Made by a program: the position numbers and the translations under genes
Assembly (NCBI GenBank): GCA_964199315.1
Contig: OZ116703.1
Coordinates: forward strand, 22,072,001-22,136,000
DNA from: Orbicella franksi
Lineage: Eukaryota
Reading direction: 5' to 3'
DNA length: 64,000 nucleotides
The notes under the pieces: model-generated
Told to the model about the DNA's origin: nothing
What the model saw: only the letters and a program-made list of their open reading frames with translations
The model's database searches: none
Shown here: positions 1-64,000 of the stretch, piece by piece
Position numbering within the stretch: the stretch's first letter is position 1
How the letters are laid out: each line of letters starts with the position of its first letter

Positions 1-394
1 TAATTTCGAGTAAGCAGTAAACTGATTGAGGCCGAGTTTGTAATGAAGGAGACTAGCGTCCTCACTCAGCAATTTTCGGTTGCCTCAAGTAATCTGTTAT
101 CAGATTATTTTCCGCGCTCACGTTTACTCTTTGTCTGCTAAGTCGCGTGTAAAACTAACCACCAATGACAGAGGTTTCAACTCAAGTAAGTAAGTAAGAA
201 CTTTATTTAAGTGTCAATGTATTTAGCCCAGTTTAGCCCTGTTGATTAAGTTTTCAGTTCCAATTTTGCGGAGTTTGGAACATTCGAGGACGCCAAGAAT
301 CTAAGGGTAGAGAAATGGAATGGGACCACAAGCCTACAAAATTGTCCACTTGACAATACATATCCAGAGTTAGAAAAACAAAAAGATTACTAAC

Positions 395-2092
395 CTGCAC
401 ACTCGTCTCAGTCTTCAGTTTCTCTCTACTTATCAGGTCTCTGTGAGCCGAGGAGAGCTGGGCACGCTCTGTGGCCAGTGACCGCCGCTCTTCTTGGATT
501 TGAGTCATGGTGGTTCTTTGCTCTCGCACCAGGTCATCACGGGCGCGCTGTACCTAAAGGCAAGAAAACAGCCACGTTGGATGTCATCATCATCTTTCCT
601 CATCGCGCCAGTAGGCGCGTAAGGCCGTCACGCTCTCAGCCAAACATATTGAATATGACAGGTCACCAATGGGTTTTGGAGCGGGTGTGATATCGACTCA
701 GTGAATTATTGAGAATTTAGTATCATACGACCAAAGCCAACTGTGATCGCGCCAGTCCACTGTGGTTTTCATTTTGCTCGCACTCTCAGGGTTGTTTTGT
801 CCCGCTCGTGCGTTGATCCATACACTTTCACTTGAATCAAATGGAAACACCCACATAAAGAGGTAAAATTGTAATCTTATCTTCCCCGCCAAATAGTTTT
901 ATTTCGCCGACAAGCGTGATTAACCGTACATAGATACACGGGTTACAAAACAAAAGCATACTGAGGCTACAAAAACACTCCAGTTCGCAGGTTATAAACT
1001 ATTCGACCTTTCTTGAAAACGAATTGTGTCTTGTGGCACACTGATCTTTACATACCAACACAGCCAACTGGAGAAGATTTTTTTATCTTTTAAAACTTGC
1101 TTTCCCAGTATTTAAGTCTTAAATTGACTCTTCGCACCGAACGCCAAACAGTTCTTTTATTGTTTGTTTTGAGAATTTGGTGGTACATCACTGAAGACAC
1201 TTTGCCTTACCTATGACTTCCTTCATCTTGGTCACTTGTATACTTCAGTCAAAACGAAAATTGATTAAGATTATTTACCTCAGCTCTTTGTGAAGACAGC
1301 TGTTCCATTGTGATTCGTCGCTCGTCCTCCAGTGCTGCCTGAAGAGCCTTCAGTCGAGACTCCTCCTGAGACAAACGCCATCTCTCTTGATCAACCTGAC
1401 GCGTCTGTTCACGCATGTGTAGTTCCATCTTGGAGACCAGGCCTGTAAGAGAGAAAAAGCGTGTATTTGGCTGGTAAGTGAACTTGTTATAAAAAATCTC
1501 AGTTATTCATAGTTTTTAGTTATTTACTACGAACAAGTAATGAAATTACTTACCTTGTAACCTGGTCCTTTCTTCGTCATTTTCAGATTGCTGCCTGTGC
1601 AACCTCTCCTGCAGTTGTTTCAAGTACTCGTCCCGGGCCCTGGCGGAGAGTTCGCGCTCATCAAGACCACTCTTATGAGTGACCTCGATCTTCTGACGTA
1701 AGTCGCTCACTTCACGAGTCGAGTTTAACACTTGATCCATGAGAGACTGGAGCGACTTGGTGTGAGCATGCGCACTGGTAGCCGCTGACACCTCTTGCTC
1801 TTTGAGCCTTCTCAGATGCGCGACCTCTTCTTCGTGCTCTGCGCGAAATTGCTCTAACGCTCGCCGATGAAGGTCTTTTAGTGTTTCTATCTCGTTGTTT
1901 TTCGCTGTCTCTAGAGCTGAAAGTTTTCGGTTGTGAGATGTTTGTAAGTCAGCTTTTTCAGTCTCCAAGATTCTTAACTTTTCGCTATTTTGCTGGATGA
2001 TTAGGTCGGTCTCGTCTTTCAGTCTTTGTTCGCGACGTTGATAAGAGTCTTCCAAAGTCTTCAAGTGAGATCTTGCGAATAATGAAAGGTAG

Positions 2093-2126
<34 letters not shown>

Positions 2127-2170
2127 TCCAATTTAAGCAATTGGAAAGAAGAAGCCTGAAAAAATCAGGA

Positions 2171-2201
<31 letters not shown>

Positions 2202-2268
2202 GATACCGGTGCGATGCTCACCAACTGAGCTATGAAGCCACACATTGGTAGAGCATCGCACCGGTATC

Positions 2269-2299
<31 letters not shown>

Positions 2300-2343
2300 T
2301 CCTGATTTTTTCAGGCTTCTTCTTTCCAATTGCTTAAATTGGA

Positions 2344-2374
<31 letters not shown>

Positions 2375-5300
2375 ATCTACAACCGCAGTTCATATATGAA
2401 TTATTTCATATAAACTTCACAATGAAAGGTAGATTAGTAAAAGAAATTGCACAACAATAGCAGTTACGGAGCTAGCACACAACATATCTGGTGTCAGGAA
2501 ATGTGTCTGTCGTATTCCTCTATATATCAACAAATACTACAGCCGGTCCGCACGATTCTGTATGCCGATCGACAAGGTGAAAATTGTTGGGTACATAATA
2601 CAGCACCACTCCATTTCTTTCATTATTTTACAGCATTCCGTGTTGCTTCAACATTCAGCTTCACATGATGCATAGTTTAGCACGAGCTGTTTGTTCTTTC
2701 ATTTCTGTATCATAGGCGGTTTACTGACTTATTACTTTTCCCAAGGAAGCCAAGAAGGAACATGTCTTAACCCTATGCCATGTGTAATTCAGCCTAGCAA
2801 GCTCTTGTCATAAAGTTTCAATGTTTTAAAACTGGACTCAAATAAACACGTTTCTGGATATGAATAGAACATTTTTACATGAGGTGGACTTTTCGCTCGA
2901 TTACCACCCGCTGTAAAAACAAAAAAAACAAAAAAAACAAAAACGAGCTAATATTACAATCCTCCCCTAAACATCTCTTCTTTAGGTGGTGTAGGAACTG
3001 GACTCGACGAAGCGGGGAAAATCGAGGCGTGGATAAAAGAGGGTGAAAATCAGACAAATAACCCAAGCGACAGGTGAAGGTGTGATCTCTCAACTGCTGG
3101 GTTGAATAACAATTTTCTTACTTGTGAGAAGAATCGATATTAGTCAGTTCATCCTTGTGTCTCGTTTTCAGTGCCTCAATCGTGGACAACAATTGCTCTC
3201 GCTCAAGTTCTAAACGGCGGACCTGGATAAAGGTAAAGTTTACCCATAAGTATTCGTGAAATGGATAAAAAAAAAATCAAGGTACAATGTACAAAGATTT
3301 ATAAGTGCATGTCCATAACCATTGTTTCGCTCATTAAATTTTTTCTTTGGTGACGTTCTTGTTGCCATTGCCGTCATGGTTTGTTTAAGCTCCTGAGTGG
3401 CTAATCAAAACGAACGTACACAACATAGACAACCGATAGCTTCAAACCAACAACTGCCTTGTAGTACATAAAGGTAGCAGGTGCAAGTTTTTTTACAGCA
3501 GCAACAGAGAAGAGTTCTGAAAAAACCATCAGTTAAATAAAAGAGAGAAATCTCACCTTTCCTTCTAACTCTGACACCTTACTCGTGGCGTCCAAGTCCT
3601 TCTTGTGCCTGATGCCCTCCATCTCCTGTACTTTCTTCATCAGCTCTTTCACTTCTTCCTCAAGCCGCATCTTCTGCTGTTCGCGGTGTTCACTTGCCAC
3701 CTCATACTCCATCAATCGACTCTGCTGCAGCTCACTCTCAGCTTTCAGCTTTGTCATTTCGAGTCTTTCCAGCGATGTTGGTTGAGGGATCTGGGGCGAT
3801 GATTGAAATCCAGCAGGGGACTGGTACTGAGGCTGGTAGGAAAGGGTCTGGGGTAGATTGTGGCCGGTAGGCAAAGCGAAAGGAGAAGATTGGTACTGAG
3901 GATACGATTGATGAGTGTATGGCTGGGCTCCCATTTGCGGTGGAATGTTGCCCTGAGGGGAGATGGGACTGGCTGTATATGGCTGCTGTGATGGATATTC
4001 CTGTGGATGGGGAGGGCCGAGTTGTACTGGAACTGACTGCGGGGGTGGTACATGTGATACTGCAGTAGGTGTTGAAGCAGGAGGAACGACACTGGCCTGT
4101 GCAGGGTACAGCTGTGATCCAGGCTGAACTTGTACTGGAGGTCGATTAACCGGTTGCTGTTCAGTTCCAGGTCTGGGTGTGTCCTGATTAATAGATGCTT
4201 GGCGTTTACCTTGCATACCTCTCCTTCTAGCTTCCTCGTTATCTAAGGGACTACCCTCACCCTGACCCTGCTGCGGCCTGTCTAGCGGACCTCCCTGATC
4301 AGCTGCCAGCTGCTGCCTGTCAAGGGGACCCTCCTGTCCAGCTGTTGGCTGTGGCTTATGCACAGGACCACCCTGACTAGGTGCAGGATCTGGTGTATCC
4401 AGCGAACTTTGTGGACTCGCCTGATCACGCCACCGTCTTCCTCTCCTTGGACTGCCTCCTGGTGACTCCCATGGGAAAGATGACGACCTGACAAATCAAT
4501 CAATCAATCAATCAATCAATTAGCCAATTAGTCAGTCAGTCAATCAATGGGCAGTCAGTCAGTCAGTCAGTCAATTTATCAGTGAGTCAGGCAGCCAATT
4601 AGTCTATCGGTCACCGCTTCGAGAATGAGGCCATGAACGAGCATTTGCCATGAACCTCCACTTTAGGTTAAGCATGACAGGGAAAACGCGCACTTTCGCT
4701 GAAAATCCTACTTGCTTATAAACTTACTTGCCGCTGTCATCAGCTGACTCCACCTGTTTTGGCTTTGGAGGCTCGTCAGGAGTGATTCCCAGCATGCGTA
4801 AGAACTCATCATTATCACCGTCCCCCCGGCGCCGGCCGGCCCTTCTTGGCGGAGACGCTTGCCTCTCTTGACGTTCCGGGGGAGCTGAACTCGGAGAAAT
4901 GACATAACGTTAAAGGGTTGTGGAAAACGAACAGGAATGGAAAAAGAAGTGTTAGGCAAGCAACTTGTAACAATGAAAGGAAAAACATGCATGTACCTTG
5001 TGTGCTTGGCGAGTCCTTTGCGCTCTCTCTGGGAAACGGTGTGTTTGTTTTGAGGGGAACTTCATTTAGATCCAGGCCTCCATCGTCATCGCCACCGCCC
5101 AGTCCTAACCAGTCTCCCCCGCCGCCGCCGCCGCCTCCACCACTGGGTTTTGATCCTGAAGACAAGAACACAGTGACATCAAAAGATGAAGCAAACGACG
5201 TTGAAAGGAGGGGCTGTTTCCTTGAGGTAATCAGAAAACTCCAATATACGTCTAAAGTAAAGTGCGTTACTAGGAATTCAAGACGCACCGATTTTCTAGA

Positions 5301-8300
5301 AGACATTTAAAATCATTTCTCATCATTTCTCCGGTAATATTGTTCGCACCTTAAATAAAAATAAATCGAAAAAGGGCGATGCACTGCCTACATTTTTTGC
5401 GTTCCCAATTTATCTAGCCGTATTAAACGTGTCAGACCATATTAGGTCAGTTATAAGCTTTTTCGATTCGCTAGAGTTTTCAAGGTTTCTGTGGTTAAAT
5501 CGCAGAATTTTTCTTATCATTGTCTGTCTGTCTCCGTGCCGTGAGGCGTCAATTCGATGTTGATATCAATAGGGAGGCGCCTCATGGAGCCTGGCCAGAG
5601 CCCTTGTGTTCAGTCCTTTACCCATGCCTCCATGCCCCCGGACATTGAAATGGGTGCTGACGAATCATGGACTGACCTGACAAAATGCGGGAGAAAACCT
5701 GCGATGGTCTAGCATTCCATCCAGGGGAGGGAAAGTACAATATTCCTAGCCCCTGCAAGCTCAGCAGGCTGGAGTTTTAAAGTTCCAGCCCTGATGAGCT
5801 ACTGGGTTGCCCCCAGGAGCGTAGCTATGGGGGGGGGGGGGGGGGGGTCCTGTCCAACTTCTGGTTTCTCGATTCTCACGCTAAGAACAATACCACGGCA
5901 ACTGGAAGTGCTTTTTGCGTACAGAAACGAACAAGACTTTATCTGTTCTGCTGAAAATATAGCATAAATTTATTTAAGCTACTTTTTTTTTATCTTTTTC
6001 GATTAATAAAGCTACCACTGAACTAAGGGAGCCGTAAATAAGTAAGCCACATCAATCCCTTCATTTAATCAGTTTTTTATTTCAGCAAGAGTTCTGACTG
6101 CGTGTAGTCATTAGTATACGCAGAAGGTGCCGTTTATCGATGATAGCAACAATGAATGTTCTGAACCATAGCATAGTATGGCTGGTTCTACGATCACTGT
6201 GATACGCGATTTCTGAACCAAGACATTTTCCGCAGTATGTCCATGATAGCGTGTCGAATGTGTCTCATCTTCCAGCAGTAAATTACTGGGTTCAAAGATG
6301 AGTTGAGGTACATTACCGTCCACGAATAAAGCAAAATTCTTTTAAATTCGATATTGGGACCACCGATGTTATGAACGACCAAACTGATAGTGAAAGGCAA
6401 ATAACAAACCAAAAACACAATGTATACGTAGAAGGTACCGACCGCAGATTTAATAAGGCTAACAAAAATTGCCATTTCGCTGTTCTCTGCAACTTGCTGA
6501 ACTTGCAGGGACTGAATCTGATTCCTGTGGCGTTGTACTGCTACATAAATTCTGATGTAGGCCACTGTTGTAACGAGAAGACCAATAACTCCAAGAAATA
6601 AAATAATAGGTGAGTAGATATCGGGCGGAATCCAGAACACCATCAAAGGAACAAACACACTAAGCAGCCATATTGAGATCACCCCGGCAACAACACGCTT
6701 TTGAGTCACAAGTTCCTGATATCTGAGATGAAGATGAATAGCTAGGAGCCCGTCTACACTTAGAGCCACAACACTCAAGAAAGAGGCCAAGGAAAACACA
6801 CTTATAATGGATATAAATACCATATAGATGTTACAGCCGGGGTTGTTTTGTTGTAACCATTTTACCAGAAGTGAGGTGTAAAAAGGCTGCCCCAACAAAC
6901 CAACACCAACATCAGAAACAGCAAGACTCACGAGCAATGTTTTCAAAGTCTTTGGTAACGATGAAGTTTTTCTTATAGCGTGAATTGTCACAATATTCAA
7001 CATGACGGCGGTATAGGAAAGAAAAATATTCACGACACAATTACCAATGTAAGTTAAACGGAGGTCTGCAAATTCGATTATTTTGGGGAAGGTCTGCAGC
7101 AGCAATTCACAAGCTGATTTCCTCATCGTCTGGACAGAAGTTTCTTCAAGTGACCGAGCGTTTCACATAAATTTTACCAAGCTAAGACAGTTTCCTTTCT
7201 CAACGACACAAACCACTGGGTTCCCTTAAGCTAATATGAGTAGTTCTTCTTGATTAAAGTCATAACCCTTAGTAAACGAAGTCTTTCCGCAACAAGTCAA
7301 TTCAGGTGTCATGTTGTCACCCGCCACTTCAGACATCTTGTTGTCATAAAATAAAGTTAATACTAGTTCTTCCTAATTAAGCCATAACACTAAGTAAACG
7401 AAGTATTTCCGCAACAAGTCAATTCAGATGTTCTGTTGTCATAAAATAGAGTTAAAACTGACAGTAAGTGAATCGTGATGAAGAATTAATACGTGGGTCT
7501 TGAACTTTCTAATAATTGATTAGAATAAAACCAAGACATAAACGTCAATGGCGCGACAATGTGTTTCCAAAAAACATAAGGAAAACTGGCCCGAAATTGG
7601 ACATTTCAAAGGTGATAATTGAAATTTCGTTAAGGATGTTACCGAACGAAGACCCTTAGCTACATGCTTGAACAAAAATAAGTCAGCACGTGCACATGAA
7701 TATTTCCCATGTTCAAAAATAAGGCAAAACGAAACAGGTGTCTTTATAAAGTCGTTTCGTTGCTAATCAATGGCACACCTACATACTGCTTTCAGTTTCA
7801 AGGGCCGGGCATGTGGAGTGCACAACGAACTCTCCATCACCAAGTGTCGGTGATAGCTTTACCAACAGTAATGAATTGTTTGAAGATCAGCACAACATGA
7901 AGAAGAACACTTGCTATAAATAATAAAGATTGTTTTTAGCACTTTAACCCTTTGCTTCGTCATAACGATGAAAACGTCATTAATAAATAGCGCACCTTTT
8001 GTACTATGATCACATCCGGTTTACCAATCCAGAAAACCATGACAATTGTTTAACAAACTCAGCGACTCGAATAGCGACCTAAACTATAAGCCGCCTAACA
8101 CGAATATCGCTACTAAGACACTAATAAACTTAATGTTGGTCCCAGAGTCTCCCCGAGAACTGGTTAGAAGCAGGAGAGATCAATGGTAACGAGACCATTT
8201 GAATTCATTCATTCATAATTTTCTTAACGCGGTACAATAGACAGGACGAAGCAGACTAAGGCACACAATGAATATTTCACGCTCTTTTCTGTTTCATTTC

Positions 8301-11300
8301 TAAACGTACTCATGCGCGAAGGCATAACTGTTCCTGGAGTCGCTGTTTTGGTCAAGCATTTGTTGGGAAATAATCCATGGTCGTTGTTGCGTTAGAAAAA
8401 ATCACTTTATATATCTTTTTAAAGACAGAACAAAATGAAATGATCGATATAAACATGGATGGCAATAGATGCAACTTGTCATAACTGATAAAACAAAGAC
8501 TTCATGTAAGTTACTCGAGTCGTGCTCTCGTTTGTTACACAAACTAATAAAACAACGTGCAATTAAAGAAAATCTTCGAATCGAAGGTATTTCTTGCCTT
8601 CAAAACAACAGTTTTACTACGATATAAAAACTTTTTGAGAATGATAAATTATCTGAGTTTGCTGTCAAATTAAAATAAAACTGCTGTTTGTATTTATGTC
8701 GGTCTACAATTGCTGATCACATTTCAACCAAGGAAAAGATATAAACGTCACTGGCCTGACAGCGGGGTTTATTAAACAGGTGATATTTTGGTAAAACAGG
8801 AAAAACTGTCCCAAAATTCGACTTTTCAGACGTGGTAAATGAGATATCTTTAAGGATTCCACCAAACGAAGATCCTTTAATAGCTACATACTTGATAAAA
8901 AAATGAGTTTGCACGTGGATAGGAACAATGTCCGTACTTAATAAATACCAATCTCGTTCCCAGAGTCTTCGTTCCCCTTGACCAGCGTTCGGAAAACGAG
9001 AGCTCTGGGACCAACCATTTTGAAATAACCGAATTCTGCCCATCGGTTTCACTGCGCAGTCTGCATCTATGGCGCAGGCCTGAAATGGTTGCTCCCAGAG
9101 CTGTCGTTTTCCGACCGCTGGTCGAGGGGAACGAAGACTCCGGGAACGAGATTGAATAAATACAGACTCGGAAGTATAAACTAGCTAGCAAATCCGGGCT
9201 ATCAAACTCGGTATACAAAACCTCCCAGGTTTCTTTCGCACTCTCCGAACTTCCCTCGTGCACCACAACTGAAACATGAATCAATTACATGCCAATTGTC
9301 ATAAAGATCAAACAAAACGAAAATGTTAAAAAAAAAAAAACCGAAACGAAACTGTAGTTTCATTCGCACGCGTGGACATAGCTCAAGCGCAGCTCAAGAC
9401 TTCTACGCATGCGTTCGTTTGGCTCGTCACGAGCTCTATTTCGACGACGGCTCGTTTGGGACAAGTGCACTACGAGCCAAAACAAACAACAACGATACCC
9501 AACACATTACTCCTTGAGACGCTTTCAAAGCCAAACCGTCCGGTTATAAGACAAGTCCTATGATCTTCCTGTTTCAAGTGAATAGACTTAAGTAAAAACA
9601 CCATTCAACTGAAGATCATTTCAGTAATAACAACACGTTTTCTGTTATCTTTCTTGAATCTGGCACGTGACGAGTGAGCGTGTCATATTTCGAAAGGGCT
9701 CTTAACTGTCACGAATAAAACACTAAACAACAATTGCAAAGCGGGAACTTTTAACCCTATCTTTTGGTACCCTCTCCCCCGAAAAAGAAGTGTTGCGCTA
9801 CAAAGAGAATCAACTACTAGACTAAAGACTTCCAGCTGTCAAGTTTATGTAATGCAATTGAAAGTAACGATAACATAGCCCGTAAAACAGCTTTTCATTC
9901 ACAAGAAAGAAAATAATATAGCTTGAAAGTTCTCTACTGTTCTTATTTATGTGACAAATTTATTCCAGGCATTTACAATACCTTTTTCCGTTCTTCTAAC
10001 ATAAAACTACCATTAAACTAAAGCGTGTCTGAAATTACTGAGCAATATCAATCCCTCATTTAGATGGACAGCTTGAAATACAGCTCAACATTTCGCATTT
10101 TCATCCGCAAGATTTGAGTTCTTTGTTTCGAAATTTCCACTGGAAAAGCGCACGTTTTCATGAGCCACAATGCGGCCGGATTCCGATGAACAAGAAACCT
10201 TTTGATCCTTAAGTTTAAATTAAACCAAAAAGCGAACTTTGAAGCGATCGTTGTTCTCTCGAAAGCCACTCGAAAACCGAAAGTTTAGCTAAAGTCCAGT
10301 TTGCGTTTGACAGCTGTTGTCTCTTTGGCCAATCAAATTATTCGAACAGTTCTAACAAGGATTGTGATAGGCTTATTTTAGCGTGCTTTATCAGAGTACA
10401 GATGCACACTTACGCCACTTTCCTTCGTTTGGAAAATGAAGTTTGGTTTGAGAATATTAACTGACTGTGTGAGGAAATTCATGGGTTCTCTATCATAAAT
10501 CAAATGAAGAAACCTCGACTGTGCTCTGTTCTGTTGAGTGTAAAGCTCTTATGAAGCGGTAGAGCACTCAAGAAGTAGGTAGACACACTCAACTACGTCT
10601 CGTGTTTTCCCCTACACTTCAATCGTGCTCTACCGCTTCCTGCGTGCTTTATAACAGAACAGATCGAGCACAGTGGAGGCTTCTTTTCTGTTAAACAGAT
10701 AAAGAGCGCTTAAAGCTCTATTACAACTTGCACGCGCACACATGCTCTAAACAACTATTAGGACTTTGTCAATTTAACGATGATAATAATAAATAAACAT
10801 ATTTATACAGGATGACCATTTCAGTTATAAAAACTGCTATCAACATGGGTCCTGCATAAAATAAATAAATAAATGATTAATTAATAAAATAAATCATAAA
10901 ATATGCAAGAATCTAAAAAGCTGTATAGTTTAGTACGATCTCGTTTGTCTTCAGGCAGCTAAGTTAGACTGCTCGCAGTTCATGTTAGATACAAAAGACC
11001 TTTTTCAACAATAACAACAATAAATGTGGGGAATACATAGTATAATACTTCCGGCCCTAAGATAATTGAAATACGCGATTTCTGAGACACGGCATGTTCC
11101 GCAGTATGTCCACGATAGCGTGTCGAATGTGTCTCATCTTCCAACAGTACATCACTGGATTCAAAGAAGAACTAAGAAATATGAAAGTCAATGAGAAAAT
11201 AAACCAACTTTTCAAAGGAATAGTGGGCCCGTTCATTTCAGTGGCGACCAAACAGATCAAGAAAGGCAAGTAACAAATCAAAAACACGAGATATACGTAG

Positions 11301-14300
11301 TATATACCGACTGCAGATTTAACGAGGCTAGCAAACCTTGCCATTTCCTTATTCTCGTCTAAGTCTTGTACTTGCAGGGCTTGAATCTGATTCTTGTGGC
11401 GTCGTGCGGTTAAGTAAATTCTGATGTATACCAATGTTGTAAGAAATAGACCAGCAATTCCAAGAGTAAATGTCATAAGTGAGTACATATCCGACAGCAA
11501 CCACAACACTACCACAGGGAAAATTACACTAAGAAGCCATAATGAGATCACCACAACAAAAACACGCTTATGAGTCACAAGTTCCTGATATCTGAGATGA
11601 AGATGAATTGCTAAGAATCTGTCTACAGTTACAGCCACGACACCCAAGAACGAAGCTAGACAGAACGTCGACGAAATCATGACAAATGCATGCCTGAAAT
11701 TGCAGTCTTCACCATTTTGTTGTAACCATTTGACCAGGAGCGAAGTGTAAACTGGTTGAACAATTAATCCAACACCGACATCTGTAACAGCAAGATTCAG
11801 GAGCAGTGTCTTCAAAGTGTCTGGCAACGACGAAGTCTTCCTTATAGCGTGGATTGTTACAACGTTCAACATGATGGCGGTATAGGACAGGAAAATGTTC
11901 AACATAAAATTAACAAGAATGGTCCAACGGAGGTTTTCTACTTCGGAGACATTCGGATAACTAAGTGTCAACAGCTCACAAGATGAGTTCTCCATTACAT
12001 CCATTAAAGATTTTTCACGAAACTAGATATTCGTTTCCTTGCCACAAGGTAAGTATTCCACAAATCAATCTTTCAGACGCAATATTTTTTTTGAAAATTT
12101 GGTCACGTTTTTTGGGCATGTGCTAAAACCCAGACGGTGGATTCTGGACGATAGACGATGGACGATGGACGATGGACGATGGACGATGGACGATGGACGA
12201 TGGACGATGGACGATGGACGATGGACGATGGACGATATCTCTGACATTCATTTATTTGTCGATGTTAAACTATTGAACAGCGAAAATTCGTGCCCTCCCC
12301 CCTCCCCTCCCCCGAGCAAAAATATAACTTATTAAGACTGGACAAATTATCGCGAAGTTCTGATCGCGGATTTTTCGTCACGCAATGTCGCGCATTCATT
12401 TATTTCTCTCAGCCAAAGTACATAAACATGAATAAATTTTCCACACAATCTTTTGCTTTTGTCACGCGATGTCACCATGGAGTTTTCAAATACTTGCAAT
12501 AAAAACTTTCAGAGCTGGCGAAAATGAAATTGAAACACGTAAGGAAAGGAAGGGCGAAATGGTAATGGGAAGCACCGATAATCCTGGCAGACCGCTTGTG
12601 GAAAGCTTGACCAAAACAGCTTAAAAACTAAGGTGAGACTGCTTATTTCCCCCCCCCCCCCCACCCCACGACAACTCATGCAAAAACATATCACGTGCTT
12701 GCCGTATGGGCTACGATTCTCCTGCGTCATTTCTGCGTGCAGTCTGGAATAATTCATGTGAAAAAGCAATCGATTGCGGGACGAAAGAAAAAGATTGTGT
12801 GACAAATTTATATTTTGTTGTCAAAATTTAATAAATGAATAACTGACATTGCGTGACATAAAATCCGCGGTCAAAATTTGTCCAGTCAAAATAAGTTTGT
12901 TTTTTTTTTTCTTGGTGGGGAGCGGAGCGGGCACGATTTTTCGCTGTGCACTATTTCAAAATTCCATGGTGACATCGCGTGATAAAAGAAGGAATGCGTG
13001 AAATTGCGTGACGAACGATTCGCAATCACAACTTTGTCCTCGAATTTTCGCTGTTCAATATTTTAACATCGCGTGACAAAAGCAAAAGATTGTGTGACAA
13101 TTTTATACTTTGTCTGAGAGAAATAAATGAATGTCAGAGATATTGTCCATCGTCCATCGTCCATCGTCCATCGTCCATCGTCTATCGTCTATCGTCCAGA
13201 GTCCACCGTCTGGGTTTTAGCACATGCCCGTTTTTTGGGATGAAAGTGAGTAATTCATTACGTTGGCGGTATAATTAAAACGACAGTTTTAATTTACATA
13301 CAGGTGTTTAATTACCGCTTCCATTAAAACCAAGAAATAAACTTCACTGGTCTCTTTTTAAGGTTTACTAAGCAATCTTAATGTTTGTGAAAACCCCCAA
13401 AACAAAACTCCCTTGAATTTTGGACTTAGCAAAACTAGCACCTGCATAAGAGAGATTTTATGAACATAGTCACTTAATATTTTCATAGAAATAACAAATC
13501 AAAAACATAATGTTAGTAATTGATTGTACATCTGGAAACTGTTTCTAGTTTCACATACCGCGCATATCACGTGCGAAACGAATGCTCCATTATCCATGTG
13601 TGGGTTATAGTTACCACTTGAACAAATCAAAACTAAATAAACGGAAAAGCTTAACAATAACTGCATTCAAAAGCACACATCAGTATTACAATGTGGTTCC
13701 ATTACGTCACGTATTTGACACTTTGTCTTTATAAAATGTAAACATTTACTGTCGTTTCCTGTGGCGAACAGAACCATTTACGTAAAGCACTCCGCAAACC
13801 GACTCCTGCAATGAAGTAATTATTTATCCCAATGTCGGCTCCACAAGTAGGAGCAAACAATGGTAACGAGATCAAATGAATTCACTGATGAATAACCTTT
13901 TTTAAAACACCGAAAACAGATTAAAATGTCCTTCTTGCAGCCATAGAGAAAGCCATACAGAATAGACAGGTCTTTTTTCGGGACGAAGAAAATTGTCCTT
14001 GATAGATATGTGTCTTGACACAGGATTCTCAAGGCCACTGATCGTTTGGCTTACAAGGTGTTCTAGGCCAAGCTAAGACAGTTTCCTTTTTCCATACCAC
14101 GGACGAACTGGGTCACTTAAAAAAGCTACGTCACGGTTTGCGCATTCTAAAAGGTTTAGCTTGAATTTTTCAAGTTTATCGTTTGTAATCCGTGTCAATC
14201 TTCTCCATGCTTAACCATCCTTGTTCCTTTATGGTTTATTATTATCTCTTTGGTGATTCCTTATCTTAGTAAACTACTATTTTCAGGTTTCCTTCACTCA

Positions 14301-17300
14301 ATTGCCGTGAATGATTTCTCTCTTTGCTAAGAGAACTACTAATCCACAGTTAACGAAAGCAAATAAGTGTTCCAGAACTCACTCTGTCAGATGTTTTGTT
14401 TGCACAAACATAGGTCAACTGAATAGTTCATAAGGTTTGCGGTCAAATTAAGATAAAATTGCTAGTTTGTATCCGAGGGTCTTGAATTTTCTAATAGCTA
14501 TTCAACCAGTGATCGATTAGCATACCATCCGGAGGAGGGAGGGGGGGGGGGGGGAGAAATACTCCCAGTCGCTTTATGCTACAGAAACAAGGATAAGCTC
14601 CGGCCTGATGGGCCACTTGCCTGGAGCAGACTTCACGTTTTTGCTTTTATAAAACCGAGAGGTAACCGTCATTGGCGTGAGTGTCAGGTCAATTAAGCAA
14701 GCATTGTGTTTATGAAAATCTAAAAGGCTGCCAATAACTTGGCAGACGTTTTGGTCGCGGTATATGGGGACATTTAGCTATATTATAAGTGCACTGATCG
14801 AAAATAAATTAGCACGTTCATAGTTATTAGTTCATCTAATGCTGTCAAAAGGAAAAACAGTGAACCAAATGAAAACGGTTTATTAAAAGCCATCTAGAAA
14901 ATTAATCCATTGCACACCTGGAAACTGCTACAAGTTTCATCTGCTGATAACCTCTAATTTATGTTATGCCAGTGAAAGACACAATACGGCCAGTAGAACT
15001 GCTTATTCTTACAAGAAGGTCGTAACGTATTCATCATTATATCATTATTCTAATATATATGACAAAATTTATTCCAAGCGATTTTTCCTTTCTTAAATTA
15101 TAAAACTACCATTGCCGAAAAATTTCAAAGGTCACCCAGCTATACATCTCACTGAGTCAGTTTAACACGATCTCGTTTCTCTTCAGGAAGCTAAGTTAGA
15201 CTGTTCGTAGTTCATAATATACAAAAAAGGCGTTTATCAACAATAACAACAATGAATGTGGGGAATATATGGCATAACACTGCCGACCCTAAGATAAGTG
15301 GGATACGCGATTTCTGAGCAAGGGCATGTTCCGCAGTATGTCCATGATAGCGTGTCGAATGTGTCTCATCTTCCAGCAGTAAATTACTGGGTTCAACGAT
15401 GAGTTAAGATACACGATCGTCCATGAATAAAACCAAAAACTCTTCAATGAGAAACTGGGGCCATTTATTTCAAAGGCAACCAAACTGGTAAGGTAGGGCA
15501 AGTAACAAATCAAAAACACGAGATATACATAGAATATACCGACTGCAGATTTCATGAGACTAACAAAATTTCCCATTTCGCCAGTCTGTACTGCTTGTTG
15601 TATTTGCTGGGCCTGAATCTGATTCCTAAGGCGTCGAACGGTTAAATACAGTCTGATGTAAATCATTGTTGTAAGCAAGAGATAAAGAAGTCCAAGAGTA
15701 AAGATGATAACTGAGTGAACATCGAATGGCAACCAAAGCAGCATCAAAGCCTTTGATGCTGCTCCGGGAAAAATAACACTAAGCAGCCATATTGAGATCA
15801 CCACAGCAACAACACGCTTGTGAGTCACAAGTTCCTGATATCTGAGATGAAGATGAATTGCGAAGAACCTGTCTACACTTAGAGCCACAACACCTAAGAA
15901 CGAAGCAAAACAAAATGATAACGAAATAATCGAAAAAGCCATATATGTGTTGCAGCCAGGAGGATTCTGATGTAACCACTTGACCGAAAGGAAAATGTAA
16001 AATGGGTGAACTAGTAAACCAACACCAATATCGGACACAGCAAGACTCAGGAGCAATGTTTTTAAAGTCTTTGGCAACGACGCAGTTTTTCTTATCGCGT
16101 GGATCGTCACAATATTCATCATAATGGCAGTATAGGACAGAAAACTGTTGAAGAGACAATTAGCAATGTAAGTCGAACGAAGCTCTTCAGCATCAGAGGC
16201 TTCCGGAAAGTGTTGCATCAAAAGTTCACAAAGTGATTTCTTCATGGCAACTCACTCTCGTTTCCGAAGATGTTTTACCTAGCTAAGATAGCTTCCTTTC
16301 TTAATGCCACGGACCAACTGACTAATAGGCTGAAACCTCGATAAACGAAGATAGTGTTCAGGAAACCGTTCAGACTGTTGGCATAAAACTGAATGATTTA
16401 TGGTGTGCAATGTTAAATTAAGATTAAACTGCTAATTTATATGCAGGTTTTGAATTAACAGCTGCTCGGATTAAAACAGAGATAACATCAACAGTCTGTG
16501 TGAGCCATACTAAGCATGTGATCTGCTTGTTTTAAAAAACAACAAAATATATCTCTTATTTGCACCTTTCAGAACCTCTACATTTGTTAAATAGGCATAA
16601 TCAATAACAATTTGATATAATACTACTGAGGGAAGATCCTTCGTCACATGCTTAAGGAGTTGGCTGAAAATAAGTTAAGTAGTGTATAGGAAAAATTCAT
16701 TTAAGAGGAAAAAAAGCATGACAAAGAAAAACAAAAGGAAGTCTTTAAAAAGCCGCTTAGTATGATTATCGATGGCACAGGAGTAAATTGCTGTCCGTTT
16801 TTAATGTGCCGCGCATGTCCAAAGGGCGAGGTAATTTTCCAGCAATGCCGCATTGTTTGAACGAATCAGTGCTATATGAAGAGTAAATAAACAATAGCCT
16901 CCATTTAGCACGAAAATATGCTCGGATATTTGTCCGCGGACATTATCTCTTCCGAGAAGCGAACAGTTTTCCGAGAGCGTAGCTCGAGGAAAACTTTGAG
17001 CTTTGAGGAACAGATAATGTCCAACGACAAATATGTGAGCATATTTTCATGCCAAATGGAGGCTATTGTGTTTATTATCCTTCAAATATTTTTCGCAACA
17101 CGCACGGTTTTGAAAATTGGAGAATATCCCCGAATATTGCCCAGTTTTAGCTGGGGAATATTCGGTCACGAGACGCATTTAGACCAATCGCGCGCGAGTA
17201 AAAATATTTGATGGATTATAATGGCTGAAAATAGTAAGGTCAGAGGGCCCACATGTTCACTACCATCTTGGTACCATTTAGTAAACAAGATTATAAAAAT

Positions 17301-20300
17301 ACGTACTGAACATACTTGGACGTTAAATAATAAAATAAAATAAAATATAATAGGCCTAAGGTTAAAGGCGCATAGAAAAAATTCATGGATATTCTTTGAA
17401 TAGAGTCAAAAGAAAAAAAACTGAAGAAAAACAAATCAATTTATAACAATACGATTATTCATTAACTTCATCACGCGACGAACCTCGTTGAACGACACTA
17501 CAAGCTTCTTGCCTTAAAGTAAGCCGGTGTCACCTGTAAATTGCTGCCAGTTTCATGTGCTGTATGAGGACTGACATCTGGCAGATGTTAGTCCTCGCTT
17601 TAAAGGTCTATTCCATCATGGCGTCTGTCGTGGCTGAAAATAATCCTGAACTGTTTTACGGCCCTTGCAAACGAGGAAACGTTGTTGCGCAACATTGTAC
17701 GAAAGCAATGTTTCCCTACATGTTTCCCCTTGAAGGTTTCAGAAAATGTTTACCCATTTGCGAGCCGAAGAAACAATTTTAGCAAAAAATTTTCGCTTGT
17801 TTGCGGGGGTCCTTTACAAACATTTCTAAAAAGTGACTCTGTACCTTGTGCAGCCGGTGACCTGTCATCCTGTGGTTTAACAGCTTGTGGATTTTTAACT
17901 GCCTCATCTTTGACTTCCTCTGAAGCTAAAATACAAGGAAGGGCATCATTACTACGGCAGTTTCCTAACGGCTGCCTGTGTGTCTGCCCTAAAGCCAAAG
18001 TCAAAACTGTTCAATCACTATAGCGCCAGGAATTATGACGAAACAATGACAACTACAAACAAAACCATTTGTAACTAGTGGAAGCGCGGGAAAATTCACG
18101 TTGTTAGCGAGGGAGATCAAACCACCCTTGGGCTAACACAAGTTATTTTCTTGGAAAGAACCGTTTCTCTCAGGCTGGTGAATTGTCGAGGAAACCTGAT
18201 GAATGGAATGCGTAATTTGTGATGGACTACATGTACACTGAGTATTTTATCCAAGGAAAATATCAACACTTATGCAAACTTCAGACCTCACTTTTACAAA
18301 CAAATTTTAAGCAAACTCCTTTAAGCTGAAGGCATAAAACGCGTGTTTTAGTTGCAGGGAGAATTCAATCCTAATTCTGAAACGGTTCAAAATTTTAAGT
18401 CCCCACCATTACTAGTTGTTTCTCTTCTAGTTGGCTTGTTCCCTTCTGGTGGTTTCTTGTTATCATCCAAATACGATCCATTGATGTTCTCATCTTTTTC
18501 ACCTCTCTTTGCCAGCCTTCTGCCTGATCTTTCACCCGGAGCTGTAGAGGGTCGCTCACTTCCAAACAATTCGTCACCAAGTCCCAGATCATCTGAAAAC
18601 CTCACGGAGCGCTTGGTGGAGCCGGGAGCTGTGTCTGGTCTGGCCAGACCCCCTCGGCTGCGTGACTGGCTGCTGGAGGCTGCAGAAGGCATGTAGCCTC
18701 CAAACTGAAACGACTCCTCAGATGTAGGACTTGAAACTGTAAAACAAGAAAATTCATCACGGTAATGTGATCAGCAGGTTTACAGGCAAATTTTTCAGCA
18801 CCGCGCAAAGAAATAGAACGTGAAAACGTGACTTAAATCGACCTGACAACAGGTTAATACAGAAAAAAAATGAGAATAAGAGGAGTATACCCAAGAAACA
18901 CTCGTGAAAGTTTTGGAAAACTCGAAAAAGCTGTGGAAACAATCGCCTGTTGGCTTGTGTTCGCACAGCATTTCTCGTTCTCCCAAACTTTTACTCGTGT
19001 TTCTATAACTCGATAGGAACACGGAACATGTTTTCCGTTTCTTAATCAATATTGAACATTGACGTGGGGAGGAAAGGGAAATTAAAGCTGGAGAGAGATT
19101 TATCAACCTGTTGCAAAGTGTCCAAACTAATTGTGACAAGAATTAAAGCAATTACAAACGAAAATAATTATGTACAATCATGTTACAGTGGAATAATGAT
19201 ATTTCGACCACCAACAGTCCACCAAACGCAGGTCTTGTTCTCGGGTCTTATTAACGGAGAGGCCACAATCAATGGTTACTTTATACATGTAAATATAACA
19301 GAAACTGACTGACTTTAAAGTCGCCTTCCTTCAGACCACTGGAAAGTTGCCGAAATAACAAGGTGGTCGTAAGACAAGGTTCTGCTGTATTGGTGGTTTG
19401 CAACCAATACCGAGAGTTTCAAATGACAAAGGCCGAGCGGCCTTCGTGGATGACACAAACAAAAGAGGTTAGTTAGAAATCTTTCGTTAATGTCATCCAC
19501 TACGGCGGCGATGATGTCCCGTGAAAACCAAGAACACCTGTACATAAAACAGGGTTCACGAAAAGTACCATCAAGACCCCCGGGACAAGTAGATTTTTCT
19601 TCGGGGCAAGTAACTTTTCCTTGTCACTTGTCCGACGGTCAAGGGCTTACAGAAAGTTGTTTGCCAGTTAAGTCATACAAAGGAAAGCAAAAACAAGCAT
19701 TCCATTGCGCTGGGCAAGCAAAATCTGAGAGCTACTAGTCCGAAGGAGGGGAAACTGGAATTCAAATATTTTTCGAGCCCTGTTAAACATAAACAACATG
19801 AGTTGTAGAAAGATTTCCCATTGCCATATTCCGTCATACCTTTCTTACTTGCTGTACTTCCAGCAGATGACTTCCCACTGATGTTGGCCATGAAGTCATC
19901 CAGTGACTTAGGAACTTGCTTTTTAGGTTCATCTTTCTCTTTTTTACCCAAAAGTTCACTGAAACGAGAATTCTTTGAGGGACTGTCACTTCTGGTCTCT
20001 GTTTTAAAATGTAGAGGGAAATAATCTAAAAGTGCAGTCGAGTAAAGTTCAGATTAAGGATGATACCTACAGTACCTTGAGTGCACAGACTGCTCTTTTT
20101 CACACGGGGAGGGGCAGGGTAGAATTCCATGCATGTAGGTACACTACTGCTCAGAACTAAGCGAATCAAAATTCGCATTAGTAACGCGTTCACAACCCGA
20201 AGGGGTTAACGAGCGCGCGTTTTGCTGCGTATTATAGCGCTGTAATGTAAACGCATTAGTAATTGTATGAGCTTGGTTATTGTTCGCTTCTTTTGTTACT

Positions 20301-23300
20301 TTGTGAAAGGAAGTTAACGACCTTTTCTTAAGGCAACATTCGGTATGAATGTCATGTGTTTTCAAGGAGTAGACAAGTTCTACTTCTTTCGTACCGGCTG
20401 TATGCAGGCAGGCCAGTAGGCCCTCAGGCGAATCGGTCAGTTGTTCGATGGTCAGTCAGTTGGTAGGTACAACATAGGTAGGTTGGTAGGTATGTAAGTC
20501 AATCAATCAATCAATCGGTCAATCAGTCAGTTGCTCGATGGTCACTCAGTTGGCAGGTACAACGTGGTAGGTATGTAGGTCAATCTGTCAATCGGTCAAT
20601 CGACTAGATGGCCAGTTGGTCGGGAGGTAGAATGCTTGTGCAATGGTCTGCGGTTTTAATTTTACTAGCACTGTTAACAAGGTCCGACAAAGTAGACGGA
20701 CAGTAAAAAGAATAATTAAGTACCTGTGCCAGGCAGATCATCGTCATCACCAAAAATATCCCCAGAGGACTCTTGACTTTTCTTTCTGTTGCTAAGTTCT
20801 GGCTTTGATCTTGGGGGTGGGGTGGGTGAGTCTCTCGGAGTCTTTTCAATAGAATCATTTAGACCAGGTAGATCTTCATCTGAATCAAAATTGATCTCAT
20901 CTTTGCTTGGCTTCGCTTTCCTGGCTGAAACCAATGATTGAAATAGTTAGCCAAATGTCAAACAAATTTATACCTGTCAGTCAAAAATGTATTAGACGGA
21001 CACCTTCAGGACCCTTGCTAGTGTCCGCTTAATACACTCAGAGTGTCCGTTGAAAACAGGTTCCCTCAGAATTCGTCTTGAAAGGGCCATATTAGTATTC
21101 GTCAGTTTTAAAAGGCCTTGAAAGGGTCAAATAACATTCTCGTAAGTATGCAGTAACCGTATCTATATTGATCGAATTATGTGAAGTTTCACAAAATCAA
21201 ACAAGCACAAAAGGTCTGTAAAAACTAAACCAAATAATAAAATACTGCATTTCTGTGACAGCTCTTTGTCGGCCAACTTAAATGGCCGATGTATTAAAAC
21301 GTGGACAAAAAAACATGCATCCTTTCTGCAGTGTCCGTTTAATACAGGTTTCTAACAACAGAAATGACCATACAAGTCAAGTTTAAGGTATCCATGTTCG
21401 CTTAACAGAGGAGTCTGTTGAACAGGGGTATTTTTTACAGTACATGTGGTAAAAAAAATTGGACTTGCACTGCTGTCTGCTTAAGACAGAGTGTCCGCTT
21501 AATATGGGGTCCGCTTAATACAAGTTTGACTTTGTTAACTGAATTGAATATATCATTGAATATCTTATTGTGCAAGTGTTAGTTACCAGCTGTCTTTCCA
21601 ATGCCTTTGTCTTGAGGAGATGCCTGGGAAGATCTCACATCTTCCCCCCTGCTATCTGGTGCAGCTGCTGGGGATCCAGGAGGGGAAGATACAGTTCCAC
21701 TTCCATCTTTGTCCCTCCTGACGGCAAGTTGATGTTCTGGTGTTACAGGAGGTGACGGTGAATTTGCAGGCTCTGGATTGGCTGATCGACGCCCTCTTGA
21801 GGACTTTGGCCTTTCTTCAGTGGAGTCTAGAAAATGTCAAGCCATGCCCAACAAATTGTTAGCAAAGTATTCTATTTATGTATGGCTGTGCATTAACTAG
21901 CTACATGTACACGGGTAGCACACCTTGTCTGGATATCCCTGATGAGCCAGCTTTCTTGGCAGTTGTGGACTTTTTAGGTTTTGGTTTTGGATCATCATCT
22001 TCATCCGACAAAAGACCAGCTAAGGGATCATCTTCATCAAATTCTGTAAGATACATGTACAGTGTCGTAGTTAAAGCACATTAAATACATTGGAACCGCC
22101 GCAATATTCAGCTGGTACGAAAGAATTAAAACTTGTCTACTCCTTGAAAACACATGACATTCATACCGAATGTTGCCTTAAGAAAAGGTCGTTAACTTCC
22201 TTTCACAAAGTAACAAAAGAAGCGAATAATAACCAAGCTCGCACATACTAATGCGTTCACTTTATTTAACACGCTACAACGCGAAGTCAAAACGCAGTCT
22301 AACGCAGCAAAACGCGCGCACGCGTTAACCCACTTGCGTTATTAACGCGAATTTTGGTTTGCTTAGTTCTGAGCGGTACTGTACTGTCATTTTAAGCCGT
22401 GCTAGCTCTTTTGGGAAAGGCAGTCACCCACTGTAGTGGCTGCATGTAGCCAGTTTAATTCAGGGACGAGTAGTCTAGGTTCGATCTGCATCAAAACTAG
22501 TCAGCCTGCTCCCTGAACTATGTTCTTGACGAGAGACTTCACTCTCAAAGTGCAAAATAACTAATAAACAATACGTTTATTTATAAGATTTTTTAGTGTG
22601 TAACACTGCTGTAATTTTATTGAGTCTTGCAGTATTTTAGCAAGCGCATAGCCCGCAGGATGAGTCAAAATACAAATGACAATTTAAATTGCGCTGGGAT
22701 ACTACACACTAAAATGTCTTATTTATATTTAAGAAATTTACTATCCAACTTTTTAATTTTCCTTTACTGAAAACAAAACTTTGAATTGTTTTTTTTTGGT
22801 CATGCAAGCTCAGGAGGATTACAACAAACCTGCTTCCGAGAGTAAATACCACAGGAATATTGGTATTGAAAATATTGTTTGAACACTATGGAGGGGAGAT
22901 GGACACTAATGTACATGTGTGGAATGTTATTGTGAAGTTGGATAGATGACATTCAAAACTACATTTCAGACTCATTTATAATCCATCAAGTTTAAACAAA
23001 GGAAAACATGACCGTGATGGTGTTGGGATATCTGATCGAAATTAGCATAGATTTTTACGACTTGAAATCTCCGTTTGCTCCTTAGACTTAGCTTCAATTG
23101 AGAAGATATATCAAACACTCGAGACAGTGTTTGACCACATTTCCAAACACCTCAAAGCTTTGCTGAGCATCGTATTATCGACTCTCTTCTCGGTGTTTGG
23201 AAATGTGGTCAAACACGGTCTTTCGTGTTTGATATAATTTACTTACAAAACTGCAAGAAAACAGCACACTCACCTCCAAAATCAAACTTTTTTCTTGGTT

Positions 23301-26300
23301 TTTGTGTTTCTTTTGGTTTAGTGGCAACAGCACCAGAGTCTTGTTTGGTGTCTTTTTTCTCACCAGCTGTATATTACATTAAATAATTGTTTAACATGGC
23401 ATTTAATTCTTTCTGATTTTAGAACGATCAATACTTATTACCAAATGGAGTAAATGTTCCACTAAGGTGAACAAAATAACACAAAAAACACAGTTAAATG
23501 ATAATTTTCTAGTCACTGTGTATGCGTTTCTCAAACAAAGGATCAAAATTTGAGACTAAAAGTCTGCCTTCAAAAAATTCAGACCAAAGATCTGCATTAA
23601 AAATTGAAATAGAAGTTATTTGCTTCATTTTTTTAGTAACATTTTTTAACATGAGCCTTTAGCAAGGGGGATTGTGAAAACATTCCCCACATTTTTCGAC
23701 TTAATATAAAGTTACTATAAATACTACTAATATTAACATTATTCTATTATAATACTATTTCTTAACTATGCCAACTGGAACCAACATACTTTTTGCAGAG
23801 GATGGAGAAGAGCTCTTTGCCCTTGTGGAGTCTACACTAGGGGGTCGTTCATTATCAGTGTTTATCTTCTTTGGTTCTGATGCATTCTTCACAGATTTTG
23901 TAGGTTTGTTGGGTGTGGCCTTCTTTCCTAGGGATCCACCAAACAGATCTGACTCCATATCATCCAAACCCTGGAGAAAATAGAATCAAATTAGGTTATG
24001 TGCACATGATTCAGACATGTAGTTGAGCTTTCTTGGAAACTGGATTGTAAATTCTGAAAGAGTCACTCCCAAATTATTGTCAGTGCGAGGTATGAAGATT
24101 AAAACCTGTTAATCTCAAGATTCTTCGAGTTGCTTAATTGAGTGAAGTCACTTTTAAACAAATCAACTAGATTGTTGTGTTTTACACACTCAGAGAATCA
24201 TAAATCATAAGACTCAAGTAGAAGCGCATGGACATTTTCTGGTGTCATTTCTATGATCTGTAACAGTGTAGACCATGACTCAGAAAAACGTACAATGTAG
24301 TCCACTAGTTTGTTATTATTGGAAAGCTTTTTCAACTTACTGGAAATAGAAAATTCAGTCTGAAATGCATTTGCATGGCCCTTTTTATCTGCCTGAAGTT
24401 CTCTGTCTAGTCAGAAATTTTCCCTCAAATATCAAATTTCAACTGGTATCCATTTCTCAAAATAAAATTGTTTTCTGAAAGGGCATGTTACGAGAATCCT
24501 GCCAGTTATTCCAGTTGAAGACTAAAATACTAAATATTATGATTCTGCATACACTGTATCACTTAAAGACGTATAATAATTTATATCAACAAATGTATGG
24601 AACACTCACAGCTAGGCTGTCAGCCATTTTCTTGGCATCTGCTTCACAGAGTGACTGCTTGAAGATATACAATTCACAAATGAAGGTGGAAATAATATAG
24701 TTTTGATAACAATTTTGTTACTATGCAACCTGTCAAACGAAGGTGAGAAAACTGATTTATTATTATAGGCATTCTCTTGTCAGATATAGCCTTTGATGGA
24801 CATGGCCTTGCATAGTTCCTGTACAGCTTTCTTCAAATAAGTGTTTGAGGTGTACTACTGGATTACAGATACAGACACTGTTAGTACATGTAAAATATGT
24901 ATCATACGTTGAGTGTCTAGTCATGCAAAACAAGTCTCATCTTTGGATACAAGGGTCTTGTCTCATGAGATGAGACTCTCCTCTCAGAAGAGAGGGTGGT
25001 AACTTACTTTTGAGTGGTACTGTATTTATTTGAGAATACAATAAATGTAATTAAAACTGAACTAAAATGATCACCTCGTCAGGATCATCATCATCATCAA
25101 AACCATCTCCTGCCATCTGTGCCAAACTGCTATAGAAATCTTCATCTGTAGCACTGACAACAAAAATTACACACAGTCGCACTGTTAGCAAAACTACATG
25201 ACTGTAGCTGTTTGGATACCAATGAAATTAGCTAACAATTTTATGAAGTGATTGACCTACAAGCATACTTGAAGTGCATTTATTTAAAGAGGCAAAAGAA
25301 ATGAACAAATGATTGACAGTAAAATTCAAAGGGTGGTGAAGGACTCTCTAGAGGGACACTGAATGTTCCATTTGATAAACAAGTGTAATGAGGGGTGGAG
25401 CCAAAGAGGGAGTATCCTTCAGGGTGGAGAAAATGACAGATGGCACTCGGAGTACCATCTTGTAATGTGACATCAACAGATCAAGACATTTACACTTATT
25501 GTGGGATAAATTGTTTCAAGATACACAGTCTGTGACATATCTCCTTTACTTGAAACTTCTCAGAGGTGACAACATGCAGTTTTCACTAAGTAACCACTTT
25601 GACATTATAGTTCATTCTTAAATAGGTGTCACCTAAGGGAGGTTTAGGTCAACATTGTACTTTCAATATTTATCATAAATTCACATACCCAGAAGTTAAA
25701 GATGCTTTCTTGCCAGGAGCCTTGAAAAAAGATAAAGGAAAAAAATAAACATGTTTTCAAAGTCTCTCCAGTTCCCATAATGCTAATGAGGCAAAATTTT
25801 GACCCAATATGGTCTAAGCTCTTGTAAGCAACCACTTCCATAAGTGACCACCTAGGCTTAACATTTTGGGTGGTCACTTAAGGGAGGTTCCACTGTAGTT
25901 AATTACATGTATGATGTGACAATAAATGCAGAATAAATAACTAGTAACCAGGCAATGGGAAAATAACAAATATTGCTAATTACAGGGTGATGAAAAAAGA
26001 AACATTTTCATTTTCAAACATATCTGAATAGCCACTGAACGATTGGCATGAGAAATTTGCCTACGGAATGAGGGTTCTACCCAACAAATATGAAGCACAT
26101 CCTTGATTTTGAGCTGAAAAGGTGTTGGAGGTAGTATCTAGGGTGGAAAAACAATCTTCAGAACATAAAGCTCCACAGCTTTCCAAGACTTCAAGGATGT
26201 GAAAAGTGTGGAAATTTTTGACAGTGAAAAGGTGCTCCTGGATTTGTATAGTGAGATGCTGTTGAGCTTCACCAACATGCACGTGTTGATGAGTTCTGGT

Positions 26301-29300
26301 AGGTATATTAAAGAGGCTCAGTCATGGTTTGTGCATATTGAGAAGTTTAGCCTTAATTTTTCAAATTCGTTGTTTATAATGCGTGTTAATCCTCTCCATC
26401 CTTAGCCATTGTTGTTCCTTTATGGTTTATCATTATATAACTCTTTGGTGTTTTTCTATCTTATTTAAGGGCATTTTCCACAGTTACGGACGTTACATTC
26501 AGAGTCATTTTTGAAACTTTAATCTAGCACAGGCAAAGGATAGGAAGAGATTGTCCAATGTTACATTGCTGATCATGTTTGTGCCTGCTGACGCATTAAT
26601 TGAGTTATAAAAGTTTTCCACTTGACTGGCCTATATTTTAAAATAGAGCAAAAAACACACCGTTACGGATGTTACATAAAAAACAACCACATGAGCCAGA
26701 GCACTGGTATTAATGGAAAATTCCTGTGAAGTGTCAGGGCTTATTGCATGAACTGCTCCAAATATTTGAAGTATAGTAGTTGTGTGAACCAAAAAGCTTA
26801 ATTTAATTTAAACTGGCTTTCGCAATTATATAATGCTATGTGAACTTTAACGTTACGGATGTAACAGCCAATGTTACGGACGTTACACTGTGTGAATTAT
26901 TATAAAATGCACACAATAAATCAGCTTTTTTTGTATTGTTGGCCACAGTTTTTTGGACATATAAGTTTAAAAAGGCTTGTATTTAACATTTTATAAATCA
27001 AACTGGTTGGTACTTTATGTTAAAGGCGTGAAATGTCCCAACACAGTATGAAGGACACTACATTCATTTTACATAATGTACTCAGCTTTGAGCATGCTCT
27101 TTGCAAACTATCTGAGCCCACAGACATATACTGGACTCCAGTGAATATAATTAATTCCTTCTCTAAAACACTGCTTTCTTTGAGAATTCACATATCCAAA
27201 AATGCGTTTAACTATGGCAGAAAGAGTCCGAAATCACAGAAAAAAAATCAAAGAAAATGCAGAAAAGCATGCAGCACATAAAGAGAAAGACAGACTTAGG
27301 AAAAGAGAAAGTAGAAAGAAAGCTGTTGATCCAAGAAAAGCTGAACTTGAAAGAAAGAAGTGTAGGGAAAGAGTGCGATTGCACAGGCTTAAGAAAAAGT
27401 TGTCTGCCTCACATGTACAAGATCCTGGTGACACTCCTGTAAGCTATGCTTACAAAACTCCACAAGCACTGGGTAAAGCAGTACACAAAGTTTCACCATT
27501 ACTACCAAATAGCCCAAGGAAACAAAAAGCTGTAATCGAAAAGATTGCAAAGTCACATGGACTTCCACTTTCAAGTGAACACCAGAAATCCACTGGCAAC
27601 AAGTGCATTGCCAAGTCCACAGTTAACTGTGTTTAAGAATTTTACTACCGAGATTCCATTTCTCGACAAGCACCAGGGCGTAAAGACTATGTTATCATGA
27701 AAGAGAATGGGAAGAAGTTGAAACTACAAAAGAGGCACTTGATGTGGTCACTGAAAGAGACATTTGGACTGTTTCAGAAAGAGAACCCTCAGGTAAAGAT
27801 TGGCTTCAGCAAATTCTGCTCTCTTAGACCAAAGAATGTTCTGCTGCAAGCATTCATGCCACGGCAGGTTTGTCTCTGCCAGTATCATGACAACGTGAAG
27901 TTGCTCTGCGAATGCCTCACAAAAGAAATCCAAAGTTTTCCTTCCTACTCTGCAGCATTTGTTGATAACTTTGTCTGCGATAGCAATAAAGAAGAATGCA
28001 TGATGAGCAAATGTGGTTCATGTCCAGCCTGGCTTGATGCAGTCAAGGAAGATGCTGCTCTGGATGAAATTGTTCAGTGGCAACAATGGGAGAGAGTTTC
28101 TCATCAAGTTCAGTCCAAACAAGGCAAACCCAAACTGGTGAAGAAGATGGAGAAAGTCACCAAAGAGGGAATTGTTGAAGAAGCCTTGCATTCTCTTCAA
28201 AGTAAAATGCCTTCATTCTTGGAGCATGTTTTTGTAAAGAGGAAACAAGCAGAATTTTTTGAAAAACGCACAGCCAGATGAAGCTGTTGTCCACGTTGAT
28301 TTTGCTGAAAATTATACCTGTCAGCATCAAGACGAAGTTCAAGCAGCGCATTGGAGTCAGCAACAGGTTACACTCTTTACTGTTGCAATTTGGACTAAAG
28401 ATTCGGATGACAACACAAAGTGCAGTTCACATGTTATAGTCAGTGATGACCTCGACCATGACAAGAAATCAGTTACTGTTTTTATGGATATTGTGGTAAA
28501 CAATTTTGTCAAGAAAAATTTTCCACAGGTTAAAGTTGTCGACATCTTTTCTGATGGGCCCACCTCCCAATTTAAAAACAGGTACATGGCTGGCTTCTAC
28601 CATACTCTTCAGAGAAAGGGACTAAAAATAAAGTGGCACTTTTTTGCCACTTCCCATGGCAAAGGAGTGGTTGATGGCTTGGGAGGAACAGTAAAAAGGA
28701 TGGTGTGGACTGCAGTATCCACGAGGAAAGTGGCAAATGTGCAGGACGCAAAATCCTTTGCAAACGTTGCAGCACAATTCTGCAAATCAATCAACATTCA
28801 ACTATGTCTTAAGAAGGATATTGATGAATTAGGCAGTGGTCTTGTACTGGACAAATGCTTTCAAAAAGCCACAGCTATCCCAGGAATTAGCAAGGTCCAC
28901 TGCATAGCACCAGCAGAGAATGGTCAAGTACATTGTCTCCTTTATTCAAGTCAGCTATCTGTTCTTCATGAGATTGAACGATCAAATGATGCTGAAGAAA
29001 CCTGTAGTGACTCAGTCAATGAAATAACCAGATCTGAAGTCAGTGACGGTTCCTGTAACAACAGTGGGGACAGTGGGGATGAAGAGAGTAGTGGCGATGG
29101 AGGTAGTGATGGTGATGTTGCTGATGATGAAGATGACACGCCATTGTGCACATATGCTACATTACCAGCTGACACACCTATGACTGATGAAGAGGAAATT
29201 ATTATTCAGATACAGCAAGGCTTGCCTGACCACATCAGGGCAATTCTTAATGACCACTGCACTGAATTCCAAATTCCTCCATTCAGCAGTCTAATGGCAG

Positions 29301-32300
29301 GGCTAATTATTAGTGAAGCCATTGACTTTAAGGGTGATCCCTTAATTGACATAAGGGACTTGAAAGAGCTCGAAGGAAAAGCTGTAGAAGATGAATCAAA
29401 GTGGGTTACAAATTTTATTGTTGATGCATATCTACAGCTAGTCAAGGCTGAAAGTGCTCAAAAGGGTGTTAAAGTGGAAATTTTTCGATGGGAAGAATTT
29501 GAAAAGCTGGTGCAAAGGCAGACCCTGAAAGATCCTCTGACAGACAAAGATGACCTTTTCAAACAAGATGCAGTTTTCTTTCCCTGCAATGATACTGAGG
29601 GTGAACATTGGTTCCTTGGAGTGATGTTTCCTCAGGAAATGTGTATCATAGTGTTCGACAGCTTGCCAGGTCAGTTTGTTAAGCCAACTGTCTTAAAGCG
29701 AGTGGAAATGATGGTGTCACTTCTTTTGAAAGCTGACCGGTCGACTGATGTCAGCCAGTGGTCTTTCTATTCAAACAAGCCTGGTGAGATTCCAGAACAG
29801 AATAATACCTATGACTGTGGAATTTTCAGTTGCCTATATGCAAGATGTGTGGCTACAAGATCTGTGATGATCCCTAAAACTGAGGTTCTGGCATACAGGC
29901 AACTGATGATCCAAGAGTTGCACCAGAAAAGCCTTTGCCCAATTCCACCACCAACTATTCAACCAGGGGAATACTATGCAGTTGATTACGTCAAAACCTA
30001 TTATTTTGGGAGAGTAATGAAGAAAAGTGGCAGTTTTGTAGAATTCAAGTTCCTGCACAGAAATAGTGCCAGTACTTTCCATTGGCCTAGACGAGATGAC
30101 GTGGACACAGTCCACTTTTCAAACATTTTTTCTGATCCAGTAACTGTTCCCCAATTTATCAGTGGGCCTTTTGAAATTCCGGAGCTGCCTGCTGTGGAAA
30201 AACTTTTCAAAGTTATAAGGAAACACAAGAAAGTTTGAAAAACTATCAAGAGAAATAACTGTTTAACCAGAATACTAATTCCATTGATGTTAGGTGCAAC
30301 AAGTTAATGTTTAAAAAGACAAATTGTCTTTGAGTGTAATGTTTGGGTTCTTGAGACTTTTTCAAATGTAAGCTTCAAGAATTGTAACGTCCGTAACGTA
30401 ACGTCCGTAACAAAGTTTTCTTACCATTATTTGGAAAATGTTGCAGTTTTTCAGGGACTGCTTTTTACCAAAGTGTTTCTAAAGAATATTTAGCTTTGTG
30501 GCAGAAATATCTTTGAAATCTTTTAAATAGTTATTTTAAGAATGGAAAAAGATTGTGTAAACATTACGGACGTTATGTAACGTCCGTAACAAAATTTACT
30601 TTGTTAATAACTATTTTTTTTAAAAAGTTCAGGGTGAAATTTATATTTTTTATGTATTAACTCCTTTGAGGTATTTCTTCTGATATAACTGTTTGTAGAC
30701 ACAAATCATTTCCAAGTTTTATATAGCAAGTTAAAAATTTGTCTCTCACCTATTGTTTATTATTAAAAAATAAACACTTACTTTGGAGACCCCCCCTGAA
30801 TGTGTTGCTATCACAAGCAAACTGAAACTTATTTTTCTATGTACTATAACTTGTCAACAACATAGTACAGGGTATGATTTTAAGTCCAACCACTTTTTAA
30901 AAATCTGGATTTTTCACATTCTCACATGGAATTGCCCTTAACTGCTATTTTCAGGTTTCCTACCATTTAGGTAGTTGTGTATGTGGCCAAAATAACTCAA
31001 AATACCTTGACTGAGCTCCTTTAAGACAAAAATGGTAATCATAACAATTTAACACTTTGCTTAATTTCCGACTTGATCAAAACTCACTGAGGTTGTAGAA
31101 CGGCCCCTTGTATCTGTTTGTTGCTGAGAACTTGAACCAAATATGTCATCTAGAGACGACAAAAAAAAGAGCAAGATGTGAACTTTATATTTTAATTGGT
31201 GACAAATTTAATATATAATTATTACAAAGAATTATAGTACAAATGGGTCAAGCATCCCTGCCAATTAATAAAATTAATAATTTGATTTCATTTTTTTTAA
31301 CTTTCACCTTTTAATTTTAGCATATTCTTCACTGAGACTTCACAGTACTACCTACTGTGTATTAGTATAAATCTACTAGCGTTCTATCATGAATGTCATT
31401 CTCTGACTGGTTACGCTACTCACTATCTATTCTGTGATATATAGTGAGTAGCGTGGCAGTGTGCCCTTGTTAACAAAATTATGGCCGCTTCTTGTTGTTT
31501 TCAAACTGTCTATGAAGAGGATTTAGATAAAGTTTGAATGACTACTAGTTTTCTACTAAAACAATTAGATTTCTTGCTCTAGATTTCCATGCGTGATAGT
31601 TGACTCAGGCTGCACCCTCATCAACTATCATGCAATAGAAATCTTGAGCTCATAATCTAATAGTTTAATACATAACAAATAAAACATCAAATTTGAACCA
31701 AGTACTAGTTAATAATTATCTGGAGTGCTTGGTCTTAAAATCCTGGCTTTAGATGACAAAGTTGTGCTGTGCTGTGGGTTTTTGCTCACAAACCTCAACA
31801 TTTTTCAAACCTTTGTTTAATCCACAATTTATTGTGTGGAAATAAAGAAACTAGAAAAATAAACTTGAAAGCTTACCATCATTACCACCCAGAATGGAAT
31901 CTAAATCCTGATCTAATGCTGCTCGGCCGGAAGCTGGAAATATCAAATGTAAAGCTTACGACACAATGCCTACCATACTGTTGATATCACCAATTTAACC
32001 CTTTCTCTCTCAGTGTTAAAGGGACACAGTCAGCTGTGGGACCACGCTGACCTGGACACTAGTTTTCTCACTTTGAAAAAAGCCCACCTCAACCTGAAAT
32101 CAAAGTACATCTAGAAATCTGCGTCAATCTTTGCACTGTTTGCTTGATTTTCAATAGTTTACTGAAAAACCTGTTTTTGAGTGCGTTTTTGCTCATCCTA
32201 TGATATCATTTTTATCATATTTGGTTAAAAAAAAAGTATGGATTGCATCTCTGTGATGTGCAAATTAGCTATGAAACGGAATCTAATGCGCATCTGTGCC

Positions 32301-34424
32301 AGCCAACTGTGTCCCTTTAAGACATACAGTGTAACTAATGGCATATTAATTTTGAGTCTGTGGATGAAATGGCAGGTATAAGCAGTTGCTTATTAAGTAA
32401 AACAAAATAGTAGTCAGCAGTGTTTTCTTACAGTATTCCCTAGTTTCCAAGTACACTCTTTAAAAAAATTGTTACATCTGCTTTTTGGAATACAACAGGA
32501 AACTTGATTTTATAGTAGAATCCTAATTTTTCAAACCTCCAAGGGAAATGAAAATCGGTTTGAAAATTGTGGGTAAACAACCAAGCCATCCAGTTGTCAA
32601 ATATGTTTGCTAACCAGCTATTCCCTTACATTTTACCAGTTTGCCACGATGTACATCAATACATTAACGGCAAGCAGCAAGTTTTCAGTTGGTTTCCAAC
32701 TTAAATTTATGTTAATTTTCTGTTTGTTTTGATCACTAACTTGAAAGGCCGTGTGCCAACATTGTTTCTCTGTATTTTAGATTTAAAATGGTCAGATACT
32801 TGGGCCAACAGCTTAGCTGCTGATAAGTTAAACACCTAACAGCAGTTAAGTTGCCTGTCCAAATACGACTCCAGTTTTTTTGGGTTTTTTTTTTTCACCA
32901 TTACAGATTTTGTTCCAAAGAACAAGGTTACAGGTGGATCAGATATTATGTAAATAGCATAGCTAGATCTAAAAACAGATAAAAAAACTATCTAAAAACA
33001 GTCAAACACTTGGCCTGACAACTTAGTGGCTGAAAGGTTAAACTCCTTCTGCAGTTAAGTTGCCTGTCTAACTACGACTCCAGTTTTTTTTTTTGTTGTT
33101 GTTGTTTTTTTTTCACCAAATACTGATTTTGTTCCAAAGAACAACGTTGCCTAATCAGATATATATAAAGAGCATTAGATAGATCTAGATACAGTCGAAC
33201 CTCCGGTTGCGACCACCTCTCATGAGGAACCACCTCTCCTCAGCGACTAGTTTTTCCAATATACAAGTACCAGAGGTTTCCAAGTCAAATCACTGTATTT
33301 CGAACCTCTTGTAGGCAACCACCTCTCGTAAGGACCACAACCACTTTTAGAGCTGAAAGTTTGAAATTTTCTTTTGTTTTTAACCTCCCGTAAGCAACCA
33401 CTCGACAGATAATACAGCAGAAATTCAATAACAAGGTGTTGTACCATTCAAGATGTCGTAATCTTCTATGCAATCACCTCTTGTAAAGTGACCACAGCCA
33501 CTTTTAGAGATGAAAGTTTGAAATTTTCTTTTCTTTTTAACCTTCCATAAGCAACAACTTGACAGGTTTTGTAACATTTAAGATTCAGTTTGTAACTATC
33601 ATGAGACTTGTTCTGTTTGCCTTATTAGGTAGTTAATCAGAAAAGAAGCATGATACTCTAGATAAATACTTTGAAAAGCTTTAAGATCTTTTTGGCTACT
33701 ATAAGTTATTGCATGGGTTTAGATGGGCATTGGCAATGCAATGCACAGGCAAGAGCTTCTTTTTGCATTGACAAGCCGACAACTTCTTGCAGGTTGCTCA
33801 CCATACACTAGTGTGGCAAAATTTTGACCCAGTATGGTCTAAGCTCTTGTAAGCCACCACCTTCTGTAAGCGATCACCTAAGCTTGACATTTTGGTTGGT
33901 CTCTAACAGGAGGTTCGACTGTACTGATAAAAGAAAACTATTTAAAAGTAGTCAAATTCCCCAGCCAACAGTTCGGTCAGTGTAAGACGCAGACTGCAAA
34001 TTGCAGACTGAGGGTTAAATGCAGACTGCAGACCAGGGGTACAATGCATTTTATCCCCGCTCTGCAGTTCGCTGTCTGCGTTTTACATTGACCGAAGAGC
34101 AATTAGGTTAAACTCGTAACAGTAGTTAAGTTAACGTTGCCTGTCCAAATAAATCCAGTTATTTTCAACATTACAGATTTTGCTCCAAATTCCAAAGTTG
34201 TCTGATCAAATTCATAACTACTATTAACAGATTAAGTACAAACAGCAAAATAGTTTTTATATTACCCGCGCGTCCTACGGCTGAACGACGGCCGGACCCT
34301 GCTACAGGGAAGGTATCGCCACCCTAAGAAACGGAACAAAATCTCAATTAATTTTCCCAGAATCATTACTTCCAGTGTCTTTTACTTCTATTTAGACTCA
34401 TTTTGTACTTCTTACCCTTCTCAT
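395..34424 (-). CDS. FBF1: Fas-binding factor 1 (centriole distal-appendage/transition-fibre protein), multi-exon, 3' end beyond window start
   Basis: Phase-consistent GT-AG exons: 34424-34416, 34323-34266, 31933-31877, 31149-31088, 25720-25689, 25153-25075, 24654(or 24657)-24610, 23970-23790, 23366-23274, 22043-21924, 21826-21587, 20924-20724, 19998-19840, 18736-18407(or 18413), 17925-17845, 5155-4997, 4884-4728, 4487-3557, 3222-3122, 2071-1554, 1442-1279, 553-395. The peptide matches recalled vertebrate FBF1 motifs: DEDDPLAGLLSDE, FQFGGYMPS, DWLGL, VRRLELEREQ, KTLEDSYQRRE, SAATSAHAHTKSL, EQTRQVDQERWR. Confidence 0.9.
2094..2420. mobile_element. tRNA-derived SINE-like repeat in fold-back (palindromic) arrangement, with 13-bp TSD
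   Basis: Perfect 124-bp inverted arms (2096-2219 and 2251-2374) around a 31-nt loop. A tRNA-like cloverleaf lies on the minus strand at 2239-2168 (GCTCAGTTGGT D arm, GGGTTCGAATCCC T arm). AATGAAAGGTAGA is repeated at 2081-2093 and 2421-2433. Confidence 0.85.
4494..4600. repeat. (CAAT)n/(CAGT)n microsatellite
   Basis: Visible tetranucleotide repeats in the FBF1 intron next to exon 18; a similar tract is at about 20490-20600. Confidence 0.8.
5575..5815 (+). mobile_element. Degenerate SINE copy with conserved central domain
   Basis: Contains AACCTGCGATGGTCTAGCATTCCATCCAGGGG followed by CCTGATGAGCTACT. A related 3' fragment is at about 14520-14632. It resembles the core of widespread cnidarian SINEs (recalled, not searched). 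Confidence 0.5.
6194..7126 (-). CDS. Intronless class A (rhodopsin-like) GPCR, cnidarian-expanded melanocortin/adenosine-receptor-like orphan group, copy 1 (310 aa)
   Basis: Seven hydrophobic segments; TM2 SLAVSD, TM6 CYLP, TM7 NSSLNPVIY. The DRY-equivalent is DGL (Arg lost). Confidence 0.9.
   Translation of the reverse strand: MRKSACELLLQTFPKIIEFADLRLTYIGNCVVNIFLSYTAVMLNIVTIHAIRKTSSLPKTLKTLLVSLAVSDVGVGLLGQPFYTSLLVKWLQQNNPGCNIYMVFISIISVFSLASFLSVVALSVDGLLAIHLHLRYQELVTQKRVVAGVISIWLLSVFVPLMVFWIPPDIYSPIILFLGVIGLLVTTVAYIRIYVAVQRHRNQIQSLQVQQVAENSEMAIFVSLIKSAVGTFYVYIVFLVCYLPFTISLVVHNIGGPNIEFKRILLYSWTVMYLNSSLNPVIYCWKMRHIRHAIMDILRKMSWFRNRVSQ
7240..7458. repeat. Local tandem duplication (about 110-125 bp unit) upstream of GPCR copy 1
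   Basis: TAGTTCTTC...AGTAAACGAAGT.TTTCCGCAACAAGTCAATTCAG...TTGTCATAAAATA.AGTTAA occurs twice in tandem. Confidence 0.75.
8949..9154. mobile_element. MITE with long TIRs and 9-bp TSD (Mutator-like by TSD length)
   Basis: TIR CAATCTCGTTCCCAGAGTCTTCGTTCCCC / GGGGAACGAAGACTCCGGGAACGAGATTG; AATAAATAC at 8940-8948 and 9155-9163. Confidence 0.8.
10505..10690. repeat. Palindromic interspersed repeat (MITE-like)
   Basis: Inverted segments CCTCGACTGTGCTC...GAAGCGGTAGAGCAC / GTGCTCTACCGCTTC...GAGCACAGTGGAGG. Confidence 0.6.
11057..12004 (-). CDS. Intronless class A GPCR, copy 2 (315 aa; start could be the second Met at 11995)
   Basis: 7TM pattern; NLAVTD, VDRFLAIHLHLRY, CYLP, SSSLNPVMY. Paralogue of copies 1 and 3. 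Confidence 0.9.
   Translation of the reverse strand: MDVMENSSCELLTLSYPNVSEVENLRWTILVNFMLNIFLSYTAIMLNVVTIHAIRKTSSLPDTLKTLLLNLAVTDVGVGLIVQPVYTSLLVKWLQQNGEDCNFRHAFVMISSTFCLASFLGVVAVTVDRFLAIHLHLRYQELVTHKRVFVVVISLWLLSVIFPVVVLWLLSDMYSLMTFTLGIAGLFLTTLVYIRIYLTARRHKNQIQALQVQDLDENKEMARFASLVKSAVGIYYVYLVFLICYLPFLICLVATEMNGPTIPLKSWFIFSLTFIFLSSSLNPVMYCWKMRHIRHAIVDILRNMPCLRNRVFQLS
12114..13229. mobile_element. 1.1-kb non-autonomous DNA transposon with (GATGGAC)n subterminal arrays and 7-bp TSD
   Basis: TIR GGGCATGTGCTAAAACCCAGACGGTGGA / TCCACCGTCTGGGTTTTAGCACATGCCC. Heptamer arrays lie inside both ends in opposite orientation. GTTTTTT at 12107-12113 and 13230-13236. Confidence 0.85.
15289..16245 (-). CDS. 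Intronless class A GPCR, copy 3 (318 aa)
   Basis: 7TM pattern; SLAVSD, VDRFFAIHLHLRY, CYLP, NSSLNPVIY. Has a 6-aa insertion at the end of TM4. Confidence 0.9.
   Translation of the reverse strand: MKKSLCELLMQHFPEASDAEELRSTYIANCLFNSFLSYTAIMMNIVTIHAIRKTASLPKTLKTLLLSLAVSDIGVGLLVHPFYIFLSVKWLHQNPPGCNTYMAFSIISLSFCFASFLGVVALSVDRFFAIHLHLRYQELVTHKRVVAVVISIWLLSVIFPGAASKALMLLWLPFDVHSVIIFTLGLLYLLLTTMIYIRLYLTVRRLRNQIQAQQIQQAVQTGEMGNFVSLMKSAVGIFYVYLVFLICYLPYLTSLVAFEINGPSFSLKSFWFYSWTIVYLNSSLNPVIYCWKMRHIRHAIMDILRNMPLLRNRVSHLS
16883..17222. repeat. Interspersed repeat with internal inverted repeat
   Basis: AATAAACAATAGCCTCCATTTAGCACGAAAATATGCTC ... GAGCATATTTTCATGCCAAATGGAGGCTATTGTGTTTATT, followed by a TAGACCAATCGCGCGCGAG tail. 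Confidence 0.65.
20145..20395 (+). repeat. Left arm of an intronic inverted repeat pair (partner 22108-22372)
   Basis: The core of about 93 bp (CTTCTTTTGTTACTTTGTGAAAGG...GGAGTAGACAAGTT) is the exact reverse complement of the segment around 22129-22222; flanks are more diverged. Confidence 0.85.
22108..22372 (-). repeat. Right arm of an intronic inverted repeat pair (partner 20145-20395)
   Basis: AACTTGTCTACTCCTTGAAAACACATGACATTCATACCGAATG...GTAACAAAAGAAG is the reverse complement of the left arm. Confidence 0.85.
26060..26290 (-). mobile_element. Degenerate Penelope-like element GIY-YIG endonuclease fragment
   Basis: Translation HVGEAQQHLTIQIQEHLFTVKNFHTF...ESCGALCSEDCFSTLDT resembles the PLE GIY-YIG C-terminus (YVGETTRHL.TRIREH...SHIF...CFSILD); it is frameshifted. 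Confidence 0.6.
26469..30937 (+). mobile_element. 4469-bp cut-and-paste DNA transposon, Sola-like (best fits the Sola2 group)
   Basis: TTAA TSD at 26465-26468 and 30938-30941. Imperfect TIR GGGCATTTTCCA / TGGAATTGCCC (GRG...CYC termini as recalled for Sola2). Subterminal GTTACGGA(C/T)GTTAC motifs. Transposase motifs FSKFCSLRPK, CxCxxH, VDFAENY, FSDGPTSQFKN, ATSHGKGVVDGLGG. Confidence 0.75.
27202..30238 (+). pseudogene. Disabled transposase: basic N-terminus, DDD core, acidic linker, Ulp1/SENP (C48) protease, Tudor/SH3-like C-terminal domain
   Basis: One reading frame broken by an in-frame TAA at 27634-27636 and a +1 frameshift near 28260-28270. Putative catalytic Asp codons at 28298, 28553, 28673. 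Protease residues His 29606 (EHW), Asp 29657 (FDSL), Gln 29798, Cys 29816 (QNNTYDCG). Confidence 0.8.
32795..34245. repeat. Three degenerate local copies of a roughly 200-bp unit in FBF1 intron 2
   Basis: CAGTTAAGTTGCCTGTC.AA...CCAGTT...TACAGATTTTG.TCCAAA recurs at about 32840, 33050 and 34120, separated by MITE insertions. Confidence 0.65.
33972..34096. mobile_element. Short MITE
   Basis: TIR TTCGGTCAGTGTAAGACGCAGAC / GTCTGCGTTTTACATTGACCGAA with internal GCAGACT repeats. Confidence 0.7.
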
Positions 34425-34452
34425 TCCATCAGAATCTTCAAACTTTCCAACT

Positions 34453-34479
34453 TCAAATTACAACCGGAAGATCCGCCAT
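34453..34479 (-). promoter_or_regulatory. FBF1 5' leader: YY1-type AAAATGGCGG motif opening an 8-codon uORF (MADLPVVI*)
   Basis: Minus strand reads CCAAAATGGCGGATCTTCCGGTTGTAATTTGA, with its ATG 55 nt upstream of the inferred FBF1 ATG at 34424. The AAATGGCGG core is the established YY1 motif common near housekeeping-gene TSSs. Confidence 0.5.
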
Positions 34480-37119
34480 TTTGGAAACGGTTGGTAAACA
34501 AACGCATACTTTAACTTGGTGAACCGCTGAGGCCAGAAGATCGCGGTTGCAAGCGATTTCCCGCGCATTTTAGCGGAAGCTTCGGGAAGCCCCTGTGTCT
34601 GATTTTAAGCCGAAAAGGACTAGGTACGAGTCTGCAAATTATGGGATTAGCAGCTATTGATCTACATAGTCATAAAGTGCACACCAAGCTTTACAAAATC
34701 CCCAAGTTTGGTGCAAACAGACCCAATAGTAACCAAGATACAACCATTTGAAAACATCAAAATTTACAGAAAAATGTATGGACGCTGTGTCCGGATGACC
34801 AAATATTTCTGTGTAATTTTGGCATTTTTAAATGGCTGTATCTCAGTCAAAACTAGCCTGATTAACACTAAACTTGGGGATTTTGTGAATCTCGATATGC
34901 TCTTTTTGACTATGTGGATCAATAGTTGCTAATCCCTTAATCTACAGACTCATACCTAGTCCTTTTCGGCTTGAAATCAGGCAATACCCATAAGGAAAGA
35001 AAAGGAATTAGGAAGCCCATGAATTGATTTTCTCATGGTTATCATGGCTAGCAGTATTGCTCGTGGGCGCGTACGAACGATGACGACGGAGTCGTGCAAG
35101 ATGGCGGCCATACTCTAGCTAATAGGTTGACAGAGACATGCACCCTCGGTTTGTGACGTCCCTCTATGTTAAAGGTCAATTGACACCTGTCAAAACAAGG
35201 TATCCGCAGTATCATGTGATCATATTGCGGGCTCAAGTTTAGAGCTCATTGAGGTCACGTGATTTTTGAAGTTGACCGTTGACCAAATGCTGGTTTTTCG
35301 ATTGGATCGCGGACTCATGTCGGACTAACTTGTTGAAAACAGGGCCAGGTTGTTCGGAAGCCGGTCATCGCTAACCCAAGGTTATAAAAGTTAACCGAAG
35401 TATAAATTTATCTTGTATACAAATGTTCTTTTAAACTACTTTTGGTTTGTGTATCTGAGGACCTTGAGATTATTCAAACTCAAAACAGAAGGCCAAACGA
35501 CATAAACAGAAAATCTTACCGTTAAGTTACAAAACTCAAGTCAAATTCTCGCTTATCCTGGCTAACTCTATGTCTTATTTGATATACACTATTTAGAAAT
35601 TGCTGTAATGGTTTTAAGCTAACCAAATCCAAACATTCATATTATTGGTGCCTACCGCTCTAAAACTGAAGTTTCAATTTCCGAGTTGATTGGGTAACCC
35701 GGAAACACTGACCCCCACTGCGGACCGGGTCCGCGGACTACCCTACGGACCGGTCCACGGGATAGTGTAAAAATAACAAATAAAGATTTCACTTATTGGG
35801 CGGGAATTAAAAAAACACGCGATAAACTTTTTTTAAGCCTTGAAACTCCGGAAATTACGTTGAATATGGATTAATCTCATTGAGGGCTAGGTCTAAAAAA
35901 AACTCATCGAATGTTTTTTCAATTCCCGCGCAGCTGATTTAATAATTTTAGGGGCAGTTTTTGTCATTTTTGATAAAAGGCAAAATGACACCTCACACCA
36001 GTTGATATTCAAGCCAGCTGCATCTCTTACTCAATAATGTCAATCACAGCTTCTTTGGCCTCAAGAGACTTTGCCAGTCTGACGAATGTTGTTTCTTTGC
36101 TTCATAAGTTTTGAACGGTCAGAGAGTTTTCTTGTCAGTGATCTGGATACGCTCGTCCCAGTGGCAAGAATTTCAAGGAACTGGTGAACACGCCTTCTGC
36201 TCTGGTTTTGTTCCATCTTCGATCTGCAAAGTAGCTCAAAGTCTACGTACAGAATGACAACGCGACCTGAAGGTCTGGATGGAATTAACTGACACCTCAC
36301 AAATGGCGGAAAAAATTACTGACACTGAAATACCCGAAAATTCAACTGACAACTGACATTTGTAGTCAGATTTACTGACAACTGACAAAAGGCTTTAGCC
36401 ATTGTTATTCGTTTGAAATTCACTGAAAATAACTTCTTTTGTGGGGGAAATATTATTGCTTTAACCTTTGTAGTTTAAAATGTATCAGTGTGCTGACTGA
36501 CCACAGCAAATTACTAAACCTCTTACTTCTCGGTGTTGTGGAAACTATTGTTAGTTAGCTATTTTGCTGTGGTTTGAGAATTGCTTATTGTATTTTCAAT
36601 CTTTTGTTTCTCGTCATATGATGATCACGCTATCGGCAACACCAAGAAACTACATTTTCATAATCTGTTTGGCATGTTCAGAATTTGTTTGTTTGTTCGT
36701 GTTCTTTCTCGCAACATGGTCGAGCGCGCGAGCAAAACAAAAGACGCGAGAGATTTATGAGCGCAAAGGGGTAGGGGGTGGGTAAAGGAGAAAATAATTT
36801 GGGGTTTTGCATTTGATTATAACTTTGAAAATAACTTCTCGACCACGGCCAGTTAATCAGCGACGGAAGAACGGTAGCTTAACAGTATATAAAAAGCCCC
36901 TGGCCATTTTGTTATTGTAAAATGTCACAAACCTGATCCGTATCGCGCGCCGTTGGTCTCTGTTTCTGTTTGGTATCTGTTTTATTGATATATCTTTCAA
37001 AAAGTGTTACATATATATTTATATGCTTTCAGTCGAACCGTCACTAAAGGCCACCTCCGCTACAACGGCAAACATCTCTACAACGACCATTTTTTCGGTC
37101 TAATGAAAAAATGACATTA

Positions 37120-37585
37120 CAGTCGAACCTCGATTATCCGGACCTCGATTATCCGGACTATTCGATTATCCGGACTTTTTTCTCTGGTCACAATTTTTTC
37201 ATGAATATTAATTAGTTGTGATCTTGAAAACTCAAAGTCGCAAAAAGCCCAATAATCCTTTCAAAAGACTGTTGAAACAGCATATTATCCTGAGCGCTTT
37301 TCAAAATTCGCAAGTGCGACGAGACAAAGAAATAGTCTGATGCGTTCAGCTGAAATCTGATTGGCTCAACATTTTAGACCTTTGTAAATACCTGAACTGA
37401 AAGTTTTTACTTGTAAATACATACAGGCTGTGTAGATTTCACAATTAAAATGATGTTTTCTTTGCTGTATACCTTTTGTTTACATTTCTATCTCATTAAT
37501 ATTTATGTTTTCGATTATCCGGACTCTCGATTATCCGGACTATTTACCGAGGTCCCGACGAGTCAGGATAATCGAGGTTCGACTG
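37120..37585. mobile_element. Tc1/mariner (pogo-like) MITE, TA TSD
   Basis: TA|CAGTCGAACCTCGATTATCC ... GGATAATCGAGGTTCGACTG|TA with internal TTATCCGGAC repeats. Related CAGT-terminal elements are at about 25760-25900, 33190-33920 and 51510-52000. Confidence 0.85.
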
Positions 37586-38149
37586 TATCATTATTTTGGG
37601 CCTCAAACTATGCAGAAATGAGATCGACTGTTCGTTGCTCGTGTTGTTATCATTATGCTGCTTTATTACATGACAAAGTAGTTTTCAGGTAAATCTGAGC
37701 ATTCTGATTGCCTCTCTCTTGGTCGGGATTTTACCATACGGAGCGAAACGGTTTTAAGCCGTGTATTTTTTGTATTTTCGAAATCCGGTAAATTCAAACA
37801 AGTGCCACATATATAATAAACTTCTTACTAACCTAACTTGTTAGAGTCGTACTGGGGTTTATTGGTCCTCGTCTTTTCTTGTACAGACCTCGCTGAGCTC
37901 GGTCGATCCGAACTGCCACAACAACGGATCAATATTTCCAGGTACAGCCCTTGCGTTCGGTTAGTAAGAGGCTACTAGAATTGTACGAAAGAATATTAAT
38001 ATATTGACAAAAGGGAAAAAGAAGCATTTGGGCAAGTTATCGATTCAAAAGGAATATTTTAAAAACATCAGATTTAGGAGAGATCGCTGAAAAACGCCTG
38101 TCGTCGTGTTTTCGGGTAGCTTGCGTTCAGACGTCAAAAGAAATAGACC

Positions 38150-38478
38150 CAGGGGGTACTTAAAAAAAAAAAAAAAAAAGGACGAAGGTGCTCGTCATAC
38201 CATCTAGGGGTTAGAAATGCGGTTTGGCACGTCTAAGTGTCTTCAGCCTCAAAAGGTCCAGAAGGAGCTTCTAAGCTACCTTTTCGTGGGGTAATGAGCC
38301 AAAAAATATATGACAGGAGATAATGTGTTGTTTTAGAATTGGTACCTCTTAGGGGTGAAAAACTTTCAAGCCACGCCCACAAAACAGGGTCTTGGTTTCT
38401 CTTGGGAGTCAGTTTTCAAAATTTCCGACGAGAACCCTGTCCCTTATATATGGGAGTCCCCCCCCCCCCCCCCCCCTC
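38150..38478. mobile_element. High-copy repeat with poly-G/poly-C ends (MITE-like)
   Basis: GGGGGTACT...GGGAGTCCCCCC ends. Related or internally deleted copies are at about 44088-44210 and 60110-60960. Confidence 0.55.
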
Positions 38479-39252
38479 TTGGGAGGAATAGAGCGGTTTT
38501 TAATTGAGTGTCGAAAGTAATCAGGTAATTAATTACTTTGGTTTTGGTTTGAGATTGGCTGAGTTTGGTAAGTGATTGGTTTGGTTCTGGTTTTATGACA
38601 CTCATTTGAAAACTGCTCTAGAAGGCAAGTTTTCAGATTAATACGCTCTCGCAAAATTTCGAGAAATTTAACTTAGGCTAAGCGTCGTAAACAGACCCAA
38701 ATAAACTATTGTTTTCAGTCTATATACAAGGACAATTACTGCATGTACGCTCGTTTACTTATATGATCACGCACCACCGGGATAGTATTATTAGATACGG
38801 GTTGACAACTTAAGAATCCTGTGTAGTTTGTATGGAACAGCGTAAAAAGTTCGATATTCTAGGGGTAGACTTTAATTTTTTTTCAACTACGCATCCAAAA
38901 TGAAGCAAATCTTTGACTTTTCAGATTTCTCTGTCTCTTTGTTATTTCTTTGTGGACTCGTCTCACAAGGGATTAGAAAGTTAAGATGAAGTAATCCGTT
39001 GTACAATCAACAAGCTAAATACAAATCAAAAATGAACGCACAACAAAACAACTCAGACCAGTGAATGATCGTAAGGTAGATCCTGATTTAGTCATTATGT
39101 CACATGATCAAAAGCAGCCAATTAGAAACGGCGTTGGTGGAAAAATAATGGTCTTCAAACCGCCAAAAACCTCACACACTTAGATCTACACAGGTGACTC
39201 TTGACTTTGTTGCTGAATTCGCGCTCTATATCAGTAAAATGGCCGCTACCTT

Positions 39253-42186
39253 GCTTAATTCCTTGCCCCCGAGTGGGGGATAGGGCCAGAGATCAATGCT
39301 CGCCATCTGTCCCTATTCTTGGCCACAGCTGCTGCTGCGGCCCACGATGTAAGTCACAGCTCAGCGCGTTCCTTCTCCACAGTTCTCCGCCATGTTTCCC
39401 TTGGCCGTCCTCTACTTCTTTTTCCACTTGGTGCCCAGGATAATGCCAGGTGTGGGTTTCGGTTTGGTCCGATACGCAGAACATGACCAATCCACTTCCA
39501 TCGCCTGCGTCGTACTTGTGTACTGATCTTTTCGATTCCCGCTCTTCTCCGAATTTCATCAGTGGGCACACGCATGGGCCAATGGACTTTCAAGATTCTC
39601 TTTAGGCATTTGTGAAGAAAGGTGTCAAGCCTTTTTTCATCCGTTTTTGTCATTCTCCAAGTCTCGCATCCATACAACAGGACAGCAATGATGTTTGACT
39701 TGAAGATCCTCATCTTAGTTTCTCGGCGGAATTCACCTGTTCTCCACACCTTGGAAAGTCGATGAAAAACGCTTCTAGTTTTACCTAACCTACTCCGAAT
39801 GTCCTGTTCGGCACCACCCAAGTTGTTAACAGTGGCCCTTAGATAGACAAAGCTGTCTGTATCCTCTACGTCAGTGCCGTTTATCTTTATAGGATCTTGT
39901 CTCCTAGCATTGAGTCTGAGCACCTTCGTTTTGTCGACGTTTATCTTCAAACCCGTACCTTCACCCCAGTCTTTCTAACTTCGTTTCTACTTGCGTCCAT
40001 GTGCTGGAAATGAGCGCAATGTCATCGGCATAGTCTAGGTCTTCAAGCTGTCGCATCATCTTCCATCGAATCCCTGTATTACCTTGCTCGGTAGTCCTAC
40101 ACATAATCCAATCTATTACCAGCAGGAAGAGAAACCCTGACATTACACAACCCTGTTTCACTCCTGCTTTCACGGTAAACCAATCCGATTTGCCTGCTCC
40201 ATCGATCACTGCACACTTGGTGTTACTGTAAAACAATTTGACCATTCTTATGAATTTTGATGGTATTCCATAAGACTGCATTATCCTCCACAGTGTTTCA
40301 CGGTGGACACTATCAAATGCTTTCTCGTAATCTACACAACAGGTATACAGACTTGCATTCCATTCCAGCGATTGTTCGATGACATTTCGCAGCACAAAGA
40401 TGTGTTCAGTCGTGCTTCGCCCAGTTCTGAAACCTGCCTGTTCTTCCCTTAGCATCCCATCCACTGCATCATGCAGTCTAATAATAATTACTCTTCCCAT
40501 AACTTTCGCTGGTACAGATAACAACGTTATTCCACGCCAGTTGCCGCAGTCAGTAAGGTTCCCCCTTTACCCGTTTACCTTTTCTAAAGACATCCTCCAA
40601 TTTTCTTTTCATAAAGAAGCCATTTTGATTTCAAACAAGACAGATGATTTTATTTATTATTAAGTTAATAAGGTATTTTAATTCTAATTATTGTTTTATT
40701 TTTATCTTAGTTATTTTACTATTATAAGCAGGTCCATATCAGCCTTTTGGCTGCCGATTCAATATTGTTCATTCAATCTTGTAATTATAAACCTGCTCTA
40801 ACAAATAAAGGATTGATTGATTGATTGATTTTTGGGAAGCCTAACGATCAGACCACAATTCCAGTCCTCCGGGATTTCCTCTGTCTCCCACACCGTGCGA
40901 AATAGGTCTTCTAGGAGGCACGCAGTTGTCTCTATGTCAGCCTTCAGTAGTTCTGCTGTGATTGAATCCATTCCAGCTGCTTTGCCATTCTTCATGTTCT
41001 TCAGAGCCTGCTTTAATTCCTGTCGGGTGATACATTCGTCGCTGACATCTATTTCGTTTGGCTGCCTATCGTCGACAACTGCGGGGGCTACTGGATCAGG
41101 CCGGTTCAGGACATTGTCGAAATGTTCTTACCATCTATGTCTGATCTCTTCTTCTGTTGTTAATAGCTTTCCATCCTGGTCTTTCACCATGTTCATTCTT
41201 CGTGGCCGGTCGTTGCATAACGTCTTCGTTACCTCGTACACCGCTTTTAGCTAGGTTGCCATTCCTTGCAGCCTCCTCGGCTTCCCTTGCAAGCGCATTT
41301 GCCCATTCCCTCTTGTCTGCTCTCAAGCTTCTCTTTACTTCCTTGTTTTTCTCATTGTATTCTATTCTCCTTCTTTCTCTTATCCTTTCTGATCTTGTCT
41401 CTTCCATCTTCTCCTTCAATTTCCTTCTTTCGTCCATTTTTCTCCAACTTGTTGCACTTATTCAAGTCTTGCTCTTCCTTTGTCTATGACCAAGAACTGA
41501 CTATGCCGTTTCGCTGTAGGCCTTCTTGATGTTCGACCATTTCTCCTCGACGCTTTCGGCATTCTGGGAGTCATCGTTTCCTGTTTCATCTGACTCAGTT
41601 TCTGTCAAGCAGCTAAATCTGTTCTTAAGCTCTAAGACAAACCTTTGTTTAATCTCAGGCACCTTCAGCTTGCTCAGCTCATACTTCCGTGCCGTCGTTT
41701 CGCCTTGCTTTCTAACCACCCCACTTAGCTTCAATCGAATATTTCCAACAACCAGGTTGTGATCACTAGCTATGTCGGCTCCCCTGAAAGCCCTGACGTC
41801 CTGTACCGATCTCTTAAATATACCATTAACAGCTATGTGGTCAATTTGATTCCTTGTTCTTCCATCTGGAGAGGTCCAGGTGTACTCATGGATGTCTTTG
41901 TGGAGGAACATGGTCGTTATGATGGCCATGTTGTTGGCCGCACAGAACTCTATGAACCTCTCACCATTATCAGATCTGTCGCTTCCTAAACCATGCTTAC
42001 CAACCACTCCGTTTTCGCCCTCCATTTGGTGCCCTAACTTTGCATTCCAGTCGCCCATAGTTATTATGATGTCATGTCGAGGTGTCCTGTCATACGCCTG
42101 TTGCAGTAGTTCATAGAACCCGTCTTTTTCATTGGTGTCAGCGTCATTGGTCGGTGCATAGACTTGAATAATAGTTGTTTTTATGT
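39253..42186 (-). mobile_element. 5'-truncated RTE-clade LINE (APE endonuclease + reverse transcriptase), fragmented ORF, 8-bp TSD
   Basis: APE motifs [28 protein letters not shown]; RT motifs DYEKAFDSV, GVKQGC, DYADD; RTE-type C-terminus RRRRWKWIGHVLR. GCTACCTT TSD at 39245-39252 and 42187-42194. 3'-end hairpin CCCCC-N4-GGGGG at 39266-39279. Confidence 0.9.
40569..40828 (+). mobile_element. Nested 5'-truncated LINE 3' tail (L2/CR1-like) inside the RTE RT domain
   Basis: Interrupts LPK|KGNLTDCGNWRG. AT-rich, with GCAGGT...ACCTGC inverted motifs, AATAAA and a (GATT)5 tail. Confidence 0.65.
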
Positions 42187-44736
42187 GCTACCTTAGTTGT
42201 GGATAATGGCTCCGGTACGTGCAAGGCCGGTTTTGCCGGAGATGATGCTCCTCGAGTAGGGTTTCCCTCCATCGTTGGTCGCCCAAGACATCAGGGCGTG
42301 ATGGTTGGTATGAGTCAGAAAGACGCGTACGTCGGCGAGGAAGCTCAGAACAAGCGAGGCATTCTGACTCTGAAATATCCCATGGAATACGGCATCATCA
42401 CCAACTGGGATGACACGGAGAAGGTAACCAAAATTTGCTGCTTTAATTATCGAATATTCGGACATTACTCTACTGTGAATTTCCTTCATTTCAGGTCTGG
42501 CATCACGCCTTCTATAACGAACTGTGTGTAGCTCCCGAGGAACACCCAGTTCTGCTAACATAAGCTCCGCTAAACCCAAAAGCTAACAAAGAAAGGATGA
42601 CCCAGGTACACACACTTCTCTCAAGTGATGAATCACTCTTGCTGTTGATTTGAACACAACGTTCAACTTTGTAATGTACCAAGTCCTAAAACGACAAGAC
42701 TTTTTGAATACTATTGTACCCAAGTCTAAGTGTAATTTTGAATTATGTAAATTTGTGCATTGACCAAGCTTGTTCGGTCAAGATGGCTGGATATTGGCCA
42801 AGTCAGTCTTTTGCGTGTTTATGGACCGAGAAGGAGTCGAGGTGAATTTGTTCTTTTTTTTAATCGGGCAGGTTATGTTTGAGACCTTCCATTCGCCAGC
42901 GGTGTTCCTTGCCGTCCAGGCTGCTTTGTCTCTTTACGCCTCTGGTCGTATAACAGGAAATGTTGTAGACATCGGTGATGGGGTCAGTTTCTCAGTTCCC
43001 GTCCACGATGGCTACGCTCTTCCCGATGCCGTCGTTTGTCCTTACTTGGCCGGCAGGGACTTGACAGACTACCTCATGAAGATTCTGACCGAGCGTGGCT
43101 ACTCCTTCACCACCACAGCCGAGCGTGAGATCGTGCGTGACATCAAAGAAAAACTTTGCTATGTTGCTCTCGACTTCGAGAAAGAAATGACGACTGCTGG
43201 CTCAAGCTCCACCATAGAAAAGATCTACGAACTTCCCGACGGTGCCGTCGTTACTATTAACAACGAGCGCTTCAGGGATCCTGAGGCCCTGTTTCAGCCC
43301 TCTTTCCTTGGAATCGAAGCTGCAGGCATCCACGAGTCCACCTACAATTCCATCATGAAGTGTGACGAGGACATCCGTAAGGACTTATACGCCAACATAG
43401 TATTGTCTGGGGGCTCCAGTATGTTCCCAGGAATCGCTGACAGAATGCAGAAAGAAATCACTGGCCTGGCTCCACCCACAATGAAGATCGAGATCATTGC
43501 TCCTCCTGAGCGTAAATACTCTGTATGGATCGGAGGATCTATCTTAGCCTTGCTGTCCACCTTCCCACAGATGTTGATTTCCAAACAAGAATACGACGAA
43601 GAAGGACCCTCAGTTGTTCACCGCAAATGTTTTTAAAAACACTAACATTTGAGTTCAATCGGAGAAATAAGAATTTTATACGGACACGATTTTGCTGTTT
43701 TCGAGAGGACATTTTGTACGTCTGATGAAATATTCGTAAGAAAGTGTATACGCCAAGCTAAAGTACTTTTTTTCTGGTATCGGTAATTCTGTAACTTTCT
43801 ATAAATAAATCAAATCAAATTTCTCGGGGATCATTTATATCTGTCTGTATTTTTGAGCTGCAGTTAATCAACTGCGCCATTGCAAAGCTCAAATGCACTC
43901 GGCGCTTTCCGAAAACGCAGGTGAAAGAAAAGTAAACGTCATTCCAGGGAGGTACCGTGGTGTAACAGTGATGGAGAGATGCAAGGCTGTTTATGGGTTG
44001 GGAAATTTGTGAAGTCACTACTTTCTGCGTTAAATATCACTGTAAGCCTTTCACAGTTTCGAGTCAAACATTAGCATTAGTTTCACCCGGGGGGGGGGGG
44101 GGGTACTTCCATATAAAAAAGACGGGGGTGCTCTTCGGAAATTTTGGAAAGAACACCAACATCCTGTTTTGTGGGCGTGGCTTTTATATGGCAGTTCCCC
44201 CCCCCTCCCGGGCAGTTTCATTATTACTTACAAACGACTACCCTGTTTACGAGATTGGTAATATGCAAGCAATTACCGACTCCAGAGGGCACGTTCGAAC
44301 ACATAATAAAAAGTACTCTTGTGGCAAAATAAAAAGCAGGTTCTAGGAAAGTACTTCTTAAAAACAGGTCCGCAGTGCGTACATGTATGGGTTACAAGTT
44401 TTAGTTGTAATTAGGATAAACTGAATTATCACGACCGACCTTGAAAACTGAAAGCAGGGGAAAAAAGTGAAACTTTCTACGCCACGACCAATATGGCCGA
44501 CTTCATCCGACCACTAACCGGAACCTGGTTTCAGCAGAACACGTGACAAGCGCTTAGCTCCCGTAGACAAATAAATAAAGAAATATCTCGGATGAAGACA
44601 AAGTGTGGATTACACTTCGTGTAAGCTACACAAAACCTGTCAGATTATATGCCCTGCAATAGGAACTGCGTATGAACCCTTAAGCCTGCCCGCAGGTTTC
44701 TAACAATGCCAGCGATGTTTGACGAGTTAGCTGAAA

Positions 44737-44782
44737 GGCCTCTGAAAGTCCCTTGGCAGGGGCGAAACATACGTATGTAAGG
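44737..44782 (+). ncRNA. Degenerate type I hammerhead-ribozyme-like motif (one core nucleotide missing)
   Basis: CCT-CTGAAA-GTCCCT(TGGC)AGGGGC-GAA-ACATACGTATGT-A-AGG: 6-bp stem II, perfect 12-nt palindromic stem III, GUA site and 3-bp stem I. The core is CUGAAA rather than CUGANGA. Confidence 0.35.
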
Positions 44783-45213
44783 GTAGCCATTGTAATATTC
44801 TCACACTTTTTGCTAAAATATATCAAGAGAATAACACAAATATATACAAATACATACTAGTAATGCAACGGAATATCTCACGGGTCGCAAGGTATAAAAT
44901 TCTCGCGTGTATACCAAGAAAATACAAGTGACGAGGGATATTCCATGGTATATCACAAGAAAACGTTGTAAAACTATTTTACACCATGCCATATTAAATA
45001 CAGTATCAAACGAAAAAGATCGCTGCGCACGATGGGAAGGTTGGGCGTAATTCCGTGAAGTATACAATGGCTTTCTGTGTTCTAATTGGCTGTATTTCTT
45101 TAAACACCATGTAGTGTTCTGCAGGCAAAAGATCAAAACAAAACAAAAAAAAGTAACGCCTGAGAAAGAACTGAACAAATTCAGCTTTTTAAGAGGTAAT
45201 CTCTGACACAATG

Positions 45214-45399
45214 TAGCCTGTAGTGCAGGCGCTTTTTTTTTTTTTGGAACGGAACGCTCGATAGACCAGGCTTTCGATGCCGTCTACTCCCTGGGCAAAT
45301 TTCCCCTTGCCCCAACCCTCCACAGTTACCAAATACAAGACAGCGGCCTAATACGAAAATGTGCACTCGCGCGCAAATATGCGCCTGCAAAGCGGGCTA
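45214..45399. mobile_element. hAT-type MITE, 8-bp TSD
   Basis: TAGCCTGTAGTGCAGGCG ... CGCCTGCAAAGCGGGCTA; ACACAATG at 45206-45213 and 45400-45407. Confidence 0.85.
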
Positions 45400-47796
45400 A
45401 CACAATGGAAAGAACCGTTTCTTCACCATTAAGTCAGGTACGCTTGGGATATACAGCTTGCAGTCCAGAGGAAGAAATGGAGATCGGTGGCTAACTTCAG
45501 GAAGGCTTCAACTGGAACTAGCAAGCGGTGGCTGAAGAGAAGTCGATGAGGAACTATGCGTTACTTGCTTCAGTACAACTCTTATACAAATAACTTTATT
45601 ACAAGTCAAAATCTTATTTGGCCAACCAGAAGGGGCTACAAACTTCTGAATGTGCTTTGCTTCATGTACTATTTACAATGCAGGGCGGTGTTTTTTGTTG
45701 TTGTTGGCTTTAATTTTTGCGTCAAAAATTGTAGAAAATAGGTTACCCGTTTCGGGTTTTCTAATGCCTTATCAAAGATAGCGGCATTTTATTGGAGCTT
45801 TGAGCCTCAACAAATAATATTCTCCACACCGCGAATCTACTTACTATTTACAGTGTTACTTCTCTTGATAATTTTGCCATTCGAAAGCTCGTAATATTCG
45901 GTTTAATTCATTTTAATGCGCGACTCTGTCTAAGCACTTAACAAAATTCATTCTGCGGACATTTCAAGGTTCCAGGTATTTTCCTCTAATTTAATCCTTA
46001 ACCTTCAAAAAGAGAAAAGGTTTCACTAAAATTAAAAGAGCTCAGTCACGGTATTTTGAGTTATTTTGGCCACGCACAAAATTACCTGAAAATAGTAGCT
46101 TACTAAGATAGAAAAACACCAAGGAGATAACAACAATTATACAATAACTGAGTTATTATGCGCGCTCTCATTGGTCGATAGGTGTGTTTAGATGAGAGTA
46201 TGTAAACAGGGTTGTGCCGTTTCAGATTCGCGCGTATTCTTGAGAATTAGTTTATAAAAGTAGTAGAGTACTTTTTCCGTGTTTACATAGCCTCATCTAA
46301 ACACTCGGGGGTCTTAGAGAATCTCGAAAGTTAAGCAAACGTTTGTATAACTGTCTCGAATTCTCCCAACCCTCTTCGTGTTTAGATAAAGGCTATGTTA
46401 ACACGGAAAAAGTGCTCTACCGCTTAAATCATAAAGGAACAAGGATGGCTAAGGATGGAGAAGATTAACAAAGATTACAAACGATGAACTTGAAAAATTT
46501 AGGCCAAGTTTTTCAAAAGGCGCAAACCGTGACGTAGTTCCTTTAAGATTTTTCTTGAGAATTAAATATTTCAGACTGAACGAGTATCTCTTGCTAGACA
46601 CAAAGCATTTTGGTACAAAATCGAAGCCTGCGTATACAAGTTTGCGCACAGGCACGAAAGATGCTTCAAGAAACTGCGGTATTCCTAGGTAAATAGGGAG
46701 GAGAAAGGAGGGAAATGGGGAGGAGAGACACAACGTGACAAGTATTTTCCGTTAGACCTGTGAAGCAAGTGAAATGATAACCTACTCGCCTGTTAACGAA
46801 AGTAATATAATGGGTGACAAATTACTCCTTATTTTTGCCGTGAAATTTCAGCATTAACTTCTAATTTCACGTGTGAAATTACAAAATTGCCGTGGCAATG
46901 TTTGGCCCGAATTTTCTCGATACAATAGAGAAATAAAAAAACCCACGATTGTATGCGTAATTTGCCACCCATGATATTAAAAGGTAATTAAATGGTATAC
47001 TCGTAAAATAAAGAATAATATCACTCGCGTTTTGTCAAAATTCCAACAATTTCCTTCGCTCGGTAGTTCTTTTAGAATTTGGACAAAACGCGCTTGAAAT
47101 TATTTCCTAATTTCACTCGTCACCGTTTGATTACTCATACTGATTGTCTTCTCCCGACCGCCAATTCCCACCTTTCCTCCAACCTCTTACTCTAAATAGC
47201 CTTATGGCTTGATCACTTATTACGCACTCTGTTTTTTCTGCCCAAAGGAAACCGTGGTATCTAATCCTCGCGTTGGGGCTTCAGAAGGTTTGCGTATTAA
47301 TTGGGTTAAACTGACAGAAATTCTACGGGCTTTAACCATGCAAGGATCAAAAAAGACCTTGTTGCAACGTACATTTTACGAGTATCTCGGCTGGGCTTTT
47401 TAAAGGCGGTGTTTGGATAGACGCATTCCAAAATGGCGGTAACACCCAAGTGATAAGACTTTTCATCACTGTAAACTGATTACGACTCAAGATTTTGAGT
47501 TGAATTCTAAGCTCGTAATTGTCTAAAAACAAGAATACAGCACACGTCAGGTTTGTTCCTAAGTTAATAGTACCTGAAAAACGACAATACACTGGCCTCC
47601 GAATTCTGCTTTGAAACAATATTTGAGCTTATGTTAGTCTCCTCCACAGCCGTTTTTTCGGAAGTCACGCAACGCTCGAACGATGCATGACATCCCGAAA
47701 ACGGCTTCGGAGGAGACTAAGCTTATGTCGAATACACGCCATTTTGTTGTCTATCCCAAACGATACCAAGTGTTCCCAGTCCCCCAGCAGTTCCAG

Positions 47797-50700
47797 TTAC
47801 ACGCACGATTCAGTCATCACGTTTTCTCGACTGCTCCATTTATTGGCTGTATTGTGTGCGTGGATTTGCGGCAGGGAACTGTACGACTGACTTGTAGGTC
47901 TACCTGCAAAGTAACAGAAAAATCCTTATTAAGTCCTTAAAACCCCTGATTATGATCATTTACCACATTCTCAAGACCTGAGAGTGTGACTTTGAGGAGA
48001 AATTCGATGCGGATCAGCGTCAGCACTAAAATTAGTTAGATTCGATAAAGGGGCCATGTGATGAATAGATATACCCTCAATTTTACAAATGGTTCTTCTG
48101 TAATCCGTTTAAATCTATTCAAATTACAACCATCTTTGTCATTTTGTATTTGTTCTTTTTACACGATTATTTCCTTATTCAAAGGGTTTTTTTCGCATTG
48201 CAGAAAACGATTTTAGCATGTTGCGACATGGCCCCTTATTTACAACGTCTAAACGGTCTTACAGTTGTTCGAAGCTGTTCCATTAGAACAAATCAACAAT
48301 CGTCATTTCCTAAATGACAATGGAAGAGAGTTAGCTGGCTACGATCGGTAATTAGACTCTTACGCTGTAAGCTAGCCATGAGAAGTGCGCGGAAATACAA
48401 CATACAACAACAACTGAAAAGAGATCACTCTACATACAAGAGGTCACGAAATGGGGAATTTTTCAATCAGTTAAAATTTGACAACAACTACAGGTAGAAA
48501 AGTTATTGCAACTGAAACGAGCTACGTCACGGTTTGTGCATCTTGAAAAGTTTAACCTAAAGTTCGTCGTTTGTAATCCGTGGCAGTCTTCTCCTTGTTC
48601 CTTTATGGTTAATTATTTTCTCTTTGGTGTTTTTCCATCTCTTAAAGGTAATTTTGCACGTGGCCAAAACAACTCAAAATACCGTGACTGAGCTCTTTTA
48701 AATTGAAAATGTCAGAACGCAGATACTTTGTTGAACACGAGAACAGACATGAAGACATGCACACTTAAGCAGTTGTGAAATTTAAGCCTGAAAGAATTCA
48801 GGCCTGAACGGGATTCGAACCCATGACCTCTGTGATACCGATGCAGTGCTCTACCAACTGAGCTATCAAGCCATCTGGGAGATGGCCACGTTGTGAGTTC
48901 GTAATATACCCGTAGATGGTGAAGATTACAAGTGAACATATGAAAGATCATATATTTTTTCACTTGTATACGAGAACAAACAATAACAACAAAGAAAAAA
49001 AATTGAAGTCTTACCTGTCGCACTCTCCTCTTTTTTTGTGAGTTCATCGCGAGAACTGAGCACAGATTCGTACGAAAATTGCGGCATTCTCCAAGCCCAG
49101 TGGTCGGAACCCGAAGAAGACTCGGACGCCGAAGACGACCCGACGTTACGCCGGGCGTAAAACAAAAGATACGCTGCCTTGGTGACAATCTGACGCTCAC
49201 TTATCCTCTCCACGCGCATGTCGTCAAACAGGTACCACGTGGCGTCAACAGGATTCTTGCAGTACGCCGTGTAGTGCCCGCCTGTCATTCCTCCAGTGTG
49301 GTTACACACAGCGTACAGGTCATATAGGTTTTCCTCACACCCACTGACGGAATTTGCGCGGTGACGCCGCCACGTACCCCATCCTAAGGAGTGGGAGTCT
49401 GGAGAGGACCTTTTGTTGCGGGGTTCTAAGTGTGCATTCATGTCTAAGCCCGTCAGTGGAAAGTCCACCAGAGTGTGGAGTTTGGTGCGGCCGGCAGAGG
49501 TCTGGGGAAAACATGAAATGCTGCGTTTTACTGATCACTCATTTTGCTTTGTAGTACTCGAAATTCAACGATGTTTCATTGAGAGAATCGATTTGTTGTT
49601 TGCTCTGAGGTAAAGCTGCCTAGTGATATGTTTCGATTGAGAGCTGATGAGAAGTTTTCATGTTTGCGCTAATTTGGATTGAACAATAAACATTGAAGAT
49701 CCCTTAAGGGTGCAAAGAAATTAAACTTGTTCTCGAGATTAACTAAGACCTACGTAACTCCTGTTAACATTGGAGAACAGACTGCCTTCACCCCAGGTGA
49801 CTTGTCAAGACAGAGCTTCATTACTATTTCAATAGCATGAAGCGACTGATTGTTACATCCCCTCTTCCCCCCCTCCCCGCCCTAAATGGGAGATACCAGT
49901 CCAAGTCAGGGCCTCAGTGAACCCAGACGATTCAATCCAGAGTCTAATGCACTAAACACTACGTCATCACGTCTTCCACGCAGGAGACAAATTTCAGAAA
50001 TGATTGTTTAGTGTTTAACCCTGGCTGGCACTTTCTGCCCAGGTACTCTACCAAGTAAAGTGATGAATGAAGTGCCATGTAACAACTGACCTGCCTAAAC
50101 CTCTTAAGGTGAACCACCAACACCTCTGGCAGAGTCCACAGACTCAGCCTCTTCACTGTTCCTTGTTGTAGTTTCTTGCACCGAGGACAAAGCCAAGCAT
50201 CTTCAGTGCCCAGCTAGAAAAAAATGTCACAAGCTTGGTTAGCTGTGTCTAAGCTAAGTGGTATTTCCTCCGGTGAACTCCTCAGACTCGGTAATACAAA
50301 ATTCATCCTGATTGAAATGAGCATTTGCCTGTGCTGTATAGCCAGAAAAACTGAAAACCATCATCACGCTATACATGCACAATGCCGCTATTTTTATCAG
50401 AGTAGGATAATGGTTACAAATGTAGGACTATCTAGAAAGTGGTTCAGGACTATTTGAATGAAGAAATAAGCCAAATTCTGATCATCAATTTACTGTCATA
50501 AGACAGATATTTTTCATATAATTTCCTGATGGATTTGTTGAAAAACACATCAAAACCACCTTGCCATCTACAAGAAACCACAAACAACAAGCTACCACTA
50601 GTAAACATTCAAGACAAATTTTTTAATCTGACACAATTACAAAGCTGATGAGGGACTTGCTATGCAATCTACAAGAACCTGTTTAAACTGGTACAGTAAA

Positions 50701-53700
50701 ACTTCTGGAAAGTTCTAGCAGGGTTTTGAATGCATACAACTAGCAAAGAAACCAAAGGGAATCTGAAGATTCTAAAACCGAAGTTTAGTCAGCATATGAA
50801 ATCAAAAGTGTTTCATCTTTTAAAGTAAAAGTCTGCATTTTGCAAGAGGGATAACTATTAATACATTTTGTCCAACAGGATTTATTGACACAACTCTCAG
50901 ACTAGCATAATATTACAAATCACTCTGAAAACTGCTGTATTCTTGAGCTCTGATGGAGCTCTTCTTCTGCATCACTATTTTGTTAATTTTTCTTACACCT
51001 AAAATTGCAGGTTTGATATGTTTGATACCTTCTCCTCTTTGGTGTAAAGCGTAAAGCAATCTTCCAGTTCAACATTATGTGAGCTGTTATGCAGTGACTC
51101 CACTTCGCGGACACTGCAGTGTTCCTCTGGTCTTTCTTGCAAAACACTGGACTTCACAAAGCTAAACAGTGAGTGCAAATAAGAGAACATTTAACTTACT
51201 GTCAAATTCAGCAATATTTAAAAATAAGGGTTGAAATGTTACATGCAATTCTTCTCCAAACTGTCAAAGAGACTACCACTAAACTATGAGTTCTAGAAAT
51301 TTGATTAATGCTGGAATGTTGCATTGCTACCAATCGCAGGCCCATGAACCCGCTTAATGGTAAAAATATGACTAGCACCTGTTTTGTTGCAAACAATTAA
51401 GGTTTTAAATGGACCTGTAAGTTCTAAGAAAAATTTATTTAGTTTTCTTTTTTCAAAGTCACAATACATGGCCATGAAAAATGCAAAATGATATAAAAGC
51501 AATACAATTGAAGCTCTCCTTGCGACCACTTTTGTAAGCGACCAGCTCTAGTTAAGACCACCTTTGTGAAATCCCATTTAAACTGTGACTTAAACATTGT
51601 AGTGAAAAGCTCTCGTAAGCGACTGCAACTATTTTTGGGATTACCCAACTGGACTTTTCCTTCGTGTTTTAAAGCTCTTGTAAGCAACCACTCAGAGTCT
51701 TTTACGTATAAATCTACACTTTAATGAAACTGCATACTGCGCTTATAGTTATTTTGGTCTAAAAAATTGAACATAAAGTTTAGCCATATCTAGATCAGAT
51801 ATAAAGACACTCATCAAACATTGATTTCTTTTGCTTTTTCTTTATGAATTATTAATGAGTTTCTGAAGCTCCCATCAGCGGCCACCCTCTATTGATTTAC
51901 CATGCGGTCGCTTAGGAGAGCTCATTCTTCTAACTTAGCGACCAACTCTAGTTACGACCACTTTTTCGAATTTCTGAGGTGGACGCTTACAAGAGCTTCA
52001 ACCGCATGTACTGTGTTATATAGGCATGCAATGCATGTAGACAGCCTGTACTACATCACAGGCCCTTTGCACCATTAGTTGATATATAAATTTTGTTACC
52101 ATAACATGGTAAAGTAAAATAATACATTTAATTCCAGATTTACCTCACTCTTGTCTCTGGATCCCATTCAGCAATCATCTTGATATGTTGAGGTCCACTG
52201 CCTGATCCACAAGACATGAGTGCCCTATAGCACAACAATACATATCATATTCACATAACATACAGTACATGTACATGTATCACTGATCAGTACCTAACAT
52301 GGTTACGCAATAGAATATGAGAACCTCATGATGAAAAATTTTACAGTACATCACATTTTACCAGCTTGCTTACGCCACCTTAGCTACAGTAGTGTTTAAT
52401 TTACATTTGATTTAGTTCCTGGGACAATAATTTACATCTGGTAGTTCAAGGGAGGGGACTTATTCAGGGGCACTTATTTTGTTTTTAGCATATACACCCA
52501 AAATGTGATACAACACTTAAATGAGTGGGGAAAAAAATACAACAAAACAAAACAAAACAAAACTAATAATTGAATTCACGATGTGTAACAATGGGGGCTC
52601 TGATAGTCATCATGTTCAGTGAACATTACGTTCAGCTGAGATGGCAGACCTCAGAATTGATCTGATCAGTCTGTTCTATGTCAATTCCCCATGTTACTTT
52701 AGCTATCAGGGTGCCTATTGGAAGGAGGGGGGCATTTATTAATGCAATGGCACTCAATGGGAAGAGCTTATTAAAAAGGGCATTTAAGAGGAGGAGGGTA
52801 CTAAATTGAATCGTCAGGGTACCTTATAGTCACTTGCTACATAACTACAGTAACTGGCTCTGGCCACATAAGCCATTTAATAGCTTTCAGGGGTTTCAAT
52901 AAGGGCAAATTGACTGGGAGAGAGGATGATTTTGCCTGCATGGTTTGACCATCAAGAGGAAAGCTAATCTTATCAAGAGGTTTAAACCAAAAGTTTTGGC
53001 CGATGGTGAAAACCAGTTGTCCTCCTGCTAAAAATGGTAATGAAACCCTTGGGCTTTAAACAGCTGATTACATATAGAGCTCTATGCTATAGAGCATTTT
53101 CACTGTCACGCAATAAAAAACATAATTGAAAACCATTCAGTGGATAAAGTCAAGAAATTGTGATATTATAGAAGATAAATAAAGAAGACAGCTCTCCAGG
53201 TTTAAGGTGTTCCTTTGTGGGACACCAATATAGTGAAACCAACATCTGGAACTTACTTTGGCTATCTAAGCAACTGATTGACTGCACTGAGCACACAAAC
53301 AAACAATTAATTAAGCACTTTTCCAAATACTTTAACGTCTTAAATGGCTAAAAATCGTGAGATAAATACATATTTTTCTGCAAATGCAATCACAGCTTTA
53401 TGTCACACACCATCATTGCTCTGAAATTCAAAATGCGCTGGTTTCCAAATGAAAGACGCTATTGAGCTGGAAAGTTTTAAACAGATGTAAAATTAGCACC
53501 TCTTATGCCTAATTACAATGAAAACTTTGGTGGCTCATTAGTTTTGGATTTGAGAATTTGATGATGTCACGTGAAAACGCTCGACATGTTTCCAGTCTAC
53601 TGGTCTTGTTCTTGCTCAATTGCGGCACAAACAGAACCACTTACTTGTCCACAGTAGCCTGATACAAAGGATGATCAACTTCTGGAGACAGAGCACTCTT

Positions 53701-56700
53701 CCCAGGCAAGCCATTGACTACACGCAGTCGAAACAGCAACCTTTGCTTCTTAACCTAAAGCAACAATTAATTTGAAGCAATACATCAATACTATAATCTC
53801 CTTGTACAGACTATGTAAATGGAAAGGACAAATAACAGTGGTTGGATAAGGTGATTGGTGCCCAAGGAGTAACCACTGTGCATTCATGTGCTTTGTCTTG
53901 ACTTGTTGACTGGGTATCAAGAAAATACTTATCATAATATTATAATTTGATACAATGTATCCAACTTAACACAGACCTTACAACACTTCAGGCGTTGTAT
54001 GGTACTGTTAGAGTCACCGAAATCAGACATTTGTCACCAAATCTTAATAGTCAAGCACTTGCTCTGCAAATCCAAAAGGTGATTCATAGAACACATTAGG
54101 TAGATTTCACTTTGTGGTGCAAGATCGTAGATTAAACCACACGCCTTTGACAATTAACCATTTTAAGGTTTTGTACCTGTGGTTTTCCCTCTTGATAGAA
54201 TAATCAAAACACATGAATAACTCAAATATGTTCACACTCTACTGATTTGCACTGCAAAGCCCAGACATTCAATGAAAGCATTTTATTGATGGCCATGCTA
54301 CAAGAACAAACCATCAACAGTTAAACTTAATTTCTTATTCCAGGGGTTTCATTAGAAGCCGGCAACCGGCGAAACTCGCCGCCTACTTTGTCAGAATTTA
54401 CGTCTTACCGCCGCTTACTTTGTCTGTATTTTCACTCAAATTGTTAAAAAAATTCATCAGTTTGCTGCCTACTTTAGTTACCTCAGATGGCTATTTCAAA
54501 ACTTATTGAAAACCCTGTTATTCCTCCAGCTCGTTTCCTTACCTGCGATGAAACATTATCCAACAGAATCCTTGCCATGGCTTTCAAGATTGCTGCATGC
54601 AGTCTTTCATAGCTCAGTTCCCTGAGAACTCTCACTATGAAGGGAAGACCAAATCTGAAGCAGTAAAACAGAATTCTTTAACGGTGAACATAAAGTTCAG
54701 TGTGTCCAGTTGCAAACAGGACAAATTCTGCATTCAAGGACATCCATCTAATTTAACAAAACATTTGTCATGAAAATACCACATTTTTACATGTACATGT
54801 AATTATTATTTACCTTTTATTTTTGAAAACAACAAAATAATAATTACAGGGATTTTAAAACACCTTTTCAAAACTTTCAAGGCCTTGAATATCTTATGAT
54901 CTTAAATTTCAAGAACTTTCAAGATGCATGGCAACTCCACCTCAGCAGCAAGTTACCCTATGTGGAAGCCCTATAATTATTTTTATATGTTACCTTTTAC
55001 TTGATGAAGTTTTTGCTGGGCCCTGACAGTTTGCCACAAGGATAAGAATGGTGTCTTGAATTGGTCCACTGTTATCTGCCATGACAGGTGTCTGGACATC
55101 TGCATCCATCTCAGGGAAAAGCCCACTTGGAGCTTCAAATGCATAAATATTGTCCCCTTCATGAACAATGCTCAAAGATTGCTTATCATGAAATGTTCTG
55201 TGAAATCCATCATAGTAAAGTTCTGTGAGGATCAGAGATTCTTGTTTGATGCCTGTCATATCTGACACCACATTCCGCAGGTCAGCAATTGTTCCATGTA
55301 AGGGTACGCTGACACCAATACGAAGTGGAACTCTGGATGAATTTACAAACACTGTGGTGACTATGATGGGGCGGGTTTCCCGTTGTGGGATGGGTAGTGA
55401 GAGACACAGAAATGGATCAAATGTTGTAGACTGTTGATGGCACCTGGGACATTTGAGTGATGATCGATACTGAGCTTGGAATAAATCCAGAACAAAGCTG
55501 TCATTGCAGCGTGTGTGATTAGCAAGAGCCTCCAAAGCAATGGTGTCATCTGATCTTCCTGAACTTTCCTGAAATTACAAAATTTCAAAAACTGCTTAAG
55601 CAAAAGCCTGGCACCTCCTCAAACATTTCAGAATAAAACCTAGCGGTAAAAAACAACGTTTCGATCTCTCTGAGATCATTTTCAAGTTGAAGAAAAAAAC
55701 GAATGAAACATACATATATAAGTACAAATTAGGGCGTGAGAATGTCAAACGATAAAATATGTAAATACAAGCACTAAAATGTAAGTGTTAAAATAATAAA
55801 ATACTATAAAAAAAACCCTATATAAATAACTTTGCACAGATTGAATCTGACCGTTTTTTTTATAGTATTTTATTATTTTAACACTTACATTTTAGCGCTT
55901 GTATTTACATATTTTATCATTTGATATTCTCACACCCTAATTTGTTCTTATACAGTTGTATATGTATATTTTATTCGTTTTTTCTTCAACTTGAAAATGA
56001 TCTCAGAGAGATTGAAACGTCGTTTTTTACTGCTAGTTTTTATTCTGAAATGTTTTTCAAAGAAACTACCTCCTCAAACAATTTAGTAATTGTTAGTGAC
56101 AGTATTATAGAACATTTATGGCTGTGTTTTGAAAACATATTTTAGATTACAAACTGTTTACTTTTACAATATTTGCCACACAAGTAACTTGACTCCAAAA
56201 GCAGGCTATGAATAGCAGTGGAACACTTTAAAACTTTTGTTTACTTTTTTGGACAAGTTTTTAAATGGAATCTAAGGGTTAGTTTCTTTCAAGCTACAGT
56301 GACGTTTTGAATTTTGCAGATACCATCTTCTAATCTTGAAATCTGCTCAAAGGGAAAGGGGAGGACATTAGGGGTGCCTGTAAACACATTCTTCAAATAC
56401 CCCTATGATGAAAATCCATAACAAACTGTAACTTCAAAAGGCCCTAATATTCTTCAGCATGCCAAGAATTATCAACACCTCAGTATAATTGCATAGTTTG
56501 GCATTTAAGCAAAATAACAAATAATTTATTTGCAAATTTCATGCATACCCCAAAGAGCGATAAATAGCAAATACAGTGCACATTAAAAAAGCTGCATCCC
56601 ACAGTTTGGGGAATATAGCAATACTGTGATACTATAAATTCCATTACCTCCTTTTATTTTTTAAGCAGTTTTTTTCATCTTTTTCTAAGAATCAGGTAAA

Positions 56701-59400
56701 TAGCCCATCTGAGAAGCTGGCTGAGATCATGAAATATGCAGTAACTACTGTTGGCAGCCAGCTACTTTTGATAACCCTAAAAATGTATCATGAAAAAGTA
56801 CCAAGGAAAATAGACCTTTTCATGGTTTCTGGCACCATCTTGCTTGGGAAGCAGACAGCGAAAATTGCAGTAAATTTATGAGAAAAGTCAAAAGTTTGAT
56901 GCCCAACAAGTTGAAAGTGATTGACTTTCTGAGTATTTTGAGGTTTTTTTTTTTTTGGTCAAATTTACAGAATGTACATGTAGATTTGCCGTGAGGCAAG
57001 GAATTGCACTTTCAGTTTTTCACACAAATGTCTCCAGATTTTCCTGCTAATCACGACTCAGTTTTACAGTCAAAGGTATGAAAAAATGAAAACCTCAATT
57101 GTGGCTTTTCTAGCAAGGCTTTTTCCCTCAAATGCAATCAGTAAATTCTTTTAATAAGTATCTTTAGTTTTAATTCACAAATAGTTTAGAACTCAAGTTT
57201 TTCCCCATAGATTTACTGTAACTTTTGCAGTGTTTGCTCCCCCCCCCCCCCCTTCCCCCTCCAAATAAGGTGGCGTCAGAAACCGTGAAATGGTATATGG
57301 ATATGCGGTGCAGTTCCAGCCTTAGAATTATGCGTCTTTAGTCAAGTTGTATTAATATCAACTGAAAGTGAATGAAACTTTTGTCATTTACAGGGTACAT
57401 AATTTATGTGAACAATCATGTTCTAAATGTGAAATAAAAAAGAGAAAAAGAAACAAATTAGGGAAAGGAACACAATGCAAATTATCAGATGCTTGAATTC
57501 AAAATAGAAGCTGGAGAAATCAAGCCCCATTGAACATGCAAACAAACAACTGTAAACTACATTCAGTATCATGCATGTAAATCAAGTTAGGTAATCTAAC
57601 AATACACTGTTCATTTTGAGATCATTCTAGAGAGGTCGATATTTGACAGATATTGAAAAACAACTCCATACAATTATCCACATACCTGAGATAATAATAT
57701 TTTTCCTCAAAGACACAGCTAAAAATAACTTCATGAAAATCATGTTCGTCGATGACAAAACGCCGATAATTTCACATCCTTAAGCAGTGCTAATGATATA
57801 ATTCTTCGACAATGGAAACGAACATTGATAAATCTAATCACACAGACCAGAGTGGACCATTTTGTTTCATTCAAGCTGTTGCCCATTATTTTATAACTCA
57901 GCATGGGGTGCATAAACGAAATACACGACCGTGAATATTATTCTAAGTTCAAACACCATCCATGTGAAATCCAAAGTGGATCAATGAAAAGACATATTTT
58001 AAATTCTTTGTGCTTCCGCTGTTTTGTTACGGAAGGCAGACCAACAACTTGAAATTTTCTTGTCAAAGGGTCAAAGGGAAGAGAGCTATTTTAGACAGAA
58101 ACGTCCCCCAACTTTGATTTTTCTAGCCTCAAAATTTCGTAAGGCTTAAAATTTAGTTAGATCAGAAAGTAAGCTTACTAGTAGTGGACTAACAATGTTT
58201 TACACGTTCAAAGTAAACGATATCAAATGCTCGTCTCTTTAACAAAACATATTTAAATTCACAACAGCAAATATCTCAGATTTCTTGCAAGAAATATTTC
58301 CTATTCGCTATCTGCTTCGGGATCGTCTTAATATTGGACACGCGATGTCGGGCATTAATGCCCGGGTTAGAATTACAAAATAGTACTGTACATCTTATCC
58401 TAACTATTGGTAAAAAGCCAAAACATGGAGATGTTATCTGACCACAGGCTCAAATCAATAAATCTCACACAAATTGTGAAAACACGGTACTATTAAAAAG
58501 AAAAACACGAAGTTGTTTAGCCAACTATCGTGAACAAAACGTCACTGGAAATGAAAATTCATTGCATGACACTTGGCAGGTAATTTGATCGACACTCGTA
58601 GTTCACTCGTAAAAATAGACCTAGGTTTTTTGATTGCTTCTCACCTTGTTAGCTTTGTACTTTCGCTTGGTTGCTCGATTCAGATCTTCGTGAACTTTGT
58701 CCAAGAGCCAAAGCAAAAACTCCTGAGCATCGTGTTGTGCATAACCTCGGTACTGAACTCCATATTTTCCAACGATCGACTTGAAATCGCTACTAATTTG
58801 CGAATTATACTGACTTGACCACAAACTCTTGAGTAACAACGCTAGTTTCTCCGTCACTTCACCGCGAGTTCCAAACTTCTTGATTTGCCCTTTGCGAAGT
58901 TTTAAATCTTCTTTATACTGATCCATAACGAAGTACTCGGCCAATAAATCAGTATGAGCGAGGCACTGGATAGTCGCGTTCATAAAACAAGTGTTGCCAT
59001 GATTTTTCAAACCAGACACATTGAGTACCTCAGCAGACTTACTTCTCCGAATCTTCGAAGCAGTTTCCTCCGCCGCATCGAAATTCTTCTTCTTGTACGA
59101 CGCATTCTCGTCCAATTTTCCGATCGAACTCGTCGAGTATGCAGAATTCGAAGGAAATTGCACAGCAGACATTCGAATCATAAGTTTTTGAACCATGTTC
59201 GATACAGACTTCATAGAAGGTCTCCTCACCAATTTCCTTCCTCCGCCAAAATCTCTGGAGCCGAACTTGAAGCTCTTTTTCTTCGTTAAATGTCTTGAGC
59301 TCTTGGACCGCTCCAAAGTCGCCTCCTCCCCATCAATTGTCTCGTGAGCACCTTGACCTCCGTGCAGTTCACCAAGGCTCGCTGAACGATTATGAAACAT
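47797..59400 (-). CDS. USP31: Ubiquitin carboxyl-terminal hydrolase of the USP31/USP43 subfamily, 9 exons, 827 aa
   Basis: Phase-consistent exons 59400-58645, 55568-54994, 54654-54543, 53754-53645, 52224-52144, 51161-51029, 50213-50091, 49501-49015, 47903-47797. Cys box [27 protein letters not shown], His box [21 protein letters not shown]. Subfamily motifs [11 protein letters not shown] and RFGLPF. Confidence 0.9.
48762..48958 (-). mobile_element. tRNA-derived SINE-like repeat in USP31 intron 8
   Basis: Minus strand GGCTTGATAGCTCAGTTGGTAGAGCACTGCATCGGTATCACAGAGGTCATGGGTTCGAATCCCGTTCAGGCC plus a downstream tail; related to the 2094-2420 family. Confidence 0.75.
54341..54517. mobile_element. 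Short hAT-like MITE
   Basis: CAGGGGTTTCATTAGAAG ... CTTATTGAAAACCCTG, flanked by TTATTC on both sides. Confidence 0.6.
55652..55689 (-). ncRNA. Minimal type I hammerhead ribozyme candidate (U3-A8 core variant), USP31 sense strand
   Basis: CAAC-TTGAAAA-T-GATCTC(AGA)GAGATC-GAA-ACGT-T-GTT: stem I AAC/GTT, 6-bp stem II, palindromic ACGT stem III, GUU site. Confidence 0.55.
55987..56024 (+). ncRNA. Minimal type I hammerhead ribozyme candidate (U3-A8 core variant), plus strand
   Basis: CAAC-TTGAAAA-T-GATCTC(AGA)GAGATT-GAA-ACGT-C-GTT: canonical GUC site, with a G-U pair at the base of stem II. Confidence 0.5.
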
Positions 59401-61895
59401 TTCTGCCGGAGCTGCTCACTGATAAATTCACTGAGCACAGTTCCTTATCTCACATCAAGATCTAGCTAATGCTGACAATGTTAACTCAGGTATTTCGCAC
59501 CATAAAGTCTTGAAAATTTCTTCCAACTTATTTTTCGCATCACTTTAACATGTCATCGGTCATGAATACCGAAAAACAAATATAGAGCATGCGTACACTG
59601 ACGTCACTAGGATATAAGCGTACGTAACCATGGATAGTATAAAGTTAGAGACAAACGCGTGGATTTGGGCTACAGGAAGTAATAAAGGGAGGAGGAAACA
59701 AGAATAAAAACATGGAATATTGGAACTCGCGAAATAGCGAAGTAAATGTCAAAAAATCTGGAATTTGAAAACGAGGATTACAGTATGGGCCACTGGCTGT
59801 AGCCAGAGGGCGTGGCGGTGGGTGGTGGCAGCGTCAACTTTTACTTGGGGGGCAGGGGAGGGTAGTTGCCCGATAGGACTCGGAATATTTGTCGATGCTA
59901 TCCGCACTATGTAAAAGTTTGATAGGTGTTCTATTAGAGGAATCTTTCTAGGATTTTCAGTACAAAAAGCTCGTCATAGGAAATAGAAATATGTATGTAT
60001 ATATATTATATTTACCATAAAATTCTTTCAGAAAGCCTTATTCTATTGGTCTCAACAAATGAAAGCTAAAATGAGACAAACACATTCATGTGGACATTAT
60101 CCAGGGCTTCTTTTTGTCCTGTGGGAAAGCCAAACAAAAATTACGAGGTGCTTGTCATACCTTCATGATTGCTGACTGCAACAGGTGCTAAAATCTGACT
60201 GCCCTTAGAGTCATTCTGGTAACATTTGCACTGAGCAAAAAAAATGTTCACTTTTAAGGGTAAAAATGAATTTACAGTGGAAGTCATGCCCACAAAATCA
60301 AGATTCAGATACCTTAATACTTTTCAGGGGTTCTTTTCAAATTTCCAAGAAGAAACCTCATAATTTTTACACGGAAAAGTCTCTCTCCAAATTTTAAACA
60401 ACTCAGAGAATGGTACACCTTTGACCCAAATGATCATAAATGTACAGGACACCCATTTTTCATTTTGCCTTAAAACAATGTGGATGTGAAAATCTATAGA
60501 AATAACAATTTGGGATGCATTTATTACTTTAACAAATACTTATTTGCCAATATTCCCTGTGCATTATTTTTGTCTACTTTTACTGTGCTTTTGGGGGCTC
60601 TTCGGTTGATGAAATTCCCCTCATCCAAGCTAAAACTGGTTCTCAAATGACCCACTTTAGGATCATATTAGGTATTCAACTGTGGAAGTAATGTGGGGTA
60701 GCTTAACAACGGACGGGGGTGCTTGTCGGAAGTTTTGAAAAGAACCCCCTAAGAGGTACCAAGATCCTGTTTTGTGGGCATGACTTGAAATTTATTTCAA
60801 CCCCTAAGAGGTAACGATTCTGAGAGAAAATTAATAATCAGTTGATTTTCAAATATCTCCTGTCATATTTTGGGTCAATACCCTGAAAGGTACTACAAAA
60901 GCTCCTACTGGGGACCTTTTGAGGCCAAATGCCCTAAGAGGTAACAAAACCGCATTGGGTAGATCAATATGATTGAGGTAAGGAGTTGATATCAAGTAAA
61001 ATCTCTATTTAATAATAAACAAAGGAAACAATAAATGCTGAGCGAAATACAGACTTAAAAGATCTAAAAGTTTGTATTTTTAATGATGTCAACAATATTA
61101 TGAACATCACGTATCAAACATAAATTTATGTAATTCAAATCTACTTTTTTCAAATCATTTCATAAGTTCAGCATTCAAAAGTTAATTAGTATGCCAAAGT
61201 TCTAGAATATTGCTTACAAACCAATTTGTAATAGACCTATGGGTCATCCAAAACTGCATTTCATTATACTCAATATTAACAATTTGGACTTCTGTTGTGA
61301 GGTTGTCCAATTGTGTTCATCACATGACTTTGTATAGCTATTATACGTAATCATATCTTTTTGCTATGCTTTGGCAGCATATCAGGTCAGTTTGGTTGAG
61401 CCATGGTTCATATTTTGGCAAGACATAGTCAAGCCAAAATACCCATGGTGAGACCAAACAAGCCCTAAATGCTGCAGAAACATATCAAAAAGGTATAATT
61501 AGGTATTTACCATACCCAAATACAGCCAAGTGAGCACAATACCGAGGCCACGCCAGGTCAGTGACTTGATGTCACAGGATATCAGGACAGTAGACACAGC
61601 TTCTGATGGGTCTGGTAACAGTCTGAATCGGACTCACCTCAGTCCTATCACCATTATTAACCCAACATTGCCAAACATATAACACTGAGGTAAGTTGCAT
61701 TTAATTTAATAAATCAACAATAAATATTTGTTCCTTTTGACATACTCATGCTTATTCTGCATGGCTGATAAAAAACTAGACTGGGTACAGAAGAGTTACA
61801 AATGTTGTAGATCATGCTTTCATTGTTATTGTTGGTTCTTCTATTGGTTGGGAATTCTAGGTAACTAACAGAATGATGTCAAAAAGAGAATCAAG

Positions 61896-62041
61896 GTAGA
61901 CTGTTCACAGCCTCTCCATTTTTCATAGCACACGAAGGAAATTGTGAGCGCAATCGCAGTCACCAACCCCTACCCCGTCAAGTCTCCTGTTTTGGGCTGG
62001 CGTTCAGTTCTCTTGTGATTCAATGCACACACTCAATGAAC

Positions 62042-62073
<32 letters not shown>

Positions 62074-62100
62074 GAAAATTGAAGGCTGTGAACAGTCTAC
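61896..62100. mobile_element. MITE with internal poly-A run
   Basis: TIR GTAGACTGTTCACAGCC / GGCTGTGAACAGTCTAC; ATCAAG occurs in both flanks. Confidence 0.7.
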
Positions 62101-63112
62101 CATCAAGGTGATGGTAACTATTATGTACATATTTTAGCAATGCAACAAGCATAACATAATAAAGAAGCCATCATTAAGAGTTAATTTGTAACAGTACAGT
62201 ACCACTCGCAGATAAGCAAAACTATCAAACATGTTTTAAACTCCCCAACGGGTTGGTGCATTTTTGCCTAAACCCTTTGAAATGTGTTATTCATCATTGC
62301 ATTTTGCCTTTGTTATCAAGTTGTTGCCTCGTGTTTCTCCTCTCTCTTGTCCTTTATCTTTTGTGATTCAAAGGCTCCCACGTTACCTTTGGGCAGTACT
62401 GTTAAGATAAATTATACATTCCAACTCAAATATAACATGAGTAAAAACTGTTTTACAAGCAGCTTGGGATCAAAAAAATGTTAAACCTCTACATCATGCA
62501 TAAAGGCAAGTATCTAAATATATATATTACTGAAATGTAGAAGAAGCCGTGGCATCATACTTTTTTCAAGATGCAAATTTTATGTACAGTCTTAAATATT
62601 ATCTATGTTAGACCATCACCTGTATTAACATGTGGTAGTAAGTTAAATAAATAAGACAACTATTAAATTTAAAAGATATTACAAATATTAATGTTATTTT
62701 TCTTGGACAAAATTATTGGCCATTGAAGGAAAATTACCAATTTTCAAATGAAATGCAACATCTTCAACTGTGGCTCAGAAGTCACATTTTGCATTATAGT
62801 AAAAAAAGTATAAAAGGAAGAAGTACCAAAGGAAGGCTTAAATTACTTTATATTTTCAGTACACATGTTGGTTTACATTCCCAACTCACTTTAGAGTTTG
62901 GAATTTTAAATCAATCTTAAATTAATCTTTTCTTCAAGTTTGGTCCAAAACGGAAAACAAAAAGTCTTCAGTCAGAAGATAACTTCTGCTTGGCTGGTGA
63001 CTGTATATTTACTGGTGGTGAATAGCTACAAGAAAGAGCCATAATAATTATATCCAATAGCAGCTAATGCAACCAGCCTTTTGGCTTTAGTTTAACAGTA
63101 GTTTTAATAATA

Positions 63113-63890
63113 CTATCTTGTGTATAACTTCATTTGGGCTTGAAGATCATCCATTGTTGTTACACCATACTTGTCCTTATCAGTCTCCAGAAGCTTGAAA
63201 ATTTCCTCAAGCTGTTTCCTCTGCATCCTTCAATGAGAGGAGAAACAACAAATGAGGTGTCTTTCACTAACCCTAACCCTAAATTGCACAATGACCCATT
63301 TTATTATTATAAGTATGCCAGGTACAGGTAGAATCTACTGCTATCAAAAACAATATACATGTATTCTCAACATGCTATCCTGACATCTCAGGATACGAAG
63401 AAGTCTAAAACTAGTTCTGCAGGTGCAAAAGAGCACATAGGTGGGTTGTACTCAATTTTGATCCATTCTGTTAGCTTTCTTCCAAGGATGTATTTTGTTG
63501 TTATCATAATCAGGATTGATGGTAGTGTAAAATACCATCATGATCTGGATTCTGAATTTCAGAGTTTGTGAGTTATTGAAAGATATTAAAAGAACCTTTT
63601 ACTCACTCTCTTTCTTGATCCAGTTCCTCCTCAGTCATTTGGCTTTCAACTTCTTTGATACCCAGTCGAGATGACTTGTATAGGGTCTGGATGTTAGAAG
63701 CCTCTTTCACTGCCATTTCTTTGATCTTTTGCCTCTGTTCCTTCTCCGATAGAGGCTGATCACTACTCTCTCTTATAATGTCTTCTCTTTCACCTTCTTG
63801 AAGGTACCTGATGTCTTTCGACTTTATAAGGCCTGCACCTTGCAGAAAGTTGGTTGCCTCTTCAAATGTTACTGTCTCATCATCATCATT
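63113..63890 (-). CDS. MXRA7: Matrix-remodelling-associated protein 7 homologue, last two coding exons (5' part beyond window end)
   Basis: Exons 63890-63607 and 63227-63113 splice in frame to ...ESQMTEEELDQEREMQRKQLEEIFKLLETDKDKYGVTTMDDLQAQMKLYTR*. This matches the recalled MXRA7 helical domain (MTKEELEEEQRVQKEQLAAIFKLM...FG...QEQLRLY). Confidence 0.8.
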
Positions 63891-64000
63891 CTAATATGAC
63901 AGCAAGAAAACAAGAAAAAAGTTGTCAGCTGGGTTGTGCCATGTTTATTTTCATTGGTTGTTTAAATCTGTTTTTGCAGGTTTGTTGCAACGTTTCGCAG

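Follow-up and report, generated by a model that had tools for sequence, protein, structure and literature searches.

Ulp1 and OTU protease domains recur inside unrelated transposon superfamilies. Plant examples of transposon-borne Ulp1 had been described by 2006-2007, and we know of no function shown for any Ulp1 or OTU domain carried by a transposon. Ginger1 of Hydra encodes a cnidarian cut-and-paste transposase fused in one frame to Ulp1, with OTU in sister lineages, such that Ginger1 transposases carry either one protease or the other (PMC2836005). The coral element that we describe here resembles Ginger1 in this respect, but the Ginger1 transposase has an unrelated, Gypsy-integrase-like DDE domain and a C-terminal protease, whereas the coral protease is internal and precedes a retained barrel. 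Mutator (Kaonashi), CACTA and Helitron-like elements of plants and animals bear Ulp1 domains of the same Pfam family, Peptidase_C48. In the plant elements C48 mostly occurs as a gene of its own or as a fragment that was captured; it shows poor expression, and DEN1 lies nearer to SUMO proteases than it does (PMC6117577). The coral protease, in contrast, is in frame with its transposase, SENP1/2-like and under purifying selection.

The Sola superfamily reportedly goes back to Bao et al. 2009, with Sola2-1_HM as the Hydra reference. The coral element shares with Sola2-1_HM its 4-bp target duplications, its DDD transposase and the motif blocks of the core, but differs in having a 244-aa C48 module between the core and the C-terminal barrel. 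Sola is absent from the list of Ulp1-bearing elements that its defining authors gave in 2010 (PMC2836005), and C48 goes unmentioned in a 2025 survey of the domains that co-occur with those of transposons. In openly available papers we found no report linking Sola to Ulp1, C48 or a protease. An initial annotation of the window (the whole 64,000-nt stretch of DNA analysed here) had named this architecture as a candidate for an "undescribed system"; that term is too strong, as Sola2 is an addition to a known series of Ulp1-carrying transposon superfamilies, one more in a recurrent theme that includes Mutator, CACTA, Ginger1 and Helitron-like elements.

A Sola2 transposon in a stony-coral genome

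Window positions 26469-30937 (4469 bp) are a copy of an autonomous cut-and-paste Sola2 DNA transposon in a stony-coral genome. The genome holds three unlinked copies, which on alignment are about 99.2-99.3% identical and have exact common ends; one (on contig C8) is intact and two, including that in the window, are broken, so the activity of the element is low at best. Each copy is flanked by a 4-bp target-site duplication: TTAA in the window (left copy 26465-26468, identical right copy 30938-30941), and CTTT and TGTA at the two others. The inverted ends are 11-12 bp long, with the termini GGGCAWTTCCA...TGGAAWTGCCC. The left terminal inverted repeat of the window copy, GGGCATTTTCCA (26469-26480, + strand), has one T more than in the other copies and lies exactly where the similarity of the three copies starts; inverted, it gives the right end, TGGAATTGCCC (30927-30937, - strand). 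A motif search of the window found six matches to GTTACGGACGTTAC against 0.00 expected, all inside the element: three on the + strand in the left subterminal region (26483-26886; repeats at 26483, 26662 and 26873) and three inverted, on the - strand, in the right one (30384-30590; repeats at 30384, 30398 and 30577). We note that these subterminal repeats are probable transposase-binding sites. The motif is also kept in a 78%-identical relative, L051, and in a further assembly a 78%-identical relative shows these inverted ends together with an AGAA target duplication; deleted, non-autonomous relatives share the ends too.

The transposase-protease gene occupies 27202-30238 (+ strand) and is broken in the window, whereas in the C8 copy it is a single continuous, intron-less frame of 1015 codons (L002, 2232-5279, equal to P0001). 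The open frame of 659 aa that the initial annotation had placed at 28259-30238 (+ strand) does exist, and all of the motifs quoted from it were found, their codons having been checked in window coordinates, but it makes up only the 3' two-thirds of the gene, which is interrupted by a nonsense codon and an 11-bp deletion. What appeared to be a TTG start of this frame is an artefact, the real gene start being at 27202 and the frame being the distal 659 codons; introns, as a cause of the split frames, are rejected because the C8 copy is one unbroken frame. The nonsense codon, at 27634-27636 (+ strand), arises from a C>T change confined to the window copy, which has T where the other two copies and all RNA reads have C. 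Alignment of the three copies shows the deletion, at 28273-28274 (+ strand), to be confined to the window copy as well, and the undeleted form is carried by a contig from an RNA run. PolyA RNA reads from two runs span the frame, have the unbroken letter at 27634 and drop to zero at 30325-30646; the libraries appear to be unstranded and of low depth (2-9 reads), so the reads need not stem from sense-strand transcription driven by the element's own promoter. At least 11 studies have RNA-labelled contigs that contain the frame as well.

From its N-terminus, the 1015-aa protein consists of a basic region, a cysteine/histidine cluster, a DDD core, an acidic linker, the C48 protease and a barrel. 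The basic region (aa 1-70; 27202-27411, + strand) is conserved in full-length relatives. The cluster (aa 216-345; 27847-28238, + strand) comprises C224, C226, H229, C259, C266, C271 and C274, is invariant or nearly so in 49 sequences and is probably zinc-binding. The catalytic core, with a predicted RNase H-like fold, lies at 28274-28990 (+ strand), and its three aspartates, D370 (28298-28300), D455 (28553-28555) and D495 (28673-28675), are invariant or nearly invariant in alignments of relatives. In the core model (pLDDT 88.8) they occupy canonical positions, one on strand 1, one after strand 4 and one where the helix behind strand 5 begins, and a VIA structure search matched the model to integrase cores with a Z of 10.1; this was clearer than Foldseek, which with the transposase model gave weak, generic RNase H-fold matches only. 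Pfam had no match for the transposase part, and the transposase profile, run against PDB sequences, gave nothing significant.

Assignment to Sola2 comes from comparison with the Sola2-1_HM, Sola1-1_AP and Sola3-1_HM cores, of which Majorek et al. 2014 printed an alignment (supplementary file 5, PMC3985635). Compared by eye with this alignment, the coral core is ~40% identical to that of Sola2-1_HM (about 42 of 103 positions), and has in common with it the blocks DFAENYT, QDE(I/V)Q..HW, (I/V)SDD..HD, F(S/T)DG..Q(F/Y)KN and W.FFATSHG, which Sola1-1_AP and Sola3-1_HM, also compared by eye, do not match. By this core match and the 4-bp target duplications we assign the element to Sola2, within the Sola superfamily, in agreement with the Sola-type DDD transposase that had been proposed.

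The protease module and the C-terminal barrel

Between the core and the protease lies an acidic linker rich in Ser, Asp and Gly (28991-29203, + strand), which has no conserved column and a dN/dS of 0.58-0.92. The module that follows (aa 672-915 of the intact protein, 244 aa; 29204-29935, + strand) is a C48 protease of the Ulp1/SENP type; its match to Pfam Peptidase_C48 (56.4 bits, E 4.8e-15) is well above the cut-off of 20.7 bits. Profile alignment pairs H806 and W807 (29606-29611), D823 (29657-29659), Q870 (29798-29800), C876 (29816-29818) and W738 (29402-29404) with the catalytic and tunnel tryptophan residues of SENP1; in 16 relatives down to 42% identity the other five are invariant, and 90% or more of these relatives keep W738. 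The in-frame fusion to a SENP/Ulp1-type protease with an intact active site, which the initial annotation had reported, is supported. Neutral decay of the domain in other copies or relatives was looked for and is not the case: the protease has dN/dS values of 0.34, 0.12 and 0.19 and is kept under purifying selection.

The module is closest to SENP1/2. The family profile gave E-values of 2.5e-24 for SENP1, 7.9e-23 for SENP2, 2e-12 for Ulp1 and 8.7e-6 for SENP8, and the model (pLDDT 85.4) superposes on SENP1 with a Z of 23.4 over 213 residues (rmsd 2.6), compared with a Z of 18.1 for a NEDD8 protease; in Foldseek and VIA alike, each of the best matches is to a SUMO protease. The module shares with human SENP1 and SENP2 and yeast Ulp1 the fold (Z 21-23), the His-Asp-Cys triad, the oxyanion Gln and both tryptophans that clamp Gly-Gly, but it is only 15-25% identical to them in structural alignments and sits in a transposase, without a host-type N-terminal targeting region. 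The domain had been annotated as SUMO/NEDD8-type; C48 and Ulp1/SENP stand, and of the two modifiers SUMO is favoured, the family profile matching SENP1 far better than SENP8. A Rad60-SLD search of the genome found no unspliced SUMO; polyubiquitin, a ubiquitin-ribosomal fusion and a Rad60-like domain were found. Separate C48 frames of 443 aa (C1, C4 and C6) had no large upstream frames in the loci examined, the repeat being longer than these loci.

The C-terminal part (29936-30235, + strand) models as a five-strand barrel plus helix, probably Tudor/chromo-barrel/PWWP-like in character. Its structure matches, with Z values of 5.9-7.1 to MRG701 (7.1), the PHF19 Tudor domain (6.8, with an rmsd of 1.7 over 53 residues), MRG15 and PWWP domains (6.9), are middling and come from a model with a pLDDT of 59-80 and from a region with no Pfam match. 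Aromatics are conserved in the alignment at Y928, Y929, Y938, F954 and W965, and a search of the ESM Atlas with the barrel returned unnamed eukaryotic clusters only. Chromovirus integrases bear a chromodomain and retroviral integrases have an SH3-like C-terminal domain; the coral protein may be analogous to both in placing a small C-terminal beta-barrel on an RNase H-fold recombinase, although there is no sequence relationship with the Sola2 barrel. The barrel, which 62 of the 67 protease-less relatives have too, is ancestral: Sola2 transposases already ended in it before the protease was inserted between it and the core. The Tudor/SH3-like end module of the initial annotation holds as a probable Tudor/chromo-barrel-like fold, but not as an add-on coupled to the protease.

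All 23 C48-bearing proteins in our tree fall in one 28-row clade (SH-aLRT 96), which places a single acquisition of the protease at the base of one Sola2 clade. The transposase-protease-barrel architecture occurs in at least 23 proteins of this clade at 38-78% identity, and sequences that run across the protease-barrel junction form about 30 clusters at 50% identity; named sources of relatives include Nematostella and Exaiptasia, and one gene model of Nematostella belongs to the family. In another Sola2 lineage, three proteins have an OTU domain in the same position as C48, an insertion that is independent of the C48 insertion and at the same point in the transposase.

Proposed role of the tethered protease

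Taking these results together, we think it reasonably probable that this is a Sola2 element whose inserted SENP1/2-like protease removes SUMO at the element and so favours its expression or transposition. The N-terminal domains of the transposase would contact the subterminal GTTACGGACGTTAC repeats, and the enzyme would cut and paste the element, making the 4-bp target duplications. Being tethered to the transposase, the protease would be carried as an active SUMO isopeptidase both to the chromatin of the element itself and into the transposition complex, where it would strip SUMO from host proteins, the first candidates being SUMO-dependent silencing or heterochromatin factors, and then DNA-repair factors or the transposase itself, and this removal would favour expression or transposition of the element. 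We infer the activity and substrate of the protease from sequence and from a predicted model, and an anti-silencing role as a deSUMOylase is pure inference on our part. We know of no demonstration of SUMO-dependent transposon silencing in cnidarians. It is documented for the piRNA pathway of Drosophila (bioRxiv 10.1101/2021.07.27.453956). The judgement that plant Mutator-borne C48 domains are unlikely to act on SUMO (PMC6117577) counts against a SUMO role. More broadly, and tentatively, ubiquitin-like-modifier proteases might be an accessory that the cut-and-paste transposases of cnidarians need for their function and have gained convergently, in Sola2 once as Ulp1 and once as OTU in a mirror of Ginger1, with the tethered enzyme stripping SUMO or ubiquitin from silencing or repair factors at the element.

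It is also possible, though on the unlikely side, that the protease serves the transposition reaction rather than anti-silencing, deSUMOylating the transposase or repair factors at excision and integration sites. A role of this kind was proposed by Bao, Kapitonov and Jurka for the Ginger1 Ulp1 and OTU domains (PMC2836005), and the coral protease is held covalently between catalytic core and barrel, that is, inside the transposition complex. Moreover, OTU, a ubiquitin-type protease, and Ulp1 appear to be interchangeable here, which fits a general link to modifiers and repair better than SUMO-specific silencing. Such a role is nevertheless compatible with anti-silencing, and the two are not mutually exclusive.

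That the module is an active isopeptidase for a modifier other than SUMO (NEDD8, ubiquitin or an ISG15/UFM-like protein) seems to us improbable. Specificities differ within the clan, several bacterial members among the structure matches being deubiquitinases, and the Z of 18.1 to the NEDD8 protease and the view taken of the plant Mutator-borne domains (PMC6117577) point the same way; set against this are the gap between the family-profile E-values for SENP1 and SENP8 and the top structure matches, all of them to SUMO proteases. Still less is to be said for processing of the element's own polyprotein, in which the protease would free the transposase from its C-terminal part much as in adenovirus, poxvirus and ASFV. 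Viral proteases of the same clan do occur among the structure matches, but at a Z of 9-10, and the domain is far nearer SENP1/2; the linker, having no conserved column, has no conserved cleavage motif, and a cut would remove the downstream barrel, an ancestral domain of the transposase. Capture of host fragments by transposons is known and there are three copies only here, yet a functionless passenger, or a chimeric frame from nested elements, is hardly credible given an architecture and a protease-barrel junction conserved across the clade, invariant catalytic residues and selection data (0.12-0.34 against about 0.6-0.9 for the linker) that contradict it. To a domesticated host gene encoding a transposase-SENP fusion, which transcription and the Nematostella gene model might suggest, we give almost no credence, as it is contradicted by the inverted ends, the target duplications, the three unlinked and near-identical copies (two of them broken) and the deleted non-autonomous relatives with the same ends.

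A testable transposon-borne protease

The coral element offers a system that can be tested. Its protease is in frame, near true SUMO proteases and demonstrably under selection, and has a defined insertion point in an otherwise ordinary transposase, for which the protease-less sister lineages are natural controls; OTU was independently inserted at that same point, and there is an intact, transcribed and very young coral copy. A young, single-gene and apparently intact element would make it possible, for the first time, to test directly what an Ulp1 domain carried by a transposon does, and, if the protease helps the element to escape SUMO-dependent silencing or to steer repair, this would represent a new kind of animal transposon counter-defence.

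Intact and broken copies of a young Sola2 element

We have found that the plus-strand frame at 28259-30238, in which the initial annotation had seen a transposase joined to a protease, is real: it runs for 659 codons without a stop, every motif quoted for it is present, and Pfam places Peptidase_C48 at residues 403-535 of the frame, well above its cut-off (E 4.8e-15, 56.4 bits against 20.7). The TTG at its start is rejected as an initiation codon, being an artefact of ORF listing. Two more frames lie upstream in another phase, at 27202-27636 and 27697-28281. In a copy on contig C8 the gene is a single unbroken frame of 1015 codons, whose product is identical to database protein P0001 and supplies the residue numbers used here; in the window copy this frame is interrupted twice, at 27634-27636 by a C>T change to a stop codon and, after 28273, by the loss of 11 bp, and a copy on contig C15 has a 5-bp deletion and a stop of its own.

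These two further copies, about 99% identical, came to light when the window's genome (497 Mb in 805 contigs) was searched at the DNA level, and similarity among the three begins and ends at identical bases, 26469 and 30937 in the window. The common limits thus define a 4469-bp element with ends GGGCAWTTCCA...TGGAAWTGCCC, flanked by 4-bp duplications that differ between copies (TTAA in the window; CTTT and TGTA in the other two). Pairwise divergence is only 0.7-0.8%, which indicates that all three insertions are very young. A 14-mer made of two GTTAC half-sites, GTTACGGACGTTAC, is present six times in the window, where 0.00 would be expected. Three of these are on the plus strand close to the left end and three on the minus strand close to the right, as is typical of transposase-binding sites, and we regard the repeats as putative sites of this kind. 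The inverted ends and the subterminal 14-mer recur in a 5426-bp relative (L051, 1915-7340, ENA assembly ERZ25067868) encoding a 78% identical protein, where the duplication is AGAA and a gene of 162 aa is called directly after the transposase gene.

There are also many elements of about 1.9 kb that share the element's termini, at 70-75% identity, and from which the internal part is missing. Such non-autonomous relatives (C3:13327200-13328946, C10:20054297-20056112, C1:29805314-29806816, C14:13030927-13032449 and others, L004-L020) retain about 690 bp of the 5' end, the barrel-coding end of the gene and the 3' end, without transposase and protease. The window copy itself is inserted in one copy of an abundant repeat, some 160 bp long or longer (26308-26468 and 30938 onward), found at 88-91% identity at 20 or more loci, and the right flank at 30969-31100 has very deep coverage in RNA runs.

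About 90% of the frame's words are present in assemblies labelled as RNA, which come from at least 11 coral-sample studies. In two raw polyA RNA-seq runs, whose libraries look unstranded and are of low depth, so that reads give neither strand nor promoter, 27266-30324 is covered by 2-9 reads per position; coverage falls to zero at 30325-30646, which argues against plain DNA contamination. All RNA reads at position 27634 carry the letter of the unbroken copies. Reads joining 26463/26465 to 30940 derive from other copies of the host repeat, uninterrupted ones whose RNA bridges the insertion point, and their length fits the 4-bp duplication.

The transposase and the position of the protease

The transposase part has no Pfam model and no solved structure related to it by sequence. 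Modelled from 49 sequences (pLDDT 88.8), residues 217-609 are predicted to have RNase H topology: D370 is on strand 1, D455 just past strand 4, and D495 opens the helix that follows strand 5. In structure the model is closest to retroviral integrase cores, IstA and Mos1 (Z 9-10). The catalytic cores of Repbase references are printed in supplementary file 5 of Majorek et al. 2014 (PMC3985635), and that of Sola2-1_HM (GDFAENYT..QDEIQSYHW..ISDDITHD..FTDG..QYKN..WNFFATSHG) shares with ours about 42 identities in 103 aligned positions, counted by eye from the printed alignment; the blocks of Sola1-1_AP and Sola3-1_HM are unlike those of this protein. We place the element in Sola2 because of this likeness, the 4-bp duplications and the DDD triad, which bears out the Sola-type DDD transposase first proposed. 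Distant Sola2-like transposases in the same genome (C9:20947602-20948903, C3:14342004-14343311 and others, L029-L036), 26-30% identical over residues 121-526 and one with an open frame of 832 aa, indicate further Sola2 lineages there.

Among 288 relatives found by protein search, 16 full-length proteins (968-1061 aa, 42-78% identical) have the whole architecture in common, and D370, D455, D495, H806, W807, D823, Q870 and C876 are invariant in all 16. The hosts identified by name are two sea anemones, Nematostella and Exaiptasia, and run labels indicate corals; a library-wide profile search returned 116 clusters at E values up to 1e-30, some 30 of which cross the protease-barrel junction. By domain profiles, fish, echinoderm and insect relatives of about 700 aa carry the basic N-terminus, Cys/His cluster and core without the protease. 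An iterated profile also detects the C-terminal barrel in 62 of the 67 protease-less proteins whose sequence extends far enough past the core. We conclude that the barrel is an ancestral part of this transposase family and that the protease was inserted between core and barrel. The fusion reported in the initial annotation stands, and the barrel is not the protease's companion. A tree of the Cys/His cluster and core groups all 23 C48-bearing proteins in a single clade of 28 rows (SH-aLRT 96), whose few protease-less rows are truncated or deleted models; the Ulp1-type protease in Sola2 has a single origin. We note that P0040 (Exaiptasia diaphana KXJ09468.1) has a THAP domain (E 2.7e-18) before the Sola2 Cys/His cluster, core and start of C48, and is either this transposase with a different DNA-binding head or a chimeric gene model.

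A second insertion was found in another lineage. In three proteins, P0112, P0158 and P0159, the site between core and barrel is occupied not by C48 but by an OTU domain (Pfam E 2.4e-14, 1.6e-15 and 3.1e-9); their C-terminal parts, as far as searched, are 44-47% identical to one another. P0112, which alone of the three is represented on the tree, sits far from the C48-bearing clade. The OTU insertion in Sola2 is independent and convergent. Transposases of Ginger1 in Hydra likewise bear either OTU or Ulp1 (PMC2836005).

The barrel itself, residues 921-1015, is predicted to form five strands and a helix, and its matches to chromo-barrel, Tudor and PWWP domains (Z 5.9-7.1; PHF19 Tudor, rmsd 1.7 over 53 residues) lend modest support to the suggested Tudor/SH3-like fold. 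It may read chromatin or, equally possibly and by analogy with integrase C-terminal domains, simply bind DNA.

Protease type and selection

The protease had been described as of SUMO/NEDD8 type, and it is the SUMO type that is favoured. A family profile matches SENP1 (E 2.5e-24), SENP2 (7.9e-23), SENP5 (1.2e-17) and yeast Ulp1 (2e-12), and the NEDD8 protease SENP8 only at 8.7e-6; in the SENP1 alignment WLsnFviDeY pairs with WLNDEIINFY, HW with HW, lDSl with YDSM and IPQQeNeyDCGvF with IPQQMNGSDCGMF. The model of the protease (pLDDT 85.4) superimposes on SENP1 with Z 23.4 (213 residues, rmsd 2.6), on Ulp1 with Z 21.4 and on the NEDD8 protease with Z 18.1. Since profile and model both match SENP1 best, SUMO appears the likeliest substrate.

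Codon comparisons of the intact copy and two relatives (three pairs) gave dN/dS values for the protease of 0.34, 0.12 and 0.19, against 0.64, 0.92 and 0.58 for the linker; the catalytic core gave 0.23, 0.10 and 0.08 and the barrel 0.17, not computable and 0.13. The closest pair's protease value is unsaturated, because dS is 0.37. The protease is kept by purifying selection within the transposon lineage.

Elsewhere in the genome, a 443-aa C48 frame is present in three copies that are about 97% identical (C1:36232220-36233551, C4:25655079-25655816 and C6:30689003-30689740; L026-L028). It ends in a 241-residue C48 module, 41% identical to the element's and with the same start (a GLP motif) and end; behind it come tandem repeats, each about 140 bp, and the repeat unit as a whole is longer than 3.7 kb. 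At C15:2384600-2501200 there are many tandem ubiquitin-like repeats (Rad60-SLD/ubiquitin profile) in frames of up to 664 aa, separate from the ordinary polyubiquitin gene at C3:8177080-8178432.

Possible roles of a transposon-borne protease

We present here a young, transcribed Sola2 element with an in-frame SENP-like protease whose active site is intact and which is under purifying selection. Judged from its sequence, the protease would act on SUMO, and tethering to the transposase would let it work at the element's ends and on the transposition complex. We rank first an anti-silencing role, as initially proposed, on the ground that Drosophila has SUMO-dependent piRNA silencing, as reported in a preprint (bioRxiv 10.1101/2021.07.27.453956). 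A role in regulating repair, or the transposase itself, comes second, as already proposed for Ginger1 (PMC2836005). Other modifier specificities, self-processing or a functionless passenger are less likely.

Ulp1 domains borne by transposons have been described in Mutator, Ginger1, CACTA and Helitron-like elements (PMC2836005 and PMC6117577 among the sources). In searches of the published literature we found no link of Sola to Ulp1, C48 or OTU, and those who defined Sola did not include it among their Ulp1 carriers one year later (PMC2836005). As a natural experiment the element is unusually clean, and as a candidate active element it could be used to test the function of transposon-borne proteases.

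Follow-up and report, generated by a model that had tools for sequence, protein, structure and literature searches.

The palindromic insert of 442 bp at 55626-56067 of the window (the whole stretch of 64,000 nucleotides that was analyzed) is best read as a pair of 3′ ends of a canonical Penelope-like element (PLE), which were inserted head-to-head in one event, each with the minimal hammerhead motif of its family, and which are now a decaying relic; we put the probability of this reading at roughly 0.92. It is located in an intron of a USP-type gene.

The insert is flanked by two exact copies of a 13-nt direct repeat (Table 1). The element shares parts of this repeat, and the actual target duplication may therefore fall short of 13 bp. 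Two pairs of inverted-repeat segments, 55621-55698/55978-56055 and 55717-55816/55853-55952, are each 95% complementary, and the centre measures 36 nt. The first-pass annotation had described a palindrome flanked by a target duplication, with one motif per strand, and that outline stands; its arm length of ~190 bp does not, the arms being unequal and ~215-225 nt long. The minus-sense copy has its 3′ end at 55626, which is the “short end” of the family, and the plus-sense copy ends with 17 nt (56051-56067) of the family's one-sided tail of ~27-30 nt. Judged from the alignment, the “loop” of the hairpin is simply the extra 5′ part of the longer, minus-sense copy. The motif string AAC-UUGAAAA-U-GAUCUC-AGA-GAGAUY-GAA-ACGU-H-GUU is present letter for letter on both strands. 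As a pattern it has two matches in the 64-kb window, both in the insert, and none in 100 shuffles, which upholds the claim of one minimal hammerhead-type motif per arm.

Table 1. Features of the insert and of the adjacent host exon (positions in the window)
Feature	Position	Strand	Evidence and remarks
Host exon, UCH/USP-domain coding	55200-55568	-	Acceptor AG at 55570-55569; weak Pfam UCH match
Left copy of the direct repeat, ACCTCCTCAAACA	55613-55625		Last 5 nt (AAACA) also match the element; junction ambiguous
Sense (downstream) 5′-truncated PLE copy	55626-~55850	-	Last ~10 codons, stop and 3′ UTR/pLTR; alignment to L032
Hammerhead motif, sense in host pre-mRNA	55688 to 55652	-	Helix I AAC/GUU, core UUGAAAA plus extra U, helix II 55677-55663, GAA, ACGU, U17; predicted cut between 55655 and 55654
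ORF stop in the minus-sense copy	55820-55818	-	Alignment to the ORF-bearing copy L032
Inverted (upstream) 5′-truncated PLE copy	~55853-56067	+	Family ends; alignment to L032
Hammerhead motif, antisense to host gene	55988 to 56024	+	Core 55991-55997; helix II 55999-56013; C11.1 = U; C17 = 56021; predicted cut between 56021 and 56022
Right copy of the direct repeat	56068-56080		First 2 nt (AC) also match the tail; junction ambiguous

The genome from which the window comes (497 Mb in 805 contigs) was searched with the insert as query. At least 94 arm matches were found, each a single arm of ~230 nt; most occur as inverted pairs 0.5-2.4 kb apart, and the paired arms of other copies often enclose fragments of RT/EN ORFs. 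Among these matches the whole 442 bp is matched solely by the window itself. Such a search had been suggested for the parent PLE and for further copies of the palindromic unit; it recovered the parent family and no second copy of the whole unit.

Outer ends were aligned for 28 loci and are of two types. The short end is constant and always begins near TTTCAGAATAAAAAC; the “long end” has ~27-30 extra nucleotides on the opposite side. Where the flanks are readable, the length of the target duplication varies (13 bp in the window, ~7-9 bp at L003 and ~9-10 bp at L012). Several copies of the family (L021, L030, L010/L018 flanks) lie inside (AAAT)n or (AATC)n microsatellites, where the duplication length is obscured; this location matches the insertion bias reported for PLEs.

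Longer copies of the repeat encode RT and GIY-YIG, and the proposed derivation of the insert from a PLE is thereby confirmed. In the copy L032 an ORF of 364 aa contains RVT_1 followed by GIY-YIG, and in the relative L068 both domains (RVT_1, 5e-11; GIY-YIG, 5.6e-5) are found in an ORF of 816 aa. The combination is a property of these family members, not of the truncated window copy. Intact RT+EN ORFs of relatives measure 816 and 821 aa, and related candidates in the genome number in the thousands. The RT-EN linkers of L068 and of a second relative, L070, inspected by eye for the CX2-5CxxC criterion (Penelope/Poseidon versus Neptune/Nematis), contain a single Cys before the GIY block. The ORF of L032 stops ~265 nt ahead of the short end, which identifies the short end as the 3′ end of the element; the motif is on the sense strand, ~25 nt from this end. 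In an alignment with L032, the window arms correspond to the last part of its ORF and to its 3′ UTR.

Two further loci with copies deserve mention. At L031 (G000:C7:13918000-13927999) the window's PLE family is represented by a truncated copy in a 6.2-kb unit present twice in tandem, and the Integrase_H2C2 (integrase zinc-binding) ORF next to it suggests a nested LTR-type element. At L033:510-667 a tRNA match (50.7 bits) is located in a short palindrome ~1 kb from a PLE copy; with a second, partial tRNA match on the other strand, this may be a tRNA-derived SINE pair.

The complete architecture is seen in the young relative L068, which consists of a 949-bp inverted copy (100% identical), a 189-bp direct pLTR, the ORF and a second pLTR. 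On contig C1 all 27 of the motif pairs less than 5 kb apart are oriented (-,+), that is, head-to-head, with a spacing of 45-4384 nt (337 nt in the window). The statement that PLE insertions commonly form inverted repeats holds in this genome, where such inverted insertions are normal. At L071:1092-5439 (G000:C9:25875500-25882000) two head-to-head PLE copies with ORFs make up a palindrome of 4.35 kb which is 99.9% self-complementary and is a very young large inverted insertion.

A short, non-coding palindrome with flanking target duplications might also be a MITE or other DNA transposon with terminal inverted repeats of ~200 bp, or a self-propagating, retrozyme-like non-autonomous derivative of a PLE; a MITE-like unit had in fact been put forward. 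We regard both as highly improbable. A multicopy unit of fixed size is not what the genome holds, the entire 442 bp being confined to the window, and elsewhere single arms are paired at variable distances (~0.5-2.4 kb) around RT/EN ORF fragments. A DNA transposon or MITE was rejected because the ends are asymmetric with a one-sided tail, target duplications vary in length and RT/EN ORFs are present.

The published hallmarks of PLEs include heavy 5′ truncation, an adjacent inverted 5′-truncated copy, a tail of 30-40 bp at one end, variable target duplications, and hammerheads located in the pLTR, close to the 3′ end (PMC8557442). The tail has been explained by two internal start sites of reverse transcription (PMC11167929). 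The coral insertions share with the elements of PMC8557442 the strong truncation, the adjacent inverted copy, the one-end tail, the variable duplication and the bias for microsatellites; they differ in that both copies in the window have been cut down to the 3′ UTR, so that the hairpin alone is left, and in that the tail is 17 nt long. We propose that one target-primed reverse-transcription event of a canonical PLE, i.e., one with a C-terminal GIY-YIG, would have left two heavily 5′-truncated 3′ ends, head to head, in the intron of the USP gene, and would have duplicated up to 13 bp of the target.

Compared with the hammerhead core (C3 U4 G5 A6 N7 G8 A9/G12 A13 A14/A15.1-U16.1/H17), the motif has every position except that C3-G8 is replaced by U3-A8, and an extra U follows A9. 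U3-A8 is an isosteric substitute for C3-G8. The motif is conserved in position among families of 52-62% amino-acid identity to that of the window, the 3′ UTRs of which are otherwise unalignable, and both helices show compensatory changes across these families (GAUCUC/GAGAUC, GGUG/CACC and GGCG/CGCC in helix II; AAC/GUU and CC/GG in helix I). In 35 distinct sequences, which were collected with a core-fixing pattern from copies that are not independent events, 90% of the cells pair in the proposed structure, compared with 68% for shuffles and 20-63% after sliding of the partners. The same set contains 101 cells with changes on both sides, and it scores 0.616 versus 0.209 for covariation. The both-sided changes are located at pairs 2 and 3 of helix I and pairs 2 to 6 of helix II. 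Positions 1-3 of helix I pair in 97% and position 4 in 47%; positions 1-4 of helix II pair in 96%. With shifted partners these values for the two helices drop to 27-49%. By this measure helix I is just 3 bp and helix II 4-6 bp in length.

The pattern used genome-wide fixed the core, G10.1/C11.1 and GAAACGUHG, and its free tests are positions 3, 7 and 8 together with the two helices. It returned 1216 copies with U3/A8 (11 in the reversed-pattern control), among which helix II takes more than 12 different sequences and N7 any of the four bases. With C3/G8 in place of U3/A8, the design is present in 772 copies (pattern-count controls, at most 11), and the mixed states are rare (C3/A8, 33; U3/G8, 45, with 19 of the latter in one tandem array). 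Copies with C3/G8 come from a PLE lineage whose protein is only 28% identical; U3-A8 therefore marks one clade and not scattered mutants. Helix covariation and the 3/8 counts agree with the first-pass view of the motif as a minimal type I hammerhead in which U3-A8 is a covariant of C3-G8 and helix III is palindromic. We read it as the PLE family's own hammerhead and infer that it is catalytically competent. It is situated ~190 nt past the stop codon and ~25 nt before the 3′ end, with a design of 3-bp helix I, U3-A8 core, extra U after A9, 6-bp helix II and 4-nt palindromic helix III; selection on it would act in the active retroelement, not at the window locus.

The 19 U3/G8 (wobble) copies form a tandem-like array at G000:C1:36879365-37009408, all on the minus strand with a spacing of 2.5-12 kb. 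Amplification of a mixed 3/8 core is seen nowhere else, and the array looks like segmental amplification, not transposition.

None of the Rfam hammerhead models matched the insert at E<=10, and the same was true of four longer copies and six relatives at E<=10/E<=1. The matches that Rfam did give on these sequences are miRNA-like artefacts of the palindromes alone. The window motif resembles Rfam Hammerhead_1 (RF00163) in its three-helix junction and the order of the core blocks; unlike that model, the motif and its clade score below the reporting level. The many RF00163 matches in the genome belong to other families, in which helix I measures 6 bp, the core is CUGACGA and helix III is ACAGCUGU. 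Canonical Hammerhead_1 matches of 46-50 bits are found at L036-L055 (e.g., G000:C3:4672891-4672935) in at least two sequence families, and these are probably coral retrozymes or other PLE families. When the 56-nt arm motifs were folded singly, a stable hammerhead fold was absent (z = +1.4 and -0.3), as is expected of a ribozyme of the dimer type.

In L068 (motif 2121-2154, ORF 2138-4588 on the plus strand) and L070 (motif 3796-3763, ORF 3779-1314 on the minus strand) the ORF begins with an AUG within loop II of the upstream hammerhead. Since their proteins can be aligned from the first residue onward (M-T/S-P-K-R-R), in the upstream pLTR of these relatives the 3′ strand of helix II and GAAACGUCG double as coding sequence; conservation of the motif could consequently be partly at the protein level. 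The window's family has an AUG in the same frame at A9-U-G10.1, and from there the frame stays open across the 3′ end and tail. This AUG frame is open in 15 of 30 sampled U3/A8 copies, and the other two frames in 2 and 1.

As an in vivo check, four polyA RNA runs were mapped to L068:2030-4650. No pile-up of read ends was seen at the predicted cut between 2153 and 2154 in these polyA libraries at a depth of ~20-40, and reads cross the site. Coverage is low, on both strands and 3′-biased, with the 5′ part of the ORF near zero and preferred starts or ends absent. Most of the pLTR reads extend into a variety of flanking genomic sequences, a sign that truncated copies are read through. At this depth and with this type of library, the reads are weak evidence that lends no support to efficient cleavage and does not count against cleavage either. 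The absence of such ends agrees with the report on the Poseidon PLE of Anolis carolinensis by Frangieh et al. 2024 (PMC11167929).

It is possible, though we lean against it, that the motif owes its conservation to its being an RNA fold or coding segment and not to self-cleavage, its likeness to a hammerhead being ancestral. Candidate roles would be translation start, the N-terminal M-x-P/S-K-R-R peptide, or recognition by RT/EN. The start of the ORF within the motif, the alignment of the proteins from their first residue, the predominance of the K-R-R frame among open frames and the missing read ends at the cut site of L068 all fit this reading, as does the finding that catalytic mutants of Anolis Poseidon were without effect on insertion in vitro (PMC11167929). 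It does not sit well with the covariation of the tertiary pair 3-8 and the rarity of its mixed states, with the retention of all the other positions of the catalytic core, or with the C3/G8 lineage, which carries the same GAAACGUCG without an AUG. Moreover, reading frames vary among the families and the RNA helices are still paired. We thus retain the minimal hammerhead of the family as the preferred interpretation of the motif.

Cleavage in the arrangement of L068 and L070 would take off the start codon. One may imagine a switch in which uncleaved RNA is translated and cleaved or dimerised RNA becomes the template for retrotransposition, and also that relic hairpins give rise to small RNAs which target the family. 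Both ideas are speculative, are not specific to the USP gene, and seem to us unlikely.

The translation of the host exon gives a weak Pfam match to UCH, and the distance of 57 nt between the end of the insert and the acceptor of this minus-strand, USP-type exon is as first annotated. In the pre-mRNA the sense motif lies ~85-120 nt upstream of the acceptor and retains every core position, U17 being an allowed H. These two points favor the notion that an intronic ribozyme tunes the USP pre-mRNA co-transcriptionally, or that the antisense arm is an evolved switch. The order of synthesis contradicts the first part. With a host gene on the minus strand, transcription passes through the antisense arm (56067 to 55853) before it reaches the ribozyme-sense arm, and the suggested cleavage ahead of the second arm must be given up. 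The built-in off-switch fares no better, for PLE integration yields such hairpins generically, as the uniform orientation of the close pairs on contig C1 reveals, and the same architecture occurs hundreds of times in the genome. A transcript of 491 nt is predicted to fold as one hairpin of ~210 bp in which the motif is fully paired (MFE -269 kcal/mol, z = -36); this would bury the only sense ribozyme. A pattern search of the 64-kb window found no second sense motif with which it could dimerise, helix III amounts to one A-U pair and helix I to 3 bp, and PLE minimal hammerheads showed very low activity in vitro, with none as monomers (PMC4209133). With CpG decay in both motifs and both arms, regulation of the host gene appears very improbable.

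This decay can be read from the arms themselves, which differ by 15 substitutions and two internal indels (the indels account for 9 of the 15 gap columns). Most of the substitutions are CpG transitions, among them both ribozyme changes (plus copy, C11.1>U; minus copy, C17>U). When inserted, the two arms presumably had the same sequence, as those of L068 do. Neutral CpG decay of both motifs and both arms speaks against a role in tuning the output of the USP gene. The junction of the insert is intact in DNA runs under three organism labels and from several studies, in every run covering the locus, and the insertion is therefore old and probably fixed. The differences between the arms are nearly all CpG-to-TpG/CpA, which fits cytosine methylation of the intron (gene-body methylation). 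The locus is an intronic, neutral scar left by a transposon; it shows no sign of acting in the host gene, and nothing sets the copy in the window apart from hundreds of others.

Cervera and de la Pena 2014 described the U3-A8 covariant in PLE minimal hammerheads, with ~1,300 hits in Schistosoma, and pairs of PLE hammerheads on opposite strands 100-700 bp apart (PMC4209133). The coral motif is like those of the Cercyon PLEs of Schistosoma mansoni (PMC4209133) in being of type I with a short helix I, a large helix II with a 5′ bulged base and a tiny palindromic helix III that implies dimers, and in its location in the pLTR, its opposite-strand pairs and U3-A8. The differences are that the host is a stony coral, in which the motif is known here from its sequence, and that U3-A8 is found in a whole group of families (52-62% protein identity) beside a distant C3-G8 PLE lineage of the same design. 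In the Poseidon PLE of Anolis carolinensis the ORF begins within the hammerhead (PMC11167929). The coral relatives share with it a start in stem II/loop II upstream of the cut site, the lack of RNA-seq ends at the cut, and a tail that corresponds to the second internal RT start; unlike Anolis Poseidon, which has a C3-G8 core, they place their AUG in loop II or at A9-U-G10.1. Earlier publications already cover the motifs, the U3-A8 variant, the insertion of inverted copies, the tail, and ORFs that start inside the ribozyme.

The significance of the insert at its own locus is very little. At the level of the family, stony coral is a second animal lineage in which a whole PLE group keeps the rare U3-A8 pair, and its genome supplies a natural 2x2 covariation table for the 3-8 pair. 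Since the Rfam models miss the U3-A8 motifs of PLEs, this table is useful to ribozyme descriptors.
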